From NCBI GenBank assembly GCA_016180525.1, contig JACPBB010000001.1:75320-139319 (forward strand): DNA of 64,000 bases. Direction: 5' to 3'. A program made the position numbers and the translations under genes. Positions 1-64,000 of the stretch are shown piece by piece. This DNA comes from Parcubacteria group bacterium (GTDB lineage Bacteria > Patescibacteriota > Minisyncoccia > Phycocordibacterales > UBA2135). The notes below the pieces were generated by a model that saw only the letters and a list, made by a program, of their open reading frames with translations, was not told the DNA's origin and did not search any database. How positions within the stretch are numbered: the first letter of the stretch is position 1; every line of letters starts with the position of its first letter.

Positions 1-553
1 GTTTATTTCAATGTTAGTAGTCTCCCGCACGGGAAGTACCGCAACAGATGCGGTAGAGGTATGCACTCTGCCTGATTTCTCTGTCGCAGGAACACGCTGT
101 ATCCGATGCACGCCAGTCTCATATCGCAATTTTTTATACACATCGTTTCCTTTTAGTTCAAAAGAACCTTCTTTGAGCCCTCCCAAATCGCTCTCCGAAA
201 CATCAATTTTCCTAAAAGACCATCCTTCTCGTGCGGCATATTTTTCATACATAGAAGCAAGCGTTTCGGCAAAAAGCGCAGCCTCTTCTCCGCCGGCTCC
301 CGCTCGAACCTCAAGAATGACTTCACGAGGAAACACCTGCGCTTCTTTTTCTGTGGCAAGTATTGATTCCATTTGTGTCAAGAGCACTTGTTTTTGTTCT
401 TCGTTTTTTTTCTTTTCCTCTTCAACAAGGTCTTTCATTGTTGGATCTTTTTCCGCCAAACGCAAAAGTTCAGCCTCTTCTTTCAAGAGCCGTTGATATT
501 CTCCAGCAAAATAGGCGGTTTTTTTATTTTTTATATATTTTTCCAAATCCATA
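1..553 (-). CDS. prfA: Peptide chain release factor 1, N-terminal part; ORF runs off the window start
   Basis: Reverse-strand translation from ATG at 553 gives MDLEKYIKNKKTAYFAGEYQRLL...GVHRIQRVPATEKSGRVHTSTASVAVLP, matching the RF1 domain 2/3 region; no stop before position 1. Confidence 0.8.
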
Positions 554-595
554 TCGTGTAGCGTATATCATATAACAGATAACACAAGACGCAAA

Positions 596-632
596 AAGAA
601 AAAAACCGCAACTATGCGGTTTTTTTCTTTTT
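596..632. terminator. Intrinsic terminator hairpin (ACCGCA/TGCGGT) flanked by A- and T-runs, downstream of rpmE
   Basis: aaaaaaaccgcaactatgcggtttttttc seen directly. Confidence 0.6.
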
Positions 633-866
633 AGGCTTCGTTTTTTGTTCTACCTTTTTTTGCTCTGCTTTTGCTCTACGGGCTTTGAATCTTTCTACTC
701 GTCCGGCAGAGTCAAGAATCTTCTCTTCGCCGGTATAGAGCGGATGACACGCGCTGCAAATTTCAACAGAAATTTTCTCCTGTGTTGAGCCAACAGAAAA
801 AACGTTACCGCACGCGCAGGTTACCTTTGCTTCAGGAAAATATGTTGGGTGTATTTTATCTTTCAT
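612..866 (-). CDS. rpmE: 50S ribosomal protein L31
   Basis: 84 aa, MKDKIHPTY...CxC...CSACHP zinc-ribbon pattern typical of L31. Confidence 0.9.
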
Positions 867-948
867 GATCGTTTCTTGTGTCTCGTATAAAGTAACATTT
901 TTTGAATTTTTTATACAAAATACAAGATACGAGATACTATATACTAAA

Positions 949-2352
949 TTAATTTTGTTGCAATATGTCTATCTGTCTTTGATATTTTCCGGCTAAACTG
1001 TTGGGGTCGCCTGCATATCCACCGACAATATCATTACCGTAAAACGCATATGCGGATTTATTCCAATTTCCTCCCGCAAAATAACGAAGCACTGCCCGAC
1101 GCTCTGCCGTATGCGTGAGAGCAGCGGCGCCGCTGTCCTTCAGTAAAAGCGCCGCCGCAATAAATGCATCATGTGGATCCCATGGATTAGGTGGGTTATG
1201 TCCGGTGAGTTTTGCGATTCTTTCTTCAAATAAAACCCACGTTGAAGGTATAAATTGCGCGGGACCCATCGCACCGCCATAGCCATATCTGGGAGGACAC
1301 GACACAACTTGCCCATAGGGGTTAATTCCAAGTTTTTCTGTTATATTAAAAAATATATCAACATCGCGGCTCGCTTTCATAACACCTCTAAACGATCTTC
1401 CGGTGTTTATCCCTTTTCCGTCTCCTTTATTTGGCTGATTTGTGAGTACACACTGGCCGACATTCTCTCCCAGGTTTGACTCTTCCGCAATAACGCCAAG
1501 AATAAGCGCCGGCCGTACTCCCGTTTTCTGAGATGCAATATTCGCAAGTTCAAGGGCACGCTCAAAAGAAATAGCGTCCGTCCCCTGTAAAATAAACAGT
1601 TCTATCCTGATTGCCGCCGCGTCTTTTTGAATAGTGTCAATAATATTTTTATAAACTGCTTCTTGCCCTTTTGATATTTTTAAAATTTCCCTTTTTTGTG
1701 CCTTATCTTCTTCAATCCTCCGCTTTTGTAAATCTTGAATGCGTCGAAGCTCCTCTTCTTCCTTCCGGCGATCCTCAAGGGTTGTTTTTTCCTCTTGTGT
1801 TTTTTCTTTCGTAGCAGTTATTTCTTTGAATGAACTATTGAGCCCTGCCTGAATGGCATTAAACGAGTTAATATCAGAAAAAAATTCAGACAAATTTTTA
1901 TTTGCAAGCACGACCTCGGCAAGTGAGTACGTGTCCATCTCACGCGTTTTACGTAAAAGTTGAGCAAGTGATTGCTTTTCTCTATTAAGTTTCTCAGATA
2001 AATCGTCAATGAGTGTTTCTTTTCCTCCTATTTCAGTTCCGAGTTTTTTAATAGTAAGGTCTCGAGCGCGAATAGAAAGTTCAGCGGATTGAATTCTTGC
2101 ATCTATTATCGCAATATCTCGTTCAAGAGATACTGTTTCCCGCTGCTTCTCCTCTAGAATCGCCTGTTGTGCTTCTATTTGAGATTCAAGCGTAGCGAGA
2201 TCTTCTTCAAGTTGAGCACGACGAGCCCTAACATCATCCCCTGTTGCCTGTGCGTATACGACGCACACACTACCAAAAAATATCCCGAGCGCAACGGAAG
2301 CAAGAAATATGTGCTCAAGAAAAGAAGCGGTCTGTCTTCTACGTATTTGCAT
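949..2352 (-). CDS. Membrane-anchored coiled-coil protein with C-terminal lytic transglycosylase-like (SLT/MltB-type) domain
   Basis: N-terminal hydrophobic segment, long heptad-like region, C-terminal [13 protein letters not shown] motif typical of lytic murein transglycosylases. Confidence 0.6.
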
Positions 2353-2442
2353 TAATCCTTATAGTATATACTTTTTTACGACTTTCTTAAAACAAAATAT
2401 CTACCTTGAGTAGATATTTTGTATCTTATTATATAATAAGAT

Positions 2443-3152
2443 TTATTTGTCTTTCTCTTTTTTGCCACCCTCTGCTTTTGGTTTTGGTGCTCCTCCTGCT
2501 TCCACTTTTGCTTCACCTCCTTCCACCCCCTCTTCGGGAAGCTTGCCTTTCTTTTCTACCTCAATCTTCGTCGGGTCAAATTCTTCGACGGGAGCTTCTT
2601 CTACTTCCGCTTTAGCAACAGAAACGGCCGCAATTATTTCTTCAGGATTTGCCATCAGTGTAATGCCGGTGGGAAGTTTTACATCTTTCGCAAAAATTTG
2701 ATCTTCAATAGTTTGAAGGACAGACAAGTCAACTGTCAGAACTTGCGGCAAATCTTTTGGAAGTCCTTTTATTTTAATTTCATGAAGCACTTTTACCACA
2801 GAAACACCTTCCTGTTTTTGAACTGGCGCCTCTCCGATAAAGGTAATGGGCACCGGTACTTCTACAGCTCGATCAGCCTCAACAACATAAAAATCAACGT
2901 GCGTTGGAGTATCTTTAACCGGGTCAAACGCGACGTCATAAATAAGCACACTCAAATCTTTTCCATCATAGGAAAGATTTACAATACTTGACTCTCCCGC
3001 CTCGCGCCACACCTTTAAAAAATCTCCTTGAGGAATGGCAACAGGCGTGGACTTCGTTTTACGGCCATAAAAAACAGCCGGGATTTTTCCCGTTAATCTC
3101 ACCTGTTGAGCCCTTGTTTTAAGGTCTCTTTTTTCGGCAGTCAATTTTTGCA
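2443..3152 (-). CDS. rplY: 50S ribosomal protein L25 / general stress protein Ctc; six-frame ORF extends to 3210 but the MQKLTAEKR start at 3152 with an AGGA RBS is more likely
   Basis: KLTAEKR...GKIPAVFYG...HVDFY motifs of L25/Ctc; acidic/lysine-rich C-terminal tail. Confidence 0.85.
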
Positions 3153-3190
3153 TTATTGTCCTATCATATGAATTTCTAATAAAAATGCAA

Positions 3191-3505
3191 CTACGTGTCT
3201 TTCCGCTCAAACCGCTCCTTGTCCCGTCCGTAACATTTATCCATCACCCGTTTAAAGTGTTTGTCTAGATCAATATTCAAAGCATTTGCAAAACACCCAA
3301 CTGTAAAAATGATATCGGCCATTTCATCCCCAATTTCTTTTTGTTTTTCGGTTTCTTTTTTCTTTTTTGGGCCATACTGATGGTTAATTTCACGGGCCAA
3401 CTCCCCCACTTCTTCAGTCAACCGTGCCAACATCTCATGCGGAGTCCAATATCCGATCTTGTACTGCGTTACCCAGTCATCTATGTCTTTTTGTATTTTT
3501 TTCAT
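3191..3505 (-). CDS. MazG-like nucleoside triphosphate pyrophosphohydrolase (small all-alpha NTP-PPase)
   Basis: 104 aa; EExGE(L)...E..D motifs (TEEVGELAREI ... IGDEMADIIF) characteristic of the MazG/HisE family. Confidence 0.7.
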   Translation of the reverse strand: MKKIQKDIDDWVTQYKIGYWTPHEMLARLTEEVGELAREINHQYGPKKKKETEKQKEIGDEMADIIFTVGCFANALNIDLDKHFKRVMDKCYGRDKERFERKDT

Positions 3506-3528
3506 AATACCTCCTAATAATCTAGTGG

Positions 3529-4500
3529 CTAAAACCTGACGGCATTTGGTGCTTCTTTACCGGAAAGCACGGCGATGATATTTTCTGCGGCGACTTCCGC
3601 CATTTTCGCCCGCGTCTCTTCCGTTGCGGATGCCAAATGTGGAGTGAGCACCACATTATCAAGTTCCGTAAGCCCCGGCGCTGTCTTTGGTTCATTTTCA
3701 AACACATCAAGCGCAGCACCTTTTATGCTTCCCTTTTTAAGCGCCTCCACAAGCGCCACCTCATCCACAACAGGCCCACGCGAAGAATTTATGAGGTACG
3801 CCGATGGTTTCATGAGCGCGAGCCGTTCTTTGTTTATAAGATGCCTCGTTGCGGGGAGAAGAGGTACGTGAATACTTACGAAGTCCGCCTCTTTGAGCAC
3901 TTCCTCAACACTTGCTCTATATTCTGCTCCTGTTTCTTTTTCAATGTATTCATTTTGTTTAATATCGTAATAGACAACCTGCATATCAAAACTTTTGACC
4001 GCGTGATACGCAACACGGCTTCCAATACGTCCGGCGCCGAGAAGTCCTAGGGTTTTCCCTGACACATCAGTTCCTAACAACAACAGTGGAGCCCAGCCAA
4101 TATATTTTCCAGCACGAGTAAACCTGTCTCCCTCGGCAATTCTGTGAGCAATTGAAAGCAGAAGGGCAAATGTGTGCTCCGCAACGGTGTTTGTAAGAAC
4201 CTCCGGTGTGTTTGAAATTATAATCCCTCGTTTTTTTGCCTCAGGAATATCTATATTGTCAAAACCAACCGCATAATTGGCAAATATTTTTGCCTTCGGC
4301 GCCGCGTCAAATACTTCTCCGTCAATTTTGTCAGTCAGTAAACAAAGCACCGCGTCATACTCTTTTTCAGAAAGTGCAGCGACAAGCTCTGCCTTCGTGA
4401 GCACGCCGTCTTTTAAGCTTACATCAACCGCGTGTCCTACTTTTTTGAGCATTTCTATTCCCGCATCGGGAATTTTTCTTGTCACATAAACAAGAGCCAT
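3529..4500 (-). CDS. D-isomer-specific 2-hydroxyacid dehydrogenase (glyoxylate/hydroxypyruvate reductase-like)
   Basis: GLLGAGRIGSRVA NAD-binding Rossmann motif, catalytic R/E/H arrangement, 323 aa. Confidence 0.85.
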   Translation of the reverse strand: MALVYVTRKIPDAGIEMLKKVGHAVDVSLKDGVLTKAELVAALSEKEYDAVLCLLTDKIDGEVFDAAPKAKIFANYAVGFDNIDIPEAKKRGIIISNTPEVLTNTVAEHTFALLLSIAHRIAEGDRFTRAGKYIGWAPLLLLGTDVSGKTLGLLGAGRIGSRVAYHAVKSFDMQVVYYDIKQNEYIEKETGAEYRASVEEVLKEADFVSIHVPLLPATRHLINKERLALMKPSAYLINSSRGPVVDEVALVEALKKGSIKGAALDVFENEPKTAPGLTELDNVVLTPHLASATEETRAKMAEVAAENIIAVLSGKEAPNAVRF

Positions 4501-4511
4501 AGTTTTAAAAA

Positions 4512-5387
4512 TTAAAGATTGTTAAATAATTTTAGCCGTTTCTCAACAACTTCCTCAACCGCCCTCACCGCTTCTTTTATAAATTTATACGGAGCGATTT
4601 CGTCAGGATTTTCTTGAATTCCCATTTGTACTCCACTTTTATACGCCACACGAATTTCAGTATTAATATGCACGATTGAAATACCCGCCGCAATCGCATT
4701 TTTAAAATCTTCATCGGATATTCCCGAGCCGCCATGAAGCACGAGCGGCACCCCGCCCGCCACCCGCAATTCTTGTATACGAGAAATATTGAGGTTCGGA
4801 TTTTTACCGGATTTTAGCATTCCGTGTAAATTTCCCACAGCAGGAGCCGCAAGATCAACTCCTGTTTCCTTTATAAATTGTGAGAACTCTTTAGGTTTAG
4901 TGAGCATTTCATCTCTAACTGCCGCTCCTTCAGGAATTGCATCAAGAAGTTTTGAGGATGTACCTATGTAACCAAGCTCTCCCTCTACCAATATATGTTT
5001 ATTAACAGACCGAGCATATTCCACGCATTGTTTTGTAATCTTAATATTTTCAGCAAGCGGCAACTTCGTACCATCAAAAATAACCGCGTCATATCCGGCA
5101 TCCACCGCCTCTTTTACTCTCTCAAAAGAATACGTATGATCGGCATTTAAAAATACGGGGTAGTCAAATTCCTCACGCAGACTTTTTACGAGTGCCACTG
5201 CCTGCCGTACGCCGACAAAATCCCGCTCTCCCTCCGATGTGCCGATAATAACCGGCACATTCAATTTCCGCGCCGCATTAAAAATACCCCACAGAGTTTC
5301 AAGGTTTGAAATATTAAAATGGCCAATTGCCACCTTATTTTTTTCTGCATCAACAATTATCTCTCGAAGAGTTTTCATGTTATGCAT
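4512..5387 (-). CDS. fba: Class II fructose-1,6-bisphosphate aldolase
   Basis: GHFN...NADH...GELG...HG(G)SG motifs of class II FBP/tagatose-bisphosphate aldolases. Confidence 0.85.
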   Translation of the reverse strand: MHNMKTLREIIVDAEKNKVAIGHFNISNLETLWGIFNAARKLNVPVIIGTSEGERDFVGVRQAVALVKSLREEFDYPVFLNADHTYSFERVKEAVDAGYDAVIFDGTKLPLAENIKITKQCVEYARSVNKHILVEGELGYIGTSSKLLDAIPEGAAVRDEMLTKPKEFSQFIKETGVDLAAPAVGNLHGMLKSGKNPNLNISRIQELRVAGGVPLVLHGGSGISDEDFKNAIAAGISIVHINTEIRVAYKSGVQMGIQENPDEIAPYKFIKEAVRAVEEVVEKRLKLFNNL

Positions 5388-5407
5388 TATAGCATTTATA
5401 TTTTATA

Positions 5408-5438
5408 CAAAAACCCCGCCAGAGTGGCGGGGTTAGTG
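5408..5438. terminator. Intrinsic terminator hairpin CCCCGCC-agagt-GGCGGGG, T-run on the minus strand
   Basis: seen directly; lies just 3' of the hypothetical gene 5433-5894. Confidence 0.6.
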
Positions 5439-5894
5439 AGAAAGAATGTCCTTGAGCTCCTGACAAGAGCAAAGCAAATCTTCCTTGTCTTCCATTTTGA
5501 TAAGACACAAAAGCGCGTGATATTCTTTTTCGCTTACAGCAAGCATTTTTACGTCATTTTTCTTAAAGAACCGTGGAATATCGGATTCCTCTATTTCATT
5601 GATCTCGGTTACTGTCCAGTTCACTAATTTTTTTGAGGAACGGACTGATTCTTGTTTGCAAAAAAACAGTACAAACTGCTTCGCGTCATACTCGGTAAAC
5701 GCACGGGTGCCGAATGTTTTAACTATGTGAATCTTTTTTGCGGAATAGGAATAGCGGACAGAAACAAAAAATATTTTTATTTTTTCTCCATAGACCTTTC
5801 GCAGCCATACGGGCCAGAAACTACGGTCTTCATCTTTATCCTGCGCATGTGCAAGAATTGTTTCAACCATTCCGTTTTCTGCCAGTTTCGACAT
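5433..5894 (-). CDS. Hypothetical protein (likely start MSKLAENGM...; the six-frame ORF extends to 6023)
   Basis: ORF followed by its own terminator; no recognisable motif. Confidence 0.4.
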   Translation of the reverse strand: MSKLAENGMVETILAHAQDKDEDRSFWPVWLRKVYGEKIKIFFVSVRYSYSAKKIHIVKTFGTRAFTEYDAKQFVLFFCKQESVRSSKKLVNWTVTEINEIEESDIPRFFKKNDVKMLAVSEKEYHALLCLIKMEDKEDLLCSCQELKDILSH

Positions 5895-5985
5895 TATAAT
5901 CCTCAATTTTCTAAGATCTACTAATAGATAGTATAGCATTTTATTTAGAAAACAAAAATTTTTAAAAAATGATATACTATCACAT

Positions 5986-6978
5986 ATGCAAGAATATGAC
6001 TTTATCGCAATCGGCGATATCACGACGGACGCTTTTATCCGGCTCTCTGGGGATGACGCAGATGTAACCAGAGACGATCACAAAAAAGTAAAGTTGTGTT
6101 TTAATTTCGGTGACAAAATTGAATACGACGACGTGATTGAAGTTCCCGCTGTGGGCAATTCCCCGAATGCCGCTGTTTCCGCTCACCGACTTGAACTAAA
6201 ATCAGCGCTCATAACAAACCTCGGAGATGACTACCACGGGGAAAATTCCCTCAATGCCCTAAAAAAAGAAGGTGTTTCAACAGAGTTTGTAAAAATACAT
6301 AAGGATATCGGAAGTAATTATCATTATGTGCTTTGGTATGAAGAAGAACGAACCATTTTAGTAAAACATCATGAATATCCCTATGAGATGCCTGAAGTCG
6401 GCAAGCCTAAGTGGTTTTATTTAAGCTCTCTCGGAGAACACTCTCTTCAATTTCATAAAGACATTGTGAAATACATGAAGCACAATGAAAATATCAAACT
6501 CGCGTTCCAGCCGGGAACATTTCAGATGCGGCTTGGATATCACGCGCTCAAAGATGTCTACGAGATGACGGAGGTTTTTTTCTGTAATACCGAGGAAGCG
6601 CGAAGAATACTAGAAACAGAAGAGAGTGATATTAAAAAACTTCTATATAATATGCATGAGCTCGGCCCTCGTATTGTTGTCATTACCGATGGGCCTAAGG
6701 GAGCATACGCATACAATGGAGAAGAAACGTGGTTTATGCCTATGTACCCTGACCCAAAACCGCCACTTGATAGAACCGGCGCCGGAGACGCATTTGCTTC
6801 AACATTTACCGCGATCCTTGTATTAGGAAAAACCGTGCCAGAGGCGCTGACATACGCGCCTGTCAATTCAATGTCGGTAGTGCAAAAAGTCGGTGCGCAA
6901 GAAGGACTCCTCACACTTGCCGAAATTGAAGAGTGGCTCAAAAAAGCACCGCCGGATTATAAGGCAAAGAAAATATAA
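5986..6978 (+). CDS. PfkB-family carbohydrate/nucleoside kinase (ribokinase-like)
   Basis: N-terminal GDxxxD and C-terminal DRTGAGDAF motifs of the PfkB ribokinase superfamily. Confidence 0.8.
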   Translation: MQEYDFIAIGDITTDAFIRLSGDDADVTRDDHKKVKLCFNFGDKIEYDDVIEVPAVGNSPNAAVSAHRLELKSALITNLGDDYHGENSLNALKKEGVSTEFVKIHKDIGSNYHYVLWYEEERTILVKHHEYPYEMPEVGKPKWFYLSSLGEHSLQFHKDIVKYMKHNENIKLAFQPGTFQMRLGYHALKDVYEMTEVFFCNTEEARRILETEESDIKKLLYNMHELGPRIVVITDGPKGAYAYNGEETWFMPMYPDPKPPLDRTGAGDAFASTFTAILVLGKTVPEALTYAPVNSMSVVQKVGAQEGLLTLAEIEEWLKKAPPDYKAKKI

Positions 6979-7245
6979 ATCTATTTGACACTTTCTTAAA
7001 AACATTAAAATTCACCACAGTAAACATTAACGGAGCAAAAATCGTGCGGCCGCTTGCAGATCTTTTGAACAATTTTTCTCCAAAACGAAGACGGGGAATT
7101 GAGGAAAAAGCGCGCAGAATAATTACGGAAGTTGATTTCAGAACACGTAATAAACGAGCAATAGTGGTACACACAAATGACAAAGCCAACAAAAAGCCGA
7201 TCTTATAAAAAGACCGGTTTTTATTTAAAAAAAGGCTTTTCGTCG

Positions 7246-8559
7246 TTACCGCGAAAGCCAGGCACTCTCTTGCCGCGCTAAAAACTTTGTATCCGCGAGA
7301 TTTTCAAGAATCCGCTCCACTACCCTCTCCATCCGCATTGACTGCGAACCCTTTACAAGCACAATGTCTCCAGAACGCAAAAAGGTTTTTAGAAATTCCC
7401 CTGCCTCAATTGAATTTTCAAAATGATGCGTGTCGGCTTTTTTCATCTTTTTCTTTAGAGCAGATTCATTGATAAGCTGTGCCCGAATACCAACGGTTAT
7501 TAAAACACCGCAAACATCAGGAATTCGAGCCCCAATTTTTTTATGTTCATCCGCGCTGTACTTTCCAAGCTCAAGCATATCTCCCAAAACGGCTATTTTT
7601 CTTCCTCCCTCTGCAGATTGCTCTTTTGTGGGAACCGTCAGGCTCTCTAGAGCATTGAGTGCCGCATGAAGCGCCGCGGGAGATGAGTTGTATGAATCAT
7701 CTATAATAGTTGAGCCGTTGATACCGTGTAACAGTCGCATCCGCCCGGCAGGAAATTGAAATTGCGCGAGTGCTTCAAGCGCGGAGACAATATTAACGCC
7801 CTTTCCAACGCCAACCGCGAGACTCGCGAGTACGCTTAAAAATATATGTGTTCCCAAAACTCCTTTCAAGTGAAGCGGGAGTTTGTTTTCTTTATATGAA
7901 ACTTTTCCAAACATTCCGACAGGATGTTCCTCTCTGTCATATTCTATTTCCGGATTTAAAATAGAAATATCGGCATTAAGAGTTTCTCCAAAAGTAAGCG
8001 TGTTATGCAAAGAAAATTGTTTAAGCGCTAAAACATCTCTGTCGTCAGCATTGAGTACCAGTAAACCTGCTGGTTTAAGCGCTCGCACGAGATGTGTTTT
8101 TTCTTCAATAAGAGCTTCGCGTGAGGGGAAAAATTCTATATGTACTGGTATTTCGGGAAACGCGGTCACCACGACGACGTCAGGTTTAAGCCATGAGGTA
8201 ATTTTTTGTATGTCACCCGGCCTGTCCGTCCCCACTTCAACGACCAGCATTTTTGGATAATGATTTTTTAAAAAAATAAGACTTAATCCTTCAAAAATAA
8301 TTTTAAGCCATCGTATTACGTTGCCCCACGCACTCTCACATCCTAAAACAGTAAGTGGTATGCCGATTTCGCTGTTAAAACTTTTATCGCCTTTCCACAC
8401 ATACATTTCTCTTGAAAGCACTGTCCATGTCGCATCTTTCGCTCCAGTTTTCCCAACACTTCCTGTTATTGCCACGATTTCAGGCTTATACTTATGCAAA
8501 ACAGCGCGCGCAAGCAGTGTAATAATAAGCACAATTATTTTTTTAAACAGTTGCTTCAT
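7246..8559 (-). CDS. murF: Mur ligase family protein, probable UDP-MurNAc-tripeptide--D-Ala-D-Ala ligase (MurF-like), N-terminal TM helix
   Basis: ITGSVGKTG P-loop of Mur ligases, central and C-terminal Mur domains; sits immediately after ftsI in the dcw cluster. Confidence 0.7.
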   Translation of the reverse strand: MKQLFKKIIVLIITLLARAVLHKYKPEIVAITGSVGKTGAKDATWTVLSREMYVWKGDKSFNSEIGIPLTVLGCESAWGNVIRWLKIIFEGLSLIFLKNHYPKMLVVEVGTDRPGDIQKITSWLKPDVVVVTAFPEIPVHIEFFPSREALIEEKTHLVRALKPAGLLVLNADDRDVLALKQFSLHNTLTFGETLNADISILNPEIEYDREEHPVGMFGKVSYKENKLPLHLKGVLGTHIFLSVLASLAVGVGKGVNIVSALEALAQFQFPAGRMRLLHGINGSTIIDDSYNSSPAALHAALNALESLTVPTKEQSAEGGRKIAVLGDMLELGKYSADEHKKIGARIPDVCGVLITVGIRAQLINESALKKKMKKADTHHFENSIEAGEFLKTFLRSGDIVLVKGSQSMRMERVVERILENLADTKFLARQESAWLSR

Positions 8560-8641
8560 CTTTTATAATTTTTAAATTTTGAATTTATTTAGAAGTTAAG
8601 AATTCCAGATCGCTAAATTATAGACATCAGATTTCCATAGT

Positions 8642-10345
8642 TTAGCGGTCAGGTGGCACATTGTAATAATGTACCAAAAAAGTAACCGTATCAATAAATG
8701 GAATTGTGAGCGTCTCGGAAGCATATCGTACCCCCTTCGGTTCTACAACATAGAGGAAAACAAGAAACTGCGGATCATATGCGGGAAAATATCCAAAAAA
8801 TGAATGAAAAAAACGATCATCATAATAACCGCCCTTCGAGCCTGCGATCTGCGCGGTTCCCGTCTTTGCCGCGATGCTGTAGTGGGGCATTTTTACCGTA
8901 CCTCCTAGGAGTGCTTCGTCAACAACCCGCACGAGCATACGGGTTATTTCTTCACTCGCTTCCGGTGAAATCGCTCGTTTAAACTCTTCATTTGACCGTC
9001 GTACTTTAGCAGTAAGTCCTTCTTCAAATTCAATTGCGTCAACCACGTGCGGGGTCACAAGCACTCCGCCATTTGCGAGCACTGAAAGCGCGCGCACCAT
9101 TGAAATAGGAGTAACCGCAAACCCTTGCCCGAATGAAGCGGTCGCGATTTCAACATTCCGGTTATTTCGTAAATTCTTTACGAGGTTTGTGGCTTCATTC
9201 GGCAAATCAATCCCCGTTTGCTCGCCAAATCCATACGCAAAAAAATATTCCGAAAACAATTCATTTCCGAGTTTTTTCGCCACATGCACAGCTCCGGTAT
9301 TTAAAGATTGATTTAATATTTCTTGTATAGGAACCCGTCCACGAGCCTTCCCGTCAAAATTTTCAATACGTGCGTTATCTATTTCAACAAACCCATCATC
9401 ATAATAGGTGTCAGTTGGTTTTATTACTCCCGCATCAAGCCCCGCTGCAAGCGTAAGCGGCTTTACCGTTGATCCCATTTCAAATACGCTTTCCACAACA
9501 GAATTTGAAAATATGGAATAATCAGTTTCGTCTCTAAAATTATTCGGGTCAAATGTAGGACGTGCCGCAAGCGCATAGAGCGCGCCTGTTTTTGGATTAA
9601 TGATAACCGCGCCACCAGATTTTGCGTTCCATTTTTTCACAATACCAGAAAGAATTCCTTCCAAAAATCCCTGCACCTCGGAATCTATCGTCAATACCAA
9701 ATCCCCGGCACCAGCATATCTGCTGTCATAAAATAAAGAATTTCTAATGTTGGCAAATGCTTGTGCAAAAAGATTTACCTGCTCTCCCTCTTTTCTTAAA
9801 AGTACGTCTTCATAATATCGTTCAAGTCCATACCGACCGGTAAGCTCATCCCCTTCATACCCTACGAACCCTAAGACGTGCGCGGCCAGTTCACCGCCCG
9901 GATATGAACGCCAGCGCTCTTTGTGAACAGAAACACCTGCAATATTAAGTTGCTGTATTTTTTTAGCGTCTGCTTCAGATATTCTCCAGGCAATTTCCTC
10001 GTACGGATCAAGAACTTTTCCTGCTTGAAGAAAAAAAGAGTCGTCGTCTATGTCCGGTACGATACTCTTTAATTTGGGAAGAACTTCGGAGACATTTTTT
10101 AAAATAGACGGATTAATAGCCACTGTGTAACCTGATTTAAGCGTTGCTCCAGAAAAAATTCCACCAGAAAAAAAAATACTCCCGCGGTCAAAAATGTGCG
10201 CTATCGGGGAAATATATTGTTCTGATGCTTTTTCCAAGTAATAATTACCCCGTATAATCTGCAGAAAAAAAAGCTTGCCCGCGAAAATGAGAGCAAACAA
10301 GGCTATTGGTATATAAAAGAATCGTATTCGTGATGTAGGAGACAT
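8642..10345 (-). CDS. ftsI: Penicillin-binding protein (class B transpeptidase), divisome FtsI/PBP3 by context
   Basis: N-terminal TM, STVKP (SxxK), SxN and KTGTA motifs; follows ftsL. Confidence 0.85.
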   Translation of the reverse strand: MSPTSRIRFFYIPIALFALIFAGKLFFLQIIRGNYYLEKASEQYISPIAHIFDRGSIFFSGGIFSGATLKSGYTVAINPSILKNVSEVLPKLKSIVPDIDDDSFFLQAGKVLDPYEEIAWRISEADAKKIQQLNIAGVSVHKERWRSYPGGELAAHVLGFVGYEGDELTGRYGLERYYEDVLLRKEGEQVNLFAQAFANIRNSLFYDSRYAGAGDLVLTIDSEVQGFLEGILSGIVKKWNAKSGGAVIINPKTGALYALAARPTFDPNNFRDETDYSIFSNSVVESVFEMGSTVKPLTLAAGLDAGVIKPTDTYYDDGFVEIDNARIENFDGKARGRVPIQEILNQSLNTGAVHVAKKLGNELFSEYFFAYGFGEQTGIDLPNEATNLVKNLRNNRNVEIATASFGQGFAVTPISMVRALSVLANGGVLVTPHVVDAIEFEEGLTAKVRRSNEEFKRAISPEASEEITRMLVRVVDEALLGGTVKMPHYSIAAKTGTAQIAGSKGGYYDDRFFHSFFGYFPAYDPQFLVFLYVVEPKGVRYASETLTIPFIDTVTFLVHYYNVPPDR

Positions 10346-10372
10346 GCCAAAAATTAAGGAGTGAAGCGACTA

Positions 10373-10442
10373 TAATTTTTGAGCACCCCCTCTTTTTGAG
10401 TTCCTTTTAAATTTATAAGAATCTAAAAAGAGGGGGTTAATA
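10373..10442. repeat. Intergenic palindromic element (CCCCCTCTTTTTGAG ... CTAAAAAGAGGGGG) with a 5' flank TTTGAGCACCC shared with the elements at 18550 and 32412
   Basis: seen directly; near-identical core at 30585-30634. Confidence 0.6.
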
Positions 10443-10470
10443 AAACATACTCGCTTCGTTCATTGTTTTA

Positions 10471-10782
10471 TTAAAACTCATTCTGTACCAGTCTCTGCCT
10501 AAAAGCAAATATTTCTTTCTTCGGTTCCACAAATCCAAGAGTGGCGGCCCTCTCATGATTTATGGCATTATTTAGCCCCGTGTATTCAGACTCCAAATCA
10601 CTGATATTTGAGTATAATGATTGCATATTATTTTGAAGTGCTCGTTGAGCGGAAATATTAAATGTCGCAAGCCCTACAAGCAAGACATATAAAAATACTA
10701 TTCCAAGAAATCCCATAAAAAGCATGATCGTCAGTTGGCGTTCTGCGGCATATGTGTATAGTTTGTGAATTTTAATATACAT
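10471..10782 (-). CDS. ftsL: Cell division protein FtsL-like (small bitopic membrane protein)
   Basis: 103 aa, single TM plus coiled-coil, located between rsmH and ftsI. Confidence 0.55.
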   Translation of the reverse strand: MYIKIHKLYTYAAERQLTIMLFMGFLGIVFLYVLLVGLATFNISAQRALQNNMQSLYSNISDLESEYTGLNNAINHERAATLGFVEPKKEIFAFRQRLVQNEF

Positions 10783-10791
10783 GAAAATATA

Positions 10792-11682
10792 TTATAGTTT
10801 TTGCGCAATTCGAAGCTTTGCGCTCCGTGCTCGCGAATTTTGAGATACTTCTTCCCGTGAAGGAGTAATTGGTTTTTTTGTCAAAATTAAAATATTCCCC
10901 TCTCGTTCTTGTTTTTTAAAAAATTGTTTCGCGATCCGATCCTCAAGGCTATGAAATGAAATTACTCCGATCTTCCCCCCGCTGTTTAAAACTTGAAGTC
11001 CCTTCTCAAGCCCTTCCTTTAAAGCCGAGAGTTCATCATTAACCACAATCCGAATCGCCTGAAATGTCTTTGTCGCAGGATGTGTTTTTTCTCTCCTTCC
11101 TCCAATCGCCTTTTCTATAACTTCCGCAAGCTCATGAGCATATCCAATTCGTTTTATTTCTCTTCTTTTCACAATTGCGTGAGCAATGTCCCTCGCGCGC
11201 CGCTCTTCTCCATACTCTTGTATAATTTTCGCGATTTTCTTTTCATCCCAATAATTAACAATCTCATACGCCGTGAGCGCACCTTCCTTTGGATGAGCGG
11301 CAAAGGTCATGAGAAGTGGGTCTTTCGTGTGGAAGGAAAAACCTCTCCCTGACTCCGTAAGTTGCATGCTACTTAACCCAAGATCAAGTAAGACAATATC
11401 GGTTTTTTCCACCTTGCACACCTGAAGTGCCGTATCAATGTTTCTAAAATTGAGGCGTTGAAGACATAAACGACAAGGGAGTTTTTTTATTTTCTTTTCC
11501 GCCGTTCTTAATGCGTGTTCATCCTCATCAATGCCAATGAGAATTCCGCTTTCCCCTATTTTCTCCCCAAGTGCCTCAGCGTGCCCCCCGCCACCAAGCG
11601 TGCCGTCAACAACAATATCTCCTTCTTTGGGCAAAAGTCCTGCGATTGTTTCTTTTAAAAGAACCGGGGTGTGCTTAGTCAT
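10792..11682 (-). CDS. rsmH: 16S rRNA (cytosine1402-N4)-methyltransferase RsmH/MraW
   Basis: TPVLLKE...VDGTLGGGGH SAM-binding motif, 296 aa. Confidence 0.9.
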   Translation of the reverse strand: MTKHTPVLLKETIAGLLPKEGDIVVDGTLGGGGHAEALGEKIGESGILIGIDEDEHALRTAEKKIKKLPCRLCLQRLNFRNIDTALQVCKVEKTDIVLLDLGLSSMQLTESGRGFSFHTKDPLLMTFAAHPKEGALTAYEIVNYWDEKKIAKIIQEYGEERRARDIAHAIVKRREIKRIGYAHELAEVIEKAIGGRREKTHPATKTFQAIRIVVNDELSALKEGLEKGLQVLNSGGKIGVISFHSLEDRIAKQFFKKQEREGNILILTKKPITPSREEVSQNSRARSAKLRIAQKL

Positions 11683-11784
11683 ACTTATTCAAATCCTAAG
11701 CACTAAACTCTAAACAAATCTGTTTCATTTTGCATTTCTATCATTGAGATTTATTTAGAAATTAGAAATTAGGATTTAGAAATT

Positions 11785-11816
11785 CTCTTTAAAAATTTAT
11801 TTCAATTTTTAAAGAG
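11785..11816. repeat. AT-rich perfect hairpin CTCTTTAAAAAT/ATTTTTAAAGAG immediately 3' of the mraZ stop; related in form to the CTCTTTTTGAG palindromes
   Basis: seen directly. Confidence 0.5.
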
Positions 11817-12243
11817 CCCCTATCTCTCCAAGCTGCTCCGCAAGCATGTCAGCTTCTTTTTCACTCTGAGCGCGATATTCAATCCAGTTCTTTTCATCCC
11901 AAATTTCAACACGATCATTAACTCCGATAAGCACGATAGTATTTTTCAGTTCCGCAAAATCTTTAAGAAAATCTGGAACAAGAATTCGTCCGAGAGAATC
12001 AATCTGTGTATCTATCGCTCCACCAAGCACAAAACGGTTAAATCTCCTGCTTGCCGATTTTCCGACGGAAAGTTCTTTAAGTCGCGTCAAAAAACGTTGG
12101 AAGTTTTTTGGAGAATAAATAAAGAGACATGTATCAAGCCCTTTTGTTATTACAATGTTCTTTCCAAGTTCTTTCCGAAATTTTGAAGGCAATGAAAGTC
12201 GTTTCTTTGCATCAATCGTGTGTTTATATTCTCCGATAAGCAT
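11809..12243 (-). CDS. mraZ: Transcriptional regulator MraZ
   Basis: Duplicated MraZ domain, MLIGEY...DAKKRLSLP motif. Confidence 0.9.
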   Translation of the reverse strand: MLIGEYKHTIDAKKRLSLPSKFRKELGKNIVITKGLDTCLFIYSPKNFQRFLTRLKELSVGKSASRRFNRFVLGGAIDTQIDSLGRILVPDFLKDFAELKNTIVLIGVNDRVEIWDEKNWIEYRAQSEKEADMLAEQLGEIGAL

Positions 12244-12398
12244 GGTAAGTCGCGGAGTACCAAGAGGCGCGGAGAGAAAGAAAGCTTTACAAAACTGTCA
12301 TAAAGTAAAGTATTTCAATCTACGCCTCTTGCTCCACTTAATTCATCAAACTAGCGCAGTTAAGTGAGAATATTTTTACATGGGTTCAGAATGTGTAA

Positions 12399-12450
12399 AT
12401 ACCACTTTATACCACGCAATATAAATTATATACCACTTTATTCCACAACA
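12399..12450 (-). promoter_or_regulatory. Candidate MraZ operator/Pmra: four GTGG(T/A) direct repeats at 10-bp phasing (minus strand) flanking a TATAAT-like box, ~160-200 bp upstream of mraZ
   Basis: minus-strand reading GTGGAATAAAGTGGTATATAATTTATATTGCGTGGTATAAAGTGGTATTT. Confidence 0.5.
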
Positions 12451-12615
12451 ACATGTTGAAAACTTTCAAAATAACTCCATAAAAAGAAGAAACGCTTCAA
12501 AATGTGTTGTTTTTAAAGCATTTTTTAAAAAATACCATCTCTGTGGATAAGTTGTGGGAAAACCAACTTTTTATTAAAAAAACCGCCCTAATTTGTAATT
12601 TAGAGCGATTTGTGA

Positions 12616-12825
12616 TCACCATGTACCAACCTCTCTATTCCCTGGAGGTATTAACGTAATAATCCCCTTTTCTCCCGGATCAATTTCCACAAGAGTATAA
12701 CCATTCGAGAATTCTTTTCCGTGTTCTTCGTCAATTAAACGCCGCGCCTCCATTTCATCTTCCGCCGTAACCAATACCACCTGTGAAACTCCATAAAAAT
12801 TCATCCCGAAATAAAACACATGCAT
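12616..12825 (-). CDS. Small hypothetical protein (69 aa)
   Basis: ORF only; mixed-charge protein-like composition. Confidence 0.3.
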   Translation of the reverse strand: MHVFYFGMNFYGVSQVVLVTAEDEMEARRLIDEEHGKEFSNGYTLVEIDPGEKGIITLIPPGNREVGTW

Positions 12826-12880
12826 ATTTTATCCCCTTCAGATATTTCTCACACTAGCTTAATGAAACACTGCTTTGAAG

Positions 12881-13486
12881 TCAAGGTTTATTTTTATATT
12901 TTTTCCAAAGGGACCTCCAGCCTTTTTTAAACACTGCCATAAGTATTTCATCTTCATATCGTCCGTTTTTATATATCTCCCGAACACAGCATCCCTCAAC
13001 GATAAATCCACATTTATGATAACAAGCCTGTCCGCGTTTATTGTTGCCGAGTACCGACAGTGTGATCTTCCGAAGATTAAGCGCGTTAAACGCGTAATCA
13101 AGAAGAAGCATGATCGCCTCCGTGCCAATTCCTTTATTCCAATATTTTTTCTCTCCAATCGCAATGCCGAGAACTCCGGTTCTGTCTTTCCAGTGTATCC
13201 TGTGAAGTCCCACTGTACCGAGAGAAACACCGCCAATAGTTTCTATTACAAATACAATATCTGTTTCTTTGTTTTTTTGTAAGCTCTCAAGCCACAGCTC
13301 TTCATCTCTTTCATACACAGGAAGATATCGGTTTAGATAACCGTTTATTTCCGGGTCATTAAACCATACCAAAAATTTTGGAATGTCTGCTTTTGTCGGC
13401 GGTCTAAGAATTATATTTTTTCCCGTCCGTATTGCGGGCCGCAACAATTTGGTTTCATTTGGCATGGGAACCTCCTTTTTTGCCAA
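12881..13486 (-). CDS. GNAT-family N-acetyltransferase (RimJ/RimL-like)
   Basis: GNAT motif A region (KGIGTEAI...) and overall acetyltransferase fold signature, 201 aa. Confidence 0.8.
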   Translation of the reverse strand: MAKKEVPMPNETKLLRPAIRTGKNIILRPPTKADIPKFLVWFNDPEINGYLNRYLPVYERDEELWLESLQKNKETDIVFVIETIGGVSLGTVGLHRIHWKDRTGVLGIAIGEKKYWNKGIGTEAIMLLLDYAFNALNLRKITLSVLGNNKRGQACYHKCGFIVEGCCVREIYKNGRYEDEILMAVFKKGWRSLWKKYKNKP

Positions 13487-13726
13487 AGAACAATGCTGAA
13501 TGAAAAACCTCGGCTTTCATTCAGCCGAGGTTTTTCTAAAAAATAGTTCAAAAATTTAAATAGAATTAAAACTACCACGGCTAAATAAAAGAATGTGTAT
13601 TTCTGCAGAAAGCCATACAGAAATACCCCCACGTGTTTGTGCGGTCATAAAATTATTTGTATTGTGGCAGTGTTTTTTATACATAACCCCAGATTACTCT
13701 GAAGAAAATTTTTGTCAATAAATTGA

Positions 13727-13775
13727 AAAACGGGCTCGGGGAATTGCTCCCTCGAGCCCGTATTAGTTTTTTTGT
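13727..13775. terminator. Strong bidirectional intrinsic terminator (CGGGCTCGGGG...CCCTCGAGCCCG) 3' of the helicase gene
   Basis: seen directly, T-runs on both strands. Confidence 0.65.
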
Positions 13776-13779
13776 TAGT

Positions 13780-16311
13780 TTACTTCGTAACTAAAGCTGT
13801 CATGCCACACCCAGAACAAGTAAGTGTGAGCACCTGTCCCAGCCTGCTGTAACCCTGAAATTGCTTTCTGGTCACATGAGCTACCACGCCGCATCCAACG
13901 CACTGAAACTCACGTGCTTTCACTGGAGTAAATACAACATTTTTTTTCTCTGCTGGTTTTTCTTCCTTTGGTTTTTGAGGGTAGACAATCTTCGGAGTTT
14001 CGGATATAGACGATGTTTTCATCTCTCCGCGAAATTCATAAGCAGCAAACGCTTTTCTTTCTTCATCTTCTGCTCCCAAAAATGAAAATAAAGGAAACTG
14101 CGGATCTGCTACCATGTCTCCTCCAAATGAAGAAGTGCGAATTTTACAGTAATATACTTTTCTTACAAGCGGATTTACGGCTGGCAGAGTTTCAAGTTGA
14201 TACCGAACACCATCACACACTGCTTCCATAGAAAAATGTCCGGGCCTAAAGACAAGTGGAACCCAACTATTTTTCTGCGCTTCGGCGATACAGTTCTCCT
14301 GAATCTTTCGTGCCTCTGCAACGGAAACATCTGACTCTCGAATCCCGACTTTTGTTTCCTGCTCTTCTCCTCGGTAATCATTGTAACGATAGAGAATCTC
14401 TTGCTGTACGCTGGCAATAGGATCCCCCTCAAAACATGAGACAATCCGTTGTAAGCCATAGCGGAAACGTGACGGTGCAAGTTCCGGAAGCCATGCGGCT
14501 TCCACGCTTGAAACAGTGCGCGCGAAGCGTTTCGTCGTCTCTACAATCTCGGAAGCAACCATCCATGTTGGACTGCCAAAGCCAAACACGGATGAGCCTG
14601 GGTGAATAAAGATTTCCTGTAAATCTCGCATCACTCCGCTATAAGCATGCCGTGAGCCGTGTCGGAACAAATTGTAAGCGAGACCTGCGGCCACTGATTT
14701 CATGACCACGTTCTTATCTTCTGATTCAGTGATCTCAACGCCACTTCTCTCCAAAATGGAGAGCAATTGCTCACGGATATTTTTCGCCTCCCAAAGTGAC
14801 TTAGAGTGTAGAAAATTTTTGAAACACCAATCTCTGTCAAATTCAGACTCTTCGTACGCCTTCCATGCGTTCAAAAATGTGAGCGCGTCTGATTTAGGAT
14901 TCTTGAATTGCGTATGTGCCCTGTCTGCTTCATACTCCTTATCTTTTGGACGAGGGAACACGGAGCGAACAGAGAAAAACGCCGCAATTGTTGCGATGTT
15001 TTTAACACATCCATGCTTTTTCGCCTCAAGAACCATTCGTGCTATTTTCGGGTCAAGCGGCAAACGGGCCATTTCCCGGCCCATGTCAGTAAGCCCTTTC
15101 TCCCCAGGCTTAATCGCGCCGAGAGCGATTAAAGTCTCATACGCTTCGTGGAATGCTTCGCTGTCAGGCGGATCAATAAAGTCAAAATCCGCTACATTTT
15201 CAATACCGATTGATTCCATCAAAAGCACCACACCCGCAAGACTAATTCGCCGGATTTCCGGCTCAGTAAACAGGGGGCGTCTGTTGAAATTCTTCTCGGT
15301 GTACATCCTGAAACAAAAGCCTGGACCAGTTCTTCCCGCACGCCCCGTCCGCTGATTACATCCCGCCTGAGAGTGATGTACGACATCCAGACTCTCTATG
15401 CCGGATTCAGGATGGAAATGCTTCTGCTTCACGAATCCCGAATCAATAACATAGACGATTCCGTCAATTGTGATAGAAGTCTCCGCGATGTTTGTCGCAA
15501 CTACAACTTTTCGTTTTCCGGGAAAAGAGTGGAATATTTTTTGCTGATCTTCTGGAGAAAGTCCCGCGTGAACGGGTAGGATCATAAGATTTGAGACCAC
15601 AGACTGCTTCAGCAACTCTACCACCTCTCCAATATCCTTCGCCCCGGTCATAAAGACCAGCACATCTCCTTCTGCTTCAGTTCTGTGAATGTTCAAGATC
15701 TTTTCAGAGATCGCGCATGCGATAGTTTCTTCAGAATAATCCCTGTCTGCCCAGACGATATCAACCGGATACATCCTGCCGGATACTTCAATGACTGGAG
15801 CGCCACCAAAGTACTGAGAGAATTTTTCCGCATCAATCGTTGCCGAAGAAACGACAACCGTAAGGTCGTCACGTCGCTTAAGTAGATTTTTCAGAAGCCC
15901 GAGAATGAAGTCAATATTGCAGCTGCGCTCATGCGCTTCGTCCACCATAATGACGGAGTACTTGCGTAAGTCAGGGTCAACCTGAAACTCTCGCAAAAGA
16001 ATTCCATCGGTCATAAACTTGATGGGGGTCTCACCGTCCGTTCGGTCATCAAACCGAACCTGATAGCCGACCACCTTACCAAGTTCCGAACCCATCTCTT
16101 CTGCAACGAAGCGGGCAACCGAAGTTGCCGCAATTCGTCGCGGTTCGGTGATGCCAATGACACCACCCTCGCCGATACCTGATTCGTAGAGAAAACGAGG
16201 AAGCAGAGTTGTTTTGCCTGACCCCGTCTCTCCCACTACAATCACGACACTATTCTCGCGCGCCGCATTCACAATTTCTTCACGGTGAGCAAAAATTGGA
16301 AGTTCTAACAT
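13780..16311 (-). CDS. ATP-dependent DEAH-box RNA helicase, HrpA/HrpB family, with C-terminal Cys4 zinc ribbon
   Basis: GETGSGKTT Walker A, DEAHER, helicase C and HA2-like regions; C-terminal CVGCG...CSGCG. Confidence 0.85.
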   Translation of the reverse strand: MLELPIFAHREEIVNAARENSVVIVVGETGSGKTTLLPRFLYESGIGEGGVIGITEPRRIAATSVARFVAEEMGSELGKVVGYQVRFDDRTDGETPIKFMTDGILLREFQVDPDLRKYSVIMVDEAHERSCNIDFILGLLKNLLKRRDDLTVVVSSATIDAEKFSQYFGGAPVIEVSGRMYPVDIVWADRDYSEETIACAISEKILNIHRTEAEGDVLVFMTGAKDIGEVVELLKQSVVSNLMILPVHAGLSPEDQQKIFHSFPGKRKVVVATNIAETSITIDGIVYVIDSGFVKQKHFHPESGIESLDVVHHSQAGCNQRTGRAGRTGPGFCFRMYTEKNFNRRPLFTEPEIRRISLAGVVLLMESIGIENVADFDFIDPPDSEAFHEAYETLIALGAIKPGEKGLTDMGREMARLPLDPKIARMVLEAKKHGCVKNIATIAAFFSVRSVFPRPKDKEYEADRAHTQFKNPKSDALTFLNAWKAYEESEFDRDWCFKNFLHSKSLWEAKNIREQLLSILERSGVEITESEDKNVVMKSVAAGLAYNLFRHGSRHAYSGVMRDLQEIFIHPGSSVFGFGSPTWMVASEIVETTKRFARTVSSVEAAWLPELAPSRFRYGLQRIVSCFEGDPIASVQQEILYRYNDYRGEEQETKVGIRESDVSVAEARKIQENCIAEAQKNSWVPLVFRPGHFSMEAVCDGVRYQLETLPAVNPLVRKVYYCKIRTSSFGGDMVADPQFPLFSFLGAEDEERKAFAAYEFRGEMKTSSISETPKIVYPQKPKEEKPAEKKNVVFTPVKAREFQCVGCGVVAHVTRKQFQGYSRLGQVLTLTCSGCGMTALVTK

Positions 16312-16566
16312 CTAATCTCTCCCACGAGCGGCGCGACTTCAGCTTTTAAACCGAAGTGCCTTGCCACTCGCGCGCACTACGTGCACTTCCTTTTGATGCA
16401 ATCGCAAGGCATGCGGGCAAGGCTACCCATGGTGAAAGGCGCTTATTCAACTCACTCAAAGAACAATTGCTACAAATTATACATAAAAATATATATTTGT
16501 CAACAATTTGACAGCGGTGAGTATTAATACTATTTTAGATTAAGAACCAGAAAAAAGGCATACACA

Positions 16567-16995
16567 ATGTCCAAAGAATCTGAAAGCATATTGCGTGGAG
16601 TGCGAGAAGCGTTTCTTATTGCCCAAGGGGAAATAACCTCCCCGCACGAAACTCGCATAACTGTGCATGGCGAACGGATGGTAACACGAACAATTGAATA
16701 CGGAGTGGAAACTCGCTGTGAAATAGGCCTTCTGCCGCGGTCGGAATGGAAACCATTCTGTTTTGAAGATAGAGAGGGCGCAAAAACACTAATTCTCTCT
16801 CCCGCAAAATGGGTCGAGATGCGAGATTCCTATCGCAGTTTAAGGAAAGATGGGAGTGTTTCATGGCTACACCTCGCAAGAGCTTGCCCCTTGAGTTTAT
16901 ATGATGACGTTCCTTATTTTGGTTTCAACGCTAACGTGCATTGCGGCTCGCTCACATTTGGCGAATGGGCAGAGCAAAACGGCATTAATCTTTAA
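16567..16995 (+). CDS. Hypothetical protein (142 aa), relatively GC-rich
   Basis: ORF preceded by TTGACA-containing promoter-like sequence and followed by terminator at 17006-17040. Confidence 0.5.
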   Translation: MSKESESILRGVREAFLIAQGEITSPHETRITVHGERMVTRTIEYGVETRCEIGLLPRSEWKPFCFEDREGAKTLILSPAKWVEMRDSYRSLRKDGSVSWLHLARACPLSLYDDVPYFGFNANVHCGSLTFGEWAEQNGINL

Positions 16996-17005
16996 ATATA
17001 AAAAA

Positions 17006-17040
17006 CAAAAGCCACCCAAGCGGGTGGTTTTTTTATTCCT
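17006..17040. terminator. Bidirectional intrinsic terminator CCACCC-aagc-GGGTGG + T7
   Basis: seen directly between the convergent 16567 ORF and lysS. Confidence 0.65.
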
Positions 17041-18502
17041 TCTGCCGCATTGTAGGAAAGAGGATGATGTCTTTGATGTTGTGCGTGTCTGTAAGAAGCA
17101 TCGTAAGCCGATCTAATCCGATGCCAACACCCCCTGCCGGAGGCATGCCATATTCAAGCGCCTCAAGAAAATCTTCGTCAACTTGCTGAGCATCTTTTTC
17201 TCCTTGTATGCGTTTTTCTTCCTGTGCAAGAAGGCGCGTGCGCTGGTCAAGCGGGTCATTCAATTCAGAAAATCCTTTCACAAACTCTATCCCTCCGGCT
17301 ACAAGCTGGAACGCGTCAACCAACTCCGCATCCCCCTCTTTTTTCTTGGCAAGCGGGAGCATGTGCGCAGGATAGTCAACAATAAACGTCGGCTGGATAA
17401 TTTTCGGCCTGCATGCTTTTTTATAAATATTGTCCATAATTTTTTCTCTGCTATCAGATTTGGTGATTGGCACACCGAGCTGTTGTGCCTTTAACGCTAA
17501 TTCTTCTCGCTTCGATGATTCTGGATTTAAAAGAAGCGCGTATTGCTTCAAAATAGAATAGTACGTAACTCGCTTGAATGGTTTACCAAAATCAAGGGTG
17601 TTTTTATTATACGGAAACGTAGCTTTTCCAAGGAGTTTCTTAACAATTTCCTTGAGCATTTTTTCCGTCCGTTTCATTTGGCTCTCCGCCGTTCCGTAAC
17701 TTTCATAAAATTCAATCATTGTGAATTCCGGATAATGCGTTACGTCAATACCTTCGTTTCGAAATGCTTTGTATATTTCATACACCCGCGGAACATTGCC
17801 CACTAAAAGCCGTTTAAGATAGAGCTCGTTTGAAATACGCAAATATAAATCAACATCAAGCGCGTTGTGATGCGTCGTAAATGGCTCCGCGGAAGCTCCG
17901 CCATAGAGCGGCTGAAGTGTTGGGGTTTCAACTTCCAAAAAATCATCTTCGTCAAGAAATCGACGGATTTCTTGAATCATTTTAGAGCGCAACACAAAAC
18001 GGCCTCGGGATTCCTCTGATGAGAGAATATCTAAATATCTCTTTCTGAATTTTTCTTCCACATCTTGAAGCCCGTGCCATTTTTCCGGAAGCGGGCGCAA
18101 TGCTTTGCCAATCATTTTCCAACTTGAAACAGAGAGTGTTTGCTCGCCTTTTTTTGTTTTAAAGAAACTTCCAGAAACTTCTACAAAATCTCCAATATCC
18201 ACAAAATCTACAAAGTTAGAAAATTGTTCCGGCTCCATTTCATCTTTTTTACAAAGCCCCTGAAAAACCCCTGTACCGTCCGTAAAATTAAAAAAAATAA
18301 TTTTTCCCTGCCCGCGGAGCGCGGTTATTCTTCCAACTAAAAAGAGTAATTTTTTCCGCTTTGAAAGTTTTTGAAATTGTTCATGCGCCTCCTCAATCGT
18401 TACGTCGCGCCGAGACAGAACGGGATATGAATTAATACCCTTTTCACTGAGGGCTTGTAATTTTTTTATTCGTTCATTTCGCAGTTCTTCAATAGAGACC
18501 AT
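17033..18502 (-). CDS. lysS: Lysyl-tRNA synthetase (class II)
   Basis: 489 aa, OB-fold N-terminus, class II motifs (FRNEG, GGxGxGxDR). Confidence 0.9.
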   Translation of the reverse strand: MVSIEELRNERIKKLQALSEKGINSYPVLSRRDVTIEEAHEQFQKLSKRKKLLFLVGRITALRGQGKIIFFNFTDGTGVFQGLCKKDEMEPEQFSNFVDFVDIGDFVEVSGSFFKTKKGEQTLSVSSWKMIGKALRPLPEKWHGLQDVEEKFRKRYLDILSSEESRGRFVLRSKMIQEIRRFLDEDDFLEVETPTLQPLYGGASAEPFTTHHNALDVDLYLRISNELYLKRLLVGNVPRVYEIYKAFRNEGIDVTHYPEFTMIEFYESYGTAESQMKRTEKMLKEIVKKLLGKATFPYNKNTLDFGKPFKRVTYYSILKQYALLLNPESSKREELALKAQQLGVPITKSDSREKIMDNIYKKACRPKIIQPTFIVDYPAHMLPLAKKKEGDAELVDAFQLVAGGIEFVKGFSELNDPLDQRTRLLAQEEKRIQGEKDAQQVDEDFLEALEYGMPPAGGVGIGLDRLTMLLTDTHNIKDIILFPTMRQKE

Positions 18503-18549
18503 GCCAAATTTTTAAAAATTTTAGAATGATAATGAATAAAATTTTCTTA

Positions 18550-18625
18550 AAATTTGAGCACCCTATTAAATAAAATTTGTTTTACAAATTTTAAATTTTC
18601 TTTAAAAATTTATTTAACAGGGTTG
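18550..18625. repeat. Intergenic palindromic element (ACCCTATTAAATAAA...TTTATTTAACAGGGT) with TTTGAGCACCC flank, upstream of lysS
   Basis: seen directly; paralogous to 32412-32485. Confidence 0.55.
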
Positions 18626-18654
18626 AATAAATCATAGTCGCTCTGCTCCTTGAT

Positions 18655-19125
18655 TTATTCAACACTCACAATCACATACGGCACTTCCCCATTTGGAGTT
18701 TTAACAAAAGCGCGATCACCTTTCTTTTTTCCAATAAGCGCAGCCCCTAAAGGAGAACGATTTGAAATCTTTCCTTGAGCCATATTTGACTCCTCAGAAC
18801 CAACAATGCGATATGTTTTTTTCATCTGGTCCCCTTCTTTTTCTACCGTTACCGTTGAGCCAATATTAATAACCCCACCCTTGTAATCAGAAACAATAAT
18901 TGCGGAGCGAAGAAGTGCCTCAATGACTGAGATACGGTCTTCAACTTCAGTTTGAAGCCTTCCTGCTTCCTGGTATTCAGCATTTTCAGACAAATCACCC
19001 AAAGAACGGGCATATTCTAAACTCTCCGCCACCTCTTTGCGTTTTTCTGTTTTAAGATACTCAAGCTCTTTTTTTAAGTCTTCAAGCTTCTCTTTGCTTA
19101 AATATGTTTTTTCTTCATTTGCCAT
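18655..19125 (-). CDS. greA: Transcription elongation factor GreA
   Basis: N-terminal coiled-coil with conserved acidic tip region, C-terminal FKBP-like domain, 156 aa. Confidence 0.9.
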   Translation of the reverse strand: MANEEKTYLSKEKLEDLKKELEYLKTEKRKEVAESLEYARSLGDLSENAEYQEAGRLQTEVEDRISVIEALLRSAIIVSDYKGGVINIGSTVTVEKEGDQMKKTYRIVGSEESNMAQGKISNRSPLGAALIGKKKGDRAFVKTPNGEVPYVIVSVE

Positions 19126-19257
19126 TCATTTAAGATTTAGGTGTTTAGGATTTAGTTGCGTCTAAACGCTGTACGCTAGCCGCTAAACACTTCGGTGTTT
19201 TGATAGTTTCCTAATTGTATAGCCTCCCACGTTAACAGTCAATATAAGCAAACGTAT

Positions 19258-20952
19258 TTAGCGCATATATTGAGGAGTGTTTATAGACATCCACTCAAGC
19301 ATCTGTCGCATTACGTATGGAGCGCCAATAAGATTTTTGGGATTACCGCGCTCCATAACAATTGCAAACGCATAGCGAGGTTTTTCATACGGGAAAAATC
19401 CGATAACCCATGAATTTACAAATTTTTTAAGTGTTCCAACTTCAGCAGTTCCGGTCTTTGCGGCAACAGAAATTAGAGGAATATTTAGCGCGCTTGCGGT
19501 ACCGGAACGTACTGATTCTTGAAGTCCTTCTTGCACAACAGTAAAATATTCAGCCGGTATTTTAATACGACTATCTTTCCCTGCTGTTAATTTTATATAT
19601 TCATTTTCGGCGACAATGTGCGGAGTAAGCAACATTCCCTTATTGGCAATCGCCGCAATAGCTCGAACCGCCTGAATCGGTGTTACCTGAAAGCCATATT
19701 GGCCAATTGCCGTGTTATATGTGTCTCCGATTCTCCACTCATCGTTAAATACTGTTTCCTTCCACTCAGGAGATGGGATAGTGCCCGCTTCTTCTCCGTA
19801 TATGTCTATGCCGGTTTCTTGTCCAAATCCAAACAGACGCATATATTGCTCAATCCTGCCAATGCCGAGACCTTTCTGGTCTTCAAATCCACCGCCCACT
19901 TCATAAAAATAAACATTAGAAGAATGCGCAAGTGCAGAGCGAACATCAACCCATCCGTGCGCCTTCCAATCTTTAAACACAGACTCTTGATTTAGAAGAT
20001 ATGGATGTGGCACAGAAATAGAACCTGTGCTTAAGATTTTCTCAGTCTCGCCAATCACTTTCTCATTAAGGGCGGCGATCGCGATAAATGGCTTTACAAT
20101 TGAGCCGGGAGTATAGACACCGGAGACTACTCTGTTTAAAAACGGCTTGCGGCTGTCAGTAACAAACTCTTTTATTTTTTCCGCATTCTTTCCTTGTGTT
20201 AAAATATTTGATTTGTATTCCGGAAAACTGACAAGGGCGAGTATTTCTCCATTTTCCACATCCATGATAACTCCGGCACCGCCGACGAACTCAACATTCT
20301 CCGCGAGATTTTTAATAAAATTAAACAATGCCTCAGATACTGCGATATCGATTGAAAGAGTAATGCTCTCCCCGTCTTGTGGGGGTCGAGTTGCGCTTTC
20401 GGATTCTGTTTCCCCAATGGCATTCGTCTCTATGATTTTAACCCCATAAGAACCCGCGAGCGTCTCTCCGTAAAAACGCTCTACTCCGTCTTTACCTTCA
20501 ATTTCTTTTTGATAAAAATATCCGTCCGTATCTTTTGCCGGATAACTCACATACCCAAGAACATGCGCGAGGCCGCTTGTACTATTATATGCACGCAATG
20601 AAAATTCCCCCGGAGAATCATTGGGTACATTATCCGCGAGTTTTATGCCGTTTCTGTCAAAGATAATTCCGCGCTCACTCCAGAGAATAGTGTGTCGAAG
20701 CGTGTTGCTCAGAGAAGCATTTTTATAATAGTCGGCACGCAAAATTTGCAAATCCACGGCTTTAGAGCCAAACACAAGCGCGACGAGCAAGAAAAAGAGA
20801 CCCACGCCTAAAAACGGCGCCTTACTAAGTGGCCGTTCGATTCTCCCTTCAAATTGATGGCGGTCAAACTCCGGAGAATTATGAGAATCCAAAAAAATCT
20901 CATCCGGGTCAATCTCATGCCCATATTTTTTTTTATTTTTTCTAAAAATCAT
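19258..20952 (-). CDS. mrdA: Penicillin-binding protein 2 (elongasome class B transpeptidase)
   Basis: SIVKP (SxxK), SSN, KTGTAE motifs; last gene of the mreBCD-containing operon. Confidence 0.85.
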   Translation of the reverse strand: MIFRKNKKKYGHEIDPDEIFLDSHNSPEFDRHQFEGRIERPLSKAPFLGVGLFFLLVALVFGSKAVDLQILRADYYKNASLSNTLRHTILWSERGIIFDRNGIKLADNVPNDSPGEFSLRAYNSTSGLAHVLGYVSYPAKDTDGYFYQKEIEGKDGVERFYGETLAGSYGVKIIETNAIGETESESATRPPQDGESITLSIDIAVSEALFNFIKNLAENVEFVGGAGVIMDVENGEILALVSFPEYKSNILTQGKNAEKIKEFVTDSRKPFLNRVVSGVYTPGSIVKPFIAIAALNEKVIGETEKILSTGSISVPHPYLLNQESVFKDWKAHGWVDVRSALAHSSNVYFYEVGGGFEDQKGLGIGRIEQYMRLFGFGQETGIDIYGEEAGTIPSPEWKETVFNDEWRIGDTYNTAIGQYGFQVTPIQAVRAIAAIANKGMLLTPHIVAENEYIKLTAGKDSRIKIPAEYFTVVQEGLQESVRSGTASALNIPLISVAAKTGTAEVGTLKKFVNSWVIGFFPYEKPRYAFAIVMERGNPKNLIGAPYVMRQMLEWMSINTPQYMR

Positions 20953-20956
20953 ACGC

Positions 20957-23900
20957 TTATTTGTTCTTTTTTAAAATCCTTACTACCCCCTCATTCGCAT
21001 CCACCTCCACGAGGTCGCCGTCTCTAAGAATTTTAGTGGCAACCCTGGTCCCTATGATACACGGGGTATCTAGTTCACGAGCAGAAATCGCCGCGTGAGA
21101 AAGCATTCCTCCAACATCGGTCACAATAGCCCCCGCCTTTTTTAGGCCGTCCATGAAGTCAGGATCTGTGGTTGCAGAAACAAGAATATCTCCTCTTTGC
21201 ATTTTGTCTATAGCGTTCTTTAGGACTTGAGGGTTGCTAAAGTCCCTACTAATAATTCTCACAATCCCTCTAATTTTTCTTCCAAGACCGTGCGCAATGG
21301 TTCCTTTTAAAATTCCTTCTTCTTTTTTTGTGTCGGGTGCAAATGTATCCCAGAGTTTAAGAGCCACCTCACCCGTATAGAGAAAGCGCCTACAATCTTT
21401 ATCAACATAAAATGCGTATGCTTTTTTTCGCTCTTCAATCTCAAATTCTGTTACCTTTTTATTCTCAAAAAGACAAAGCACTTCACTCTCTGTATACCAG
21501 CTGAACATTTCAGTTGAAATCTTAAACTGCTTACTTAATTTTTTAATAAGAGTCATGAGCCATCCATTGGAGTCTATAAAAGGCATATTGAGTCTTTCAC
21601 GAATTTCATTTTTGTAGTTTTCAATAAGTTTTACATTTTTTTTCGCTTGAGAATTTTTGCTAATTGATGCCCACATGCCGTCAGAATAATGAATGTCAAA
21701 ATATCTATATTCTCTGCAAATATCGGCTAGTTTTTTAAACATATATATGGCATCCTCTTTTGAAAAAATTTTCTTTCCCTGATAAACAGAGAGCTCTTGC
21801 TCCATGTCGTCAACTGTCTTTTTAATTGAATTGGTGCTTTTTTGTAGAGCTTTTGCGGTAAACGAGGAACCAATTTTATTAAGTTTTGCAACTGAATCTT
21901 TGTGCGCAAAAACACGAAGGATATAATTCTTCCATAAAACTAAAACCTCCCAGTTGCTATAATAAGACAATATAAGATCTTCAAATAAAAAAATTGACCC
22001 TTGCGATTCAAAAGAAAAAATAAAATCTTTCTTATCAAAGGCTGGGGCTTGCGAATCTTGTCTTTTTAAAACCCTCACCACCCCCTCATTCGCATCCACT
22101 TCCACAAGGTCGCCATCTTTTAAAACTTGCGTGGCGATTTTTGTGCCGATAACGCAGGGTTTTTTAAGTTCGCGTGATACAATGGCGGCGTGGGAAGTAA
22201 TACCACCTTCATCGGTAACAAAAGCAATTGCTTTTTTGAGAGCTGGCATAAATTCAGGAGTTGTCATTGCCGTTACCAAAACTTCTCCGTCGCGAACCGC
22301 CCCTATCTTACTTTTTGATATGATAACTCTCACTTTCCCCTTCGCATATCCTGCATACGCAGTAACGCCTTTTATAATATTAGTATCTTTGTTTTCAGCT
22401 CCTTTAATGCTGAGGCCTTCAAGCACTGCGTATTGAGCAACAGACATAAACTGAATCCCCCTAGCACCATAGACAAACCCTTTCATGCGTTTTTGTATTT
22501 CTTTTTCATTGGGCACTATCCCTTTTATTAAAAAATTATATGCTTCACCAAGAGAAATAAATTTGGCGTACGCTTCCTTTTTAAACATTCTTTTGCTAAT
22601 TTCTTGAGCAAGTTGTCTGGCAACCCTGTCCCCCTCAGGGCCAACTTTTTCAGTTTCAGCACGTGTTTTTGCCGCAACAGAAATCTCTTTTTCCCACCTC
22701 TTGTTTTCTGAATGATTTTCCATTTGAATCGGAAACCAGAAGTTTATTACAAACGTGGGCTCTAATTTTGTATGAGCATCAATAAAGTTTTTGAGCAATT
22801 TTGCTAATTCTTTATCAGAAAGACGAGATAATATACTTTTATCAACGGTATCAACTGTTCCCAGAAAGTTTTTATAGTGTTTAAATAATTCTTTTGAGTA
22901 TTTGCTTATAAAATTTTGATTTTTATCTAGTTCTGCTAGAATAAACGCCCTCATTTTTTCAATGTGCTCAATCGGCGCTCTATAAATATCAAGATGGTCT
23001 ACGTAAATATCAAACAACACTTCTGCGTAAGACCAATTAAATTGCTTGTTAAATTCTTTAGTAAATCCTTCATGCAGCATTTCTACTATAAATAACGGCC
23101 AATCGCGGGTAATGCTTTTTTCAAATATTAATTTACTAACCTTCTCTATTTTTACATTTGAAAGAGTGGTAATCGGCCGACTTTGAACAATATAAAATTT
23201 CCCTTTCTCATACGCCCACTCAATGTCAACCGGGAATTCGTAATGCTTTTCAATCTTAAGAACTAATTCGGAGAGTTGTAAAATTTGTTCATCAGTCAAA
23301 ACTTGCTTCTCGCCTTTTTCTTTTGGCACCGCAACCCACTCATTCCCTATTTCACCATTCGCGCGAATTAGAGATTTGTTTTGTGTAACAATGTTTTTAT
23401 CAACAATTCGTCTCGGCTCTTTTTCTACCACATACGAGTCAGGCGTAATTTGACCCGACACAATTGCCTCGCCAAGCCCGAGCGCCGCTTCAATAATGAG
23501 CTGATTATAGTCTTGCGTTACTGGATGAACTGAAAACGCAATACCCGACACCTCGCTCTCCACCATTTTCTGTACTACAACCGCGACAGAAATTTTCTGC
23601 GTATGAAGTCCTTTTTCAAAGCGGTAGAAAATAGCGCGCGGCGTAAAAAGTGAGGCCCAGCATTTCTGCACATTTTCAAGTAGTTTTTCTTCCGTGGTGT
23701 TTAAAAAACTGTCTAACTGCCCCGCCCATGCGGCAGTCGCGGAGTCCTCTGCTGTGGCAGATGAACGCACTGCAACATATTTTGCGCCAAGTTTTTTAAA
23801 AGATTTCCCAATATCTTTCGCAATATCTTTTGGCATCTTTGCTTCAAGAATAAGTGCCTGAATTTTCTCCGAAGCGTTTTCAACCGTATGCATTTGTTCG

Positions 23901-24100
23901 TGTTTTACCGTGTGAAGAATGGAATCAATCTCAATATTCAAGTCAGTCTCCGTAAGAAATTGTTCAAATGCATCAGCAAGTACGACAAATCCTGGGGGCA
24001 CTGGAATCCCCGCCCGTGTCATCTCTCCTAAAGAAGCCCCCTTGCCTCCGGCGGCAGAAACATCTGATTTTGATATATCTTTGAAAAATTTTAAAAACAT
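20957..24100 (-). CDS. PEP synthase / pyruvate-phosphate dikinase-like protein: N-terminal ATP-grasp (PPDK_N-like) domain plus two PEP-utilising phosphohistidine mobile domains; no C-terminal PEP/pyruvate TIM barrel
   Basis: N-term MFLKFF...GGKGASLGEM...PVPPGFVV; mobile-domain motifs GGITSHAAIVSRELKKPCVIG (middle) and GGMLSHAAISARELDTPCIIG (C-term). Confidence 0.75.
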   Translation of the reverse strand: MFLKFFKDISKSDVSAAGGKGASLGEMTRAGIPVPPGFVVLADAFEQFLTETDLNIEIDSILHTVKHEQMHTVENASEKIQALILEAKMPKDIAKDIGKSFKKLGAKYVAVRSSATAEDSATAAWAGQLDSFLNTTEEKLLENVQKCWASLFTPRAIFYRFEKGLHTQKISVAVVVQKMVESEVSGIAFSVHPVTQDYNQLIIEAALGLGEAIVSGQITPDSYVVEKEPRRIVDKNIVTQNKSLIRANGEIGNEWVAVPKEKGEKQVLTDEQILQLSELVLKIEKHYEFPVDIEWAYEKGKFYIVQSRPITTLSNVKIEKVSKLIFEKSITRDWPLFIVEMLHEGFTKEFNKQFNWSYAEVLFDIYVDHLDIYRAPIEHIEKMRAFILAELDKNQNFISKYSKELFKHYKNFLGTVDTVDKSILSRLSDKELAKLLKNFIDAHTKLEPTFVINFWFPIQMENHSENKRWEKEISVAAKTRAETEKVGPEGDRVARQLAQEISKRMFKKEAYAKFISLGEAYNFLIKGIVPNEKEIQKRMKGFVYGARGIQFMSVAQYAVLEGLSIKGAENKDTNIIKGVTAYAGYAKGKVRVIISKSKIGAVRDGEVLVTAMTTPEFMPALKKAIAFVTDEGGITSHAAIVSRELKKPCVIGTKIATQVLKDGDLVEVDANEGVVRVLKRQDSQAPAFDKKDFIFSFESQGSIFLFEDLILSYYSNWEVLVLWKNYILRVFAHKDSVAKLNKIGSSFTAKALQKSTNSIKKTVDDMEQELSVYQGKKIFSKEDAIYMFKKLADICREYRYFDIHYSDGMWASISKNSQAKKNVKLIENYKNEIRERLNMPFIDSNGWLMTLIKKLSKQFKISTEMFSWYTESEVLCLFENKKVTEFEIEERKKAYAFYVDKDCRRFLYTGEVALKLWDTFAPDTKKEEGILKGTIAHGLGRKIRGIVRIISRDFSNPQVLKNAIDKMQRGDILVSATTDPDFMDGLKKAGAIVTDVGGMLSHAAISARELDTPCIIGTRVATKILRDGDLVEVDANEGVVRILKKNK

Positions 24101-24103
24101 AAT

Positions 24104-24367
24104 TTATGAAAATCGTGTTTTGCTTTTTAAAAATTCCGCGGAGTAAAAAAGAATAAGCGCGCCGAGCGTGAAAAAAAATGTAAAGCCCCATATATCTATT
24201 CCCGATACGTTGTAGAGCAAGTCATAAAAAATCGCCCATGCGATAATTTCGTAAAAATTTTTCTGAACAAGCACCAAAGCAATTCCAATAATAATCGTAG
24301 CCCACCACGGAAGAAACAGTATTGAAACCAATAGTATGCTATTTAACCCAAGGCGCTTTAAGGACAT
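24104..24367 (-). CDS. Small polytopic membrane protein, MreD-like by operon position
   Basis: 87 aa, hydrophobic, directly follows mreC. Confidence 0.4.
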   Translation of the reverse strand: MSLKRLGLNSILLVSILFLPWWATIIIGIALVLVQKNFYEIIAWAIFYDLLYNVSGIDIWGFTFFFTLGALILFYSAEFLKSKTRFS

Positions 24368-24414
24368 AATTATTTTTGATTAACAATAGTAAATCTGAAA
24401 TTTGAAATCTGAAA

Positions 24415-25272
24415 TTATTCTTGTTCTTCTATTTTTAATATAAGGTCGTCAGTGACCAAAACAAATTGAGTAGTAAAAATATTAATAGGGGCTCGAAAGA
24501 AAACGGACTGGAATGAGCTCGTAGATTTTGACTCTATTTTAAGAACTGTGCCTAAGAGATAATTATGAATTGAAGGATACATAACAGCATCGCCCGCGGC
24601 TATCTCTATGTCCCGAGGAATTTTAATTTCAAATACTCCACCTCCCTGGCCATACGCGGTAGCGGAAATTTTTTTCTTTGAAATTACCGCGTGGGTTTCA
24701 GTATCAGGAGAAGAGAAGAGCCGTATTTTAGCGCTGTGCGCATAGACCGTATCCACAACCCCCAATAAAACATTACCAGAAATTACAAGAGAGCCTGTTA
24801 TAATATCGCGGTCTTTTCCAATATCAATATAAAAAATGTCATAGGGAGAACGATTTGGTTGGGAGAGAACGCGGCCCAAAATTCCTCGCGATACATCCTC
24901 TCTTCCAAGCAATCGTTTTAATTCTTCATTTTCTTGTATTACTGCTTCATATACAAGCGTCTGCGTTTTTGCGATACGAAGCGCGTTTTGCAGTTCAGTG
25001 TTTTCTTCAACAAGATTTTGTTTATCTTTAAAAAAAATACCAGCAGCAGAAAAACGTTCTGCAATAAAAACGCCAATGTTCCAAAAAATCCCCGATACAG
25101 AAACCGCACCCGCTTCAAGTGGCCGTACTACGAGAGATGCATACCACAAAATAAAAATAAGCACTGCGATTAGTGCTGTTCTTTTCACATATAATTTAGT
25201 TTTTTCTCTATTGCCTTGAAGCATAGTTTCACGAAATCTATTGTATCGGGGGTAACCCCTCATCACTATCAA
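24415..25272 (-). CDS. mreC: Rod shape-determining protein MreC
   Basis: N-terminal TM, coiled-coil (NTELQNALRIAKTQTLVYE...), C-terminal beta domain. Confidence 0.8.
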   Translation of the reverse strand: MIVMRGYPRYNRFRETMLQGNREKTKLYVKRTALIAVLIFILWYASLVVRPLEAGAVSVSGIFWNIGVFIAERFSAAGIFFKDKQNLVEENTELQNALRIAKTQTLVYEAVIQENEELKRLLGREDVSRGILGRVLSQPNRSPYDIFYIDIGKDRDIITGSLVISGNVLLGVVDTVYAHSAKIRLFSSPDTETHAVISKKKISATAYGQGGGVFEIKIPRDIEIAAGDAVMYPSIHNYLLGTVLKIESKSTSSFQSVFFRAPINIFTTQFVLVTDDLILKIEEQE

Positions 25273-26311
25273 TCAATACTTCTTGATGACCCTCTAAATT
25301 CTCAATAATAACTCCAGTACCACGCACAACGGCCGTCATCGGATCCGGAGCAATGTGAATAGGAATACGGACAGACTCTTCCAATAATTCAGAAAACCCA
25401 GAAATGGTAGCTCCTCCACCGACAAGAATAATTCCGCGTGCCATCACATCAGAGAGCACCTCGGGCGGCGTTGTTTCCAGCACTTCTTTTACTGCGTCAA
25501 TAAGAGTAAATATTGAACTTGAAATTGCTTCCCGAATATCGGTGTCTGTAATAATAACCTCCCTCGGTAGTCCTGTAACAAGATCCCGCCCCCGCACCGG
25601 AGCTTCAATCCGCTCACGCCCTTCGAGCACGGAACCAATCGCGATTTTAATACTCTCCGCGGTTCGCTCGCCAATCAAAATTTTAAATTCATTCCTGATA
25701 TAAGAAATAATATCCTCGTTAAAACGATCTCCGGCGATTCGGACATTTTTTGAACGGACAACGCCGCTTAAAGAAATGACGGCAATGTCAGTATTCCCGC
25801 CGCCGATATCAATAATCATACTCCCCACGGGCTCTTTTACAGGTAACTCTATACCGATAGCCGCGGCCATCGGCTCTTCTACTATATATACCTCGCGCGC
25901 GCCCGCATTTTTTGCCGCGTCACGAACCGCGCGGGTTTCAACATTTGTGATATTTGAAGGGACACCAACCACAACAGTTGGACGCGCAAGTTTTGGAGAA
26001 ATTTTATGTACTTTTCTTAAAAAGTAAGCGAGCATTTCTTCGGCAACTTCAAAGTTGGAAATAACTCCATCAACAAGCGGACGAACGGCAGAAATATGTG
26101 CCGGGGTTCTCCCAAGCATTTGTTTTGCTTCAGTGCCCACAGCTACGACTTGCCCTGTTTTTTGATTGACCGCAACGACGGAGGGTTCATTGATTATAAT
26201 TCCCATGTTGCGGACATACACGAGCGTATTGGTAGTGCCCAAATCAATACCGACACTATTTGAAAACAGCGTGTATAATTTATCTTTTGTTTGTTTTATT
26301 TTTTTTCGCAT
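25238..26311 (-). CDS. mreB: Rod shape-determining actin homologue MreB
   Basis: GIDLGTTNT...VVGVPS...DIGGGNTD actin-fold motifs. Confidence 0.9.
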   Translation of the reverse strand: MRKKIKQTKDKLYTLFSNSVGIDLGTTNTLVYVRNMGIIINEPSVVAVNQKTGQVVAVGTEAKQMLGRTPAHISAVRPLVDGVISNFEVAEEMLAYFLRKVHKISPKLARPTVVVGVPSNITNVETRAVRDAAKNAGAREVYIVEEPMAAAIGIELPVKEPVGSMIIDIGGGNTDIAVISLSGVVRSKNVRIAGDRFNEDIISYIRNEFKILIGERTAESIKIAIGSVLEGRERIEAPVRGRDLVTGLPREVIITDTDIREAISSSIFTLIDAVKEVLETTPPEVLSDVMARGIILVGGGATISGFSELLEESVRIPIHIAPDPMTAVVRGTGVIIENLEGHQEVLIDSDEGLPPIQ

Positions 26312-26318
26312 TATGTTG

Positions 26319-27566
26319 TTAATGGTCAGTTATATACTGCGCAACTTTATTTATTTTTACCTCTTTTACCTCTCCGCTTTTTCTGTCTTTAATCTCAACG
26401 GCTTCTTTCTTCACGAGAGCTTCGCTTATAATAATACTCGTAGGAATGCCCATAAGCTCTGCATCAGAAAATTTAATCCCCGCACCCGCCACTCTGTCAT
26501 CATAGAGGGTCTCTATGCCGTTCTCTATAAGTTCTTTATAGAGTGCTTCCGCCTTATTTGCAACGTCTGTGCTCTTGCCAGCAAGCGAGATAAGGTGCAC
26601 CTGAAACGGAGCAACCGACTTCGGCCACACGAGCCCCCTGTCATCCCCGAGAATCTCGGCAATAGCACCCATGACCCGCGACGGCCCCAGTCCGTAACAT
26701 CCCATAACAGTCGGCTGTGATTTTCCTTTCTCATCTTTGAACGAAAGGCCAAGTGCTTCTGAAAAACGAGTCCCGAGTTTAAAAATGTTTCCCACTTCAA
26801 TCGCCTTGTGTTCCGTAAGTGAGTCTTTGTGAAGCCCGAGGTCAGAGAGCACTGCATCCGTGTATACTTCTGCATTAATGCCAATTTCTTTTTCGCGCGA
26901 AACATACACCGTGTCCTCGCCCGCTTCCGAAAGAGCTTGAAACTCATGACTGTATTTTGAAAATGCTCCCCCGCTTGCAAAAGTTAAAACAGTTTGCTCT
27001 CCAATACCAACGCGTTTAAATATTTTTTTATACGCTTCTTGCACCCGTTTGTAAAACATATCCAAGTCTTTTTCATCTGTGTGAAACGAATACAAATCTT
27101 TCATCCTAAACTCTCTGCCTCGCAATATGCCGCTTTTGGCCCGTTCTTCATTTCTAAACTTTGTTTGAATCTGATACGCAGAAAACGGCAAGTCTTTATA
27201 TGACCCCACGTGCTGCGTAAGCGCGTGCACAATCTGCTCTTCTTGTGTCCAGCCAAGCCCGACTTCAGCCCCCTCTTTGAGCTGCGTCTTAAACCACACA
27301 TCCTGCTCCCACCGGTCTGATTTTTTCCAAAGCTCCGGATTCTGAAGAGCAGTCAAAAGCACCTCCTGCGCTCCGAGCGCATTCATTTCTTCACGAACAA
27401 TATTTTCTATCTTTGAAAGCACACGCAGACCAAGCGGCAAATACGCGTAAACTCCGGCCATTTCCTTATGAATAAACCCCGCGCGAATGAGTAAGCGCGC
27501 GTTTTTTGAAACCTCGCCTTTCGGCGCCTCCTTGCGGGTTTTTGTAAAAATTTCTGAGAATAACAT
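26319..27566 (-). CDS. proS: Prolyl-tRNA synthetase, short bacterial form without editing insertion
   Basis: class II aaRS motifs (FRNE, RGREF), C-terminal anticodon-binding domain, 415 aa. Confidence 0.85.
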   Translation of the reverse strand: MLFSEIFTKTRKEAPKGEVSKNARLLIRAGFIHKEMAGVYAYLPLGLRVLSKIENIVREEMNALGAQEVLLTALQNPELWKKSDRWEQDVWFKTQLKEGAEVGLGWTQEEQIVHALTQHVGSYKDLPFSAYQIQTKFRNEERAKSGILRGREFRMKDLYSFHTDEKDLDMFYKRVQEAYKKIFKRVGIGEQTVLTFASGGAFSKYSHEFQALSEAGEDTVYVSREKEIGINAEVYTDAVLSDLGLHKDSLTEHKAIEVGNIFKLGTRFSEALGLSFKDEKGKSQPTVMGCYGLGPSRVMGAIAEILGDDRGLVWPKSVAPFQVHLISLAGKSTDVANKAEALYKELIENGIETLYDDRVAGAGIKFSDAELMGIPTSIIISEALVKKEAVEIKDRKSGEVKEVKINKVAQYITDH

Positions 27567-27665
27567 CTTTCAATAATATCTTAAAGAATGCTCTAATTCA
27601 AACGCATATTACGAATTTGAAAAGACACACTATTGGGTATATACTTTTAGCAGAAACGCAAATGA

Positions 27666-27920
27666 ATGGGTGCAGAGATGACCGAAGGAAAATGCAGAGT
27701 TCTCGGGATGTTCTTGTTTATTCTCGTATGGCTTGCACTTGAACATCTGTGGGACTATTTCTTTATGCCATGGCCATCAGTTGATGTGGCGCTTGCTATC
27801 CTCGTACGAAGTATCTTTGTGCTTACGCTCGTTGCATTATGTGCGGGTGGCATATTTCTCTCATTCGCGCCCGTGCGCTATCTCGGTTTAAGACCGCCCA
27901 CCATTGACGACCCTTGGTAA
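27666..27920 (+). CDS. Small hypothetical membrane protein (84 aa)
   Basis: two predicted TM segments; followed by a clean terminator. Confidence 0.45.
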   Translation: MGAEMTEGKCRVLGMFLFILVWLALEHLWDYFFMPWPSVDVALAILVRSIFVLTLVALCAGGIFLSFAPVRYLGLRPPTIDDPW

Positions 27921-27941
27921 TTACAAAACTTAGAATTTTGA

Positions 27942-27981
27942 AAACCGCTTCAGAAGACACTTGAAGCGGCTTTTCTTTTTT
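27942..27981. terminator. Intrinsic terminator AAACCGCTTCA...TGAAGCGGCTTT + T-run
   Basis: seen directly. Confidence 0.6.
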
Positions 27982-27995
27982 ATACTCGGTGACAG

Positions 27996-29102
27996 TTAGG
28001 AGCCAATCAGCCGTGCGATATCATTGTATGTGACAAGCACCATAAGAAGAACAAGTATTGCAAACCCGGCCGCGTGAATTGTATTTACAATTTTGTAATT
28101 TACCGGAGAACCTTTTATTGCTTCAATTATAAGAAACAGCAAGCGCCCGCCGTCTAACGCCGGTATCGGAAGCAGATTCAAAACTCCCAAGTTAATTGAA
28201 ATAAACGCGACAAAGCTTAATAAATACGCAAACCCTAAATTTGTCGCGTCTCCCACCAAAGAAACAATGCCGACAGGCCCGGTAAGATTCGCAAGGTCGG
28301 CACTGCCTTTAAAAGCATCCGCAATAAGTCCTAAAAACGCAACAACTATCGCGCCGATAAGCGTTACGGTCATCTTCCCTCCCTCAAAAATTGCTTTAAA
28401 AAAAGGCAGCTGCACCAAGCCAATAGAATTCATTGCTATGCCAATGGCTGGCCTGTCACTGACAATACCTGAAACTGGCATGACAACAACACTCCCTTCT
28501 TTTTTTTCTTTCTCACGCTGGTATGTAAGTATGATTTCTTCTTTCTCGTGCCGTGCGATAAACTCTTGAGTTTCAAGCGCCGTCGGAAGAGAAAGTGTGT
28601 TGTTCTTTGCAGAAAGAGAGATAATAGTGTCTCCCGCCATAAGACCCGCGGCTTCCGCGGGAGAGTTCCGCTCTACTGCGGTAATAAGCAGCCGCTCGTC
28701 TTTTATCGTTGCCCCGCTTATATTTTCATCAACGGACATTGGCAGACCGGAAATAAATCCGACAGAAAATAAAATCCACGCGAGCAAAAAATTAAAGCCG
28801 ACTCCGGCAACAATCACTCCCGTCTGTACCCACTTTGGTTTATTTATAAAACTCCGAGCACTATCAGATCCATGCAATGATTCATCGTCTGGATTTTCTC
28901 CAAAAATTTTAACAAAACCCCCAAACGGAATCGCGTTCACTGTATATTCCGTCTCCCCTTTTTTAATGCCGAAAAGTTTGGGCGGAAACCCAAACCCAAA
29001 CTCATCAACTCGTATGCCGGACTTTTTCGCAACAATAAAATGCCCGAACTCGTGCACCAAAATGAGAACGGCAAGTACAATTAAAAAAATAATTATGTTC
29101 AT
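27996..29102 (-). CDS. rseP: RIP zinc metalloprotease RseP (site-2 protease, M50 family)
   Basis: HEFGH zinc motif in TM1, PDZ-like middle region, LDGG motif. Confidence 0.85.
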   Translation of the reverse strand: MNIIIFLIVLAVLILVHEFGHFIVAKKSGIRVDEFGFGFPPKLFGIKKGETEYTVNAIPFGGFVKIFGENPDDESLHGSDSARSFINKPKWVQTGVIVAGVGFNFLLAWILFSVGFISGLPMSVDENISGATIKDERLLITAVERNSPAEAAGLMAGDTIISLSAKNNTLSLPTALETQEFIARHEKEEIILTYQREKEKKEGSVVVMPVSGIVSDRPAIGIAMNSIGLVQLPFFKAIFEGGKMTVTLIGAIVVAFLGLIADAFKGSADLANLTGPVGIVSLVGDATNLGFAYLLSFVAFISINLGVLNLLPIPALDGGRLLFLIIEAIKGSPVNYKIVNTIHAAGFAILVLLMVLVTYNDIARLIGS

Positions 29103-29130
29103 GGGTGCTAGGTGTTAAAAAGCTTAGTGT

Positions 29131-29694
29131 CTAGGCAGAAATTTCTTTTTCTTTTTTCGCCACCATTTCGTTAAAGAGTTTATTCGCGTCATCAATCATT
29201 TTTTGCATTTCGTCTTTAAATCGAAATTTATCGTCTTCCGGAATTTCTCCATCCCGTTCTTTTTTCTGAATATCCTCCCACACGACATCACGCGCCTTGC
29301 GAGTGCGCACCCGCGCTTCTTCATGTTTTGTTTTCACAATTTTTAAAAGCGTTTCCCGTGTTTCAGAGGTAAGCTCCGGAAAAATGACCCGCACTCCGTC
29401 GCCAGATGTCGTCGTTGAAATGCCGAGCCCGGCGTTTATAATCGCCGTTTCAATCGGTTTAATCTGATTTTTATCCCACGGCGCGACGAGAATTGTCTTC
29501 GCATCAGAAACAGTCACGCTCGCCACATGATTTATGGGAACCTGTGAGCCGTATGAATCAACTTTTATACTGTCTAAAATAGAAGGTGTCGCCCGCCCCG
29601 TGCGAATATGTGAGAGTTCTTTTCCGAACCATTCTTTTATTTCTTCAAGTTCTTTTTTAAGCGATGAAAAATTGTACGTCATGTATTGAGGCAA
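29131..29694 (-). CDS. frr: Ribosome recycling factor
   Basis: 187 aa, conserved RRF arm and head domains (GRATPSILD...). Confidence 0.9.
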   Translation of the reverse strand: MPQYMTYNFSSLKKELEEIKEWFGKELSHIRTGRATPSILDSIKVDSYGSQVPINHVASVTVSDAKTILVAPWDKNQIKPIETAIINAGLGISTTTSGDGVRVIFPELTSETRETLLKIVKTKHEEARVRTRKARDVVWEDIQKKERDGEIPEDDKFRFKDEMQKMIDDANKLFNEMVAKKEKEISA

Positions 29695-29778
29695 TTAGTT
29701 GTTGGTAGTCAATTGTTAGTTTCGTGTAATATATACAGGATTGTAGCATAAAAGACCAAAAAATAAGGGCTTTTTAAG

Positions 29779-29807
29779 CTTGACAAACATATATTATTGT
29801 GATAAAA
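29779..29807 (+). promoter_or_regulatory. Near-consensus sigma70-type promoter TTGACA-17 bp-TAAAAT driving the 29900 ORF
   Basis: ttgacaaacatatattattgtgataaaat seen directly; GGGAGG RBS 7 nt before ATG at 29900. Confidence 0.6.
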
Positions 29808-29899
29808 TTAAAACGGTAAATGCTCAACTGCGTGAGCACATATTTTGTAATCATCTGAACAGCTCGCAGTAACTGTTCGTTTTATAGGGAGGTTTCCCC

Positions 29900-30442
29900 A
29901 TGAAGTGCTATACCGTGAAACGCTTCTACCCTCAACCCATGGTTGGTGGAGGAATCGAGATCACCCATGACAACAAATACGGAGACGCGGTGGTAATCGG
30001 CAAGGATTGGAACGATAAGCGAGGGTGGTACTCCGCCACCGCCCTCTGCAAGAAGTTCCCGCCCAAGACGGATGGCGGGGTGCTCTTCACCGCTCATCCG
30101 TTCTTCTGTCACCCCAAGAAGGAGGAGAGCAAACCATTCTGGGTTCTGCGAGACGAAAATGAGAAGCGCAAAGACGACACGCGCGCCCTCGTCGTCGTGG
30201 ACTGCTCGAACATTTCCGCTCACCACCTCAGACCTCACGGAATCTGGTGTACGCTTGAGGGACACATCGTCACCGTCGCCTCCGGTCGTACGATTAACGA
30301 TGACGGAGTCGTGTACGCGGAAGACCTCGTCATCATGTATCCGGGTTCATCCGCGTCCGTCCGATTCGTCGGAAACGAGCAGGAATACCTCCTCCGCTAC
30401 GACGACCCGAGCAAGGGGCCGCAACTCGAAGTGATGCCGTAA
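29900..30442 (+). CDS. Hypothetical protein (180 aa) encoded in a markedly GC-rich cassette
   Basis: strong promoter, RBS and terminator define the + strand ORF; no recognisable domain. Confidence 0.6.
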   Translation: MKCYTVKRFYPQPMVGGGIEITHDNKYGDAVVIGKDWNDKRGWYSATALCKKFPPKTDGGVLFTAHPFFCHPKKEESKPFWVLRDENEKRKDDTRALVVVDCSNISAHHLRPHGIWCTLEGHIVTVASGRTINDDGVVYAEDLVIMYPGSSASVRFVGNEQEYLLRYDDPSKGPQLEVMP

Positions 30443-30470
30443 CCGGCATTAACACGCCACTATCGCCTTC

Positions 30471-30504
30471 AGAGGCGACTCGCAAGAGTCGCCTCTTCTT
30501 TTTT
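30471..30504. terminator. Intrinsic terminator AGAGGCGACTC-gcaa-GAGTCGCCTCT + T-run
   Basis: seen directly. Confidence 0.65.
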
Positions 30505-30584
30505 CCAAAAATTGGGGAGCATAAGCGACCATAATTTTTGCCTGCCCCGTAGCCAGTGCGAAGCACTGTGGTACTGGGGAGAAT

Positions 30585-30634
30585 CCTCTCTTTTTGAGCT
30601 CATTTTAAATTTAGAAGAGTCTAAAAAGAGGGAG
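30585..30634. repeat. Intergenic palindromic element CTCTCTTTTTGAG...CTAAAAAGAGGGAG, paralogue of 10386-10435; immediately 3' of holB
   Basis: seen directly. Confidence 0.6.
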
Positions 30635-31324
30635 TCAAAGCGTAAGCGCCAAATGTTCAAAAATAAGTTTGATTGACGGTGAGTTAATCATGAGATCAGC
30701 TCGGGCACGCGCCATTTTTTTTAATTGAGCAATAGTTTGAATAGTGGCATTTCCAGCATTAAAATGCTCGGCAATATTTTTTTCAAGAGCGTTTAAAAAC
30801 AGAGTCGCCTGTTCTTTATTTTTCTCTTCAACTAAATCAGAAATAATTTTAAGACGCTTTTCGGGAGAAGATGTTAAAAACTGCTTTGCCTTAGTTACAG
30901 TATCAGTGGTATTTTTAGAAACATTGGTTTGTTTTACAATAACCACACGAGAGAGAAGCGTCGGAAATAACCTGGCTGTGGTCGGCGTGATAATAAAAAA
31001 ATGGGTTCCCTCTGTCGGCTCTTCAAATATTTTCAAAAGCGTGTTTTGGGCTTCTTCCGTAATCGTAAAAAACGAAATAATAAAAATTTTCTTTCCGCCA
31101 TCAATGCCTTTCCGCGCCTGCATTTCTTTAAGGGGCCTCGCGTCATCAATGCCAAATGTTTCAAAATCACGATGCCAAAAATCAGGATTTCCCCGCACAG
31201 AAACCTCGTGTTCTGTTTCTAAAAAAGAAAAAAGTTCCGGAATTATTTTTTCCTTACTCCCTTCAAGTATATATGCGTGATGCAAATTTTTAGAATATAG
31301 AGTATTGAGAGTAGAATGTAGCAT
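30635..31324 (-). CDS. holB: DNA polymerase III delta' subunit-like (clamp-loader AAA+ fold, no P-loop)
   Basis: HAYIL..., EEPT..T.FII, TLLSRV (SRC-like) motifs, 229 aa. Confidence 0.55.
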   Translation of the reverse strand: MLHSTLNTLYSKNLHHAYILEGSKEKIIPELFSFLETEHEVSVRGNPDFWHRDFETFGIDDARPLKEMQARKGIDGGKKIFIISFFTITEEAQNTLLKIFEEPTEGTHFFIITPTTARLFPTLLSRVVIVKQTNVSKNTTDTVTKAKQFLTSSPEKRLKIISDLVEEKNKEQATLFLNALEKNIAEHFNAGNATIQTIAQLKKMARARADLMINSPSIKLIFEHLALTL

Positions 31325-31368
31325 ATTCTTTTCGTATATTTCGAATCTTATTTCGTAGTTTCGAGTTA

Positions 31369-32382
31369 TTATCGTTTCGCAATAATGCTCTTTTTGTATA
31401 CATCTAAATGCTCAAGCGCGATGCCGGTGCCCTTCGCGACGCAGTAGAGGGCATCATCCGCAAGAATGGCTTTCACGCCTGTTCTGCGAAATACGAGTTC
31501 CGGAAAATTACGCAACTGCGATGTTCCTCCGGTCATGATAATTCCCTGGTCAATAATGTCCGCAGAGAGTTCCGGAGGAGTTTCTTGTAACACATCTTTT
31601 ATCGCTTTTACCATTTCACGCAGCTCAGGACTAATCGCTTTTACGATTTCATTTGTTCCAATTTCAGCGGTGCGCGGAAGCCCCGCAATAAAATCACGGC
31701 CCTTTATGGTAATTTTCAACTCTTCTTCAACGGGCACTGCTGAGCCAATTTTTATTTTCACGTCTTCCGCGGTTTTGTCGCCAATCGCCAGATTAAATGT
31801 TTTTTTGATATAGTCGGCTATCGCGGTATCAATTCTGTTCCCCGCACATTTTACCGACTTTGAGGCAACAATGCCGCCAAGAGAAATAACGGCAACATCC
31901 GTCGTGCCTCCGCCAATATCAACAATCATATGCCCATGCGCCGCGTGAATGGGAACCCCCGCGCCGATTGCCGCGAGTATCGGCTCTTTGACCACATATG
32001 CGTTTTTCGCACCCGCTTTGATTGCGGCCTCAATAACCGCTCTTCGTTCGGTAGATGAAACGCCGGCCGGCACTGAAATAAGCACATCGGGTTTAAAAAT
32101 ATTCCATTTACCGAGCGCTTTGTTTATGTAATACCGAAGCATCGCTTCCGTTACCCGATAATCGGCAATGACTCCATCTTTCATCGGGCGATATGCGATA
32201 ATCGTGTCGGGGGTTTTCCCAATCATGTCTTTTGCCTCAAGTCCCACAGCCAAAATTCTGTTGTCCTCAAGCGAAACCGCGACAACAGAGGGCTCGTTTA
32301 ACACAACGGCTTTTCCCGGCACGTAGACAAGTGTGTTTGCGGTACCGAGATCAATTCCTAATTTTTTTGAAAAAAAAGACAT
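31369..32382 (-). CDS. Second MreB/Mbl-family actin homologue
   Basis: GIDLGTANT...DIGGGTTD...; 337 aa. Confidence 0.85.
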   Translation of the reverse strand: MSFFSKKLGIDLGTANTLVYVPGKAVVLNEPSVVAVSLEDNRILAVGLEAKDMIGKTPDTIIAYRPMKDGVIADYRVTEAMLRYYINKALGKWNIFKPDVLISVPAGVSSTERRAVIEAAIKAGAKNAYVVKEPILAAIGAGVPIHAAHGHMIVDIGGGTTDVAVISLGGIVASKSVKCAGNRIDTAIADYIKKTFNLAIGDKTAEDVKIKIGSAVPVEEELKITIKGRDFIAGLPRTAEIGTNEIVKAISPELREMVKAIKDVLQETPPELSADIIDQGIIMTGGTSQLRNFPELVFRRTGVKAILADDALYCVAKGTGIALEHLDVYKKSIIAKR

Positions 32383-32411
32383 ACCAAATTTTAACGAATG
32401 TTAATGAGTAT

Positions 32412-32485
32412 AAAATTTGCGCACCCTGTTAAATGCGCCTCCGGCGCCCTTCGCCCTCAGGCGAAGGATTTAACAGGGTAAAGGT
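32412..32485. repeat. Intergenic palindromic element ACCCTGTTAAAT-[GC-rich insert]-ATTTAACAGGGT with TTTGCGCACCC flank, upstream of the second mreB
   Basis: seen directly. Confidence 0.55.
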
Positions 32486-32528
32486 TTGGCAACCATAGTT
32501 TTTGCTCCAATATTCATCGGAACAAAAA

Positions 32529-33824
32529 CTATGGGCCAATTCTCTTTATATCCACCCCTACTCCTCGCAATCGCTCTTCTATCTTCTCATACCCCCTATC
32601 AATATTGTATACATTATGTATAACTGAGTCCCCTTTGGCAACAATTGCAGCAATTACAAACGCAAGACCCGCGCGCAGGTCAGGACTTTCCATTTCCCGC
32701 CCTTTGAGCGCCTTGGGACCTCTGACAATAACCCGATGCGGGTCGAGCGCTTTAATATCGGCACCCATGCGCACCAATTCTTCCACGTATGAAAGCCTGC
32801 CCTCAAAAATAGTTTCAAACACGAGCGACTGTCCGCTTGTTTGCGTTAAAAATACCGTCATTGGCGCTTGTAAGTCAGTGGGAAAGCCCGGATACTCACG
32901 AGTCTCAATATCTACTGATGTAAGAGACGAGGGGTGGGCATTTTTGGAAAGCATAATAGAATTTTTCCCAACGTCTACCGCAACACCAACTTGTCGCAGT
33001 ATTTCTGTAAGCGCCTCAACATGCTTGGGATTACAGTTTTTAATTTCAAAATTAACTCCTGCAAGGGCGCCTAAAATTAAAAAACTTCCTGTTTCAATCC
33101 GATCTGAAGGAGTATGAAACACGTCTCTTACGCCAGAGAGCAACCCACCTCCCTCAATATAAATATTTGCATCACCTGCGCCTCGTATTCGTGCCCCGCA
33201 CGAATTAAGAAAGTCCGCAAGAATTCCAATTTCCGGCTCTCGTGCGGCATTTTTTATAATTGTTTCTCCTTTTGCAAGCGTTGCCGCCATTATTAAAGTT
33301 TCTGTTGCGGTAACACTTGGTTTTTTAAAAAAAATAGAGGTGCCCGAAAGTCTCCCGTCGGGGACAAAGAGCGTGTAACGGTCACTCTCACGAGTAACGC
33401 GAGCGCCCATGGCCTCAAACCCTGAAAGAAAAAGATCAATCGGCCGTTCGCCAATAACACAGCCCCCCGGATGCGGAAACGATACTTTTCCAAAGCGTGA
33501 AAGTATGGGACCCGTGAGCACAATTGACGCGCGCATTTTCTGCGCCAAATCAACGGGCAAATCAGTGGCAAGTGTTCCCGGTACGGAAAGAGCATACTCC
33601 CCCTCTTTCTTGTTTGAAACAACAACACCGAGAGCAGAGAGAATATCATTCATCCGTTTTACGTCTTCAATGTCCGGAACATTATTAAGAGTAATACCAT
33701 CTTCAAATAAAATAGATGACGCAAGCGCCTTTAATGCGGCGTTTTTTGCTCCCTTTACGGCAATACTTCCAGAGAGCGCTTGTGCTCCGCCGAGACCTTT
33801 AATGAGAAAACGTTCTCTAGCCAT
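32529..33824 (-). CDS. murA: UDP-N-acetylglucosamine 1-carboxyvinyltransferase
   Basis: 431 aa; K/R-rich N-terminus, active-site Cys region (HPGGCVIG), EPSP-synthase-like fold motifs. Confidence 0.9.
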   Translation of the reverse strand: MARERFLIKGLGGAQALSGSIAVKGAKNAALKALASSILFEDGITLNNVPDIEDVKRMNDILSALGVVVSNKKEGEYALSVPGTLATDLPVDLAQKMRASIVLTGPILSRFGKVSFPHPGGCVIGERPIDLFLSGFEAMGARVTRESDRYTLFVPDGRLSGTSIFFKKPSVTATETLIMAATLAKGETIIKNAAREPEIGILADFLNSCGARIRGAGDANIYIEGGGLLSGVRDVFHTPSDRIETGSFLILGALAGVNFEIKNCNPKHVEALTEILRQVGVAVDVGKNSIMLSKNAHPSSLTSVDIETREYPGFPTDLQAPMTVFLTQTSGQSLVFETIFEGRLSYVEELVRMGADIKALDPHRVIVRGPKALKGREMESPDLRAGLAFVIAAIVAKGDSVIHNVYNIDRGYEKIEERLRGVGVDIKRIGP

Positions 33825-33867
33825 ATATTATAGTATAGTATGTTTTTTAATCTCTTTCACAACAAAA

Positions 33868-33895
33868 CCCCGCTATGAAGCGGGGTTTAAAACAG
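33868..33895. terminator. Intrinsic terminator CCCCGCT-atgaa-GCGGGG between the membrane protein gene and murA
   Basis: seen directly. Confidence 0.6.
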
Positions 33896-34496
33896 GAGCT
33901 GGCGAAGGTGCTAATTTTTCTTTCATGGATGCAGCCCATTTTTGTAAGCGTGATTTCTCACTACCCGGTGGAAGCGGATCACAGGTCAAGAAATAAAAAA
34001 ACAATAAGCATAAAACCCAGAGAAAAATGAGAGAAAGCCATAATACATTATCTGGAAACCTATCCAAGAATATCCTCGGGACATAGAATAAAGAAATTCC
34101 AATTCCGTAAAACAGGTAGAACATTCTAAACAAAAAATCAGGTTGATTAATCTTTGCAGAATTTGAAGTGCCCTCCCTCAGCGCTGCATATGTTTCTTTC
34201 TTATCTCTATGCACCCGAAAAAGAAAAAAGGGAGTTGTAACTACCGCAAGCCCAGAAGCAAACAACCAATTGTATTCATTTTTAAAAAGATATTCAGTAA
34301 TAGCGGCAGAAATAGTAAGTACCAACATACCAATAATTGAAATTTTTGCCCACCAGAAACAATCCTGCTCGTGTGAAACTGTTTTCTGCCACCAGTGTGA
34401 AAACTTCTCAAATATATTCTCAATGAGCCACGCGTCCATTTGCGTAAACATGAACCACCGTGGATTAATTTCTAAATAAAACAATAAATAAAGCAA
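33873..34496 (-). CDS. Hypothetical integral membrane protein
   Basis: several hydrophobic helices; own terminator. Confidence 0.45.
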   Translation of the reverse strand: MLYLLFYLEINPRWFMFTQMDAWLIENIFEKFSHWWQKTVSHEQDCFWWAKISIIGMLVLTISAAITEYLFKNEYNWLFASGLAVVTTPFFLFRVHRDKKETYAALREGTSNSAKINQPDFLFRMFYLFYGIGISLFYVPRIFLDRFPDNVLWLSLIFLWVLCLLFFYFLTCDPLPPGSEKSRLQKWAASMKEKLAPSPAPVLNPAS

Positions 34497-34515
34497 GAGA
34501 GGAAGTCAACGGTAA

Positions 34516-36483
34516 TTGAAGTCAGGCGCTTTTTTTGAGAAAATATACTTAATGTATATTGTTCACGTCATTCCCCTCTCGCGCAGCATGCAAAAAGAAA
34601 CACTTTCCTACTTTACCGCGCAACCCGTCTCTGCCGGAGACATGGTGCTCATCCCCCTTCGCAAAAAAGAAATTCCCGCAATTGTCACGGATATTCAAGA
34701 TGCCACATCTTTAAAAACAAACATTAAACAATCCTCGTACGGATTGCGAAAAATATCAAAGATACTATTCCCACATTTTTTTCTTCCGGCATTCATATCT
34801 GCGGCAGAAAAATCAGCCCGTTACTTTGCATGCAGCAGCGGAGCAGTTATTGACTCTCTCGTCCCAAAAGCTATTTTAGATTCAATTATAAAAACTGCCG
34901 CTCATATTGAAACAAAAGTACAGGCATCGGTGCAAAATACACCAAACACATTTTTTGAAACACTGGTTTTACAAGCATCATTTAAAGATCGAATTGTGGC
35001 TTACAAAGGAATCATTCGTGAAGAATTTGCTAAAGGTAAGTCAGTACTCCTGCTTATCCCTACCGCGGACGATATCCCTTATATCCTTTCAATATTAGAA
35101 CGAGGCATAGAAGAACACACCTATGTCATCCATGGAGGACTTTCAAAACAAAAGATCATTTCGCTCTGGCACAAAGCACTTGGCGACACTCACCCCATAC
35201 TTATTATAGGAACCGGAATGTCTGTAAGTATCCCCAGAGAAGATCTGCGCACTATTATTGTTGAACGAGAGGGATCTTGGCTATATAAGCAGGAACACAG
35301 GCCATTTATTGACGTAAGAATATATGCGGAATATTTTGCCGAAGCGCTTCACGGTAAATGCGTTCTCGGCGGCACCGTGCTTTCGCTTGAAACATTATAT
35401 CGGAGAGAACAGAGGGGGGTATCCGATTTTGCGCCCCCCCAGTTTAGACTCCTCTCGTCGGCAGAACAATCCACTGTTGATATGCGGGGCACTCATTCCC
35501 CGCTTCAGCTTACTCCGAAAACATTTACCGTAATCAGTGATGAGTTGAAAGATGCCATAGAAGACGTGCGAAAACACAACCAGCACATACTTTTGTATGT
35601 CACACGAAGAGGATTGTTCCCGATTACGCTATGCAGTGATTGCGGAGCAACTGTTCTGTGCAAGCAGTGTGAAGCACCGCTCGTGCTTCATAAAGACACC
35701 GGCGAGAAGCGGGCGGGAGAGAGGGTGTACCTCTGCCATAAATGTAAAGAAGAAAACGTGGTCACCGATCGCTGCAAAAGATGCAACAGCTGGAGACTCG
35801 CCCCGCTTGGTGTTGGCACTGAACGGGTGGAAGAAGAAGCTCGGTGCCTATTTAGGACCATAAAGGTCCTTCGCGTGGATAAAGACAAGACTCCGACTCG
35901 GAAAAAGGCCGAGAAGATGATTTCTGAATTTTTAAATTCTCCCGGAAGTATCCTCGTGGGGACCGAGCTCGCGCTTACCCTGCTCAAGAAAAAAATAGCA
36001 GTGACGGCGGCTGTTTCCATTGACCCCCTTTTTGCGCTTCCCTCATTTCGGACCTATGAGCGAGCATTTAATATTCTGCTGTCACTGCGAGAAAAAGCGA
36101 ATAAAAAATTTATTATACAGACGCGTATCCCCGACCTGCATCTTTTCAAGTATGTACAGAACGGAAATATTACGGATTTTTATAGAGAAGAAAAAAAAAC
36201 ACGAGAGCAATTCGGCTATCCTCCATTTACCACTATTATTAAATTAACAATGAGCGGCACAAAGCAGTACGTTGAAAAAGAAACAGCTTCAATCAAAAAA
36301 CATCTGCACGGATACGATTTGTTTATATTCCCTGCCTTTATTTCAAAAATACGCGGGAAATATGTGGTGCATGTAGTCCTTAAAATGAAACGTGAAGAGT
36401 GGCCAAATGAAAAACTCCGCGAACGTCTTTTGGCGCTCCCTCCCTCGGTTGTGGTTAATGTTAATCCAGAACACCTGTTGTAA
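34516..36483 (+). CDS. priA: Primosomal protein N' (PriA)-like with degenerate Walker A and DEAH motifs but intact Cys-rich zinc-binding region
   Basis: N-terminal 3'-binding-domain-like region, CSDCG...CKQC...CHKC...CKRC zinc module, C-terminal PriA-type region (LVGTELA..., SFRTYERAFNILLSL); expected GxGKT absent. Confidence 0.65.
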   Translation: MKSGAFFEKIYLMYIVHVIPLSRSMQKETLSYFTAQPVSAGDMVLIPLRKKEIPAIVTDIQDATSLKTNIKQSSYGLRKISKILFPHFFLPAFISAAEKSARYFACSSGAVIDSLVPKAILDSIIKTAAHIETKVQASVQNTPNTFFETLVLQASFKDRIVAYKGIIREEFAKGKSVLLLIPTADDIPYILSILERGIEEHTYVIHGGLSKQKIISLWHKALGDTHPILIIGTGMSVSIPREDLRTIIVEREGSWLYKQEHRPFIDVRIYAEYFAEALHGKCVLGGTVLSLETLYRREQRGVSDFAPPQFRLLSSAEQSTVDMRGTHSPLQLTPKTFTVISDELKDAIEDVRKHNQHILLYVTRRGLFPITLCSDCGATVLCKQCEAPLVLHKDTGEKRAGERVYLCHKCKEENVVTDRCKRCNSWRLAPLGVGTERVEEEARCLFRTIKVLRVDKDKTPTRKKAEKMISEFLNSPGSILVGTELALTLLKKKIAVTAAVSIDPLFALPSFRTYERAFNILLSLREKANKKFIIQTRIPDLHLFKYVQNGNITDFYREEKKTREQFGYPPFTTIIKLTMSGTKQYVEKETASIKKHLHGYDLFIFPAFISKIRGKYVVHVVLKMKREEWPNEKLRERLLALPPSVVVNVNPEHLL

Positions 36484-36520
36484 TTTCAGATTTAAGATTT
36501 ATAATTTATGATTTAAGAAT

Positions 36521-37063
36521 ATGGTGAAAATACTTCAAAAAGATGAAGGGGGGCTACGAGAAATTTCTAAGCCCGTGCCCATCGGCAATATTGATACTCC
36601 GCGCATCCAAAAAATAATCGCGGATATGAAAAAGGCAATGCATGGTGAGGATGATGCAGTGGCAATTGCCGCTCCACAAATCGGAGTGTTACTTCGTATA
36701 TTTATAGTATCTGGAAAAGTGTTTCTTTCAAAAGAAGAGATTGCAAAAAAAGAGGAGATAAAAAACCTGCCACCGGACTTGGTTTTTATAAATCCTGAAC
36801 TTTTAAGGTGCTCAAAAAAAGAAAAGTGGACTGAAGAAGGATGTTTGTCGGTGCGATGGCTCTATGGAGAAGTGAGGCGAAGTGAAAAAGCAACTGTTCG
36901 CGCGTATGATGAGAGTGGAAAATTATTTACCAGAGGAGCAAGCGGTATCCTCGCGCAAGTTTTTCAGCACGAGATAGAACACTTAGACGGAAAATTATTT
37001 ACTGACAAGGCGCGTAACATCCAAAACATTCCTCCAGAAAAAAACTTGACAAAAAGAAGGTAA
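36521..37063 (+). CDS. def: Peptide deformylase
   Basis: GIAAPQIG-like (AIAAPQIG), EGCLS, QHEIEHLDG motifs. Confidence 0.9.
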   Translation: MVKILQKDEGGLREISKPVPIGNIDTPRIQKIIADMKKAMHGEDDAVAIAAPQIGVLLRIFIVSGKVFLSKEEIAKKEEIKNLPPDLVFINPELLRCSKKEKWTEEGCLSVRWLYGEVRRSEKATVRAYDESGKLFTRGASGILAQVFQHEIEHLDGKLFTDKARNIQNIPPEKNLTKRR

Positions 37064-37084
37064 TTTGATAATATATCATTTGAG

Positions 37085-37850
37085 CCTAGCCAACTCCGGG
37101 TTAGAAGTGTTCAAGCACGTTCTAACCAGGCTGGATGCCTCGCGTGGGGTCCAAAAAGGGCTCAGGACACGCGAGGCCGCGGCGGGGACCCGGACGCAGA
37201 CGCAAACCTTGTTGACGCAACTGAGGACGCTGAGCGCCCGGGACCCCGCTCCAGCCCTGTTCTTTAACGAATATCAAAGAATGAACCCCGGTGTTGCCTC
37301 GGAGTAAACCGAGCAACTACGCCGGGAGAAGTATTTCCCCCGCGGGAATACTTCCCGCCGAGATGCCTTTTTGTCTCGGTCTTTACTCCCCGCCCCGATG
37401 ACGAAAACGTCGGGGCTTTTCATTTTATATGCATTTAGTATACTAACAATGGCCGGCGTGGGAGATAGTGTTCTTCATGTCCCCCAACATCAACCACCAT
37501 ACACAACAAATGAATAGCACGTGGTGTGCGATGTTGCGCCTCGACTTGATCGAGCGGAGATCCATAGACACCCTTCCGGATACGCCCTTGCCCAACTTCG
37601 GCCGCATGGTTTACCCAGCGGCCTTTTTGTTTTTGAAAAAGTAGTGATACAATAATATATGCAAGCGCAGAGTATGTGAATCTTTCGCGCCTCCCGCACG
37701 CCCCGCCGCTCCCTTCCGTGCCTATGGCACCCGATGCAGGGACAACCTGATGGAGAGAAAAGCCTCCCTAAGGAATGTGCAGGAGCTCATTGGGATTCCT
37801 TCTCTGCGCTCGCACCACCGGAAAAGCTATTCGCTTTCCGGTTTTTTAAC
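37085..37850 (+). ncRNA. GC-rich highly structured non-coding locus with four intrinsic-terminator-like hairpins (T-runs at ~37368, ~37417, ~37624, ~37842); candidate structured RNA gene(s), family unassigned
   Basis: sharp GC increase versus flanks, many perfect 8-10 bp stems (e.g. GCCTCGCGTG/CACGCGAGGC), no convincing ORF. Confidence 0.3.
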
Positions 37851-38248
37851 ACTTCCGCGAAGTTGACTTTTTCCCAATACGAAGATATCTTACCTATAGA
37901 TAATAAAAAAATCATAGTGGGGAATCCGCGCATGAAAATACGTGCATCAAGTCTCCACACGCATGAAGGATTTATACTTGAATCTGAAGACCTAAGAGAA
38001 GCAGAAAAGTTAAAAATATTAGCGAGTTTTTTCAGAAACTACAGAGCAAGCACAGATGCCGGTCCGGATAACAAAAGTTCAGGAATACGAAAAATACTGA
38101 CAGAGGAAGATGGATCAAAAAATAGCAAACCCTCGCTTCATATCATTAAAGTAACTACTCCTAAAAAAACAAAAAACCCCCATCCTTTGGACACCAGATA
38201 GTACAACATACTGGTGTTTTTTATTGTTAAATATACTATTCTTAGTTT

Positions 38249-39121
38249 ATGAATCAAAAAACTAAATCCTTAACCCTAAACGCTAAACGCTTTAATTTCG
38301 TTTTCTTCGGCACCGATGATTTTTCGGTTATTGTTTTGGAAGAATTAAAAAAGGCAGGACTTATTCCCGCCCTCTTAGTCACTGCTCCAGACCGCAAAAA
38401 AGGCCGTGGTATGATTCTCACTCCCCCACCCGCAAAACTCTGGGCACAAGAAAACAACATTCCCCTCCTCCAACCAGAAAAATTAGACAAGGCCCTAGGC
38501 TCTAGGCTTCAGGCTCTAGGGGCAGATTTGTTTATCGTCGCGAGTTACGGAAACATTTTGCCGAAGGAGGTTTTAAAAATTCCAAAACATGGCACGCTCA
38601 ATGTGCACCCATCGCTTTTGCCACTCTTTCGCGGCCCCTCCCCTCTACAGCACCAAATACTTGAGAATGCAGAAGACGTGGGAGTCACCATTATGCTTAT
38701 AGATGAAAAAATTGACCACGGGCCAATCGTCGCGCAGGAAGTGTTGGGATTTAAGATTTCAGATTTAAGATTTAAGGATTTGCGGGATGAACTTGCGCAT
38801 CTAGGCGGGAAATTGCTTGCCAGCACCATTCCCGATTGGGTAGCAGGAAACATTGACCCGCAAGAGCAAGACCACGCCGCCGCTACATACACAAAAATGA
38901 TTACAAAAGAATCGGGGCTTATTGATATGCTACAGGAAAGCCCTGAGATGCTCTACAGAAAATGGAGGGCGTTTACCCCATGGCCCGGAGTGTACTTTTT
39001 CAAAAACAATAGGCGCATAAAAATCACCGACGCGGAATTAAAAAATGGATCATTTGTGATAAAAAAAGTAATTCCGGAGGGAAAAAGAGAAATTGATTAT
39101 TCAGCATATGGACAAAATTAA
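38249..39121 (+). CDS. fmt: Methionyl-tRNA formyltransferase, carrying in-frame heptamer-repeat insertions
   Basis: formyltransferase N-domain (SYGNILPKEVL...HPSLLP..RG) and C-terminal domain; def-fmt operon. Confidence 0.9.
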   Translation: MNQKTKSLTLNAKRFNFVFFGTDDFSVIVLEELKKAGLIPALLVTAPDRKKGRGMILTPPPAKLWAQENNIPLLQPEKLDKALGSRLQALGADLFIVASYGNILPKEVLKIPKHGTLNVHPSLLPLFRGPSPLQHQILENAEDVGVTIMLIDEKIDHGPIVAQEVLGFKISDLRFKDLRDELAHLGGKLLASTIPDWVAGNIDPQEQDHAAATYTKMITKESGLIDMLQESPEMLYRKWRAFTPWPGVYFFKNNRRIKITDAELKNGSFVIKKVIPEGKREIDYSAYGQN

Positions 39122-39123
39122 AA

Positions 39124-39160
39124 CCCGTCGCGTAAGCGACGGGCGTTTTAAATATTTTGG
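39124..39160. terminator. Bidirectional intrinsic terminator CCCGTCGC-gtaa-GCGACGGG
   Basis: seen directly between convergent fmt and the 39163 gene. Confidence 0.65.
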
Positions 39161-39162
39161 TA

Positions 39163-39837
39163 TTAGCCGTCAATGCCAATACTTTTGAGGTCGCGGAAAA
39201 ACTCCGGCTTGAGGTCAAAATATCGCTCTTCTTTTGGCGGCTTTGTGTCCACTGGGCGAATATCTTCCCAGTCGCGCGACTCGCACGGAAATGGAACTTC
39301 AACATCATAAAACATGATCGCCTCAACCGTTGCTCCCATTGCGCGTGTCAGGTAACTTCGATGAATACCGTCAAGAAGTTTTGGTTTTCTGCCGTTTTTA
39401 CGAACCTCAATAATCGTCGGTACATAATGTGCAAGCGCAATGTCGCCTTCTGTAGTCTTTCCAACCACGATCATTGGAGGATAGTTCTTAAAACCACCAG
39501 GCACCGCAAATCCTGAAAAGACTGAAGGAAACTCTTCAAGAAGTTTTTGATATTTTGAACGTTCTACAAATGTTTGTCCAATACGTACCTGGCGCGGATC
39601 AATTTGTACCCGCTTCATCCAACAATTTTGGGTGTATACCTTACAAGAACTATCGCCCACGATGGATACGTTAAAAAGAATTTTCTTCAAATATTCAATC
39701 GGCATAATATGCACCTGAAGGACCGATGCAATGTTTCGTAAAGACACGATTTCTTTAATATTGGGCGTAAACAAAAAATCATTCTTCACAATACCGGTTC
39801 TGTCTTGAAATATTTCAAGCGGAATCGGATCAAACAT
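39163..39837 (-). CDS. Hypothetical protein with ParB/sulfiredoxin-like nuclease motif (LLDGIHRSYLTRAMG)
   Basis: DGxHR-type motif; likely start MFDPIPLE (ORF extends to 39906). Confidence 0.4.
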   Translation of the reverse strand: MFDPIPLEIFQDRTGIVKNDFLFTPNIKEIVSLRNIASVLQVHIMPIEYLKKILFNVSIVGDSSCKVYTQNCWMKRVQIDPRQVRIGQTFVERSKYQKLLEEFPSVFSGFAVPGGFKNYPPMIVVGKTTEGDIALAHYVPTIIEVRKNGRKPKLLDGIHRSYLTRAMGATVEAIMFYDVEVPFPCESRDWEDIRPVDTKPPKEERYFDLKPEFFRDLKSIGIDG

Positions 39838-39907
39838 CGTGTTTCTCCTATACAAAAAACTCTCTATTCTAATAGAGAGTGTAGAAAAATGAACCGCCCG
39901 TGTCACT

Positions 39908-40294
39908 TTACGAGCGACGAAAAATGTTTTTCAATATTCCACCGCCGCGCCTTAAAACATGGAGTGCCTTTCGCTTGCTTCTGCGAAGTTCGCGCGACAT
40001 TTCATCTTTCGCCTCGTCAATTGCCGCGTATAAGTCGTCTTTGACTGCCTCCGAGCGCATGTGCGCACTGTCGGAGTTAAAGTTTATCTCCGCACGATAC
40101 ACATCCCCTTTAAGGTGGTGTTTCGTAGTTTTTCCGATTTCAATTTCAAACAAAAGTTCCCCCGACTCTTCCGCATAATGCTTAAAAAATTTCTGAAGCG
40201 AATCAATTTTTGCCCGCGTGTACTCCTCAATCGCCGGGGTTAAATCAATCCCCGTCGTCTTTATTTTTACAACAATATTTTTATCCCGATCCAT
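39908..40294 (-). CDS. hpf: Ribosome hibernation promoting factor (short HPF/RaiA)
   Basis: 128 aa, beta-alpha-beta-beta-beta-alpha pattern with conserved basic residues (IKTTGIDLTPAIEEY...). Confidence 0.8.
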   Translation of the reverse strand: MDRDKNIVVKIKTTGIDLTPAIEEYTRAKIDSLQKFFKHYAEESGELLFEIEIGKTTKHHLKGDVYRAEINFNSDSAHMRSEAVKDDLYAAIDEAKDEMSRELRRSKRKALHVLRRGGGILKNIFRRS

Positions 40295-40318
40295 GTACTT
40301 ATATTAACTCTTTATTCC

Positions 40319-40540
40319 TCATTCCTCAATATATATAAGTTTGCTCGGGTGATGGTGGCCATTTACAATCCGCACTTTTCCAAGCGAAACACAAAAATGC
40401 CGAGCAACAAGCTCAACAATTCTTTTGTTTGCCGCGTTTTTCTGCGGCCGCTCTTTTACCTTTATTTCAAAAAGAGTGTCGCTTATTTTCTCAACTGACT
40501 CCTTCTTTGCCCCCGGCGTCGCCCTCACTTTAACGTACAT
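40319..40540 (-). CDS. YggU/DUF167 family protein
   Basis: 73 aa, VRATPGAKKESV...IKVKERPQKNAANK...VSLGKVRIVNGH pattern. Confidence 0.65.
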   Translation of the reverse strand: MYVKVRATPGAKKESVEKISDTLFEIKVKERPQKNAANKRIVELVARHFCVSLGKVRIVNGHHHPSKLIYIEE

Positions 40541-40563
40541 AATTGAATACCAGATACAAAATA

Positions 40564-40794
40564 CTAAATACGAGATTCTAGATATTTTACGATATCATCC
40601 GATTCGTACATTGAAACTCCTTTTTCTTCATCAACTAAAAAAGGCACTTGACGTTTGCCTCCTTTTTCCATAAGGTCCGCGAGGTTTTTTTCATCAGCAA
40701 TATTGCGTTCGTCTAAAGTAATGCCGATCTCCGCTGCCGCGCGCAAAACCTTTGCACAAAACGGACACCCTGTTTTTACGTAGAGTATTAACAT
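40564..40794 (-). CDS. Glutaredoxin-like protein
   Basis: CPFC active site, 76 aa thioredoxin fold. Confidence 0.8.
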   Translation of the reverse strand: MLILYVKTGCPFCAKVLRAAAEIGITLDERNIADEKNLADLMEKGGKRQVPFLVDEEKGVSMYESDDIVKYLESRI

Positions 40795-40816
40795 CGTATT
40801 AACTGAAAGTAGAGAG

Positions 40817-41116
40817 TTATTTAGAAACCTCTGCCCGATCTTGCGTGGTAAGCCAGTCCATGACTTTTTTGCGATGTTTTACGACTGACCAGTGTTCTTC
40901 TTTGCCATCCCCTTCTTTAAACAAAGATGGGTGCGTATTTTTAAACTGTTTTAAAAGTGTCGTTGACGCCTGAGGAAACCTCTCCGGAATAGTGCTGTTA
41001 TAGGAGTCTTTGAAATCAGAAAGTTTTACGAGGCCTTCGTTTTCTTTGAGTTTTTCGTCTATTTCGTAGTAGACCATAATGTTCTTAACCTTATCACATA
41101 TGTCCTCAAAAAGCAA
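40817..41116 (-). CDS. Hypothetical protein (99 aa)
   Basis: ORF only. Confidence 0.35.
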   Translation of the reverse strand: MLFEDICDKVKNIMVYYEIDEKLKENEGLVKLSDFKDSYNSTIPERFPQASTTLLKQFKNTHPSLFKEGDGKEEHWSVVKHRKKVMDWLTTQDRAEVSK

Positions 41117-41197
41117 AATCTCTGCGACTACCTAAAAAACATTCCAATATTCTGCAGAATATTGGAATGTTTTTAGTATATTATATTCTGTAATTAT

Positions 41198-41647
41198 TTA
41201 TTCTTTAGATTTTTCTTTTTTCGGAATAAATTGCGAACCGCTTCCTTCATAAACCGGCTTCCCTTTTAAATTCTCGTTCCATTCGGTCATGTGCGCCTTC
41301 ATGTCGCCGCCAAGTTCATTTTCCATTTTCGCCATTCTTCTTGCTATAAATTCATCCTCGTCAACGGGTCGTATCCAGTGCTGCACCTCAATGCGCCCAA
41401 ACCTATTTCTGCCATAGACGCACCAGCGCGGATTCTCCCCTACCTTGCAGTCATACTCGTGCGCCAAACCCTGCAATTCATGCTCGGTTTTATGCGCATG
41501 TTTCTTCGGCTCTTCTTCTCCGTCAATAGTTTTAAATTTTTCAGTAGGCATATGCTTTATACTACACAGAACGCAAAAAAAAGAAAAGGGATATTTGAAT
41601 ATCCCTATATTTCTGCTATGATACTTTTCATATTCCCTAGCGGCCAT
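41198..41647 (-). CDS. Hypothetical protein (likely start MPTEKFK...)
   Basis: ORF only; charged, His-rich. Confidence 0.4.
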   Translation of the reverse strand: MAAREYEKYHSRNIGIFKYPFSFFCVLCSIKHMPTEKFKTIDGEEEPKKHAHKTEHELQGLAHEYDCKVGENPRWCVYGRNRFGRIEVQHWIRPVDEDEFIARRMAKMENELGGDMKAHMTEWNENLKGKPVYEGSGSQFIPKKEKSKE

Positions 41648-41705
41648 GTCCCATACTAAGCTTTGCTCTAGTATCGGAGTCAGCGGCCACGCACCAAATT
41701 TTCCC

Positions 41706-41777
41706 TCCGCGGTAGCTCAGCGGTAGAGCGGCTCCCTGTTAAGGAGATGGTCGCAGGTTCGATCCCTGCCCGCGGAG
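41706..41777 (+). tRNA. tRNA-Asn (anticodon GTT)
   Basis: Cloverleaf read manually: acceptor TCCGCGG/CCGCGGA, D-arm GCTC-AGCGGTA-GAGC, anticodon loop CTGTTAA, T-arm GCAGG-TTCGATC-CCTGC, discriminator G; CCA not encoded. Confidence 0.8.
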
Positions 41778-41835
41778 GAAAGATCTGGTGTGGAGTGTAA
41801 AGAACGTCGTGGCTCCCCGCCTAGAAAGTTTGAAA

Positions 41836-41855
41836 AAATCACACCACAAATTTTA
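41836..41855. repeat. Left copy of perfect 20-bp direct repeat AAATCACACCACAAATTTTA (right copy at 48946-48965)
   Basis: seen directly; flanks a ~7.1 kb accessory block next to tRNA-Asn. Confidence 0.7.
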
Positions 41856-41863
41856 GCGCGTAA

Positions 41864-44638
41864 TTGTACCTGTCCCCATTTTTAAATTTGGCAGAGAAAT
41901 TCGTAAAAATATCATTAAAGGTACAATTAGAGACAAGAGGCAAAATTAGAACCAAAAAATATTGCATGATTTATTGCAACATAGAAGATCTAAGAAACGA
42001 AAGCGACGTAGAGCAAAAGCTCTGCGTTCCTCTTATTACGACTTCTTCAGAAAAAGGTTTAGGCTACTCAAAAAGTGATTATAGTTCAAAAAAGACTCTT
42101 AAAAAAATGGTCATTGGCAAAAGCGGGGACAAAAAATCTTATCGCCCAGATTTCATTACATTTATTCAAGGAACGCCAGTATTGGTAATTGAAGCAAAAA
42201 GCCCAGAGGAAGACCTGACAGAGGGATATAGAGAAGCGAGATTGTATGCGAACGAGTTAAATGCCATATACCCCTCCGGAATAAATCCATGTACGAAGGT
42301 TCTGGTGACAAATGGTAAAGAAATTTGGTACGGCAAAAATGATGAAAGAGAAGTCTTCGGTAAATTAACTTTTAAAGATATCAACATTTCCAACAAGAAA
42401 TTTACTGATCTGTTAGATTTTTGCAGCAAAAGTAAGATTAATAATGAATTAGAGACTGTTATAAAAAAAACGCGCAGTAAAAAAAATTTTAGTAAACCAA
42501 CTGCAATACTTGGAGGAAAAGCGAGTAGGGAGGAGGAACTTGGAAGCAATACTTTTGGTTCTGCTTTAATGTATGAATATCAGAGAATATTCAACCCTGA
42601 AACAAGAGAAGACAGGGTAGAAATTGTCAGAAATGCTTATATACCTTCTACGGGAATTGAAAAACACAAGAGCCCAATTCGAAAGCTAATTCTCGCTACG
42701 CTGCCACCCAGCTTAAAAAACACAACGAAAATCGAAAATACATCAAAACCACGAGAACTTTTGAGCAAGCTCCTGTCCCCCCAAAGGCTATCCAATCAGC
42801 TAATTTTATTAATTGGTAATGTTGGATCAGGAAAAACTACCTTTATTGATTATTTGAGAGAAATCGTATTGCCCACAGAGATAAAAAATAAGACAACGTG
42901 GGTATATATTGATTTAAACTTCGCACCCAACACGAAAGATGAAATTTATCCCTGGGTCCAAGAAAAAATAGTTGCTCAATTGAAAGATACACACCAAGAA
43001 CTTAACCTCGATCACATTGATGAATTGAAAAAGCTATATGCTGGTGATATAGAAGCATTTGAAATTGGTGAAGGAAGTTTACTAAGAGATGACCCAAAAG
43101 AATATAATAAATTGCTTGCCAAACTGATCCAAGAAGCAAAGGCAGACAAAAATAAAACCGCTAAAGCATACACAAGATATTTATGCGGCGATAGAGGAAA
43201 AACATTTATACTCATACTTGATAATGGAGATAAGAGAAACAAAGAAGATCAACTGCTGATGTTCGAAGTGGCCAGATGGGCAAAAGAAGAGTTTCGAGCT
43301 TTAATATTTTTGTCACTACGAGATGTCACATACGATTTACACAAAACGGAGCCTCCTCTTGATACTGTTATCAAGGATATGGCCTTTAGAATTGATCCAC
43401 CAGAATTAAGCCAAGTACTTTACAGAAGAGTCGCATACGCAATTCAGAACTCACCGTCAAGGGGAATCAAAATGACCTTAAATAATATGGTTGTGAATAT
43501 CTCAAAAAAAGAACAAGACATGTATTTAAAATGTATTCTAGAATCGCTTTATAATTCAAGTCCGTTCTCAAGAAAATTGATAAATGGGCTGGCTGGAAGG
43601 GATCTGCGAAGAGGGATAGAGATATTTATAACGTTTTGTAGAAGTGGACATATTTCTAATAAAGAAATATTGAAAATGCGTGTCTCAAATGGTTCCCACC
43701 CCCTTGAAGAACACATCGTCTTGAGGGCTTTGTTAAGGGGTAGTAAGCGATTTTATTCAGGGAGAGACTCTTATATTAAAAACTTATTTGAAAGCTACCC
43801 GGACGAAGAAGTAATCCCCGATCCATTTGTGAGGATGTCAATATTGAAATGGTTTCAAGAAAAAAAAGCGATCCGAGGTCCTAGTGATGCTAAGGGCTTC
43901 CATCCTATCGCTGATCTAGAAACAGATCTCCAATTGATTGGACATAATGAGAAAAGAGTACGAAGTGAAGTAGTAAACTTGCTAAGAGAGCGCTGCCTCA
44001 TAAGTGAAGCGCAAACAGAAGAAATTCTTGCGGAGACAGATCCAAAAGAAATAGAAAAAGGAATTGAGGATAATGATCTGATAAAAATAGCGCCCGCTGG
44101 CACAATTCACTTAGACCTGCTTCTGAATATTGTTTATTTGTCTGCCTGTGCCGAGGATATTTGGTATTGGAGCCATCAGACGGCAACAACTATAAAGGAA
44201 CGACTAACAAGAGAACAGGGGGTTGGACATTATTCGTTATCGACCAACTTAAAAAATTCATCGGACCTAATTGATTATTTAATTGATTATCAAAAAAAAT
44301 ACTACCCCAACAATGAGACTATCATTGACAAAGACATTCCACGCATAGACCTACAAACAATTAAAAAATTTGTCTCTGAGAGAGAACTAAAGGTACAAAA
44401 CAAGAACTCTGACTTGAAGAGGCGTTACCCTTTTAATAAAGAGCTTGTATGTTCTATTGAGAGGATTATCCTCAGGGCTGGAATCAGAGTACTCGTAGAG
44501 CCGGGCGTCTACGGCTTCATCATGAAAAGAGACATAAGGCAAGCAGAAAGTTTCCAGCAAGGTAAAAAAGTCAAAGTGCGAGTCAATGGTCTAGATGAAG
44601 ATCGTAGTACGCTTATTTTAAGTCTAATAGAAAAATGA
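41864..44638 (+). CDS. Large hypothetical protein: N-terminal PD-(D/E)xK nuclease (HsdR-N/Mrr-like) motif fused to a P-loop NTPase
   Basis: YRPDFITFIQGTPVLVIEAK (PD...ExK); LLIGNVGSGKTTFIDYL Walker A; FILILDNGD Walker B; ~500 aa further of unknown function. Confidence 0.6.
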   Translation: MYLSPFLNLAEKFVKISLKVQLETRGKIRTKKYCMIYCNIEDLRNESDVEQKLCVPLITTSSEKGLGYSKSDYSSKKTLKKMVIGKSGDKKSYRPDFITFIQGTPVLVIEAKSPEEDLTEGYREARLYANELNAIYPSGINPCTKVLVTNGKEIWYGKNDEREVFGKLTFKDINISNKKFTDLLDFCSKSKINNELETVIKKTRSKKNFSKPTAILGGKASREEELGSNTFGSALMYEYQRIFNPETREDRVEIVRNAYIPSTGIEKHKSPIRKLILATLPPSLKNTTKIENTSKPRELLSKLLSPQRLSNQLILLIGNVGSGKTTFIDYLREIVLPTEIKNKTTWVYIDLNFAPNTKDEIYPWVQEKIVAQLKDTHQELNLDHIDELKKLYAGDIEAFEIGEGSLLRDDPKEYNKLLAKLIQEAKADKNKTAKAYTRYLCGDRGKTFILILDNGDKRNKEDQLLMFEVARWAKEEFRALIFLSLRDVTYDLHKTEPPLDTVIKDMAFRIDPPELSQVLYRRVAYAIQNSPSRGIKMTLNNMVVNISKKEQDMYLKCILESLYNSSPFSRKLINGLAGRDLRRGIEIFITFCRSGHISNKEILKMRVSNGSHPLEEHIVLRALLRGSKRFYSGRDSYIKNLFESYPDEEVIPDPFVRMSILKWFQEKKAIRGPSDAKGFHPIADLETDLQLIGHNEKRVRSEVVNLLRERCLISEAQTEEILAETDPKEIEKGIEDNDLIKIAPAGTIHLDLLLNIVYLSACAEDIWYWSHQTATTIKERLTREQGVGHYSLSTNLKNSSDLIDYLIDYQKKYYPNNETIIDKDIPRIDLQTIKKFVSERELKVQNKNSDLKRRYPFNKELVCSIERIILRAGIRVLVEPGVYGFIMKRDIRQAESFQQGKKVKVRVNGLDEDRSTLILSLIEK

Positions 44639-44889
44639 GGGGTTTAGAAAGGTTTCATAGGTGACTCCGAATGAACTAAGATTATTAATTGTCTAACTTG
44701 CTCCAGCGACACGCTCGGATAAGAAAACACCCCCTCCCACCTTGTCGTCCGTAGCGTGTCCAGCCACGCGAGTACTTTTTTGAGCCTTGATTTTCAATGC
44801 TCTTTTTTGATACTCCAAGTTGGACATCAGAACTTTTCTTGGTTATATTTCCCATAGAAAGATTTTATTACAAAAAAGGGGTGGTATCA

Positions 44890-45512
44890 TGAACAACCTG
44901 CGACTACAAGGAAAGATTGTCGTTGTCGCTTACTCTGGAGGGCCTGATGCAACAGCACTTACACATCGCTTGAAAATGTCTGGGGCGGTGGTTCATCCGT
45001 TCTACATTAATTACCGCAAACAACACAATCACCCTAAGACTCTTAACGACTTAAGGGCGGCAAATGCATCTGCAGAAATCCTCGGTATCCAGAAAGTCGA
45101 AACAGTTCGAGCCCCACTTGGAGAACGAAGCAAGGGTGAGCGTAATGGGTTCTTCGTTGAAGTTCTCTCACCCATTGCGAGAGAACTTGGAAGTTCCCAC
45201 ATTGGACTTGGCACCATATGGGATGGAACAGACGATGATTTGAGTGTTGAATCCTTGTCTCTTCGTGGCTGTGAGCACAACTGTGAAGTAGTCACGTGGG
45301 ATAGTTTCGGTATACACGAAAAGGCAGATCAGTTTCTGGGGGTAGACACTAAGACGCGCGAAGCGCTGTTTCAGACCACATCATGCCAACGGTGGTGGAT
45401 ATGGAAAACCGAGTGTGGTGGATGCTACAGCTGCAAGGCACGTCACGGAGCTTTTCTCAAGGCCTTTGGGTACGACCCCACGGTTTATTACAAAGCTGTA
45501 TCCTCACTATAA
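44890..45512 (+). CDS. QueC-like PP-loop ATP pyrophosphatase (7-cyano-7-deazaguanine synthase family) paralogue
   Basis: VVVAYSGGPDAT PP-loop (SGGxD), C-terminal CGGCYSCKAR zinc motif as in QueC; AAGGGGTGG RBS before ATG 44890. Confidence 0.55.
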
Positions 45513-45601
45513 TTCTTTTCTCAAAAGTCGCTTCATTATTGAGTGACTTTTTTGTTACGTAAATCCAAGTAATTGTAAATCCCGTTCAACATTTACCCAA
45601 T

Positions 45602-45661
45602 CAAAAGTTCTCCGCCTCGCTCTTACTCGTCGAGACGGGTGAACTCGTCCACAATGGGGAG
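45602..45661. repeat. Copy 1 of ~60-bp direct repeat CAAAAGTTCTCCGCCTCGCTCTTACTCGTC(G/A)AGACGG...CTCGTCCACAATG(G/T)GGAG (copy 2 at 46089-46148)
   Basis: seen directly, ~90% identical. Confidence 0.65.
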
Positions 45662-45733
45662 TAACATTGACAAAGTAATAGTATTGTGCTATTTTTTGTA
45701 CAGTTTTCAAAATAATTAGAGAGGAAAAAATTA

Positions 45734-45937
45734 ATGCACACGCGTGATACATCGAGATTCACGTTCCATTTTAATTCAGATTTCAGTGGCAATATCGTCT
45801 GCATCAATAAGGAAACAGGAGCAGAGATGCAAATTCCCGCAGAGGAAATCTTGCAACTGGTAGCCTACCATTATCTAGCTGCAAAAAAAATTGAAAAACT
45901 CGAACAAGCAAGTATTGAAGAACTTCTACTAGCATGA
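45734..45937 (+). CDS. Small hypothetical protein (67 aa)
   Basis: promoter-like TTGACA and AGAGAGG RBS upstream, two terminator hairpins downstream. Confidence 0.4.
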   Translation: MHTRDTSRFTFHFNSDFSGNIVCINKETGAEMQIPAEEILQLVAYHYLAAKKIEKLEQASIEELLLA

Positions 45938-46088
45938 GTTTGTAATATTTTTATAACCAACCGCCCAAGGAAAACCGTCCTTGCGGCGGTTTTTTACATA
46001 AACCCTGCCTGCCAGTAGGCAGGCAGCCCCCCTATTTCAATTTTAATTTGTTTCCACCCCGCCTTGCCTGATGCAAGTCGAGGCAGGT

Positions 46089-46148
46089 CAAAAGTTCTCC
46101 GCCTCGCTCTTACTCGTCAAGACGGATAAACTCGTCCACAATGTGGAG
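46089..46148. repeat. Copy 2 of the ~60-bp direct repeat, upstream of TspO gene
   Basis: seen directly. Confidence 0.65.
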
Positions 46149-46244
46149 CAAGCAATTTTTCAATTGTGTTTGCAGTAGAGCGCATTTCACATCTGATACA
46201 CTTTTGTTATGTATCTGAAGCGTGCTTTTTGGTAAAATTGGGTT

Positions 46245-46751
46245 ATGAGACTTCCTCCTTCGTTAAAACTTCGGCGGACAAGCAATAATTTTTTCAGATT
46301 GGTTATTGCGATTGCGGTGTCAGAAGCGGCCGGAATTATCGGGTCAGTTTTCACCGTCTCGGCCATTCCGACTTGGTATGCCGGACTTGTGAAGCCGGCG
46401 CTCAATCCTCCGAGCTGGGTTTTCGGGCCTGTTTGGACGATACTCTATGCGCTGATGGGCATTGCGGCGTTTTGGGTGTGGCGTATGGGTTGGGAACGGA
46501 AAGAGATAAAAATGGCGCTTGGAGTGTTTGGCATCCAGCTTTTCTTAAATGCCATCTGGTCAATCATTTTCTTTGGTCTGCATAGCTCCACCTGGGCCCT
46601 CGTGGATATCATTCTGCTGTGGTTTGCAATCGTTTGGACAATGGTTGTTTTCTATAAAATTTCAAAGCCGGCAGCATATTTACTTATTCCATATCTTCTC
46701 TGGGTTAGTTTTGCTTCGTATCTTAATTATTCTATTTGGTTATTAAACTAA
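46245..46751 (+). CDS. tspO: TspO/MBR family tryptophan-rich sensory protein
   Basis: five TM helices, W/Y-rich conserved pattern (PSWVFGPVWTILYALMG...). Confidence 0.8.
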   Translation: MRLPPSLKLRRTSNNFFRLVIAIAVSEAAGIIGSVFTVSAIPTWYAGLVKPALNPPSWVFGPVWTILYALMGIAAFWVWRMGWERKEIKMALGVFGIQLFLNAIWSIIFFGLHSSTWALVDIILLWFAIVWTMVVFYKISKPAAYLLIPYLLWVSFASYLNYSIWLLN

Positions 46752-46755
46752 CTAC

Positions 46756-47268
46756 ATGAGAAAAAAGACAGTAAAAGTAAGTGACAAGATCCAGAAAAAC
46801 TATCAATATGAGCTTACCGAACCGGCTGGCAGGAATTTTCATGCTAGTTTTAAGCCCGAGCTCACTCCCAAACAAATGCTTACCTTGGGCGTTTTCGGCG
46901 GCAAGTACATGACCGACTGCAAAAAAGAATTTCCCAAGGGCTGGTTTACGCGCGCCAAACTTTCGCCCGAGCATCACGACGATACGCTGAATTATTTTCA
47001 TAAACACGCGAGCCAACCGCTTAAGGTGTGGGTTAAAAAGGGATGGATCAATAAAAAGCATGATCCAAGAGGATGGTTTCAGTGGTATTGCCGTTACTAC
47101 ATGGGCCGGCGACTTCCCGGCGAAGACGAACGGCAGATCAAACGCTGGAAAGCCATTCGGCGGCACATTGCGCAGGTCAAAAAGAATTGCAGAAAGAGAG
47201 ATTTAACCTGCCGTCCGACGCAAAGACAGGCGGTACTTCACTGGGCCTACGACAGCCGGAAAATATAA
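46756..47268 (+). CDS. Hypothetical protein (170 aa), basic, W-rich
   Basis: ORF 4 bp after tspO stop; no assignable motif. Confidence 0.5.
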   Translation: MRKKTVKVSDKIQKNYQYELTEPAGRNFHASFKPELTPKQMLTLGVFGGKYMTDCKKEFPKGWFTRAKLSPEHHDDTLNYFHKHASQPLKVWVKKGWINKKHDPRGWFQWYCRYYMGRRLPGEDERQIKRWKAIRRHIAQVKKNCRKRDLTCRPTQRQAVLHWAYDSRKI

Positions 47269-47405
47269 CTCGCACAATTTGCTTAATTAAGCAAACCTGC
47301 CCGCCGGCAGACAAGACTGGATCACAATTGAGGGCCGAGGAGTGAAAGAAGTGCAAGACAGGCGACGAAATCCTTTTTCCCTTCATAGTAACTCGCTGTT
47401 CCCGC

Positions 47406-47438
47406 AAAAAACTCCCATTGTCGGGAGTTTTTTGTTTT
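47406..47438. terminator. Intrinsic terminator AACTCCC-attgtc-GGGAGTT + T-run
   Basis: seen directly. Confidence 0.6.
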
Positions 47439-47506
47439 CTTCTTGAAAAATAAAGACGGGGATGTTACTTTATTTCCAGAGTCATTGGAAATAAGGAGGG
47501 CTCAAT

Positions 47507-48049
47507 ATGCGTAAGGGCAGAGGGCTCGTAGATGTTGATATTTATAATGAATTATTGAAAGTTCCCGGAGCGCGCAAATTGTTACTTGATAACACAACAA
47601 ACCACAGAACAAATCCGAAGACGAATAAGGTGTGCGCTGAAATTCATGAGGACGCTTGGCCAGAAGTGAAAGAAATGGTCGCCAATTGGAAACGCTTCAA
47701 GAAAGGACAGCCGCAGCAAACGCATACAAAAATAGCGCCAAAGAAAGGGACTGCTGTTAAAAAAGAATCGGCTATTGACCCGAAACAGCAAGAGTGTATT
47801 CGGAGACTAAGAAAGCTGAAGCCAGGAGATAAGTTTGCATACAAAAATGTTGGCTATGGCCTCACGAGCTACGAAGATGGCAGTGACGCCATTGAAATCA
47901 AAAAAGGGAAACTATTCACCGAGACCTTCGATAGCATGGGCATGGAATGGACGGGAGCCACTTGGAAGTTTGACGGCGGACTTGGCTTAGTAACCTATAT
48001 CGTTCTTATGGAAGATGTGCCCGAGGGGCAACTCGCGGATCAAGGTTAA
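47507..48049 (+). CDS. Hypothetical protein (180 aa)
   Basis: AAGGAGGG RBS, terminator at 48060-48084. Confidence 0.5.
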   Translation: MRKGRGLVDVDIYNELLKVPGARKLLLDNTTNHRTNPKTNKVCAEIHEDAWPEVKEMVANWKRFKKGQPQQTHTKIAPKKGTAVKKESAIDPKQQECIRRLRKLKPGDKFAYKNVGYGLTSYEDGSDAIEIKKGKLFTETFDSMGMEWTGATWKFDGGLGLVTYIVLMEDVPEGQLADQG

Positions 48050-48385
48050 CACATCACATACCCGGCTCTTGTAGTCGGGTTTTTATCGCACAGATCGCTC
48101 AAGCGGGATTAATCTGGACAAAGCTCTGGCACCTGCGATAAACTCTCGCCACCTCAGTAGTAGAGCGCTACGCGCTCACTACGGGGCAGGCACGAGCATA
48201 CCCGCCTTCACACGAGGTTACGGCAGGTAGGCAGCTCGTAACACGGGGTTACTTCTGGTCAGTGGTGCCAACGAGTTTTGGTTTTATTTTTACCGAAAGT
48301 GTTGCTGCGGGCGAAATACGAACCCAGTGCATTGACCAAGGCAATAGATTACTCTAAGCTAATTTCAGCTTTTAAAGTTCCTTGA

Positions 48386-48805
48386 TTGGGGTGGGATATG
48401 AGAGTTGGCCTGATTGCTTGTTCAAAAACCAAACGAGTTGGCAGGTATAAGGCGAGAGAATTGTATTGTTCTCCTTTATTTCGTTTTGCGTGGCAATACA
48501 CAAGTCAGCATTTTGATAGGGTGTTTATCCTTTCTGCTAAATATGGTCTACTTGACCCAGAAAGACGCGTCTGCGACTACGACACTACGTTGAATACTAT
48601 GACAATTGATGCGCGGAAACGATGGTCTGTACAAGTAGCGAAACAAATTCTGCAAAAAACAAACACAAGTGACGAGCTTCACCTCTTTTGCGGTAAAAAA
48701 TATAGAGAATTTGTTGTGGCATTGCTACGAGGGCAAAAATGTTTTTATCCTCTCCACGGTTTAGGTATCGGGCAGCAGCTGCAATGGTATAAAGAGAGAT
48801 TATAG
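48386..48805 (+). CDS. Hypothetical protein (139 aa; conserved-looking IACSKTK...ILSAKYGLL pattern)
   Basis: ORF only. Confidence 0.45.
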   Translation: MGWDMRVGLIACSKTKRVGRYKARELYCSPLFRFAWQYTSQHFDRVFILSAKYGLLDPERRVCDYDTTLNTMTIDARKRWSVQVAKQILQKTNTSDELHLFCGKKYREFVVALLRGQKCFYPLHGLGIGQQLQWYKERL

Positions 48806-48945
48806 GCCGCCGACATAATTAATCGGCGGTTTTCATTTTACAATCGCAAGCAACGAGTTAGTCTGTTGCAACGAAACGTTAGGGCGCGGAAACATCTCCT
48901 CCCGTTTTATCTTCCATAACATGTCCAAGCCCCACGCGAGCCAAC

Positions 48946-48965
48946 AAATCACACCACAAATTTTA
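48946..48965. repeat. Right copy of the 20-bp direct repeat AAATCACACCACAAATTTTA
   Basis: seen directly. Confidence 0.7.
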
Positions 48966-49047
48966 TTAAAAAAATGTACTTATCCCTATTTCTATTTCCC
49001 GATTCCCCAAGTAAGTAGTTTAAAAAAACCAGCCTTTTCCAAAGTCT

Positions 49048-50583
49048 TTATTGTAATTTATCCAGGCTAAGCAGCATATTCCACGTTTTTCCCTTGTCGC
49101 TTGATTTCCAGATGCGCGCTAGATCTGAATTTATGTAGATGACATTCGGATCAATCGGGTCAAAGACGATGTTTGCAACACGATGGTCATTGGTAATACC
49201 GTTCGGAAGTTTTCCTACGGCATTCCACGTTCTACCGCCGTTGGTACTCTCAAAAATGTCATTTGGCTGGGCATATAGATTGACTCCGATCAGTTTCGTG
49301 CCGGTTTCATCATGCGGATTGTAACGCGCGAAGTTGACCATCATATTATCCGGTTCAAGGAGACTGCCATCGATTGAGTAATAAATTTTATCCATATTAT
49401 CCTTGCTGGCCATAATATAAAAACGGTTTAAATCCACCGCTGAGACATCAAGATGCCTTATGCCAAGGTCAAGCGTAGCACCAAGTTTCGTCCAGCTCTC
49501 TCCGGCATCATTAGTTTCCAAAAACCCCCATTGTTCGTCTGTAGATTTTTTGTCGACATTGGTGCCGCTTGGCAACCCAAACGTGGCCAACCTCAACCTC
49601 TTCGGATCCCGGACATCAATGAAAATTCCAGGCACTCTTAAATCTGGAAACAGTCCGGTCGAAAGCTCTTTCCATGTTTTGCCATTATCCACCGTTTTGT
49701 AGACAATACCTTTCGTTACAAAAGTCTTGCCCTTATCGGGGCCATCCATGCCTTGAGGCAAAGCCGATGTCGTGACATACACTATGTTCGTATCCGTTGG
49801 ATTCATGACCGCACTTTCCGTATAGGCACTCATCTCGCTCGTGAAAAGTTGGTGCCAGGTGGCACCGCCGTCCAAACTTTCAGAAAGCCCCCCAAGTCCT
49901 TCTCCCACTTTTCCTGGAGCACTGCCGCCCGGAGCCAACAGGCGCTGTGGATTTGAAGGATCTATATACAGGTGGAAACGAAGTTCATAACAAGGCTTTG
50001 ATGGATCATCGTTTCGAGGCAAGCCCTTAAGTCCCTTCCCCGAAAAACTCCACGTATTGCCGCCGTCAACACTTTTATATAGACCCTTATACTCTACATT
50101 GATATACATTTCCTTGTTGTTTTTTGGATTAACCACAAACGCCTGTTCAGTTCTGTAGTTATCAAAACCCAACCTTGGATAGCAGTTCACCGGATGTCCT
50201 TGGACAACATCGCTCTCAGCCACTGTTCTTGGTTTACTAGGAAAAGATATTTTCTGAAGCGTTGTTGCCGGCTTAGATTTTCCGAGATCTGTCTCGGATA
50301 CATTTTCTTGGCCGGATTTTGGCATGTCTGCGCGTGGTATTGCCTCTTCAATATTTTGCATACTACGAGCGGAGCTCTGCGGCTCATTTATGATTTCTTC
50401 CGGCCCTTCTCGTTCTGATTGTGTTGAAAAATAAAAATGACTGCCCAGTCCGGCTGCCACGATGACAGCTACAATTCCAATAATGAAAATATGAGTGAAT
50501 CCCCTTTCGGTTTTCATGTTTTTTATTGTATCAAAACTTTTATGACACTCAAAAACTAGGAGAATTCGGAGAGAGTGCTGCAA
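49048..50583 (-). CDS. Exported BNR/Asp-box repeat protein (sialidase/Sortilin-like beta-propeller)
   Basis: N-terminal TM/signal; at least six SxDxGxTW repeats (SVDGGNTW, SLDGGATW, TVDNGKTW, TNDAGESW, STNGGRTW, SSDKGKTW). Confidence 0.7.
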   Translation of the reverse strand: MQHSLRILLVFECHKSFDTIKNMKTERGFTHIFIIGIVAVIVAAGLGSHFYFSTQSEREGPEEIINEPQSSARSMQNIEEAIPRADMPKSGQENVSETDLGKSKPATTLQKISFPSKPRTVAESDVVQGHPVNCYPRLGFDNYRTEQAFVVNPKNNKEMYINVEYKGLYKSVDGGNTWSFSGKGLKGLPRNDDPSKPCYELRFHLYIDPSNPQRLLAPGGSAPGKVGEGLGGLSESLDGGATWHQLFTSEMSAYTESAVMNPTDTNIVYVTTSALPQGMDGPDKGKTFVTKGIVYKTVDNGKTWKELSTGLFPDLRVPGIFIDVRDPKRLRLATFGLPSGTNVDKKSTDEQWGFLETNDAGESWTKLGATLDLGIRHLDVSAVDLNRFYIMASKDNMDKIYYSIDGSLLEPDNMMVNFARYNPHDETGTKLIGVNLYAQPNDIFESTNGGRTWNAVGKLPNGITNDHRVANIVFDPIDPNVIYINSDLARIWKSSDKGKTWNMLLSLDKLQ

Positions 50584-50784
50584 AGGCCAGAGAAAAAAAT
50601 TCGTTCAGCAAAACTTTAACCGGAAACACCTCTTCCTGCCTTGTCATTCATGGCATATCCAGCTACGCACGCTTGATATTAAGGCTAAATTTTTTTCAAC
50701 ATATTGTAAATCTCTTGTCTATACCAAAAAATATTTACCCCCACACCTGTTTTCTTTTTCTCCTCAAATCGTTATTATATCTAG

Positions 50785-51039
50785 ATGTTTTATGTGTATA
50801 TTTTAAAAAGCAAACAGGATCATAGGTTATATGTGGGTTCAACCAATAATTTAAAGCGTAGATTTGCTGAGCATAACAAAAATCTGGTATACTCAACAAA
50901 ATCCCGCGCTCCATTTGAGTTGCGTTATTATGAAGCATATCACTCTGAAAAAGATGCTAGATATCGTGAACGCTCATTAAAGAAAGGCGGCAATGCGCTT
51001 GCGCAACTCAAACGAAGAATTGTAAAAAGTATATTCTAA
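50785..51039 (+). CDS. GIY-YIG nuclease superfamily protein (stand-alone)
   Basis: FYVYILKS...RLYVGST.NL..R..EHN motif, 84 aa. Confidence 0.8.
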   Translation: MFYVYILKSKQDHRLYVGSTNNLKRRFAEHNKNLVYSTKSRAPFELRYYEAYHSEKDARYRERSLKKGGNALAQLKRRIVKSIF

Positions 51040-51100
51040 AGAAAATAGGTGTGGGGGTTTACGTTTAAACATAAATCGTCTACAATACAGAGTTATAAGT

Positions 51101-51601
51101 ATGACAATCGCAAAAGTATATTTAATCGGATCATTAAGAAACCCTGAAGTCCCGCAGATAGCAAATAAAATACGGGAGCTCGGGTTTGAAGTTTTTGATG
51201 ACTGGCACGCCGCCGGACCGGAAGCGGATGATAAGTGGAGAGATTATGAAAAATCAAGAGGCCGCACGTATAAAGAGGCACTTGATGGGTTGGCGGCAAA
51301 CCATGTATATCATTTTGACTTAAAACATCTGGATGAATCCCATATCACCATTTTGCATTTACCCGCGGGAAAATCGGGCCATCTTGAACTTGGGTACGCA
51401 ATCGGAAAAGGCAAGAAGGGCTACATTCTCCTTGATAGCGCCGAGCGATGGGATGTGATGTACAAGTTTGCTCATGGAGTATTCCATAATTTTGATGAAC
51501 TGTTGGAAGAATTAAATCGGATAAAAAGCGAATTTGTACAACCTGAAAAAATAAATAATGAGTCCGGTATTCATCAGGACGATTATTCACTTCAATTTTA
51601 A
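51101..51601 (+). CDS. Nucleoside 2-deoxyribosyltransferase-like protein
   Basis: KVYLIGSL...AGKSGHLELGYAIGKGK pattern typical of the NDT/flavodoxin-like fold. Confidence 0.65.
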   Translation: MTIAKVYLIGSLRNPEVPQIANKIRELGFEVFDDWHAAGPEADDKWRDYEKSRGRTYKEALDGLAANHVYHFDLKHLDESHITILHLPAGKSGHLELGYAIGKGKKGYILLDSAERWDVMYKFAHGVFHNFDELLEELNRIKSEFVQPEKINNESGIHQDDYSLQF

Positions 51602-51690
51602 CTTGTCTCAACTCCCCACTCTGATAAACATCGGAGCGGGGGTTTATTTTATATCTGAAATGCGCAAGGCGCTAATAATTTGAGATTTTT

Positions 51691-53532
51691 TTAGCCAATT
51701 GCAACTCCGTGATATGTTGAAATGCCGGATATTTGCATCATTGCGGGTGTATATCCTCGTTTGGGACGTATGGCAGAACCCGAAAGCGGCACAGAGGTAT
51801 CCGGAACAAATATGGAAGGGTGAGAAAGAGGGTCTGGTGCGAATTCCTGTTTAAATAAGTCACCGCGTTTCGTTGCCTTAATCCAGTGCTCTTCAATTTT
51901 GGTACCAAGCGGCGTTGATGGGTGACCGGTTGTAGTTGCACCTTGTTCACTTGGGGCCACAAAAAAAGGAATATATACGCCTTGTTTTGCCATTTCTCGC
52001 GCAAACTCTTCCGCAAAATCACTTTGATAGCACGCGTTAGAAAGTATGACATCATCTTCCGGTTTTTTAACTCCATCACGATATCGGCTCGCAAAAGCTT
52101 CCGCGAGTTTTTTAGGTGAAAGGTACCTGCTTGTGTTCAATGTTACAACATTGCCTCCACCCAAATCCTGACCCCCATCACGAAAATAAATACCGTCTGG
52201 GGAGCCGTGCGCAAAAATATACAATATCATTTCCGCTGGAGCGTCAATAATCGCTTTTGTGGCAACCGTTTCAGGGTCAGACTCATCACCACTCACATGT
52301 ACAAAGGAACCCCCCTCACGCGCAACACGCTCTTTAATCGCATTGAGTTTTTCGGGAGTTGCAAATAATGGCACCCCCTTCTTTTTTTCGTTGTGTGTAA
52401 GAACTACCGCGTTTTTAGGGATTAGTTTATTCATGTTTTTGCCCCGCTCCTCTTCAATCGCAAAAGATGCTCGTTTGATTCCATTTTCATCCAATGACTC
52501 ATTTCTATTAAAAAGATACTGCATAACGTGTGCGGCTCTGTGCATGAGCTGTATGGGGTTGACCCCGTATTTTATTTGCGTTTCGTGAAGCATTGCAAGG
52601 CTAGCTTCTTGTTTCTTTTTGTTAAATCCTTCAAAAGCTACTCTCATTAATTGTTCTCGCCATTGTGTAAATTCAGTATCACCAAAAAGCGTTGAAGATT
52701 TTTTTAAATATTTAGCAATCAGCATAAGAGTGGGATCATCAATGGTCTCAAAGGCTAGATTAGAGGCTATATTCTCCATTACCTCAAGTTGTTTTATATG
52801 CTGCAAAGACAGCAAAGTAAGAAATAGCTGCCGCGGGCGCGGTGGCAATGCCTCACGAATTTTTTTCTTATCAGGTTCAGAAATAAGTTCAGAAGAAAGA
52901 ATAACATCTATTTCATTGTAATGCGTGCTACCTTGTTTGCGTATATTTTCAAGAAGAATATCGGCCGCTCCTGGCACTTTGTTATATTTTTCATAATAAG
53001 ATACGGCAACGGCATATCGGGATAGTGCCCTTCGCACTAAGTCAGGGGCATTTGGAGTCGCGGAAAAAGAATTTGCGTTTATAATAAAATAAAAAGGAGA
53101 TCTTTCCGCGAGTTTTTTAATAACCTCTTGATCACGGCCCGGAGATTGCCAACTGCTATAATGCTCCAACAGTACCTGCGCTATACGTTCTCCTGTTTTT
53201 GTATTTGGAAATTCTATAGCTATCCGTTTTGCAAACGTAAATTTTTCATCCTTTGCAAGCCCCGTAAAAATTTTTTCAGCTTTTTCAAGAAACGCGGATT
53301 CAGATTTGTAATCATATGTGTCACTGAGTTTTGTAAGTAACAATTCCGTATATGATTTATTGACCGCTTCAGCGGGGACCCTTGTTTCGTAGACTGCACG
53401 AGGATGAGTGGTAGTATCGAGCGCATTTGCTTCCAGTGCTTGAGATGCGGGTGCCGTGGCAAGAAATGCCGCTACCACCTTAGCTGTTTTAGCGGCTTTT
53501 GTCGGTTTAAAATTTCGTTCCCCTTCTTTCAT
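51691..53532 (-). CDS. Secreted hypothetical protein with C-terminal caspase-like (clan CD) His/Cys dyad
   Basis: signal-like N-terminus; ...YIFAHGSPDG... then ~55 aa later ...VILSNACYQS... in hydrophobic-strand contexts typical of caspase/CHAT folds. Confidence 0.45.
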   Translation of the reverse strand: MKEGERNFKPTKAAKTAKVVAAFLATAPASQALEANALDTTTHPRAVYETRVPAEAVNKSYTELLLTKLSDTYDYKSESAFLEKAEKIFTGLAKDEKFTFAKRIAIEFPNTKTGERIAQVLLEHYSSWQSPGRDQEVIKKLAERSPFYFIINANSFSATPNAPDLVRRALSRYAVAVSYYEKYNKVPGAADILLENIRKQGSTHYNEIDVILSSELISEPDKKKIREALPPRPRQLFLTLLSLQHIKQLEVMENIASNLAFETIDDPTLMLIAKYLKKSSTLFGDTEFTQWREQLMRVAFEGFNKKKQEASLAMLHETQIKYGVNPIQLMHRAAHVMQYLFNRNESLDENGIKRASFAIEEERGKNMNKLIPKNAVVLTHNEKKKGVPLFATPEKLNAIKERVAREGGSFVHVSGDESDPETVATKAIIDAPAEMILYIFAHGSPDGIYFRDGGQDLGGGNVVTLNTSRYLSPKKLAEAFASRYRDGVKKPEDDVILSNACYQSDFAEEFAREMAKQGVYIPFFVAPSEQGATTTGHPSTPLGTKIEEHWIKATKRGDLFKQEFAPDPLSHPSIFVPDTSVPLSGSAIRPKRGYTPAMMQISGISTYHGVAIG

Positions 53533-53608
53533 AAGCCTATTTTAACACATCTGAGATAGTTTGACTTATAGCTAAAAATGTATTAATTTTCAAAGAGCGT
53601 TTCCGGTT

Positions 53609-54196
53609 TTGAGGAGGAGACTTTTGACTAAGATTCTTTCCCTTGCTCTGCATAGAGTGATACGCCGCGTCGGAGTCAATATCCTCGTCTGTGTAGTACT
53701 TTTGAATATGGCGCTCGGGTGGGTGCTTGACCGCCTGCACGAAGCAACTCACGCGCTCATACAAGCGCTTGGTCTCAAGCACCTTGAGGATTGGCTCCGC
53801 AGACAACCTTTGTGGTTTCCCGTGATGCTTATGGTGTGTATGGTAGTAGGTTATGTCGCCTTTAACATATACGAGCTCGCTCTCTTGCTTAACAAACAGA
53901 TCATCTTGGCGCTCGTGCTCAGTACAATCTTTAAGGTCGTGTATCTGGGGATCTTTAACTATCTGATGCACATCTATTCGGAACAATTCCTGGGAATCTG
54001 GTGGATCAGAAAATTGTATGAGCGGTATCAGGCGATACGGGCCTTTGTGCTCAATTATATTAAGCAACAGCCGTGGTACACGCGCGCGGTTATCATTAAA
54101 AATATGATTAAAGACCGCGCGAAAGAATTTTTGAAAACTTCGCCGATGTTCGCTCTCGCAAAACGATTATTGCGACGCAAATCAAGTGAGGTATAA
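53609..54196 (+). CDS. Hypothetical membrane protein (TTG start at 53609 or 53624 after GAGGAGGAG RBS)
   Basis: hydrophobic helices, terminator 54202-54232; preferred over the overlapping minus-strand ORF. Confidence 0.45.
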   Translation: MRRRLLTKILSLALHRVIRRVGVNILVCVVLLNMALGWVLDRLHEATHALIQALGLKHLEDWLRRQPLWFPVMLMVCMVVGYVAFNIYELALLLNKQIILALVLSTIFKVVYLGIFNYLMHIYSEQFLGIWWIRKLYERYQAIRAFVLNYIKQQPWYTRAVIIKNMIKDRAKEFLKTSPMFALAKRLLRRKSSEV

Positions 54197-54201
54197 CACA
54201 A

Positions 54202-54232
54202 GAAGCGGCCCTCCAGCCGCTTTTTTATTTTT
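54202..54232. terminator. Intrinsic terminator AAGCGGC-cctcca-GCCGCTT + T-run
   Basis: seen directly. Confidence 0.65.
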
Positions 54233-54298
54233 CTTGACACATGCACTAATATGTGATAATTTTTGCACAGTTTGTCATCGCAAAGAAGCGAGAGGTAA

Positions 54299-54865
54299 AT
54301 GAGTATTGCATCCACAGTTTACAACGCCGTACGTGACGCGATAGCTCTTTTTTTTGAGCCGCTCAGCATTGAAGACACGCCACGCTTGCAGAGAAATACT
54401 CCCAAAGTAAAGTCTCTTGTATCCGGTTTTTTAATTACCATAGAGCGGAAAAAAGGGTGTGTGCTTAAGAGTCGTCCTAAGGACTCTCCTGAGGAAACTC
54501 CTTATACAGATTCCGGAGTAGATGAATATTTTGAGGTTACGGTCACATTTGATCCAAAACAGAATGCCCAGTTTCCAAATGCAAAGGGTCCGTGGAAATT
54601 TTTACTCACCAACAGTATGAATAAAAACAGCGGCTATGGTTTTTCCGGGCGCGTTCACTACCAACCGCGTGGAGACAAATTCAAAATAATCGAAGTTGCG
54701 GAGGCATATGAAGATTACCGTCATGCCGATATCATAGGAGGTGGTAGACCTTCACCCGAGATGGTTGTATGGGTGCGAATCCATGTACAACAAGCAAACG
54801 GTACAACAACATACTCTGGAAACGGAATTGCCTGCCGACCCTGTTCTTCAGAAACTGGTATATAA
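54299..54865 (+). CDS. Hypothetical protein (188 aa)
   Basis: AGAGG RBS; terminator at 54876-54905. Confidence 0.5.
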   Translation: MSIASTVYNAVRDAIALFFEPLSIEDTPRLQRNTPKVKSLVSGFLITIERKKGCVLKSRPKDSPEETPYTDSGVDEYFEVTVTFDPKQNAQFPNAKGPWKFLLTNSMNKNSGYGFSGRVHYQPRGDKFKIIEVAEAYEDYRHADIIGGGRPSPEMVVWVRIHVQQANGTTTYSGNGIACRPCSSETGI

Positions 54866-54936
54866 TAATTTTTCTCGCCATCCCTTGGGGTGGCTTTTTT
54901 GTTTTTATAAAATAAAAAAATGAGTATACTTTTATT

Positions 54937-55281
54937 ATGGAAGAGCAGTGTTCTGTATGCAAAATAATACCAAAAGTTCTCGGCAAAAAATTTTTCTTTC
55001 ATCTTTTTGGGCACGAGTATCCAAAACTTTTCTCCAAAGATGTTGCAAAACATCTTATCGGTCTTAATTTAAAACTCGTCGGCGGACTCTCAACGCGCGG
55101 GTGGACCGTGCATGATGTTGACGTAACTGGAGAGAAAAAGGACGCCGCCGTTTTAGAAGAACGTCTGCGCAAGGACAACATCCCCCATCCTATCCATCTC
55201 TGTAGACAAAAACCAAACCACTCCCACTTTCTCTGCGCGTTAAACGGCATAAAACTCGTCCTCACCGGAAGGGGGTATTAA
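54937..55281 (+). CDS. Minimal nucleotidyltransferase (Pol-beta-like NTase fold) protein with N-terminal CxxC
   Basis: LVGGLSTRGWTVHDVDV fits the hG[GS]x9-13Dh[DE]h NTase signature. Confidence 0.5.
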   Translation: MEEQCSVCKIIPKVLGKKFFFHLFGHEYPKLFSKDVAKHLIGLNLKLVGGLSTRGWTVHDVDVTGEKKDAAVLEERLRKDNIPHPIHLCRQKPNHSHFLCALNGIKLVLTGRGY

Positions 55282-55290
55282 AAATTGACA
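55251..55290. repeat. Copy 1 of ~40-bp module AAAACTC(G/A)TCCTCACCGGAAGGGGGTATTAAAAA(A)TTGAC(A/G) (copy 2 at 57004-57044); contains a -35-like TTGACA
   Basis: seen directly. Confidence 0.6.
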
Positions 55291-55350
55291 ATTTTATTTC
55301 AATACAATAAGATTTATTTCAGTTTGCGGTCAACAAAAAGAGAGGTAGAA

Positions 55351-55923
55351 ATGCTATACGAAGACTATATGGTAGTTGCCTGTGGCATGCGCGAGAGTAA
55401 GGAACGATCAACATATTTTTGCGAACTAGTGGGAAACAGTGGATTTGGAGGCAGGAATCATAAAATTAACTTTAGTTTGATAATCAAAGGATGCGTAGGA
55501 GAGAAAGAATACCGTGCCAAATATGATGCTGTTATGCCGCACATTAAAGTAGGAGATCTGCTACATTGTGAGTTTGTTTGGCAGTGGCACGGTGATTTTC
55601 TCAATTTATGCCTGTCTGGGTTTATTCAGGTAAAACCATGCCGATTAGGATCAATCCAAAATGTTTCCGCTGAAGATTTTCTTAACCCTGATAGGGGCTA
55701 CTGGGTAAGAACAAAAGTCGTCGGAAAATGGGTCCACTTTCCCGGAGTCATTCACTGTGGCGGTAATGCGTTTATTCCCCTAAACTTGAGGAGTGGGTAT
55801 CCTCAGTTAGTAGATTCAGGTTATTCAGAATCAGCACAAGGCGCCCTCGTGTGGAAGCCAAAACCGAAACGACTGGTACGAAACATCGTGAGGGAATTCT
55901 TCAAACCACTCTTTCAAGAATAA
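55351..55923 (+). CDS. Hypothetical protein (Cys/His/Trp-rich; six-frame ORF starts 55285)
   Basis: ORF with terminator 55932-55955. Confidence 0.45.
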   Translation: MLYEDYMVVACGMRESKERSTYFCELVGNSGFGGRNHKINFSLIIKGCVGEKEYRAKYDAVMPHIKVGDLLHCEFVWQWHGDFLNLCLSGFIQVKPCRLGSIQNVSAEDFLNPDRGYWVRTKVVGKWVHFPGVIHCGGNAFIPLNLRSGYPQLVDSGYSESAQGALVWKPKPKRLVRNIVREFFKPLFQE

Positions 55924-56025
55924 TTTGAGTTAGCCGACAGATAGTCGGCTTTTTCTTTTTTAGAAAACTTGACATTTTTATTGTGGTAATGTAATATTTA
56001 TTTCGGACAAAAAGGAGGTTTCCGA

Positions 56026-56493
56026 ATGGCTACAACTAAGTACCCGCCCATTTCTCCCGGAACACTTGTGAAGACAACGCAGCCAAATTTGAATTTAAGA
56101 CATCAGTGGACAGATGAAGGGTGGGCAAGTAAGAAGTCGTGGGTTCAAGGAAAGGTCATCACCCACCACGATTCTCATGGCCTTTGCTATGATGTAGAGC
56201 ACGAGGACGGAACGGTGGGCTGCTATGATCCATCAGAGATTGAAGCGGTTCGAGAGACACCCGATCTCGCAAGAGAGGAGAGGCGGAGAGAAGCAGAGAT
56301 GGTTCTCCATCATGATGATTCTCCCTGTACCGCGCGCTTGAACAAAAATGGATACTGCCCTGAATGTAAATTTGTTCCGGATATGCAGAGTACGTGTTTT
56401 TATTATTACTGTCCCGCATGCAATATTCCATTACCCTCAAAAAGCATGACTTGCACCCAGTGTAACCATACCTTCGCGAAGCCCGGTAAATAG
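56026..56493 (+). CDS. Hypothetical protein with C-terminal double zinc-ribbon
   Basis: AAAGGAGG RBS; CPECK...CPAC...CTQC cysteine pairs; terminator 56482-56510. Confidence 0.5.
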   Translation: MATTKYPPISPGTLVKTTQPNLNLRHQWTDEGWASKKSWVQGKVITHHDSHGLCYDVEHEDGTVGCYDPSEIEAVRETPDLAREERRREAEMVLHHDDSPCTARLNKNGYCPECKFVPDMQSTCFYYYCPACNIPLPSKSMTCTQCNHTFAKPGK

Positions 56494-56588
56494 CCGGGTT
56501 TTTCTTTTTTACATTTACTAGATATTATATTTGAGTTGTGATATGTTGGTAGCAGATAAAATCAGCCTCTGTAAGTGAGAAAGCCGAG

Positions 56589-56951
56589 ATGAAAACACCG
56601 CGCATCAGCTTTAACATTCGGATTGACGATAAAGGCTCCTTTTCCGGAAAGCAAATAATGAATGCCGTACGCAAAGTAGCGGGAGACGCTTACCACGAAG
56701 TTCTTGTAGAGGTCAAAGATGACAGAATGTTTTATGAGATAGGACATAATTCACCAAGTCCGGAAAGCGATTGCGTTGTTTCCGCCGATGGTGGCAATAT
56801 ATGTCCCCAAGAAAGATATAGTGAGGTAATAACAATACAATCTCATAAACATGAGGGAGAAAAGTTTGCGGTTAATGTGCCCCTTGAAACAGCCGTGAAA
56901 AGACTTCGTGATTTAAGCAAACAAGTTGCATCCATTCTGTTAAAAAAGTAA
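56589..56951 (+). CDS. Hypothetical protein (120 aa)
   Basis: ORF with terminator 56958-56982. Confidence 0.45.
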   Translation: MKTPRISFNIRIDDKGSFSGKQIMNAVRKVAGDAYHEVLVEVKDDRMFYEIGHNSPSPESDCVVSADGGNICPQERYSEVITIQSHKHEGEKFAVNVPLETAVKRLRDLSKQVASILLKK

Positions 56952-57003
56952 ATGTGAAATCCGCTTGAAAGCGGATTTTTTATATCTTATTCACAAAAAT
57001 TTA

Positions 57004-57044
57004 AAACTCATCCTCACCGGAAGGGGGTATTAAAAAATTGACGT
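57004..57044. repeat. Copy 2 of the ~40-bp promoter-proximal module
   Basis: seen directly. Confidence 0.6.
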
Positions 57045-57099
57045 TTTTGTCTTCCTGTGTTATTTTTAAAACAGAGGTTCGGTCAATGAGAGGTGCGGC

Positions 57100-57897
57100 G
57101 TGAAAGAACTTTTTGTACTCGGAGCACATGATCCGGAGATGGTCCGCATTATTGCCCTTTTAGAGGGTGCGGGAAAAAATTTTATCTATGCAAAAAAAGA
57201 CGGAGAGCGAGTCCGCTCCGGTACTGCATATGAAGCAAATAATAAAGATGAAATACCCGATACTGTCCGAGTGATTTTTGTTGAGTGTGAAGTGGCCGGC
57301 GTAATGCCATCATTTCGTATTGATCACCACCGCCCCGGAGATCCCGGATATGACAAGCGACCGGAAGAATATTTGCTTGGATCATCTCTCGGACAATTGT
57401 GTGCGTATCTTGAGAGAACACCCACCGAGGAAGATACAGTAATTGCGGCTATGGATCATTGCTTTCACGCCGCAGTAAAAGGCCTGTGCCCCGGAGTTTC
57501 TCCGTCCGCTGTGCTTAAAATGAAAATTGAAAAAATCGCAGAGGGGTACAATTGTTCCACCAAAGAGGTTGAAAAAGAGATAAGGCGATTTCAAGAAATA
57601 ATCAGCACTTCCGAAACCATCCTCATAGGTGATCAATCTGTGCATGATGTCATTGGATCTTTAGGAGTTGGCTACACATTACAATTGCTTACAGCCTTAA
57701 CGGCAGCAACAATAGAGAGAAAGGCGGTATTACTCCATGCCTTTGACACGAAGGGTGGCCCCGAAAAATTAATTTTAGGCGGCGATGTGCATGAGAAAAC
57801 GGTACGTTATTTTATGCAAATATGGGCACCTGCTAATAGTCTTGAAAAAATTTTTGGAACGCCGAGCAGAGGATATGCCGGAGGATATCGAAAATAA
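57100..57897 (+). CDS. Hypothetical protein (265 aa; GTG start; contains IDHHRPGDPGY)
   Basis: ORF with terminator 57904-57927. Confidence 0.45.
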   Translation: MKELFVLGAHDPEMVRIIALLEGAGKNFIYAKKDGERVRSGTAYEANNKDEIPDTVRVIFVECEVAGVMPSFRIDHHRPGDPGYDKRPEEYLLGSSLGQLCAYLERTPTEEDTVIAAMDHCFHAAVKGLCPGVSPSAVLKMKIEKIAEGYNCSTKEVEKEIRRFQEIISTSETILIGDQSVHDVIGSLGVGYTLQLLTALTAATIERKAVLLHAFDTKGGPEKLILGGDVHEKTVRYFMQIWAPANSLEKIFGTPSRGYAGGYRK

Positions 57898-58008
57898 ATG
57901 TAGACTGCTGTAAGGCAGTCTTTTTTAATTAGAAACAAACTCCTTTATGTAGTATGCCCAGTTACATTTGACAAAACGGTATATTATGGGAACCTGTCCG
58001 AAGACAGT

Positions 58009-60675
58009 TTGTTGACACAGAGGACGCACATGCGCCTTGTCTTTGTCCGTTTTTTGCTTTTTATTGTCAGGCTCCTGCTGCCCCTTCATTACAGAATACG
58101 GATAAAAAATATTGAGGCCGTTAAGAATTTCAAGGGCGGGCTTATCATGCCGGACCACGTAGCTCTCATTGACCCCGTCATTTTGATGAGTCATGTGTGG
58201 AGATATACGAAAGCACGCCCTGTTGCATACACGGGACAGTTTGTGCAGCACCAACATGTCATGAAACTGATACGCGCATTGCCTATGGATAGCACGAGCG
58301 ACGGAGCAAGCGCGTGGAAAGTCTGGAAAATTAACAAACAAAAAAAAGCTGTGCAAGAAGCGCTCGCCTCAGGAGAAAATATTCTTATTTACCCGTCTGG
58401 ACAACTACGGGTCGGAGAATTTGAATCACTCGGTGGAAAAACTGCCACATTTGAACTCATGAAACAGAATCCGAATGCGCCAATTCTTTTAGTGCGCATC
58501 AGAGGACTGCGTGAAAGTCTCTTGTCACGGTTTTTCACGGATGGAGTACAAGTTCCCTCTTCAAAACATATGCTCGCGCTCATAAAGAAAAACTGGTGGA
58601 AACTCCTCACGCGTCGCGTGGAAGTTTCCCTAGAGTGCGAGCGGTTTGATACAGCCCCCTCTTTCCGAAATGCGCGAGAATGCAATGAATGGCTTGAGAA
58701 ATGGTATCATCAAACACCTGACCCTCTCATTTCCGGACGCGATACCTGGAATGTCGGCGGGTTTTCGTACAATGCACGCATAAGCGAACATGATAATACC
58801 CCGATTGACCCTTCAATTGATAAGAAAGTGCGCACGCATATTGCAAACGAAGCGAATAAAAAACCGGGAGACATACATCTTGACCAAGAACTTGTGAAGG
58901 ACCTGGGATTTGATTCACTTACGACTGCAACATTTTATTTCTGGATTGAAGAGCAATTTGGCCGCACAGTAGATATGAATGTTCCACTCCACACCGTCCG
59001 CGACGTAGTACTTGCGGCCTCAGGAGTATTCGGAGAAATATCTACTAAAGATGACTCTCCAGTACCTCCCCGCTGGATTGAGCATGGCCGAAAAACGCCT
59101 CTCTATCCAATTGAAGTGGAAAATATTCCGGCTGCATTTTTAAGTACCTTGCGGAGAATGGGACGAGGACGGATTGCGATGGGAGATGAGCGTGCAGGAA
59201 TTCTTACCTACGGACAAACCCTGGAGCGAGCCCTTATGCTCTCCGACATTCTGCGAGAACTTCCGGGTGAGTGCGTTGGCATCATGCTTCCCGCATCAGT
59301 CGCCGCGACCATTACTGGGCTTGCGGTAATGCTTTCGGGAAAAGTGCCTGCATTTCTCAACTGGACAAACGGACAATCTCCGCTTGATGAATCAATCCGC
59401 CTTGCTGAAATAAAAACAATTCTCACCTCTGACGCGTTCCTTGATAAAGCACAAGTGATGCTCTCGAATGAAACCGCACAGATCATCCTGCCACTTGAGG
59501 AGATGCGAAAGCGTATCGGCCTCTCTTCGCTTTTAAAAGCAAAAATACGTTCACGTCTTCCCACTTCTCTATTGTTTAGAATTCTGGGCCTACATCTTTC
59601 AAAAAAAGATGATGCCGTAATTTTATTCACGAGTGGCTCTGAAAAAGCACCAAAAGGCGTGCGCCTCACTCACGGCAACATTCTTTCAAACATTGACGGG
59701 GCGCTTGAAGCAATTGAGAGTACGAAAGACGACGTCATGCTTGGATTTCTGCCCCCGTTTCACTCATTCGGGCTTACCCTCATTGCGATGCTCTGCCTTG
59801 TGGGCGGAGTAAAAACCGCATTTGACGCTGACCCCAAAAAATATCGTCGACTTGCAAGGCAGGCTCGTAAATGGAGAGCAACGCTTATTCCGGGCACGCC
59901 TGATTTTCTAAGCGGAATCATATCCGCCGGAACACCGGATGATTTTAAAACCGTGCGAGCGTTTCTTGCGGGAGCGCAGAAAACACCGCAGTCGCTTCGC
60001 GATCGCGCACAAGAGCTTAGCGGAGTGGTGCTTGAGGGATACGGCATCACCGAAACAGGGCCGCTTGTCGCGGTGAACAGATTAGATGAGCCGGCGGTAG
60101 GAGTTGGCAGGCCGATCAAAAACACACATATATGCATTGTTCATCCGGAAACAAAAACATTTTGTGCGCACGGAACAGAGGGGTTGATTTTGGTGCGAGG
60201 GCCAGGCGTATCCGTCGGATACCTTGGAGAAGTTCCGTTCCCAAAAATTTATGCCGAAAACAGATTGTGGTACAACACGGGCGATCTCGGAATGTTGAGC
60301 TCTCGCGGAGAACTGATAATTACCGGACGATTATCGCTCTTTCTAAAATCAGGCGGCGAAATGATAAGTATTCCTGCAGTTGAAGAAGCACTCATAACTC
60401 GCTGGCCTTCAAATGAAAATGGACCCGTGCTTACAGTGCACGGAGAAGAGCGAGAGGGTGAAACCGCCATTTTGTGCCTATATACGAAAGATGAAACAAT
60501 TACCTGCGATGACGCGAACAAAGTTTTGAAAGAAGCGGGATTTAATCCGCTTTCGTATGTGCGCGTACGATGCGTACTTCCGGAAATTCCCCTTCTTGGA
60601 ACCGGTAAGACAAATCGCCGCGCGCTGCCGAAACCAACGGAAGTCCTCAAACTACAGAAGCAGGAAATTGTGTAG
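58009..60675 (+). CDS. Tri-domain Aas-like enzyme: PlsC-type lysophospholipid acyltransferase + phosphopantetheine-binding carrier domain + acyl-AMP/acyl-ACP synthetase (ANL)
   Basis: H(X)4D box PDHVALIDP; carrier-protein motif LGFDSLT; AMP-binding motifs FTSGSEKAPKGV ... GYGITETG ... YNTGDLG ... GRLS..LKSGGE. Confidence 0.75.
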   Translation: MLTQRTHMRLVFVRFLLFIVRLLLPLHYRIRIKNIEAVKNFKGGLIMPDHVALIDPVILMSHVWRYTKARPVAYTGQFVQHQHVMKLIRALPMDSTSDGASAWKVWKINKQKKAVQEALASGENILIYPSGQLRVGEFESLGGKTATFELMKQNPNAPILLVRIRGLRESLLSRFFTDGVQVPSSKHMLALIKKNWWKLLTRRVEVSLECERFDTAPSFRNARECNEWLEKWYHQTPDPLISGRDTWNVGGFSYNARISEHDNTPIDPSIDKKVRTHIANEANKKPGDIHLDQELVKDLGFDSLTTATFYFWIEEQFGRTVDMNVPLHTVRDVVLAASGVFGEISTKDDSPVPPRWIEHGRKTPLYPIEVENIPAAFLSTLRRMGRGRIAMGDERAGILTYGQTLERALMLSDILRELPGECVGIMLPASVAATITGLAVMLSGKVPAFLNWTNGQSPLDESIRLAEIKTILTSDAFLDKAQVMLSNETAQIILPLEEMRKRIGLSSLLKAKIRSRLPTSLLFRILGLHLSKKDDAVILFTSGSEKAPKGVRLTHGNILSNIDGALEAIESTKDDVMLGFLPPFHSFGLTLIAMLCLVGGVKTAFDADPKKYRRLARQARKWRATLIPGTPDFLSGIISAGTPDDFKTVRAFLAGAQKTPQSLRDRAQELSGVVLEGYGITETGPLVAVNRLDEPAVGVGRPIKNTHICIVHPETKTFCAHGTEGLILVRGPGVSVGYLGEVPFPKIYAENRLWYNTGDLGMLSSRGELIITGRLSLFLKSGGEMISIPAVEEALITRWPSNENGPVLTVHGEEREGETAILCLYTKDETITCDDANKVLKEAGFNPLSYVRVRCVLPEIPLLGTGKTNRRALPKPTEVLKLQKQEIV

Positions 60676-60684
60676 CTTTTGTGC

Positions 60685-60712
60685 AAATCCCGACCAATGG
60701 TCGGGATTTTTT
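60685..60712. terminator. Intrinsic terminator TCCCGACC-aatg-GTCGGGA + T6 (near-identical to the one at 61861-61887)
   Basis: seen directly. Confidence 0.65.
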
Positions 60713-60785
60713 AAACCATTGACAAATCTTTTTTAATTAGTTATTATTTTACACAGAAAAACTAATTGAGAGGCGGGTTTACGCA

Positions 60786-61823
60786 ATGAGTCACGCGCAG
60801 AAAACTATTGATGTGCATTGTCATCTTCATCATTTTGGCGATGAAAAACACGGGTATGTTCATCCGCAGTTTATAAACGGAGTTCGTGCCCGTTATTTTA
60901 TGAGATCCATGGGTCTTATAACCGTTAAAGAAATGCTTGGTATGAAAAAGACAGACAAGGTACGTTTATCATATAAATATGCGCAACAACTAAAAGACAC
61001 GGCAGAAAATTCATCTCTAGACCATGTGGTAATACTTGCGCTCGACGGTGTCTATTCCGGCGGCATATCGTTTGATAAAGAGCAGACAACATTTTATGTT
61101 AGTAATGATCTGGTTTTTGAATTTATTGGTAATTCAAAAAAAATGAAATGTGGAGCTTCAATTAATCCAAGCCGCCCCGACTGGGAAGACGAGCTTGATA
61201 AAAGCGCCGAGCAGGGAGCGGTGCTCATTAAGTGGCTACCCTGTACTATGGGCTTTGACCCCTCTAATCCTCAATATATTCCATTCTATGAAAAACTGCT
61301 TCATTATAAACTGCCGCTTTTATCTCATGTTGGATTTGAATACGCCCTGAATAATATCAACCCACGCTTTTCTGACTTAGACCGATTGCAATTACCGCTC
61401 CAGATGGGAGTTACGATCATTGCCGCTCATTGCTGCGGCGGGCGTCCTTTTGTTGATAGCGAAAAAATGTTTCAGGAGATGAAAAAATATATGGAGCGCT
61501 ATCCAACACTGTATACTGATGTTTCTGCAATGGCTGTCGTAACCAGGAAGCATAGATTTAAAAAGTGCCTTGCTAACCCTATCATTAAGAAGCGGCTGAT
61601 ATACGGATCTGATTATCCTGTGCCCTATCAGTCCTGGGCATTTACTGCTGAGCTCAAGGATGCAAAGCTAGATATTCGCGATGTTCACAATTTTTTTGAC
61701 CGAGACATATTGATTAAAAAAGCATGTGGCCTTTCTCATGAACACCTTGCGGCGGGTACTGCACTTATGAGAATGCCCCCAGGACAACATGAACTATGTT
61801 CTCCAAAAGAAATCGTCCAGTAA
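60786..61823 (+). CDS. Amidohydrolase-2-type metal-dependent TIM-barrel hydrolase
   Basis: IDVHCHLHHF N-terminal metal-ligand motif, later HV/D motifs, GSDYPVP. Confidence 0.65.
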   Translation: MSHAQKTIDVHCHLHHFGDEKHGYVHPQFINGVRARYFMRSMGLITVKEMLGMKKTDKVRLSYKYAQQLKDTAENSSLDHVVILALDGVYSGGISFDKEQTTFYVSNDLVFEFIGNSKKMKCGASINPSRPDWEDELDKSAEQGAVLIKWLPCTMGFDPSNPQYIPFYEKLLHYKLPLLSHVGFEYALNNINPRFSDLDRLQLPLQMGVTIIAAHCCGGRPFVDSEKMFQEMKKYMERYPTLYTDVSAMAVVTRKHRFKKCLANPIIKKRLIYGSDYPVPYQSWAFTAELKDAKLDIRDVHNFFDRDILIKKACGLSHEHLAAGTALMRMPPGQHELCSPKEIVQ

Positions 61824-61974
61824 GGGATATCGTCCGTAGTCGTGAACGGTAGACGCTTTATATCCCGACCTTGTGTCGGGATTTTTTAATCTTCAGTTTT
61901 ACTTGACAAAAGATGGTTTTTATGCTTTTCTAAATCAAGATACCTCAACGACATTCCGAGAAGGAGCAGCATCC

Positions 61975-63492
61975 ATGAACGTGGGTTGTTTCCGCATTTT
62001 CGATCTGATCTTTAAATTTGGCGACTGGTTTTTAGCGCTCGTTGGGCACCATTACGCTGTTTTCCGCTGGTTTGTGAGATGGACACCAGCTCCGCTTATT
62101 CGTTATTCAAGCAGGCTTCGAGCATGGCGTGCGTACAAACACGCATCTCTTTTTGTACCCGCTTATAGAGAATTTTTAAAAGCCCGCGATTACTTACCGT
62201 GTGTAAAGCAATACGAACAGATTCCTGAAACCGATAAAGATAATTACATAAAAAAGTTTTCTACTGATGCGCGCTGTGTCAAGGGTGTGATTCCCTCTAC
62301 TAATATAGTCATAGACGAATCTTCCGGCAGTTCCGGCACGCCATATAATTGGGTGCGCTCGCTTGAAGAGCGGCGTGTAAGTCACTTACTTGTCAGCCAC
62401 TTCGCTCGTTTTTGCTTCGGTACACCATCCCGTCTCATCACCATCAACGCGTTCTCAATGGGCTCTTGGGCAACCGGGCTTAACATGGGACTCGCGCTTC
62501 AGAAGAATGGTCTTGTAAAAAATGTTGGGCCCGACATAGAGAAGATCCTTCACACGCTCCAATTCTTCGGCCCCTCCTATTCGTATCTTATCTGCGGGTA
62601 TCCCCCATTTCTCAAATACCTCATTGATGAAGCAGGCGCACGAAAGTTTCCACTTTCCGAATACGAGCTTTTAGGCCTCGTAGGCGGGGAAGGAATGTCG
62701 GAAGGACTGCGAGATTATCTCCTTGCGCGCTTTAAGAAGGTCTACAGCGGATATGGCGCAACTGACTTAGAAATCGGAATCGCCGGAGAATCGCCGATAT
62801 CGGTCGCTATACGCAGAGAGGCGCGAAACAATACCGCGCTGCGACACGCGCTATTTGGAGAAGATTCTCGCTTGCCGATGCTATTTCACTACAACCCCAT
62901 GATGCACCATATTGAGGTGAATGCAAACAAAGAACTAATTTTTACAATCACGCGCTTGAATGTATTATCTCCTCGTGTGAGATACAACATACATGACGAA
63001 GGCGGAGTTATGGATTTTGGTACCATGGTCTCAAAATGCAGAGACCAGGGGCTCGATCTTGCAGAGAAATTCGGTTCAGAATATGCTGCTATGCCACGCC
63101 TGCCATTCATGTGGATATATGGCCGTAAAGATTCAACCATCAGTGTCATGGGAGCAAACATTTATCCCGAAGACATTGAACAATGTCTCTATGCAGAGCC
63201 TGCGCTTGCGAAAATCACGAGGTCGTTCTGCATTGGACTCCACGAAGAGCAAAATCAGGAAGTGCGCCCATCTTTTTCATTCGAGATAGTGGGCAGCGAT
63301 ATTACAGAAAAACTCAAGGAGGAGTTTCAGCAGAAGATTCTTCGGCATCTCATCGCGCTTAACAAAGATTTCAAGGAGGCGTGGCACGAGCATAAAGCTA
63401 CGCTTATACCAACCATCAATTTGTGGCCCGAGCACGAGGGACCGTTCAAGCAAGACTCTAGCCGTATTAAACAAATTAGAGTGATAAAATAG
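61975..63492 (+). CDS. PaaK/F390-synthetase-like adenylate-forming enzyme (ANL superfamily; ORF extends 5' to 61873)
   Basis: IDESSGSSGTPYNW (SSGTTG-like P-loop of PaaK family), YGATD, C-terminal domain. Confidence 0.6.
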   Translation: MNVGCFRIFDLIFKFGDWFLALVGHHYAVFRWFVRWTPAPLIRYSSRLRAWRAYKHASLFVPAYREFLKARDYLPCVKQYEQIPETDKDNYIKKFSTDARCVKGVIPSTNIVIDESSGSSGTPYNWVRSLEERRVSHLLVSHFARFCFGTPSRLITINAFSMGSWATGLNMGLALQKNGLVKNVGPDIEKILHTLQFFGPSYSYLICGYPPFLKYLIDEAGARKFPLSEYELLGLVGGEGMSEGLRDYLLARFKKVYSGYGATDLEIGIAGESPISVAIRREARNNTALRHALFGEDSRLPMLFHYNPMMHHIEVNANKELIFTITRLNVLSPRVRYNIHDEGGVMDFGTMVSKCRDQGLDLAEKFGSEYAAMPRLPFMWIYGRKDSTISVMGANIYPEDIEQCLYAEPALAKITRSFCIGLHEEQNQEVRPSFSFEIVGSDITEKLKEEFQQKILRHLIALNKDFKEAWHEHKATLIPTINLWPEHEGPFKQDSSRIKQIRVIK

Positions 63493-63499
63493 AAAAAGT

Positions 63500-63528
63500 A
63501 CCCGTCTTAATTGGCGGGTTTTTTATTT
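63500..63528. terminator. Intrinsic terminator ACCCGTC-ttaattg-GCGGGT + T-run
   Basis: seen directly. Confidence 0.65.
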
Positions 63529-63690
63529 CTACCTAATATACAATTAAATTAAGGTACAAAAGCCTGAATTTTATTTACTCACCCCATTAGTATAAAACGC
63601 CTTTTTTGATATAATAAGAATATAGAAAACGTATTGCCAAGCAGACGCGTGAAGGACTGTCTGCTTTTTCAATGCTCTTTTCTTTCTTTT

Positions 63691-64000
63691 ATGGCAGGAG
63701 AAATACAAAACACAAGTAGAATTCCGATAACACTTTCAAGAACCTTGGGGGTCGGGCGCGTGACACTCCTTGGTATTGGAGCGCTTCTCGGCGGAGGAAT
63801 TTTTACATTGATCGGACACGCGGCCGGACTTTCTGGAGGTGGGCTCGTGATCGCAATTCTTTTAGGAGCGCTTATTTCATTTTTAAATTTGAACGCGTAT
63901 GTCTCGCTTGCGACAACGTTTCCGCAAGCTGGCGGGGGTTACACATGGGTAAAAACAGGGCTCGGAAACCTCCAGGGATTTTTAAGCGGATGGTTTTCGT
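63691..64000 (+). CDS. APC-family amino acid permease, N-terminal part (runs off the window end)
   Basis: MAGEIQNT...LGIGALLGGGIFTLIGHAAGLSGGGLV consensus of APC transporters TM1. Confidence 0.6.
   Translation, partial: MAGEIQNTSRIPITLSRTLGVGRVTLLGIGALLGGGIFTLIGHAAGLSGGGLVIAILLGALISFLNLNAYVSLATTFPQAGGGYTWVKTGLGNLQGFLSGWFS

Follow-up and report, generated by a model that had tools for sequence, protein, structure and literature searches.

A variable, repeat-flanked block of accessory genes downstream of tRNA-Asn in a Parcubacteria genome

In the reading that we favour with modest confidence, the 7.1-kb block of accessory and in part defence-like genes downstream of tRNA-Asn in the 64-kb stretch of DNA from an uncultivated bacterium analysed here (the window) is a mosaic within a hypervariable hotspot between tRNA-Asn and the gene at 51101, built piecemeal and not brought in as one integrase-borne element. 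The direct repeat around the block would then be a duplicated junction/terminator-arm module. As a patchwork hotspot that varies in relatives, rather than one integrated mobile element, the locus would thus be fairly ordinary.

The direct repeat and the motif arms around tRNA-Asn

The direct repeat was confirmed and is not random. Exactly two copies of the 20-mer AAATCACACCACAAATTTTA exist in the window (41836-41855 and 48946-48965, both + strand), where the sequence-only reading had placed them. No third copy was found in the window even at up to 3 mismatches. The full repeat extends over 52 nt at 77% identity and consists of three parts: the perfect 20-mer, a 9-nt spacer (matches at 2/9) and an in-register 23-nt box (18/23 matches; AATTGTACCTGTCCCCATTTTTA versus AAATGTACTTATCCCTATTTCTA). 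On their left sides, the two copies have nothing in common over 200 nt. For the chance expectation, earlier given as about 0.004 for a repeated 20-mer, a random-sequence null is too generous: exact direct repeats of 20 nt or more occur in the window at three further places (45601/46088, 55259/57011 and 20985/22080).

41686-41705, + strand: motif arm CCACGCACCAAATTTT just 5′ of tRNA-Asn (from the sequence, inverted repeat I7 and the L029 alignment)
41705-41778, + strand: tRNA-Asn (GTT), located by ARAGORN; Rfam gives 41706-41777 (66.6 bits)
41783-41797, - strand: arm of the motif within the tRNA 3′ trailer, reading CTCCACACCAGATCTTT on the minus strand
41833-41884, + strand: left 52-nt copy, which supplies the 3′ arm of the post-tRNA hairpin; a promoter-like -35 box follows after 3 nt
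41888-41915, + strand: promoter-like TTGGCA-16-TATCAT upstream of the nuclease-NTPase gene, a consensus match only (10/12)
48943-48994, + strand: right 52-nt copy, in a convergent intergenic gap

With the tRNA end set by ARAGORN and Rfam, the left 20-mer begins 58 nt past tRNA-Asn, as first reported. The trailer arm pairs with the first half of this 20-mer (fold -20.1 kcal/mol, z -1.8); the right copy has neither a partner arm nor a + strand gene downstream. The 20-mer appears to be a member of a local CCACACC...AATTT motif family, other copies of which flank the tRNA and a GIY-YIG gene on both sides, although this assignment requires a 2-nt indel and the common core is short. The family is located at module junctions, has only ~6 copies in 64 kb and is absent from the remaining intergenic regions of the window. 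According to the alignment, the arm 5′ of the tRNA is also what remains, in degenerate form, of a broken 5′ tRNA-Asn fragment still present in L029. No displaced tRNA fragment was found in the window, and the repeat itself lies outside the tRNA.

Genes and composition of the block

The window carries locus tags HYT93_00620 to HYT93_00670 of an NCBI Parcubacteria MAG. All genes of the block lie on the + strand, as had been noted.

41966-44638, + strand: 890-aa nuclease-NTPase HYT93_00630 (Pfam; phrog_14719, 4e-117; AF2 pLDDT 86; Foldseek)
44889-45512, + strand: divergent QueC-like PP-loop protein (Pfam QueC, 31.2 bits; cut-off 22)
45601-45664, + strand: D1 copy 1, a 64-nt direct repeat directly upstream of promoter-like TTGACA-17-TATTTT (45667-45695)
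45734-45937, + strand: 67-aa ORF bracketed by the D1 repeats
46088-46151, + strand: D1 copy 2, 92% identical, upstream of TspO
46245-46751, + strand: TspO/MBR membrane protein (Pfam, 5e-52)
46756-47268, + strand: 170-aa protein, 4 nt downstream of TspO
47507-48049, + strand: 180-aa protein, no family matched
48398-48805, + strand: DUF6884 protein with a YaaA/DpdC-like fold (Pfam, 9e-42; PADLOC candidate PDC-M57A, 8e-36)
48807-48839, + strand: terminator-like hairpin CCGCCGA-N9-TCGGCGG followed by TTTTCATTTT, read from the sequence

The nuclease-NTPase combines an N-terminal PD-(D/E)xK domain (HSDR_N), a STAND/AAA+ core (Cdc6/CED-4/RdrA-like) and a C-terminal S1 OB fold. Its gene had been thought to start 9 nt after the left repeat; 41864 is merely the first in-frame TTG, and the deposited HYT93_00630 matches from the ATG at 41966, 111 nt past that repeat. 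Homologues (n = 673) are spread across phyla. In seven loci of the Candidate Phyla Radiation (CPR; L017-L023) the gene is solitary and in unrelated contexts, and on 25 IMG/VR viral contigs it occurs without any other block gene. The 52-mer is absent upstream of its homologues elsewhere. The nuclease-NTPase is a horizontally mobile, STAND-like family that stands alone in every other genome examined; it is probably anti-phage and represents a candidate single-gene defence protein.

The QueC-like protein carries an SGGPDA loop and a CX9CX2CX2C cysteine cluster, falls far under the cut-off of the NCBIfam QueC equivalog, and has relatives in only 42 cluster representatives out of 1.84 billion. For the 67-aa ORF no relatives were detectable. 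Among the three products listed by the sequence-only reading as hypothetical, the one at 48398-48805 is clearly a DUF6884 protein, carrying the CxxxK (CSKTK) and LSAxxG (LSAKYG) motifs described in PMC11701544. The label fits the 170-aa and 180-aa proteins, which matched no family; the single-sequence AF2 model of the former was unusable (pLDDT 37). Either of these two ORFs may be a novel small recombinase. Neither the block ORFs nor the larger flanking ORFs tested between 34.5 and 63.5 kb showed an integrase or recombinase domain, and the searches brought up no excisionase or other mobility gene. The terminator-like hairpin closes the + strand genes ~100 nt ahead of the right repeat.

In terms of composition, the block is two-part, the nuclease gene having 36-37% GC and the remainder 43-46%. 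The heterogeneity claimed earlier therefore stands for GC, but the tetranucleotide scan did not set the block apart from the rest of the window: the deviation reached z ~2 over the nuclease gene only, against 2.8-3.2 in other parts.

The locus in related genomes

49048-50517, - strand: 489-aa BNR/sortilin-like secreted protein, outside the repeats and within the segment missing in L029
50737-51058, + strand: 84-aa GIY-YIG gene, at 50785-51039, flanked by inverted arms of 21 nt, ACCCCCACACCTGTTTTCTTT / AAAGAAAATAGGTGTGGGGGT
51101-51601, + strand: right anchor hyp166, 166 aa, with a weak nucleoside 2-deoxyribosyltransferase-like Pfam match

The closest relative found, and the sole close one compared, was L029 (~82% nucleotide identity). 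The left flank (hyp117-grx-yggU) is kept in L029 and in L030, and both right anchors are kept in L029 (hyp166 87-89% and hyp188 87-88% identical). From tRNA-Asn to hyp166, L029 has 1.4 kb with unrelated small ORFs, as opposed to 9.3 kb here; in L049 the two are ~0.8 kb apart. Homology with L029 breaks at ~41790, in the tRNA trailer, and returns at ~50690, which places the variable segment at ~41.79 to 50.69 kb. This segment reaches 1.7 kb past the right repeat and includes the BNR gene, so that its edges differ from the repeats. In L029 the interval is replaced, not empty, and the arms around the GIY-YIG gene form a hairpin without a gene. The searchable DNA collections, from which the species is absent, yielded no true empty site with one 20-mer.

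In L024, the BNR (80% amino acid identity) and TspO (61%) genes are again convergent, at a distance of 6.8 kb and with unrelated genes between them; an HsdS-like (restriction-specificity subunit) gene adjoins TspO. The TspO-BNR linkage, known from this single contig, spans the right repeat. The same gene set was not found together at another locus. L029 and L024 agree with the original view that the block is accessory, and show that it sits in a tRNA-Asn-proximal region which varies among relatives.

At least three layers are distinguishable in the block. One would be the horizontally mobile, low-GC, STAND-like nuclease-NTPase gene, another an older TspO...BNR neighbourhood common to L024, and the third a set of lineage-restricted fillers (DUF6884, the QueC-like gene and the ORFs of 67, 170 and 180 aa). 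The 52-nt repeat would be a recent duplicate of a junction module made of the 3′ arm of the post-tRNA-Asn hairpin and the adjacent box. We infer that the duplicate arose upon insertion or rearrangement of DNA at this hairpin, and that its two copies could now recombine, with loss of the intervening 7.1 kb.

Competing explanations and known systems

What counts against a piecemeal hotspot is that a perfect 20-bp core with one-sided partial similarity is how attL and attR look after site-specific integration; one single event may have created the repeat. We weighed a single 7.1-kb element integrated downstream of tRNA-Asn, with the 20-mer as crossover core, the 23-nt box as a diverged attP/attB arm, and an integrase lost or acting in trans. 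The perfect repeat with its sharp left edge and in-register imperfect extension on one side only, its position near a tRNA gene, the single strand of the enclosed genes and the absence of the entire block from L029 all suit such an event, as does a right copy that is functionless in its context. Additionally, Logan contig L004 breaks off precisely at the block-facing edge of the right repeat and has a deviating base, a hint of another junction in the population, and the displaced 5′ tRNA-Asn fragment kept in L029 suggests a tDNA with a recombination history. If the explanation were true, the empty site would consist of the left flank, one 20-mer and then TTAAAAAAATGTAC, and the circular junction would read ...GAGCCAAC, the 20-mer and then GCGCGTAATTGTAC. 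We nevertheless consider it unlikely. The 20-mers are not supported as att ends of one element, given that no integrase was found, the L029 edges off the repeats (with the 1.7-kb overshoot that takes in BNR) and the L024 linkage across the proposed boundary. Neither an excisionase nor another mobility gene turned up, the repeat does not overlap the tRNA, the far end has no tRNA fragment, the gene set is never together elsewhere, and the composition is two-part without being an outlier. In viral, metagenome and representative-genome collections, from which the source species is absent, the 20-mer core gave chance hits only. Thus, from the tRNA-targeted element first proposed, the variable tRNA-proximal region, the real repeat and the mobile largest gene remain, but not the att ends.

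A repeat unrelated to mobility is, in our estimation, similarly doubtful. It would be a duplicated regulatory/terminator module of a kind found upstream of several promoters in the genome, and the block would be lineage-specific DNA. The window does hold two other intergenic repeat pairs, D1 and a ~45-nt module (55259/57011) with a TTGAC -35 box at its end, and D1 copy 1 directly precedes a promoter-like site much as the left 52-mer does. The bipartite conservation, in which a 9-nt spacer is random in sequence but fixed in length, also resembles two constrained boxes more than the decay of a neutral duplication. However, the right copy sits where two genes converge, with no promoter-like site or + strand gene after it, the motif is missing from other intergenic regions of the window, and the large interval differences between relatives are left unexplained. 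A chance resemblance of the two 20-mers is effectively refuted: nothing but the AT-rich, low-complexity tail of the motif speaks for it, whereas shuffled sequence yielded a mean of 0.02 copies at up to 3 mismatches and the similarity runs in register to 52 nt.

The patchwork hotspot that we prefer can be set beside several known systems. Tyrosine-integrase islands in tDNAs are catalogued by Islander (PMC4383910). Like them, the block has accessory genes beside a tRNA and a short flanking direct repeat, and is missing from a related genome; unlike them, it has no integrase, its content is mosaic, its repeat lies 58 nt outside the tRNA instead of being a displaced tRNA fragment, and its boundaries against the closest relative are off the repeats.

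The 890-aa protein shares an N-terminal PD-(D/E)xK nuclease with antiviral STAND (Avs)/NLR-like single-gene defence nucleases, and the solved folds nearest to its central NTPase are Cdc6, CED-4/Apaf-1, RdrA and plant NLR. Its C-terminal part is S1, not TPR-like as in Avs; this nucleic-acid-binding domain could act as a sensor. Of the PADLOC models, neither Avs nor any other system fitted the protein; its nuclease domain alone drew a hit, a weak one to mad2.

Insertions at hairpins of the terminator or REP-like type, such as those of palindrome-targeting elements, come to mind too: the GIY-YIG gene is placed between arms which in L029 make up one unbroken hairpin, and the block starts right past the 3′ arm of the post-tRNA-Asn hairpin. 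In contrast to these, neither a transposase nor a RAYT (REP-associated tyrosine transposase) was found, direct rather than inverted copies of one arm flank the block, and the motif, at ~6 copies in 64 kb, is sparse.

Finally, the block differs from defence islands in that it contains no experimentally validated defence system, that nothing links TspO and several ORFans to defence, and that the host is a small-genome CPR bacterium; to our knowledge, hotspots in such bacteria have been little described. As in defence islands and variable hotspots, a mobile nuclease-NTPase and the PADLOC candidate PDC-M57A/DUF6884 occur here, an HsdS-like gene takes the equivalent place in L024, and the content varies between conserved anchors in related genomes.

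The direct repeat beside tRNA-Asn and the genes it brackets

The 20-mer AAATCACACCACAAATTTTA is present in exactly two copies in the window (41836–41855 and 48946–48965, both on the + strand), and the left one begins 58 nt 3′ of tRNA-Asn(GTT) at 41705–41778, a position with which Rfam agrees. The sequence-only reading had described the repeat in these terms, and the window search and the tRNA position bear it out. No further copies were found within the window with up to 3 mismatches allowed (shuffle mean 0.02). The accompanying argument from chance holds in so far as the repeat is far above shuffles, but its random null ignores the other exact repeats of the genome. The window also contains three further direct repeats of 20 nt or more, which means that a random-sequence null understates how frequent short exact repeats are here.

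The full repeat covers 52 nt with 77% identity (41833–41884 and 48943–48994) and is bipartite: the perfect 20-mer is followed by a 9-nt spacer (2/9 matches) and an in-register 23-nt box (18/23 matches). Upstream of the repeat, the two loci show no kinship. The left copy is directly followed by a promoter-like site (41888–41915), and a hairpin (−20 kcal/mol, z −1.8) joins the first half of its 20-mer to the 3′ trailer of the tRNA (CTGGTGTGG...CACACCA). No partner arm accompanies the right copy, which is located between convergent genes, about 100 nt past a terminator-like hairpin and 83 nt from the stop codon of the − strand BNR gene (49048–50517).

Searches in other collections gave little. 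Among GTDB representative genomes, the 19-mer yielded 12 single matches in unrelated organisms, which is about the chance expectation; hence the species is not among these representatives and the motif is not widespread. The 19-mer had 0 matches in viral contigs, as did a 24-base pattern (attL, attR, attB and attP forms) in JGI metagenomes. The attB form (block excised) reads ...GTTTGAAAAA + 20-mer + TTAAAAAAATGTAC..., and the attP form (circle junction) ...GCGAGCCAAC + 20-mer + GCGCGTAATTGTAC....

Seven ORFs lie between the copies, with intergenic gaps of at most 350 nt. By exact protein matches, the deposited locus tags in the window are HYT93_00620 through HYT93_00630 to HYT93_00670. Four Logan contigs (SRR121134xx/SRR121133xx samples) are 100% identical to the window. 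The first gene had been placed 9 nt after the left repeat; in fact, the deposited 890-aa protein starts with the ATG at 41966.

Genes of the block
41966–44638, + strand: nuclease-NTPase, 890 aa; HSDR_N PD-(D/E)xK domain, P-loop core, C-terminal S1 domain
44889–45512, + strand: divergent QueC-like PP-loop protein; above the Pfam cut-off, far below that of the NCBIfam equivalog
45734–45937, + strand: 67-aa ORFan; no family matches
46245–46751, + strand: TspO (Pfam)
46756–47268, + strand: 170-aa protein; no family matches
47507–48049, + strand: 180-aa protein; no family matches
48398–48805, + strand: DUF6884 protein; PADLOC candidate PDC-M57A, DpdC weakly

Other repeats were also observed. The 67-aa ORFan lies between the two copies of a 64-nt direct repeat, D1 (45601–45664 and 46088–46151; 92% identity, of which 31 nt are exact). 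Copy 1 of D1 abuts a promoter-like TTGACA-17-TATTTT and copy 2 is upstream of TspO. A 26-nt exact direct repeat (55259–55284 and 57011–57036) is part of another duplicated promoter-upstream module, about 45 nt long with a TTGAC −35 box at its end, which precedes two different genes (55285, 57100). Rfam matched the tRNA alone in the window; neither D1 nor the 52-mer matches a known RNA family or folds better than shuffles do. A 27-nt stretch after a terminator-like hairpin in the block (46030–46056, CCCTATTTCAATTTTAATTTGTTTCC) is 92.6% identical to positions 8022–8048 of L029, the closest related locus, where it lies within an otherwise unrelated replacement segment. The right 52-mer holds a CCCTATTTC box that resembles this stretch.

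Candidate defence genes

The nuclease-NTPase matches HSDR_N (2.4e-10) as well as AAA_16 and AAA_22 in Pfam, and its translation contains the Walker A motif GNVGSGKTT. An AF2 model built from 42 homologues reached a pLDDT of 86. The best Foldseek matches of its core were Cdc6, ORC, CED-4, Apaf-1, RdrA and plant NLR (probability of about 1.0, with TM of only 0.2–0.4), and the nearest match of the C-terminus was ribosomal protein S1. This agrees with a P-loop STAND/AAA+ core that has a winged-helix module and an N-terminal effector, and the modelled protein has a predicted STAND-like effector-NTPase-sensor architecture.

The family has at least 673 homologues across many phyla and matches phrog_14719 at 4e-117. 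Its closest relatives (58–59% identity) stand alone in unrelated CPR contexts, one of them adjoining a DpnI-like gene. The 52-mer is absent from the upstream regions of the homologues. Pseudomonas, a Desulfocapsa plasmid, Lentisphaerota and 25 IMG/VR viral contigs (L113–L137) also encode members, some of which carry an extra RRM domain; on the viral contigs, other block genes were never present within 5 kb. This combination of HSDR_N, STAND-like NTPase and S1, which PADLOC does not include, resembles defence proteins in architecture and is a plausible candidate defence family.

The DUF6884 protein scores 142.9 bits against a cut-off of 30 (PF21818), and its translation shows CSKTK and LSAKYG, in line with the CxxxK and LSAxxG motifs defined in the Pfam description (PMC11701544). 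In the block, PADLOC returned only the candidate PDC-M57A at 8e-36, without a partner, along with weak QueC, DpdC and mad2 matches. The QueC-like protein retains an SGGPDA loop and CX9CX2CX2C, and it reaches 31.2 bits for Pfam QueC (cut-off 22) and 18.8 bits for the NCBIfam QueC equivalog (cut-off 150). Its family is rare and divergent, with only 42 cluster representatives in 1.84 billion, and no QueD, QueE or TGT partner is encoded nearby. We found no viral relatives of the QueC-like and DUF6884 proteins. A PDB sequence search with the QueC-like and 170-aa proteins returned nothing significant, and the single-sequence AF2 model of the latter was unusable (pLDDT 37). Searches of the literature on DUF6884, HSDR_N+S1 and Parcubacteria islands turned up only the Pfam description (PMC11701544) and the Islander definition (PMC4383910).

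The tRNA-Asn interval in related genomes

Among 5.8 billion proteins, only three are related to the left-flank protein hyp117. The closest related locus, L029 (GCA_964653905.1, 9.9 kb, about 82% nucleotide identity to the window), carries both flanks: tRNA-Asn with hyp99 and hyp117 to one side, hyp166 with hyp188 (87–88% amino acid identity) to the other. The distance from tRNA-Asn to hyp166 is 1.4 kb in L029, with two unrelated small ORFs, versus 9.3 kb in the window. Homology ends after the tRNA trailer (~41790) and restarts at ~50690, upstream of the BNR gene; L029 lacks both the block and BNR, and 1.3 kb of other DNA stands in their place. From these breaks it follows that BNR is part of the variable segment, which extends 1.7 kb past the right repeat. 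No sequence resembling the 20-mer was found in L029 with up to 5 mismatches. In this one close relative, the block is missing, but the breaks are not at the repeats and the single 20-mer of an empty site is not there.

In another related locus, L024, BNR (80% amino acid identity) and TspO (61%) are 6.8 kb apart and convergent as in the window, with different genes between them and an HsdS-like gene adjoining TspO. As this linkage crosses the right repeat, it argues that TspO was not brought in by a 7.1-kb element. In a more distant relative, L049, tRNA-Asn lies about 0.8 kb from hyp166. BNR relatives L025–L028 and L031–L032 showed no synteny, and 80 JGI loci with hyp166 relatives mostly showed none and lacked the motif arm that precedes hyp166. 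That the block is accessory, as proposed from the sequence, was confirmed.

The right anchor hyp166 (51101–51601, 166 aa), which is unannotated, has a weak nucleoside 2-deoxyribosyltransferase-like match (Pfam 0.0026). Its conservation across metagenome contigs of Parcubacteria is wide, with 241 JGI relatives. On the left, a perfect 40-nt palindrome (41135–41174; AAAAACATTCCAATATTCTG/CAGAATATTGGAATGTTTTT) separates hyp117 and hyp99. The order of these two genes is swapped in L029 (9220–9918), and hyp99 is missing in L030 (1723–2322; hyp117-grx-yggU), so hyp99 behaves like a small movable cassette beside the palindrome.

Motif arms and the origin of the block

In both the window and L029, the junctions at tRNA-Asn, the block and the GIY-YIG gene are marked by arms that share a CC(C)CACACC core and, after it, an (A/T)-rich ATTT; the CCCCCACACC arms belong to the same family. 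The two 20-mers appear to belong to this small family as its two most similar members; to align them with the other arms, a 2-nt indel is required.

Motif arms in the window and in L029
Window, 41686–41705: 5′ of the tRNA
Window, 41783–41797: tRNA trailer
Window, 41836–41855 and 48946–48965: the 20-mers
Window, 50739–50755 and 51041–51058: flanks of the GIY-YIG gene
L029, 7527–7535, 7558–7566, 8901–8909 and 9077–9085: around tRNA-Asn and in the hairpin upstream of hyp166

The GIY-YIG gene (84 aa, 50785–51039) is enclosed by 21-nt inverted arms that are 95% complementary (ACCCCCACACCTGTTTTCTTT and AAAGAAAATAGGTGTGGGGGT, 50737–51058; hairpin CCCCCACAC...GTGTGGGGG). In L029, 21 nt separate the hyp166-proximal arms (7527–7566), and the hairpin they form contains no gene, which points to insertion of the gene into the palindrome or its loss from it. 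At 9101–9137, about 94 nt 5′ of the intact gene, L029 also has a 5′ fragment of tRNA-Asn that is broken exactly at an arm, and the window has a degenerate remnant of such a fragment at ~41668–41702 (ggagtcagcggccacgcaccaaatttt). This suggests old recombination or duplication at the tRNA-Asn tDNA.

The Logan contig L004 (SRR12113384_2792029) ends precisely at the inner edge of the right 20-mer (position 2230, window 48946), where it has G for A and reads 'G-AATCACACC'. We estimate the chance of such an end at ~3%, given eight contig ends, which favours heterogeneity in the population. Other Logan contigs, from three samples, end at 51021, 51175 and 51180, within 160 nt of the right GIY-YIG arm. 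Contig ends at the 20-mer and at this arm may reflect structural heterogeneity.

The proposal that block and repeat arose in a single, tRNA-targeted integration by an element with a lost integrase now seems unlikely. Families of integrases, recombinases, transposases and excisionases were hit neither in the seven ORFs with Pfam, NCBIfam, PADLOC and PHROGs (the 170- and 180-aa ORFs match no family) nor, with Pfam, in those flanking ORFs that were tested over 34.5–63.5 kb. The repeat is not derived from the tRNA, whose 3′ half occurs only once in the window even with 3 mismatches, and the boundaries in L029 are off. Nor does the unit recur: block genes do not co-occur in ~135 fetched loci. GC is 36–37% over the nuclease gene and 43–46% over the remaining block. 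In tetranucleotide usage the block deviates most over the nuclease gene (z ~2), less than other parts of the window do, so the composition scan suggested by the sequence-only reading found nothing distinctive. Together with the solitary occurrence of the nuclease-NTPase elsewhere, these data indicate that the block is a mosaic and not a recurring element.

That the repeat is a purely regulatory duplication would agree with two other intergenic repeat pairs located just upstream of promoter-like sites, but the right copy has nothing to regulate, and we regard this explanation as improbable too. On balance, we think that the locus is a mosaic hotspot, and that an insertion or rearrangement at the tRNA-proximal hairpin duplicated a junction or terminator-arm module and so left the repeat. 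Far more speculatively, and with a small chance of being right, the arms may be working sites of an undescribed cassette-exchange process in this Parcubacteria lineage. Cutting or recombination would take place at short GC-rich palindromes that follow genes, perhaps through the small GIY-YIG nuclease encoded inside one of them, and genes would be inserted, duplicated or swapped there. The tRNA-Asn fragment, the GIY-YIG gene, the hyp99 cassette and the 7.1-kb block would then be products, and the 20-mer pair a footprint.

CPR bacteria have tiny genomes, and gene gain and loss in them is, to our knowledge, little understood. This hypervariable tRNA-proximal hotspot indicates that the island-like dynamics of well-studied bacteria operate in CPR too, without an obvious integrase. 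The hotspot carries a mobile, putatively STAND-like nuclease and the DUF6884/PDC-M57A candidate. In practical terms the locus is of modest value: it points to the 890-aa nuclease-NTPase-S1 family, which is widespread and uncharacterised, as a defence candidate, and to palindrome-associated insertions as a set of interest.

Among known systems, a tDNA island is defined by an integrase and a tRNA-derived repeat (Islander, PMC4383910). Like an Islander-type island, the block is DNA flanked by direct repeats, in direct orientation and 7110 nt apart. Such an island, however, has an intact tRNA at one end and a fragment at the other, whereas the repeat here sits 58 nt outside the tRNA with no fragment; it also has an integrase inside or at its edge, whereas none was found for the block. 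Recurrence as a unit or a distinct composition, one of which is likewise expected of a tDNA island, is not seen. One-strand genes and bracketing repeats recall an integron-like cassette array, which we rejected: there is no IntI-like protein, and D1 ends in GTT...AAC, the reverse of the attC order. The nuclease-NTPase differs from described Avs and other defence families in that it matches no Avs model in PADLOC. What the locus does resemble is a variable hotspot, with content that differs between conserved anchors, as the window, L029, L024 and L049 do in this interval.

What the first reader, a model, noticed from the sequence alone, without database searches (positions are those of the whole stretch)
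41864..44638. 924-aa PD-(D/E)xK nuclease + P-loop NTPase fusion: candidate novel anti-phage/defence protein
The N-terminus carries a textbook restriction-endonuclease-fold motif, YRPDFITFIQGTPVLVIEAK (PD...ExK, as in HsdR-N/Mrr catalytic domains). About 200 aa later there is a canonical Walker A (GNVGSGKTT) and Walker B (FILILDNGD). A further ~500 aa has no motif I can name. Nuclease-ATPase fusions of this kind are the hallmark of many single-gene defence systems. This one is the first gene of a repeat-bounded island.
Basis: partly seen in the sequence, partly recalled or inferred. Interest (0 to 1): 0.75.

Follow-up and report, generated by a model that had tools for sequence, protein, structure and literature searches.

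The report
Uncharacterised nuclease–ATPase–S1 candidate defence protein
This gene encodes one large protein that joins a restriction-enzyme-type DNA-cutting head, an ATP-binding switch of the ORC/Cdc6 kind and an RNA/single-strand-binding tail; it belongs to a rare, widely scattered family carried by prophages, plasmids, conjugative elements and defence islands, so it is most likely an undescribed anti-phage/anti-plasmid immunity protein, although nobody has tested it.

The parts
41705..41778 (+). tRNA-Asn (GTT), immediately upstream; likely insertion hotspot
   Evidence: ARAGORN; Rfam tRNA 66.6 bits. In 4-5 of 60 homologous loci a tRNA lies within about 1 kb, but of different identities (Pro, Arg, Leu). 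This fits an integration hotspot rather than a specific partner.
41833..41884 (.). Direct repeat, copy 1 (exact 20-mer at 41836-41855)
   Evidence: the repeat finder family D2, 77% over 52 nt. The 20-mer occurs only twice in the window, 0.02 expected. Alignment.
41888..41915 (+). Sigma-70-like promoter match (TTGGCA-16-TATCAT) upstream of the ATG
   Evidence: Consensus scan, 10 of 12. The number of such sites in the region is not above the shuffle expectation, so this is suggestive only.
41966..44638 (+).
   Evidence: ORF. 100% identical to MBI2108673.1, 890 aa. N-termini of 24 homologues align at this Met. AF2 model mean pLDDT 85.7, pTM 0.82.
41966..42775 (+). HsdR-N-type PD-(D/E)xK nuclease region (aa 1-270; fold core about aa 1-170). 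Motifs: NESDVEQK 41996-42019; PD...ExK 42140-42199; ExxxY 42233-42247
42776..43660 (+). ORC/Cdc6-STAND-like AAA+ ATPase: nucleotide-binding domain plus lid (aa 271-565). Walker A 42806-42841; Walker B (D-N-x-D) 43205-43237; LRD 43301-43330; FRIDPP 43385-43402; GRDxR 43586-43621; SGH 43634-43654
43661..44425 (+). Winged-helix and helical region (aa 566-820), more variable than the core
44426..44635 (+). C-terminal S1-like OB-fold domain (aa 821-890)
44754..44779 (+). Terminator-like hairpin plus T-run about 115 nt after the stop codon
   Evidence: Consensus scan; suggestive only.
48943..48994 (.). Direct repeat, copy 2 (exact 20-mer at 48946-48965), lying between two convergent genes
   Evidence: None of the scanned ORFs between the copies matches an integrase family, and no empty site was recovered.

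Best explanation
The gene encodes a stand-alone, horizontally mobile anti-phage/anti-plasmid immunity protein of an undescribed family.

Shown here:
- The domain order is an HsdR-type PD-(D/E)xK nuclease, an ORC/Cdc6-STAND-like AAA+ ATPase with lid, winged-helix and helical domains, and a C-terminal S1 OB-fold.
- Both catalytic centres are under strict conservation.
- There is no partner gene.
- The family is rare, patchily distributed and carried on mobile elements and defence islands.

Inferred mechanism:
1. The resting protein is auto-inhibited.
2. The variable C-terminal module (S1, or RRM or CSD in relatives), helped by the winged helices, binds a single-stranded RNA or DNA species that appears during infection or plasmid entry.
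3. This allows the ATP-bound AAA+ core to assemble into an oligomer or filament. The universal Asn in place of the Walker B catalytic Glu suggests an ATP-binding switch with slow turnover rather than a translocating motor.
4. Assembly brings the HsdR-type nuclease heads together. They then cut DNA, either the invader's or, as abortive infection, the cell's own.
For: Architecture:
- Pfam HSDR_N is above cut-off.
- The AF2 model has pLDDT 85.7.
- The family profile hits ribosomal protein S1 at 3.5e-24.

Selection:
- D62, E76, K78, K290, D419-N420-x-D422 and R548 are about 100% conserved in 201 full-length relatives down to 25% identity.

Modular C-terminus:
- It is S1, 2xRRM, CSD or absent in different relatives.
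- It is the least conserved part of the protein.

Stand-alone gene:
- The commonest neighbour family is found in only 8 of 86 loci, at varying positions.

Mobility and defence context:
- ICE cargo in P. syringae.
- At the end of a P2-like prophage in Spartinivicinus.
- Inside a prophage in Lentisphaerota.
- In an integrative element with Fic, IS110 and mer genes.
- On plasmids.
- In 16 IMG/VR viral contigs.
- A distant E. coli relative is present in 8 of 5,426 genomes. It occupies the same moron slot of lambdoid prophages at two different integration sites.
- Immediate neighbours include SoFic x5, type I R-M, pAgo+SIR2, HerA, RT, PADLOC candidate families and 5 integrases. In total 214 PADLOC models were hit by 140 near neighbours, against 54 by 140 ORFs at least 6.5 kb away in the same loci.

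Rarity:
- 178 of about 185,600 species genomes, across more than 12 phyla.
- 172 representatives of the ATPase core at E<=1e-30 among 1.84 billion.

In the window:
- Lowest GC of the 64 kb, and placed next to a tRNA.
Against: - There is no experimental evidence for any family member.
- No PADLOC v2 model matches. That fits novelty, but it also means there is no independent support.
- tblastn found nothing in 50,697 GenBank phage records.
- The near/far defence enrichment counts models hit, not proteins, so it is coarse.
- Carriage on mobile elements is equally expected for selfish element functions.
- The S1 domain of this particular protein is divergent: it is sub-threshold in Pfam and lacks the usual aromatic YG-F motif.
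- A whole second tier of relatives lacks any detectable C-terminal binding domain. The S1 may therefore tune the core machine rather than trigger it.
- Walker B D-N could mean a slow or non-hydrolysing ATPase.
- The nucleic-acid substrate (DNA or RNA) cannot be read from sequence.
Confidence: 0.55

Rival explanations
1. The protein serves the mobile element itself rather than host immunity. It could be an ORC/Cdc6-like initiator or loader with a nicking or cutting head, used for element replication, maintenance or addiction, or as a weapon against competing elements.
For: - The ATPase is most similar to the replication initiators Cdc6/Orc1, and winged helices follow it.
- Members sit inside ICEs, prophages and plasmids.
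- The distant relative on an A. baumannii plasmid lies directly after the replication initiation gene.
Against: - The gene has no fixed position or partner within any one element type.
- It occurs in unrelated element classes, and in chromosomal loci next to R-M, pAgo and HerA genes.
- In prophages it occupies cargo or moron slots, not replication modules.
- One E. coli copy is interrupted by IS1 inside a prophage, so it is dispensable there.
Confidence: 0.15
2. The protein is an RNA-directed restriction or decay enzyme. The S1/RRM/CSD module brings the PD-(D/E)xK domain to invader or host RNA, and that domain cleaves RNA rather than DNA. This would resemble the RNA targeting predicted for CoCoNuT McrBC-type systems.
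For: - Three different RNA-type binding modules are interchanged at the C-terminus.
- CSD-bearing AAA+/PD-(D/E)xK systems have been predicted to target RNA (PMC11090510).
Against: - The nuclease head is specifically of the HsdR, type IIG and type IIL DNA-cleaving kind by profile and by fold, including the helix motif after ExK.
- S1, CSD and RRM domains also bind ssDNA.
- Second-tier relatives work without such a module.
Confidence: 0.15
3. The protein is a housekeeping or stress-related nucleic-acid-processing factor, for example in repair or RNA quality control, as database names such as 'ribosomal protein S1' or 'S1 RNA-binding domain-containing protein' suggest.
For: The S1 domain is real, and some records carry such names.
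Against: - The family is present in only about 0.1% of species genomes, with a patchy spread over more than 12 phyla.
- There is only one S1 domain, at the end of an 890-aa nuclease-ATPase.
- Contexts are mobile elements.
- In the window its composition is foreign.
- No NCBIfam equivalog matches.
Confidence: 0.05
4. The protein is an orphan or degenerate R subunit of a type I restriction-modification system, which is how NCBI names most members ('type I restriction endonuclease').
For: The HSDR_N domain is above the Pfam cut-off, and it is structurally most similar to an HsdR fragment.
Against: - There is no SF2 helicase motor: no ResIII or Helicase_C hit, and the ATPase is an AAA+ of Cdc6 type.
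- TIGR00348 hsdR scores 20.6 bits against a cut-off of 284.55.
- No HsdM or HsdS partner is conserved in 86 loci, and none is present in the window.
Confidence: 0.02

Closest known systems
HsdR, the R subunit of type I restriction-modification enzymes (Pfam HSDR_N; PDB 3h1t)
   Different: The SF2 translocase motor of HsdR is replaced by an ORC/Cdc6-like AAA+ ATPase with winged helices and an S1 domain. There is no methyltransferase or specificity partner.
ORC/Cdc6-clade AAA+ ATPases of defence systems (BrxC of BREX, DUF499 ATPases; PMC12839542)
   Same: An ORC/Cdc6-STAND-type ATPase core is followed by winged-helix domains. In DUF499 proteins there is also a variable C-terminal RRM-fold domain. 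Both are predicted to assemble on nucleic acid rather than translocate.
   Different: Those are components of multi-gene systems and carry no nuclease. This protein is a single gene with a fused HsdR-type nuclease. There is no Pfam DUF499 hit, and the Walker B is D-N-x-D.
STAND/NLR-like single-protein sensors (AVAST/Avs, bacterial NACHT proteins)
   Same: The logic is similar: one polypeptide with an N-terminal nuclease effector, a central nucleotide-dependent switch and a C-terminal recognition region. There is fold similarity to NB-ARC, CED-4 and Apaf-1, and the proteins sit in prophages and defence islands.
   Different: There is no TPR, LRR or WD40 repeat sensor; a small S1/CSD/RRM module takes its place. 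The effector is constant across the superfamily rather than swapped. The ATPase retains an ORC/Cdc6-like GRDxR lid motif. No Avs or NLR PADLOC model matches.
McrBC-type and CoCoNuT type IV restriction systems (PMC11090510)
   Same: An AAA+ NTPase is combined with a PD-(D/E)xK nuclease and cold-shock/OB-fold domains that suggest recognition of RNA or single-stranded nucleic acid.
   Different: McrB is a GTPase of a different AAA+ clade, and the nuclease sits on a separate McrC subunit with coiled coils. Here everything is in one chain with a Cdc6-like ATPase.
RdrA of the RADAR system (PDB 8hr8)
   Same: A large defence ATPase with a related AAA+/STAND-like core that forms ring assemblies. It is recovered by Foldseek (E 4.7e-4).
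   Different: RdrA works with the deaminase RdrB and has no nuclease or S1 domain. The similarity is confined to the ATPase fold.

Membership tests
Type I restriction enzyme R subunit (HsdR) | N-terminal PD-(D/E)xK nuclease domain (HSDR_N) | tested here: met
Type I restriction enzyme R subunit (HsdR) | SF2 (DEAD/ResIII plus Helicase_C) translocase motor, and a score above the hsdR family model cut-off | tested here: not met
   No ResIII or Helicase_C hit. TIGR00348 scores 20.6 against a cut-off of 284.55. The ATPase fold is AAA+ Cdc6-like.
Type I restriction enzyme R subunit (HsdR) | Genetic linkage to HsdM and HsdS | tested here: not met
   No conserved neighbour in 86 loci. N6_Mtase appears in only 2 of 140 near neighbours. 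No methyltransferase or specificity-subunit family among the scanned window neighbours, apart from one weak PADLOC DruM cytosine-methylase hit (E 8.4e-4) for 46756-47268.
[quoted passage not shown] | AAA+ alpha/beta core plus helical lid, followed by a winged-helix domain, with overall fold similarity | tested here: met
[quoted passage not shown] | Canonical Walker B hhhhDE, sensor 1, arginine finger and sensor 2 (GDxR in the lid) | tested here: inconclusive
   Walker B is D-N-x-D in 201 of 201 relatives, with no Glu. R452 (LRD), R475 (FRIDPP; close relatives only) and R548 (GRDxR) are conserved. Their roles were assigned from sequence position only, because no residue-level superposition was available.
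STAND NTPases (Avs/AVAST, NACHT, NB-ARC) | Match to STAND family models (NACHT, NB-ARC, AAA_16, nSTAND; PADLOC Avs/NLR) | tested here: not met
   AAA_16 scores 22.2 against GA 32.6, with no NACHT or NB-ARC hit. No Avs or NLR PADLOC hit. Only fold-level similarity to NRC1, CED-4 and Apaf-1.
STAND NTPases (Avs/AVAST, NACHT, NB-ARC) | C-terminal repeat sensor (TPR, LRR or WD40) and swappable N-terminal effectors | tested here: not met
   The model shows winged helices, helices and an S1 domain, with no repeat array. The N-terminal domain matches an HsdR-type nuclease family (HSDR_N or HSDR_N_2; some hits weak or sub-threshold) in nearly all relatives scanned; one of ten second-tier proteins gave no hit.
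S1 RNA-binding domain (PF00575) | OB-fold of the S1 type, recognised by profile and by structure | tested here: met
Any known or candidate defence system in PADLOC-DB v2.0.0 | Significant match to a system protein model | tested here: not met
   The best hit is mad2 at 1.1e-5, covering the nuclease head only. Five further relatives and variants have no meaningful hit. Newer DefenseFinder or PADLOC releases could not be tested.
BrxC / DUF499 ATPases | Match to the DUF499/BrxC models and membership of a BREX-type multi-gene locus | tested here: not met
   No DUF499 hit in Pfam; no PglZ/BrxX-type conserved neighbours.

The most novel reading that the evidence does not exclude
This is the founding member, seen here in a candidate-phyla-radiation bacterium, of a pan-bacterial class of single-chain immune receptors that sense nucleic acid directly. 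An interchangeable S1, CSD or RRM module would recognise an infection-specific single-stranded RNA or DNA. It would then trigger ATP-locked assembly of an ORC/Cdc6-like switch, which has a natural Walker B Glu-to-Asn 'trap' residue, and so unleash an HsdR-type DNase. That would make it a nucleic-acid-sensing counterpart of the protein-sensing Avs/NLR systems, built from a restriction-enzyme head on a replication-initiator engine.
Probability: 0.3. Interest if true: 0.8.

Novelty: new variant of a known kind. Interest (0 to 1): 0.62.

Why it matters
If confirmed, this would add a compact one-gene system to the bacterial immune repertoire, built from a combination of parts not seen before: a type I restriction nuclease head, a replication-initiator-type ATP switch and RNA-binding tails. 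It would offer a tractable model for how single-stranded nucleic acid could license a DNase. It would also explain a set of mis-named genes ('type I restriction endonuclease', 'ribosomal protein S1') in more than 12 phyla. Its presence in a Parcubacteria genome matters too, because little is known (my own knowledge, not tested here) about how these small-genome, episymbiotic bacteria resist phages. Relatives in E. coli prophages, Klebsiella IncF plasmids and a P. syringae ICE make experiments straightforward.

Tried and rejected
- KAP, ABC, AbiEii and TsaE-type ATPase assignments. Only P-loop-local, sub-threshold hits were found, so these were rejected in favour of ORC/Cdc6-STAND-like on fold evidence.
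- QatABCD-like system with the downstream QueC-like gene. That gene (44820-45512) scores 18.8 against a cut-off of 150.3 for true QueC. It gives only a weak PADLOC QueC hit and is not a conserved neighbour in other loci. Rejected as a partner.
- MADS membership. The weak mad2 hit (1.1e-5) covers only the nuclease head. Rejected.
- Empty-site test for the island. Scanning metagenome contigs for the 20-nt repeat returned two unrelated chance hits. No repeat flanks the gene alone (local alignment no better than shuffles). This test was uninformative.
- Specific tRNA partnership (S1 tail plus adjacent tRNA-Asn). Other loci have different tRNAs or none. Rejected.
- Cultured-phage records (tblastn, no match) and viral predicted structures (only domain-level S1 or AAA+ hits) gave no phage-encoded full-length homologue outside prophage or UViG contigs.
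- The AlphaFold-database fold libraries were unavailable.
- Literature searches by architecture terms and by six accessions, plus WP_001349602, found no description.
Full report
**Observation**

The + strand carries an open frame from 41864 to 44638. All three quoted motifs are present at 42140-42199 (YRPDF...IEAK), 42806-42841 (Walker A) and 43205-43237 (Walker B). The TTG at 41864 is an over-extension. The identical deposited protein is MBI2108673.1, a 'hypothetical protein' of a Parcubacteria group MAG, and it is 890 aa long. All aligned homologues start at the ATG at 41966. A promoter-like site (41888-41915) and a terminator-like hairpin (44754-44779) bracket the gene as a single unit, though these are consensus matches only. 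A tRNA-Asn lies at 41705-41778.

**Anatomy**

- Pfam places aa 55-129 (890-aa numbering; 89-163 of the scanned 924-aa translation) in HSDR_N (41 bits against a cut-off of 25.1). It gives only sub-threshold P-loop hits (AAA_22, AAA_16) and a near-threshold S1 hit at the C-terminus.
- An AlphaFold2 model built on 24 homologues is confident (pLDDT 85.7, pTM 0.82).
- The best Foldseek hit is Cdc6 (1fnn), followed by ORC, NB-ARC/CED-4/Apaf-1, MalT and RdrA.
- A profile of the family matches ribosomal protein S1 at E=3.5e-24.

The chain therefore reads: HsdR-type PD-(D/E)xK nuclease (aa 1 to about 270), AAA+ nucleotide-binding domain plus lid (271-565), winged-helix and helical region (566-820), and S1 OB-fold (821-890).

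**Conservation**

In 24 diverse homologues the following are invariant:
- the N-terminal E-S-D-V-E-Q-K helix;
- P61-D62 and E76-x-K78;
- Y94;
- the Walker A G-x-V-G-x-G-K;
- L-D419-N420-x-D422;
- R452, and R548 in a G-R-D-x-R motif that resembles the Cdc6/ORC sensor-2 'GDxR' (my reading of the sequence);
- the S-G-H562 motif.

Across 201 full-length relatives, including 34 at under 33% identity, D62, E76, K78, K290, D419, N420, D422 and R548 remain about 100% conserved. The Asn at the position of the canonical Walker B catalytic Glu is universal. From established AAA+ enzymology, this argues for a nucleotide-binding switch with slow turnover rather than a motor. That is an inference.

Conservation declines along the protein. 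Mean pairwise identity is 0.50 in the ATPase and 0.31-0.33 in the C-terminal helical region and S1.

**Modularity**

- One subclade of about 985-998 aa replaces the S1 domain with two RRMs.
- Distant plasmid relatives at 20-28% identity keep an HsdR-type nuclease (HSDR_N above cut-off in one, sub-threshold HSDR_N_2 in the others) and the ATPase. Two of the three (Rhodobacteraceae, A. baumannii) end in cold-shock domains.
- A second tier of about 800-830-aa proteins keeps the nuclease (HSDR_N detected in nine of ten scanned) and the ATPase but, with one exception, has no detectable C-terminal binding domain.

The nuclease-ATPase pair is therefore the constant machine, and the single-strand-binding tail is an interchangeable accessory.

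**Distribution and context**

- The family is rare and scattered. 178 of about 185,600 species-representative genomes encode a relative, across Nitrospirota, Acidobacteriota, Deinococcota, Bacteroidota, Bacillota, Melainabacteria, Planctomycetota, Verrucomicrobiota, Spirochaetota and alpha-, beta-, gamma- and delta-proteobacteria.
- The ATPase-WH core alone finds 172 (E<=1e-30), 633 (<=1e-10) and 955 (<=1e-3) representatives among 1.84 billion.
- Clustering all neighbours within five genes in 86 loci shows no conserved partner. The commonest family is in 8 loci, at varying positions.
- Individual contexts are mobile:
  - Cargo inside a P. syringae ICE, between UvrD/DUF4177 and the RAQPRD conjugation genes.
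  - The end of a P2-like prophage after gpD in Spartinivicinus.
  - Inside a Lentisphaerota prophage next to the terminase.
  - An integrative element with Fic, IS110 and mer genes.
  - Plasmids of Desulfocapsa, Paraburkholderia and Phaeobacter.
  - 16 IMG/VR viral contigs.
- A second-tier relative in E. coli (WP_001349602.1) occurs in 8 of 5,426 complete genomes.
  - In the two loci I examined it sits in the same slot, between the replication genes and hokD/RusA/Q.
  - Those two lambdoid prophages are integrated at different chromosomal sites.
  - In one genome the copy is split by IS1.
- Among 140 ORFs at positions +/-1-2 from the gene, the census is as follows:
  - Pfam finds 5 integrases, 5 Fic, ResIII, N6_Mtase, RVT and resolvase.
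  - PADLOC at E<=1e-10 finds SoFic x5, PDC-S24 x4, PDC-S04 x3, type I REases, a pAgo with its SIR2 partner, HerA, RT and others. In all, 214 models were hit.
- A control of 140 ORFs at least 6.5 kb away in the same loci hits 54 models, mostly from one or two methyltransferases. The measure is coarse, because it counts models rather than proteins, but it points to local enrichment.

**The window locus**

- The gene has the lowest GC of any 2.7-kb stretch in the 64 kb: 0.370 against 0.426 +/- 0.024.
- A direct repeat (41833-41884 and 48943-48994, with an exact 20-mer core) is non-random and encloses 7.1 kb.
- That segment has no integrase among the ORFs scanned. It contains a QueC-like PP-loop gene, TspO, two unknown genes and a DUF6884 gene. 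Apart from the focal gene its GC is 0.451.
- No empty site was found.
- I therefore regard the focal gene as a foreign insertion at a tRNA hotspot, and the 'island' as unproven.
- tRNAs of other identities lie within about 1 kb in 4-5 of 60 other loci.

**What is known**

- No PADLOC v2.0.0 model and no NCBIfam model covers the family.
- Database names are generic or wrong: 'type I restriction endonuclease', 'ribosomal protein S1', 'S1 RNA-binding domain-containing protein'.
- Full-text searches by architecture and by seven accessions found no description.
- Useful comparators:
  - ORC/Cdc6-clade defence ATPases with winged helices and RRM-fold tails (BrxC/DUF499; PMC12839542).
  - CSD-bearing McrBC relatives predicted to target RNA (CoCoNuTs; PMC11090510).
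- The protein fails the membership tests for HsdR (no SF2 motor, no HsdM/S), for STAND/Avs models, for BrxC/DUF499 and for McrBC.

**Interpretation**

The most economical reading is a stand-alone, mobile immunity protein. The architecture, the conservation, the absence of a partner gene and the mobile and defence context are shown. That it defends, and how, are inferred.

I propose that the C-terminal S1/RRM/CSD module, with the winged helices, binds an infection-associated single-stranded nucleic acid. This would permit ATP-dependent assembly of the AAA+ core. The assembled nuclease heads would then cleave DNA.

I give about 0.65 to 'defence or anti-mobile-element function' and about 0.35 to this specific mechanism. 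The stated confidence of 0.55 is a compromise between the two.

The rivals are a selfish element function (0.15), RNA-directed cleavage (0.15), housekeeping (0.05) and an orphan type I R subunit (0.02).

**Verdict**

This is a real, well-defined and so far undescribed family. It is a new variant of the known kind 'single-gene nuclease-NTPase defence protein', with an unusual domain combination and an interchangeable RNA/ssDNA-binding tail. It is moderately to highly interesting and easy to test, because relatives exist in E. coli, Klebsiella and Pseudomonas.

Noticed in passing
window 45601-45664 and 46088-46151: A 64-nt direct repeat pair (92% identical; the 24-nt core is exact, occurs only at these two places in the window, and has 0 expected by chance). 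It lies in the intergenic space between the QueC-like gene and TspO. The minus-strand RNA folds are modestly more stable than shuffles (z -2.2 and -2.6). No Rfam family matches. It could be a small regulatory or mobile element.
   Followed up: partly
window 48386-48805 (+): A 139-aa DUF6884 protein (Pfam 9e-42) matches the PADLOC candidate defence family PDC-M57A (8e-36) and weakly resembles the N-terminus of DpdC. This is a second possible defence-related gene in the same 7-kb segment.
   Followed up: partly
window 44820-45512 (+): A QueC-like PP-loop ATPase lies directly downstream. It is far below the cut-off for true QueC (18.8 against 150.3 bits) and gives a weak PADLOC QueC hit. It is not a conserved neighbour of the family elsewhere. 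It may act with the DUF6884/DpdC-like gene in 7-deazaguanine chemistry.
   Followed up: partly
window 41692-41712 / 41770-41790: Sequences flanking the tRNA-Asn are 86% complementary over 21 nt, which extends the acceptor stem into leader and trailer (pair I11).
   Followed up: no
window 41135-41174: A perfect 40-nt palindrome (two 20-nt arms with no spacer) sits between two minus-strand ORFs upstream of the tRNA (pair I4). It may be an operator or a bidirectional terminator.
   Followed up: no
L004 8953-9933 (Spartinivicinus ruber prophage end): A 326-aa SDH/ClpP-like protease gene lies between the P2-type gpD and the family member, in the cargo position of the prophage. It is possibly another accessory or defence gene.
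   Followed up: no
L114 and L115 (E. coli lambdoid prophages), match at 12001-14505: The distant 834-aa relative WP_001349602.1 occupies the same slot (after DUF977, before hokD) in prophages integrated at the potC/potD and yccA sites. In strain H7 it is interrupted by IS1. This makes a convenient E. coli entry point for experiments.
   Followed up: partly
window 51101-51601 (+): A 166-aa ORF has a weak nucleoside 2-deoxyribosyltransferase-like hit (Pfam 0.0026, below cut-off), just outside the repeat-bounded segment.
   Followed up: no

Follow-up and report, generated by a model that had tools for sequence, protein, structure and literature searches.

The QueC scaffold has been repurposed several times: in Cap9 and QatC it serves protein deazaguanylation, and in the LarE and GMP synthase-like branches it carries out other chemistry. 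The PP-loop serves as the ATP pyrophosphate-binding loop (PMC13279940), and a YxQxHxxE motif has been defined for canonical QueC (PMC13329287). Residues Y35, R99, Y131 and Y189 of the E. coli enzyme are essential, and alanine mutants of Y131 and Y189 abolish Q formation (PMC13329287). In Cap9, N1 and N2 of the 7-deazaguanine are read by D117 (PMC13279940). DUF6884 is a domain of DpdC (PMC11888242). The published survey of PF06508 found repeated repurposing of the scaffold, and detailed only the ten largest sequence clusters.

Genetic context of the QueC-like gene

A 64-kb stretch of DNA from a Parcubacteria MAG, here called the window, was analysed. A preliminary description had placed a QueC-like ORF at 44890-45512, inside a genomic island. 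The ORF is real, encoding 207 aa followed by a stop codon at 44889..45512 (+ strand), such that the start previously given is one base off, the ATG occupying 44889-44891. The features considered are as follows.

41705..41778, + strand: tRNA-Asn(GTT); the left repeat follows 58 nt downstream
41836..41855, + strand: exact 20-nt direct repeat AAATCACACCACAAATTTTA, left copy; extension gives 52 nt at 77% identity
41966..44638, + strand: 890-aa gene (from ATG) with an HSDR_N (PD-(D/E)xK) nuclease, a P-loop NTPase and a C-terminal S1 domain (domain scan)
44754..44782, + strand: terminator-like hairpin and T-run after the 890-aa gene (consensus match only)
44821..44884, + strand: candidate own expression signals of the QueC-like ORF, promoter-like and Shine-Dalgarno-like (consensus matches only)
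44821-44849, + strand: promoter-like TGGACA-17-TATATT before the QueC-like ORF (consensus match only)
44876-44884, + strand: Shine-Dalgarno-like AAGGGGTGG of the QueC-like ORF (consensus match only)
44889..45512, + strand: QueC-like ORF, from a diverged clade of the PF06508 superfamily
46245..47268, + strand: TspO and a 170-aa ORF, together a separate two-gene piece of island cargo
48398..48805, + strand: DUF6884 protein (DpdC-domain, YaaA-like), 135 aa from ATG, with CxxxK and LSAxxG (DUF6884, 142.9 bits)
48946..48965, + strand: right copy of the 20-nt repeat AAATCACACCACAAATTTTA, 7110 nt downstream of the left copy

The placement within an island is borne out by the direct repeat pair and the tRNA gene. 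The exact 20-nt repeat is confined to 41836 and 48946, the two copies enclose 7.1 kb, and tRNA-Asn(GTT) is the probable landmark for insertion. None of the island ORFs that were scanned carried an integrase domain. The island is a mosaic, its cargo consisting of unrelated pieces, namely the TspO and 170-aa unit and a stand-alone nuclease-ATPase, so shared residence in it means little on its own. The 170-aa ORF shares 62-65% identity with rhizobial plasmid homologues, beside which a TspO/MBR gene lies in three of the ten records listed, and around its homologue in the Flavobacterium phage immuto_2-6A the annotation shows no que gene within 9 kb. PDB sequence searches with the 170-aa and 180-aa proteins of the island returned nothing informative, and the single-sequence AF2 model of the former had a pLDDT of 36.7. 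A convincing structure was not found for the 64-nt repeat flanking a 67-aa ORF, and Rfam applied to the whole window returned the tRNA alone.

Relationship to canonical QueC

The ORF scores 31.9 bits with the Pfam QueC model (gathering threshold, GA, 22) and thus belongs to PF06508. Comparison of its family with canonical QueC by hhalign gave a probability of 99.9% (E 8e-34) over residues 9-204, the full length. The AF2 model (pLDDT 84.5) had QueC (3BL5) and Cap9 (9NTO) as its top Foldseek matches, with TM-scores of 0.58-0.70. As the Pfam score lies above the GA, the hhalign probability is 99.9% and the model fits QueC and Cap9, the match is not due to chance.

The similarity is nevertheless distant. 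With the canonical QueC equivalog TIGR00364, for which the curated cut-off is 150.3 bits, the protein scores only 19.4 bits, and with a custom canonical QueC profile it scores 59.8 bits, compared with 215-330 for true QueCs and 105 for Cap9. E. coli QueC as query reaches the ORF only at E = 5. The best matches of the family profile among PDB sequences were Cap9 (E 6e-4) and the C-terminus of QatC (E 5e-3), and the PADLOC CBASS 'QueC' model gave 27.7 bits, covering residues 10-108. The distance of this clade from canonical QueC equals that of QatC. The divergence noticed earlier at the N-terminus is present, yet it extends over the whole protein, which is 19% identical to the QueC profile. Judged by its sequence, the ORF is a true but strongly diverged QueC relative from a small, undescribed branch of the family.

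Residues of the active site

Residues were mapped via alignments and read against the mutagenesis data of PMC13329287 and the substrate contacts of Cap9 and QueC in PMC13279940. The segments concerned are listed below.

44934..44951, + strand: PP-loop SGGPDA, residues 16-21, ATP pyrophosphate-binding loop
45006..45050, + strand: residues 40-54, INYRKQHNHPKTLND, standing in place of the canonical YxQxHxxE
45141..45146, + strand: R85-N86, aligned with R99-N100 of VPxRN
45237..45239, + strand: D117, corresponding to D133 of E. coli QueC (YPDC) and to D117 of Cap9 (profile alignment)
45384..45443, + strand: zinc-ribbon segment C166-x9-C176-xx-C179-xx-C182-xx-R185 (alignment)

The whole QueC fold is retained, with the PP-loop, the RN pair, the conserved lysine (K145) and the four-cysteine zinc ribbon; the PP-loop and C-terminal zinc motif reported in the preliminary description were both found. 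The PP-loop SGGPDA has Ala for the last Ser of the canonical SGGxDS, and this does not vary among the eight core members aligned. The zinc motif, C166-x9-C176-GG-C179-YS-C182-KA-R185, is invariant or nearly so across the homologues. The canonical combination of SGGxDS and C(x)8CxxCxxC thus has its counterparts in SGGPDA and C166-x9-C176-xx-C179-xx-C182, whereas the full signature YxQxHxxE/VPxRN/YPDC/Y189 was not found.

In the region of YxQxHxxE, Y42 corresponds to Y35 and D54 to E42, while Q37 and H39 are lost; a five-residue insert within residues 40-54 ends at the conserved K50, as GGK in the homologues. A conserved YR-x-GGK loop has been gained where QueC has YxQxH, with the pattern Y-R-x(5)-GGK-xx-x-D. 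The stacking Tyr two residues before D117 (Tyr131 of E. coli QueC) is deleted, and Q167 occupies the place of the essential Tyr189. Two of the four essential E. coli residues are accordingly lost, and the other two, Y35 and R99, are kept as Y42 and R85. D117, the counterpart of the Asp that in QueC and Cap9 reads the Watson-Crick edge of 7-deazaguanine, does not vary in the core family and is at least 90% conserved in the wider alignment.

Queuosine-pathway and transglycosylase genes

E. coli QueA, Tgt, QueD, QueE and QueF had no tblastn match in the 64-kb window (best E 0.019), as had been stated for the surroundings of the ORF. That best match, an apparent 'QueD' at the left edge of the window, is a release-factor fragment. 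Neither were que or tgt genes, the linkage expected of canonical QueC, found near the homologues in nine neighbourhoods. Tgt homologues were detected neither in the window nor in the contigs of the homologues, and the clade contigs gave no homologue of FolE, QueD, QueE or a phiFN37-type DpdA. The putative phage DpdA of phiFN37 likewise had no homologue in the window or the homologue loci; this single type was the query, and remote DpdA families could escape such a search. ParB and YhhQ of the phiFN37 type were not found in the window or loci with phiFN37 queries, and a PDB sequence search with the phiFN37 'DpdA' was uninformative. Because the TIGR00364 cut-off is not reached, essential residues are lost and que neighbours are lacking, the earlier view that this is no canonical preQ0 synthase is supported; that identity was rejected on the cut-off and the residue losses.

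The clade and its neighbourhoods

The homologues form a discrete clade of about 24 protein clusters scoring at least 212 bits, after which the scores drop to 78 bits. The members are mainly from Obscuribacterales-type metagenome contigs, and the sister group is phage-borne. In this phage-like sister clade a ParB-like gene precedes the QueC-like one (PHROG match E 3e-15; Pfam ParB_N 16 bits, below the cut-off), and there is a DNA methyltransferase on a related contig. Two relatives (P0019 and P0021) are fusions with the ArcS core domain, DUF5591. No relatives were detected by tblastn among 50,697 phage records or in the plasmid collection, nor by a scan of IMG/VR.

Nine independent gene neighbourhoods of the clade share no conserved partner. 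In seven of them the genes are of ordinary metabolic or housekeeping kinds (LeuRS/TsaD, a COX operon, FMN reductase, DivIC), with no 7-deazaguanine gene. A gene for a BT1 folate/biopterin-type transporter precedes the homologue L001 by 60 nt in the same direction. A small divergent upstream gene of 98 aa was considered as a conserved neighbour and discarded, the copies in L008 and L016 not being homologous. PDB sequence searches with the 262-aa protein of L026 and the 219-aa protein of L040 gave nothing informative.

The adjacent nuclease-ATPase

The neighbour was correctly recognized as a nuclease-ATPase, since HSDR_N nuclease, P-loop and S1 domains were found, and it matches phrog_14719. Its position beside the ORF had been taken to suggest a common module, and this part of the proposal found no support. 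None of the other eight independent neighbourhoods of QueC-like homologues includes the nuclease-ATPase, and no QueC-like gene occurs within 7 kb of the three full-length plasmid homologues examined; among these contexts the adjacency is limited to the window. The two genes are separated by 250 nt with a terminator-like hairpin and a promoter-like site. The hairpin and T-run, as consensus motifs only, suggest separate transcription units, and the QueC-like gene is probably transcribed on its own; such terminator- and promoter-like matches are no commoner in this spacer than in shuffled sequence. An operon or module with the 890-aa gene was rejected on the spacer (consensus only), the absence of that gene elsewhere and the plasmid homologues without a QueC-like gene. 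The nuclease-ATPase is an autonomous single-gene element outside the mechanism of the QueC-like enzyme, and the adjacency within the island is here no evidence for a shared module.

The DUF6884 protein

DUF6884 is the sole recurring neighbour of the clade, occurring within 3 kb in two of the nine independent contexts. The QueC-like/DUF6884 pair recurs, at about 48% identity, in an unrelated lineage with a different gene order and GC content. As the other seven neighbourhoods contain no 7-deazaguanine gene, the link is facultative and limited to two lineages. The recurrence hints at 7-deazaguanine chemistry. PADLOC DpdC models match the 135-aa protein weakly (E 3e-5), and with regard to a Dpd module, this DpdC-type protein is present while Tgt, a phiFN37-type DpdA and a ParB homologue (for the DpdB ParB-like ATPase) were not found in the window by tblastn. 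An accessory 7-deazaguanine role, as first proposed, is plausible given the DUF6884 gene in the island and the recurring pair, and not on account of the nuclease-ATPase.

Homologues of the window DUF6884 protein adjoin YhhQ/Vut_1 and a PHROG-annotated queuine tRNA-ribosyltransferase in phage phiFN37, and another is in a QueT operon. DUF6884 proteins also occur with GIY-YIG nucleases, and phage regions with DUF6884 gave no Tgt or phiFN37-type DpdA by tblastn. The observations counted for a 7-deazaguanine link were the retention of D117, the ArcS-core fusions, the phage-like context of the sister clade, DUF6884 itself and the YhhQ and QueT neighbours of its homologues.

Proposed function

The protein is tentatively predicted, from its motifs and relatives, to be a stand-alone QueC-superfamily PP-loop ATP-pyrophosphatase that amidates a probable 7-deazaguanine carboxylate, the nuclease-ATPase being uninvolved. 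The enzyme would adenylate a guanine-like base at its carboxylate, the most likely substrate being 7-carboxy-7-deazaguanine (CDG), and the activated carboxylate would then be transferred to an amine. The remodelled pocket points to a product or acceptor differing from that of the canonical two-step reaction, CDG to ADG to preQ0; the reaction might stop at the amide or take another amine. The gene would have arrived beside tRNA-Asn on the 7.1-kb mosaic island together with the DUF6884 gene. If the two proteins cooperate, a 7-deazaguanine derivative might be made or edited, destined for nucleic acid, and base exchange would need a transglycosylase encoded elsewhere. A fuller version, in which the QueC-like enzyme and a mini-DpdC (DUF6884) form a minimal, horizontally mobile two-gene module, the former using salvaged CDG to make a non-canonical 7-deazaguanine amide or nitrile and the latter acting after a host or phage transglycosylase has placed the base in DNA or RNA, seems unlikely.

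The loss of the stacking Tyr could equally indicate a wholly different substrate, as argued for QatC. It is conceivable, though on balance somewhat improbable, that the protein is a housekeeping or metabolic PP-loop amidoligase for a carboxylate unrelated to 7-deazaguanine, the scaffold being repurposed as in LarE, WbpG-type amidotransferases or family cluster 4, and the proximity of DUF6884 fortuitous. The ordinary chromosomal genes of most neighbourhoods, without a conserved partner, agree with this, as do the loss of the substrate-side Gln and His along with the Tyr, the repeated repurposing recorded in the PF06508 survey and the mosaic nature of the island. However, the base-reading Asp is conserved to the extent given above, the zinc ribbon is kept whereas LarE and GMP synthase have lost it, ArcS-core fusions occur among close relatives, and the pairing with DUF6884 is seen again, at about 48% identity, in a lineage whose gene order and GC content differ.

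A working preQ0 synthase, that is a fast-evolving QueC orthologue making preQ0 for tRNA queuosine out of salvaged CDG, the other steps being encoded elsewhere in the genome, is decidedly unlikely. The full-length homology and the retained PP-loop, R85/N86, K145, D117, Y42 and zinc site would suit it, and the BT1 transporter upstream in L001 could fit base salvage, but the TIGR00364 score (19.4 against 150.3 bits), the deleted Y131, the Gln for Y189 and the lack of que or tgt genes in 64 kb or near any homologue speak against it. The same altered signature is conserved in the Obscuribacterales homologues and therefore does not reflect accelerated drift of the CPR lineage. Very unlikely is a Cap9/QatC-like protein-deazaguanylating ligase that modifies the N-terminus of a partner immune protein, here the neighbouring nuclease-ATPase, in an anti-phage module. 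The PDB matches to Cap9 and QatC and the PADLOC CBASS 'QueC' score of 27.7 bits had pointed that way, together with the position in an island beside a nuclease-ATPase matching a PHROG family. Those matches are weak, though, and the C-terminal segment AF..A..DPT.Y, taken at first as QatC-specific, is also canonical QueC consensus. CD-NTase, Cap10, QatA, QatB and QatD are lacking nearby, no island protein has an MG[GT]S-type start, and the 207 aa lack the QatC extensions. The distribution of the nuclease-ATPase, absent from the other neighbourhoods of the clade and without a QueC-like gene within 7 kb of its three plasmid homologues, also disagrees, and the two genes look like separate transcription units (consensus motifs only).

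Comparison with known systems

The ORF represents a further discrete branch of QueC with a signature of its own: the YR-GGK loop, a base-reading Asp without the stacking Tyr, and SGGPDA. If it acts on 7-deazaguanines, it would be a new enzyme, possibly with a new base derivative, for the DNA and RNA 7-deazaguanine repertoire, and the widespread small DUF6884 proteins would be tied to that chemistry. The two-gene module, if true, would be a previously unrecognised nucleic-acid modification in a reduced CPR bacterium and in Obscuribacterales-type bacteria.

Canonical QueC (TIGR00364, EC 6.3.4.20; 3BL5, 2PG3), of about 220 aa against 207 aa here, has the same fold throughout (hhalign 99.9%; Foldseek E 3e-6), and the PP-loop, RN pair, conserved Lys, Asp of YPDC and C-terminal four-cysteine zinc ribbon are common to both. 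The present protein differs in its SGGPDA, its YR/GGK loop, the deletion of Tyr131, the Gln for Tyr189 and the lack of linkage to queD or queE.

Cap9 of type IV CBASS is, like it, a small single-domain QueC-like protein outside a queuosine operon, and its structure (9NTO) gave the highest TM-score with the AF2 model among solved structures (0.62/0.70). Cap9, however, keeps the canonical signature (YxQ...E, YxDC, RN), of which only the Y, RN and D persist here. CD-NTase and Cap10 (TGT-like) were found neither among the island ORFs scanned (Pfam, PADLOC) nor near the homologues, and no island protein begins with the N-terminal glycine motif (MG[GT]S-type) of a partner. QatC shows a similar remodelling of the active site, including loss of the stacking Tyr, keeps the zinc ribbon and occurs in accessory DNA; in QatC both Tyr and Asp have become Thr, whereas the Asp is kept here. 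QatC is also longer (about 400-465 aa), having a QatB-binding loop and extensions at both termini that are essential; the present protein is a core of only 207 aa. The PADLOC QatC model did not match the ORF, and QatA (KAP NTPase), QatB (MGTS N-terminus) and QatD (TatD) were not detected in the neighbours (Pfam, PADLOC). Size, partner genes and HMM scores thus exclude orthology with QatC or Cap9.

DpdC, which turns preQ0-DNA into ADG-DNA, is about 310 aa long, against 135 aa in a single domain for the island protein, and the island is without DpdA or DpdB; DUF6884, CxxxK and LSAxxG are nevertheless shared. Among the QueC variants of phages, namely QueC* (a proposed ADG synthase) and Gat-QueC, and the QueC-ArcS-type fusions, the product is thought to differ from preQ0 and to serve DNA 7-deazaguanine modification, and these resemble the present branch in that its sister subclade is phage-borne and lies near a ParB-like gene or a DNA methyltransferase.

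Family placement of the QueC-like protein

The preliminary description of this ORF gave a start that was off by one base:

44889..45512, +, QueC-like ORF, 207 aa (ORF call; ATG at 44889)
44821-44849, sigma-70-like promoter match (consensus match only)

A Shine-Dalgarno-like sequence, AAGGGGTGG, lies 4 nt 5' of the ATG. The PP-loop (SGGPDA, residues 16-21) and the C-terminal zinc motif with its four cysteines (C166-x9-C176GGC179YSC182KAR185) are both present as had been claimed, and an identical protein is already deposited as a hypothetical protein of a Parcubacteria-group MAG (HYT93_00640). The protein scored 31.9 bits with Pfam QueC (threshold 22), its family profile could be aligned along residues 9-204 with one built from 20 canonical QueCs (hhalign, probability 99.9%, E 8e-34), and the solved structures best matching its AlphaFold2 model (pLDDT 84.5, pTM 0.84) were B. 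subtilis QueC 3BL5 and Cap9 9NTO, from type IV CBASS (E 3e-6, TM 0.58-0.70). Thus, it is a true member of the QueC superfamily.

The protein falls outside canonical QueC. With the NCBIfam equivalog TIGR00364 it scored 19.4 bits (cut-off 150.3), and tblastn with E. coli QueC matched the ORF at E = 5 only. With a canonical QueC HMM made in this analysis, true QueCs scored 215-330 bits, Cap9 105 and the QueC-like protein 59.8; in the reverse scoring, with family profiles of the latter, E. coli and B. subtilis QueC obtained 11-23 bits. Its residues were placed by alignment onto the QueC catalytic signature set by mutagenesis in E. coli (PMC13329287).

Table. E. coli QueC catalytic signature in the QueC-like protein
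Y35: kept (Y42)
E42: acidic residue kept (D54)
R99 / N100: kept (R85 / N86)
D133: kept (D117)
K165: kept (K145)
Four zinc Cys: kept
Q37, H39: lost; five-residue insert with terminal conserved Lys (YR-x-GGK) instead
Y131 (essential): deleted
Y189 (essential): replaced by an invariant Gln
Second Ser of SGGxDS: replaced by an invariant Ala

Relatives form a discrete clade

A word-indexed search retrieved only 8 relatives (40-54% identity), and when 1.84 billion representatives were searched exhaustively by HMM, 579 matched at E <= 1e-3, only 8 of them below 1e-30. With a 17-sequence profile, 24 proteins reached at least 212 bits, followed by a gap down to 78 bits, where ordinary QueCs start; the two GTDB genome matches were both Obscuribacterales MAGs. 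A sister subgroup (P0169, P0028 and P0167, ~28% identity) occurs on phage-like contigs, among tightly packed, co-directional genes:

L026, 1236-4063
L028, 2372-4150
L029, 129-2034

A ParB-like gene is located three genes upstream in L026 (PHROG match only, Pfam below cut-off), and a related contig encodes a DNA methyltransferase. These loci may represent a novel phage DNA-modification cassette. In L026 and L028 the sister gene is preceded by a conserved pair of genes (262/265 aa and 112/117 aa) with no match in Pfam, PHROG or PDB.

Somewhat more distant relatives are fusions with DUF5591, the core domain of the preQ0-acting archaeosine synthase ArcS (PMC10516641). The PADLOC models for Cap9 ('QueC') and for QatC, from QatABCD defence, gave no convincing score for any of these relatives. 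The protein is neither QueC nor Cap9 nor QatC, but a stand-alone divergent PP-loop enzyme of the QueC family belonging to a discrete clade.

The island and its cargo

A 20-nt exact direct repeat, AAATCACACCACAAATTTTA, has only two copies in the 64-kb window (41836-41855 and 48946-48965; 0.02 expected by chance), which bracket 7.1 kb; when extended, it reaches 52 nt at 77%. The bracketed span contains the QueC-like gene and the genes listed below from the nuclease-ATPase to DUF6884.

41705-41778, tRNA-Asn(GTT), 58 nt upstream of the left repeat
41966..44638, +, nuclease-ATPase gene, 890 aa from ATG (HSDR_N nuclease, P-loop NTPase, C-terminal S1 domain)
45734-45937, 67-aa ORF between the QueC-like gene and TspO
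46245-47268, +, TspO and 170-aa ORF, tight pair with a 4-nt gap
47507-48049, +, 180-aa ORF
48398..48805, +, DUF6884 gene (142.9 bits)
49048-50583, -, predicted secreted protein (511 aa) in which BNR/sialidase-like D-G-G-x-T-W motifs recur, abutting the right repeat
50785-51039, +, 84-aa ORF just beyond the island, GIY-YIG nuclease-like as judged by its N-terminal motif

The cargo is mosaic, and no integrase domain was detected among the island ORFs scanned. The 170-aa ORF had no match in Pfam, PHROG or PDB and shares 62-65% identity with proteins of rhizobial plasmids. For a Parcubacteria genome this is a remarkably high figure, which suggests recent horizontal transfer; a TspO/MBR gene adjoins the 170-aa homologue in 3 of 10 listed records. 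Further homologues are encoded by jumbo phages of Vibrio, Yersinia and Flavobacterium. The 180-aa ORF was without match in Pfam, PADLOC, NCBIfam, PHROGs and PDB sequences. The 67-aa ORF is flanked by a 64-nt direct repeat (45601-45664 and 46088-46151, 92% identical), the first copy directly upstream of a promoter-like TTGACA-17-TATTTT; this repeat had no Rfam match, and its folding z-scores were weak (-1 to -2.6). On contig L011 a copy of the 84-aa ORF with 41% identity and the QueC-like gene are ~5 kb apart, a co-occurrence that is probably coincidental.

Gene neighbourhoods

Nine independent neighbourhoods of QueC-like homologues were gathered, the window included. The other eight were marked by a BT1 transporter; RNA ligase, cytidylyltransferase and cupin; PrsW/HSP20/LeuRS/TsaD; TPP-enzyme/FMN reductase/PNPOx; patatin with a COX operon; DivIC; a methyltransferase; and DUF5715/DUF6884/2H-phosphoesterase.

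The nuclease-ATPase, from whose adjacency a role had been suggested, occurred in none of these eight. The 250-nt gap separating the two genes holds a terminator-like hairpin and a promoter-like site (consensus matches, no commoner than in shuffled sequence). Three full-length homologues are plasmid-borne, in Desulfocapsa (40% identity), Paraburkholderia and Phaeobacter, and no QueC-like sequence lies 7 kb or less from any of them; on the annotated Desulfocapsa and Phaeobacter plasmids (the Paraburkholderia record is unannotated) it is a single gene amid replication, partition and toxin-antitoxin genes. On these three grounds the nuclease-ATPase was discarded as a partner, and the suggestion is not supported: the QueC-like protein is uncoupled from it, and their adjacency looks like co-residence in the island. 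The nuclease-ATPase matched phrog_14719 over nearly its full length (E 4e-117) and has the look of an uncharacterised restriction- or defence-type element made up of one gene. A weak PADLOC mad2 match was also recorded.

One neighbour did recur. In the L008/L021 lineage, too, QueC-like and DUF6884 genes lie 1.3 kb apart. Identity to the window proteins is 49% for QueC-like and 47% for DUF6884, and the loci differ in gene order, orientation and GC content. DUF6884 is the Pfam domain of DpdC (PMC11888242), which converts preQ0-DNA into ADG-DNA (PMC10164549), and PADLOC DpdC models matched the window protein weakly. Related small DUF6884 proteins were found elsewhere:

L030, 5995-6429
L040, 1335-1766
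L039, 7001-8051

The homologue of Fusobacterium phage phiFN37 (39% identity) has a queuine tRNA-ribosyltransferase (PHROG annotation) on one side and a YhhQ/Vut_1 transporter (161 bits) on the other, and ParB-like genes are close by; that of L040 (49%) lies within an overlapping QueT / 219-aa / DUF6884 / DNA-methyltransferase-like cluster; YhhQ/Vut_1 and QueT are preQ0 transporters. Other contexts lack a 7-deazaguanine link (a GIY-YIG neighbour, DUF5667, three phages whose surrounding genes are unannotated), and the association is real but facultative. The role of the small DUF6884 family may be to recognise or process modified DNA bases, 7-deazaguanine or others. Some of its members adjoin, or are fused to, GIY-YIG_3 nucleases.

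That no other queuosine-pathway gene is nearby was borne out within the 64-kb window, where tblastn with E. coli QueA, Tgt, QueD, QueE and QueF found no homologue; the sole marginal match was a release-factor fragment. Neither in the window nor in the contigs of the QueC-like homologues were homologues of Tgt, phiFN37-type DpdA, ParB or YhhQ found.

In Obscuribacterales an RNA ligase (PF09414 and PHA02142 OB-fold), a cytidylyltransferase-like gene, a cupin ('lyxose isomerase') and the QueC-like gene are grouped (L005, 7097-10645; also L010). This run, together with the 2H phosphoesterase adjoining the QueC-like gene in the L008 lineage, hints at a possible RNA-repair connection. The QueC-like gene seems to close the co-directional run on L005; there, the cupin ORF is of ambiguous strand.

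Proposed function

The QueC-like enzyme would adenylate and amidate a guanine-like carboxylate in an ATP-dependent manner, with CDG as the most probable substrate. Pointers to this are the base-reading Asp and zinc ribbon, both retained, the fusions to the ArcS domain, the phage-borne sister subgroup and the DpdC-domain neighbour that recurs; the remodelled pocket suggests a non-canonical product or acceptor. A truly unrelated substrate is rather unlikely. With much of the catalytic signature kept and two essential tyrosines gone, a divergent yet functional preQ0 synthase serving salvage is improbable, and a protein ligase of the Cap9/QatC kind is very improbable. As for an extension of the amidation reading, it is distinctly unlikely that the QueC-like and mini-DpdC genes make up a mobile two-gene module producing a new nucleic-acid 7-deazaguanine derivative.

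What is new here is an undescribed branch of the QueC family, the diversification of which is under active study, and no new principle is implied. In the Y-x-D motif of Cap9 and QueC, Tyr stacks on 7-deazaguanine and Asp reads N1/N2 (PMC13279940); compared with both, the QueC-like protein keeps the Asp without the Tyr.
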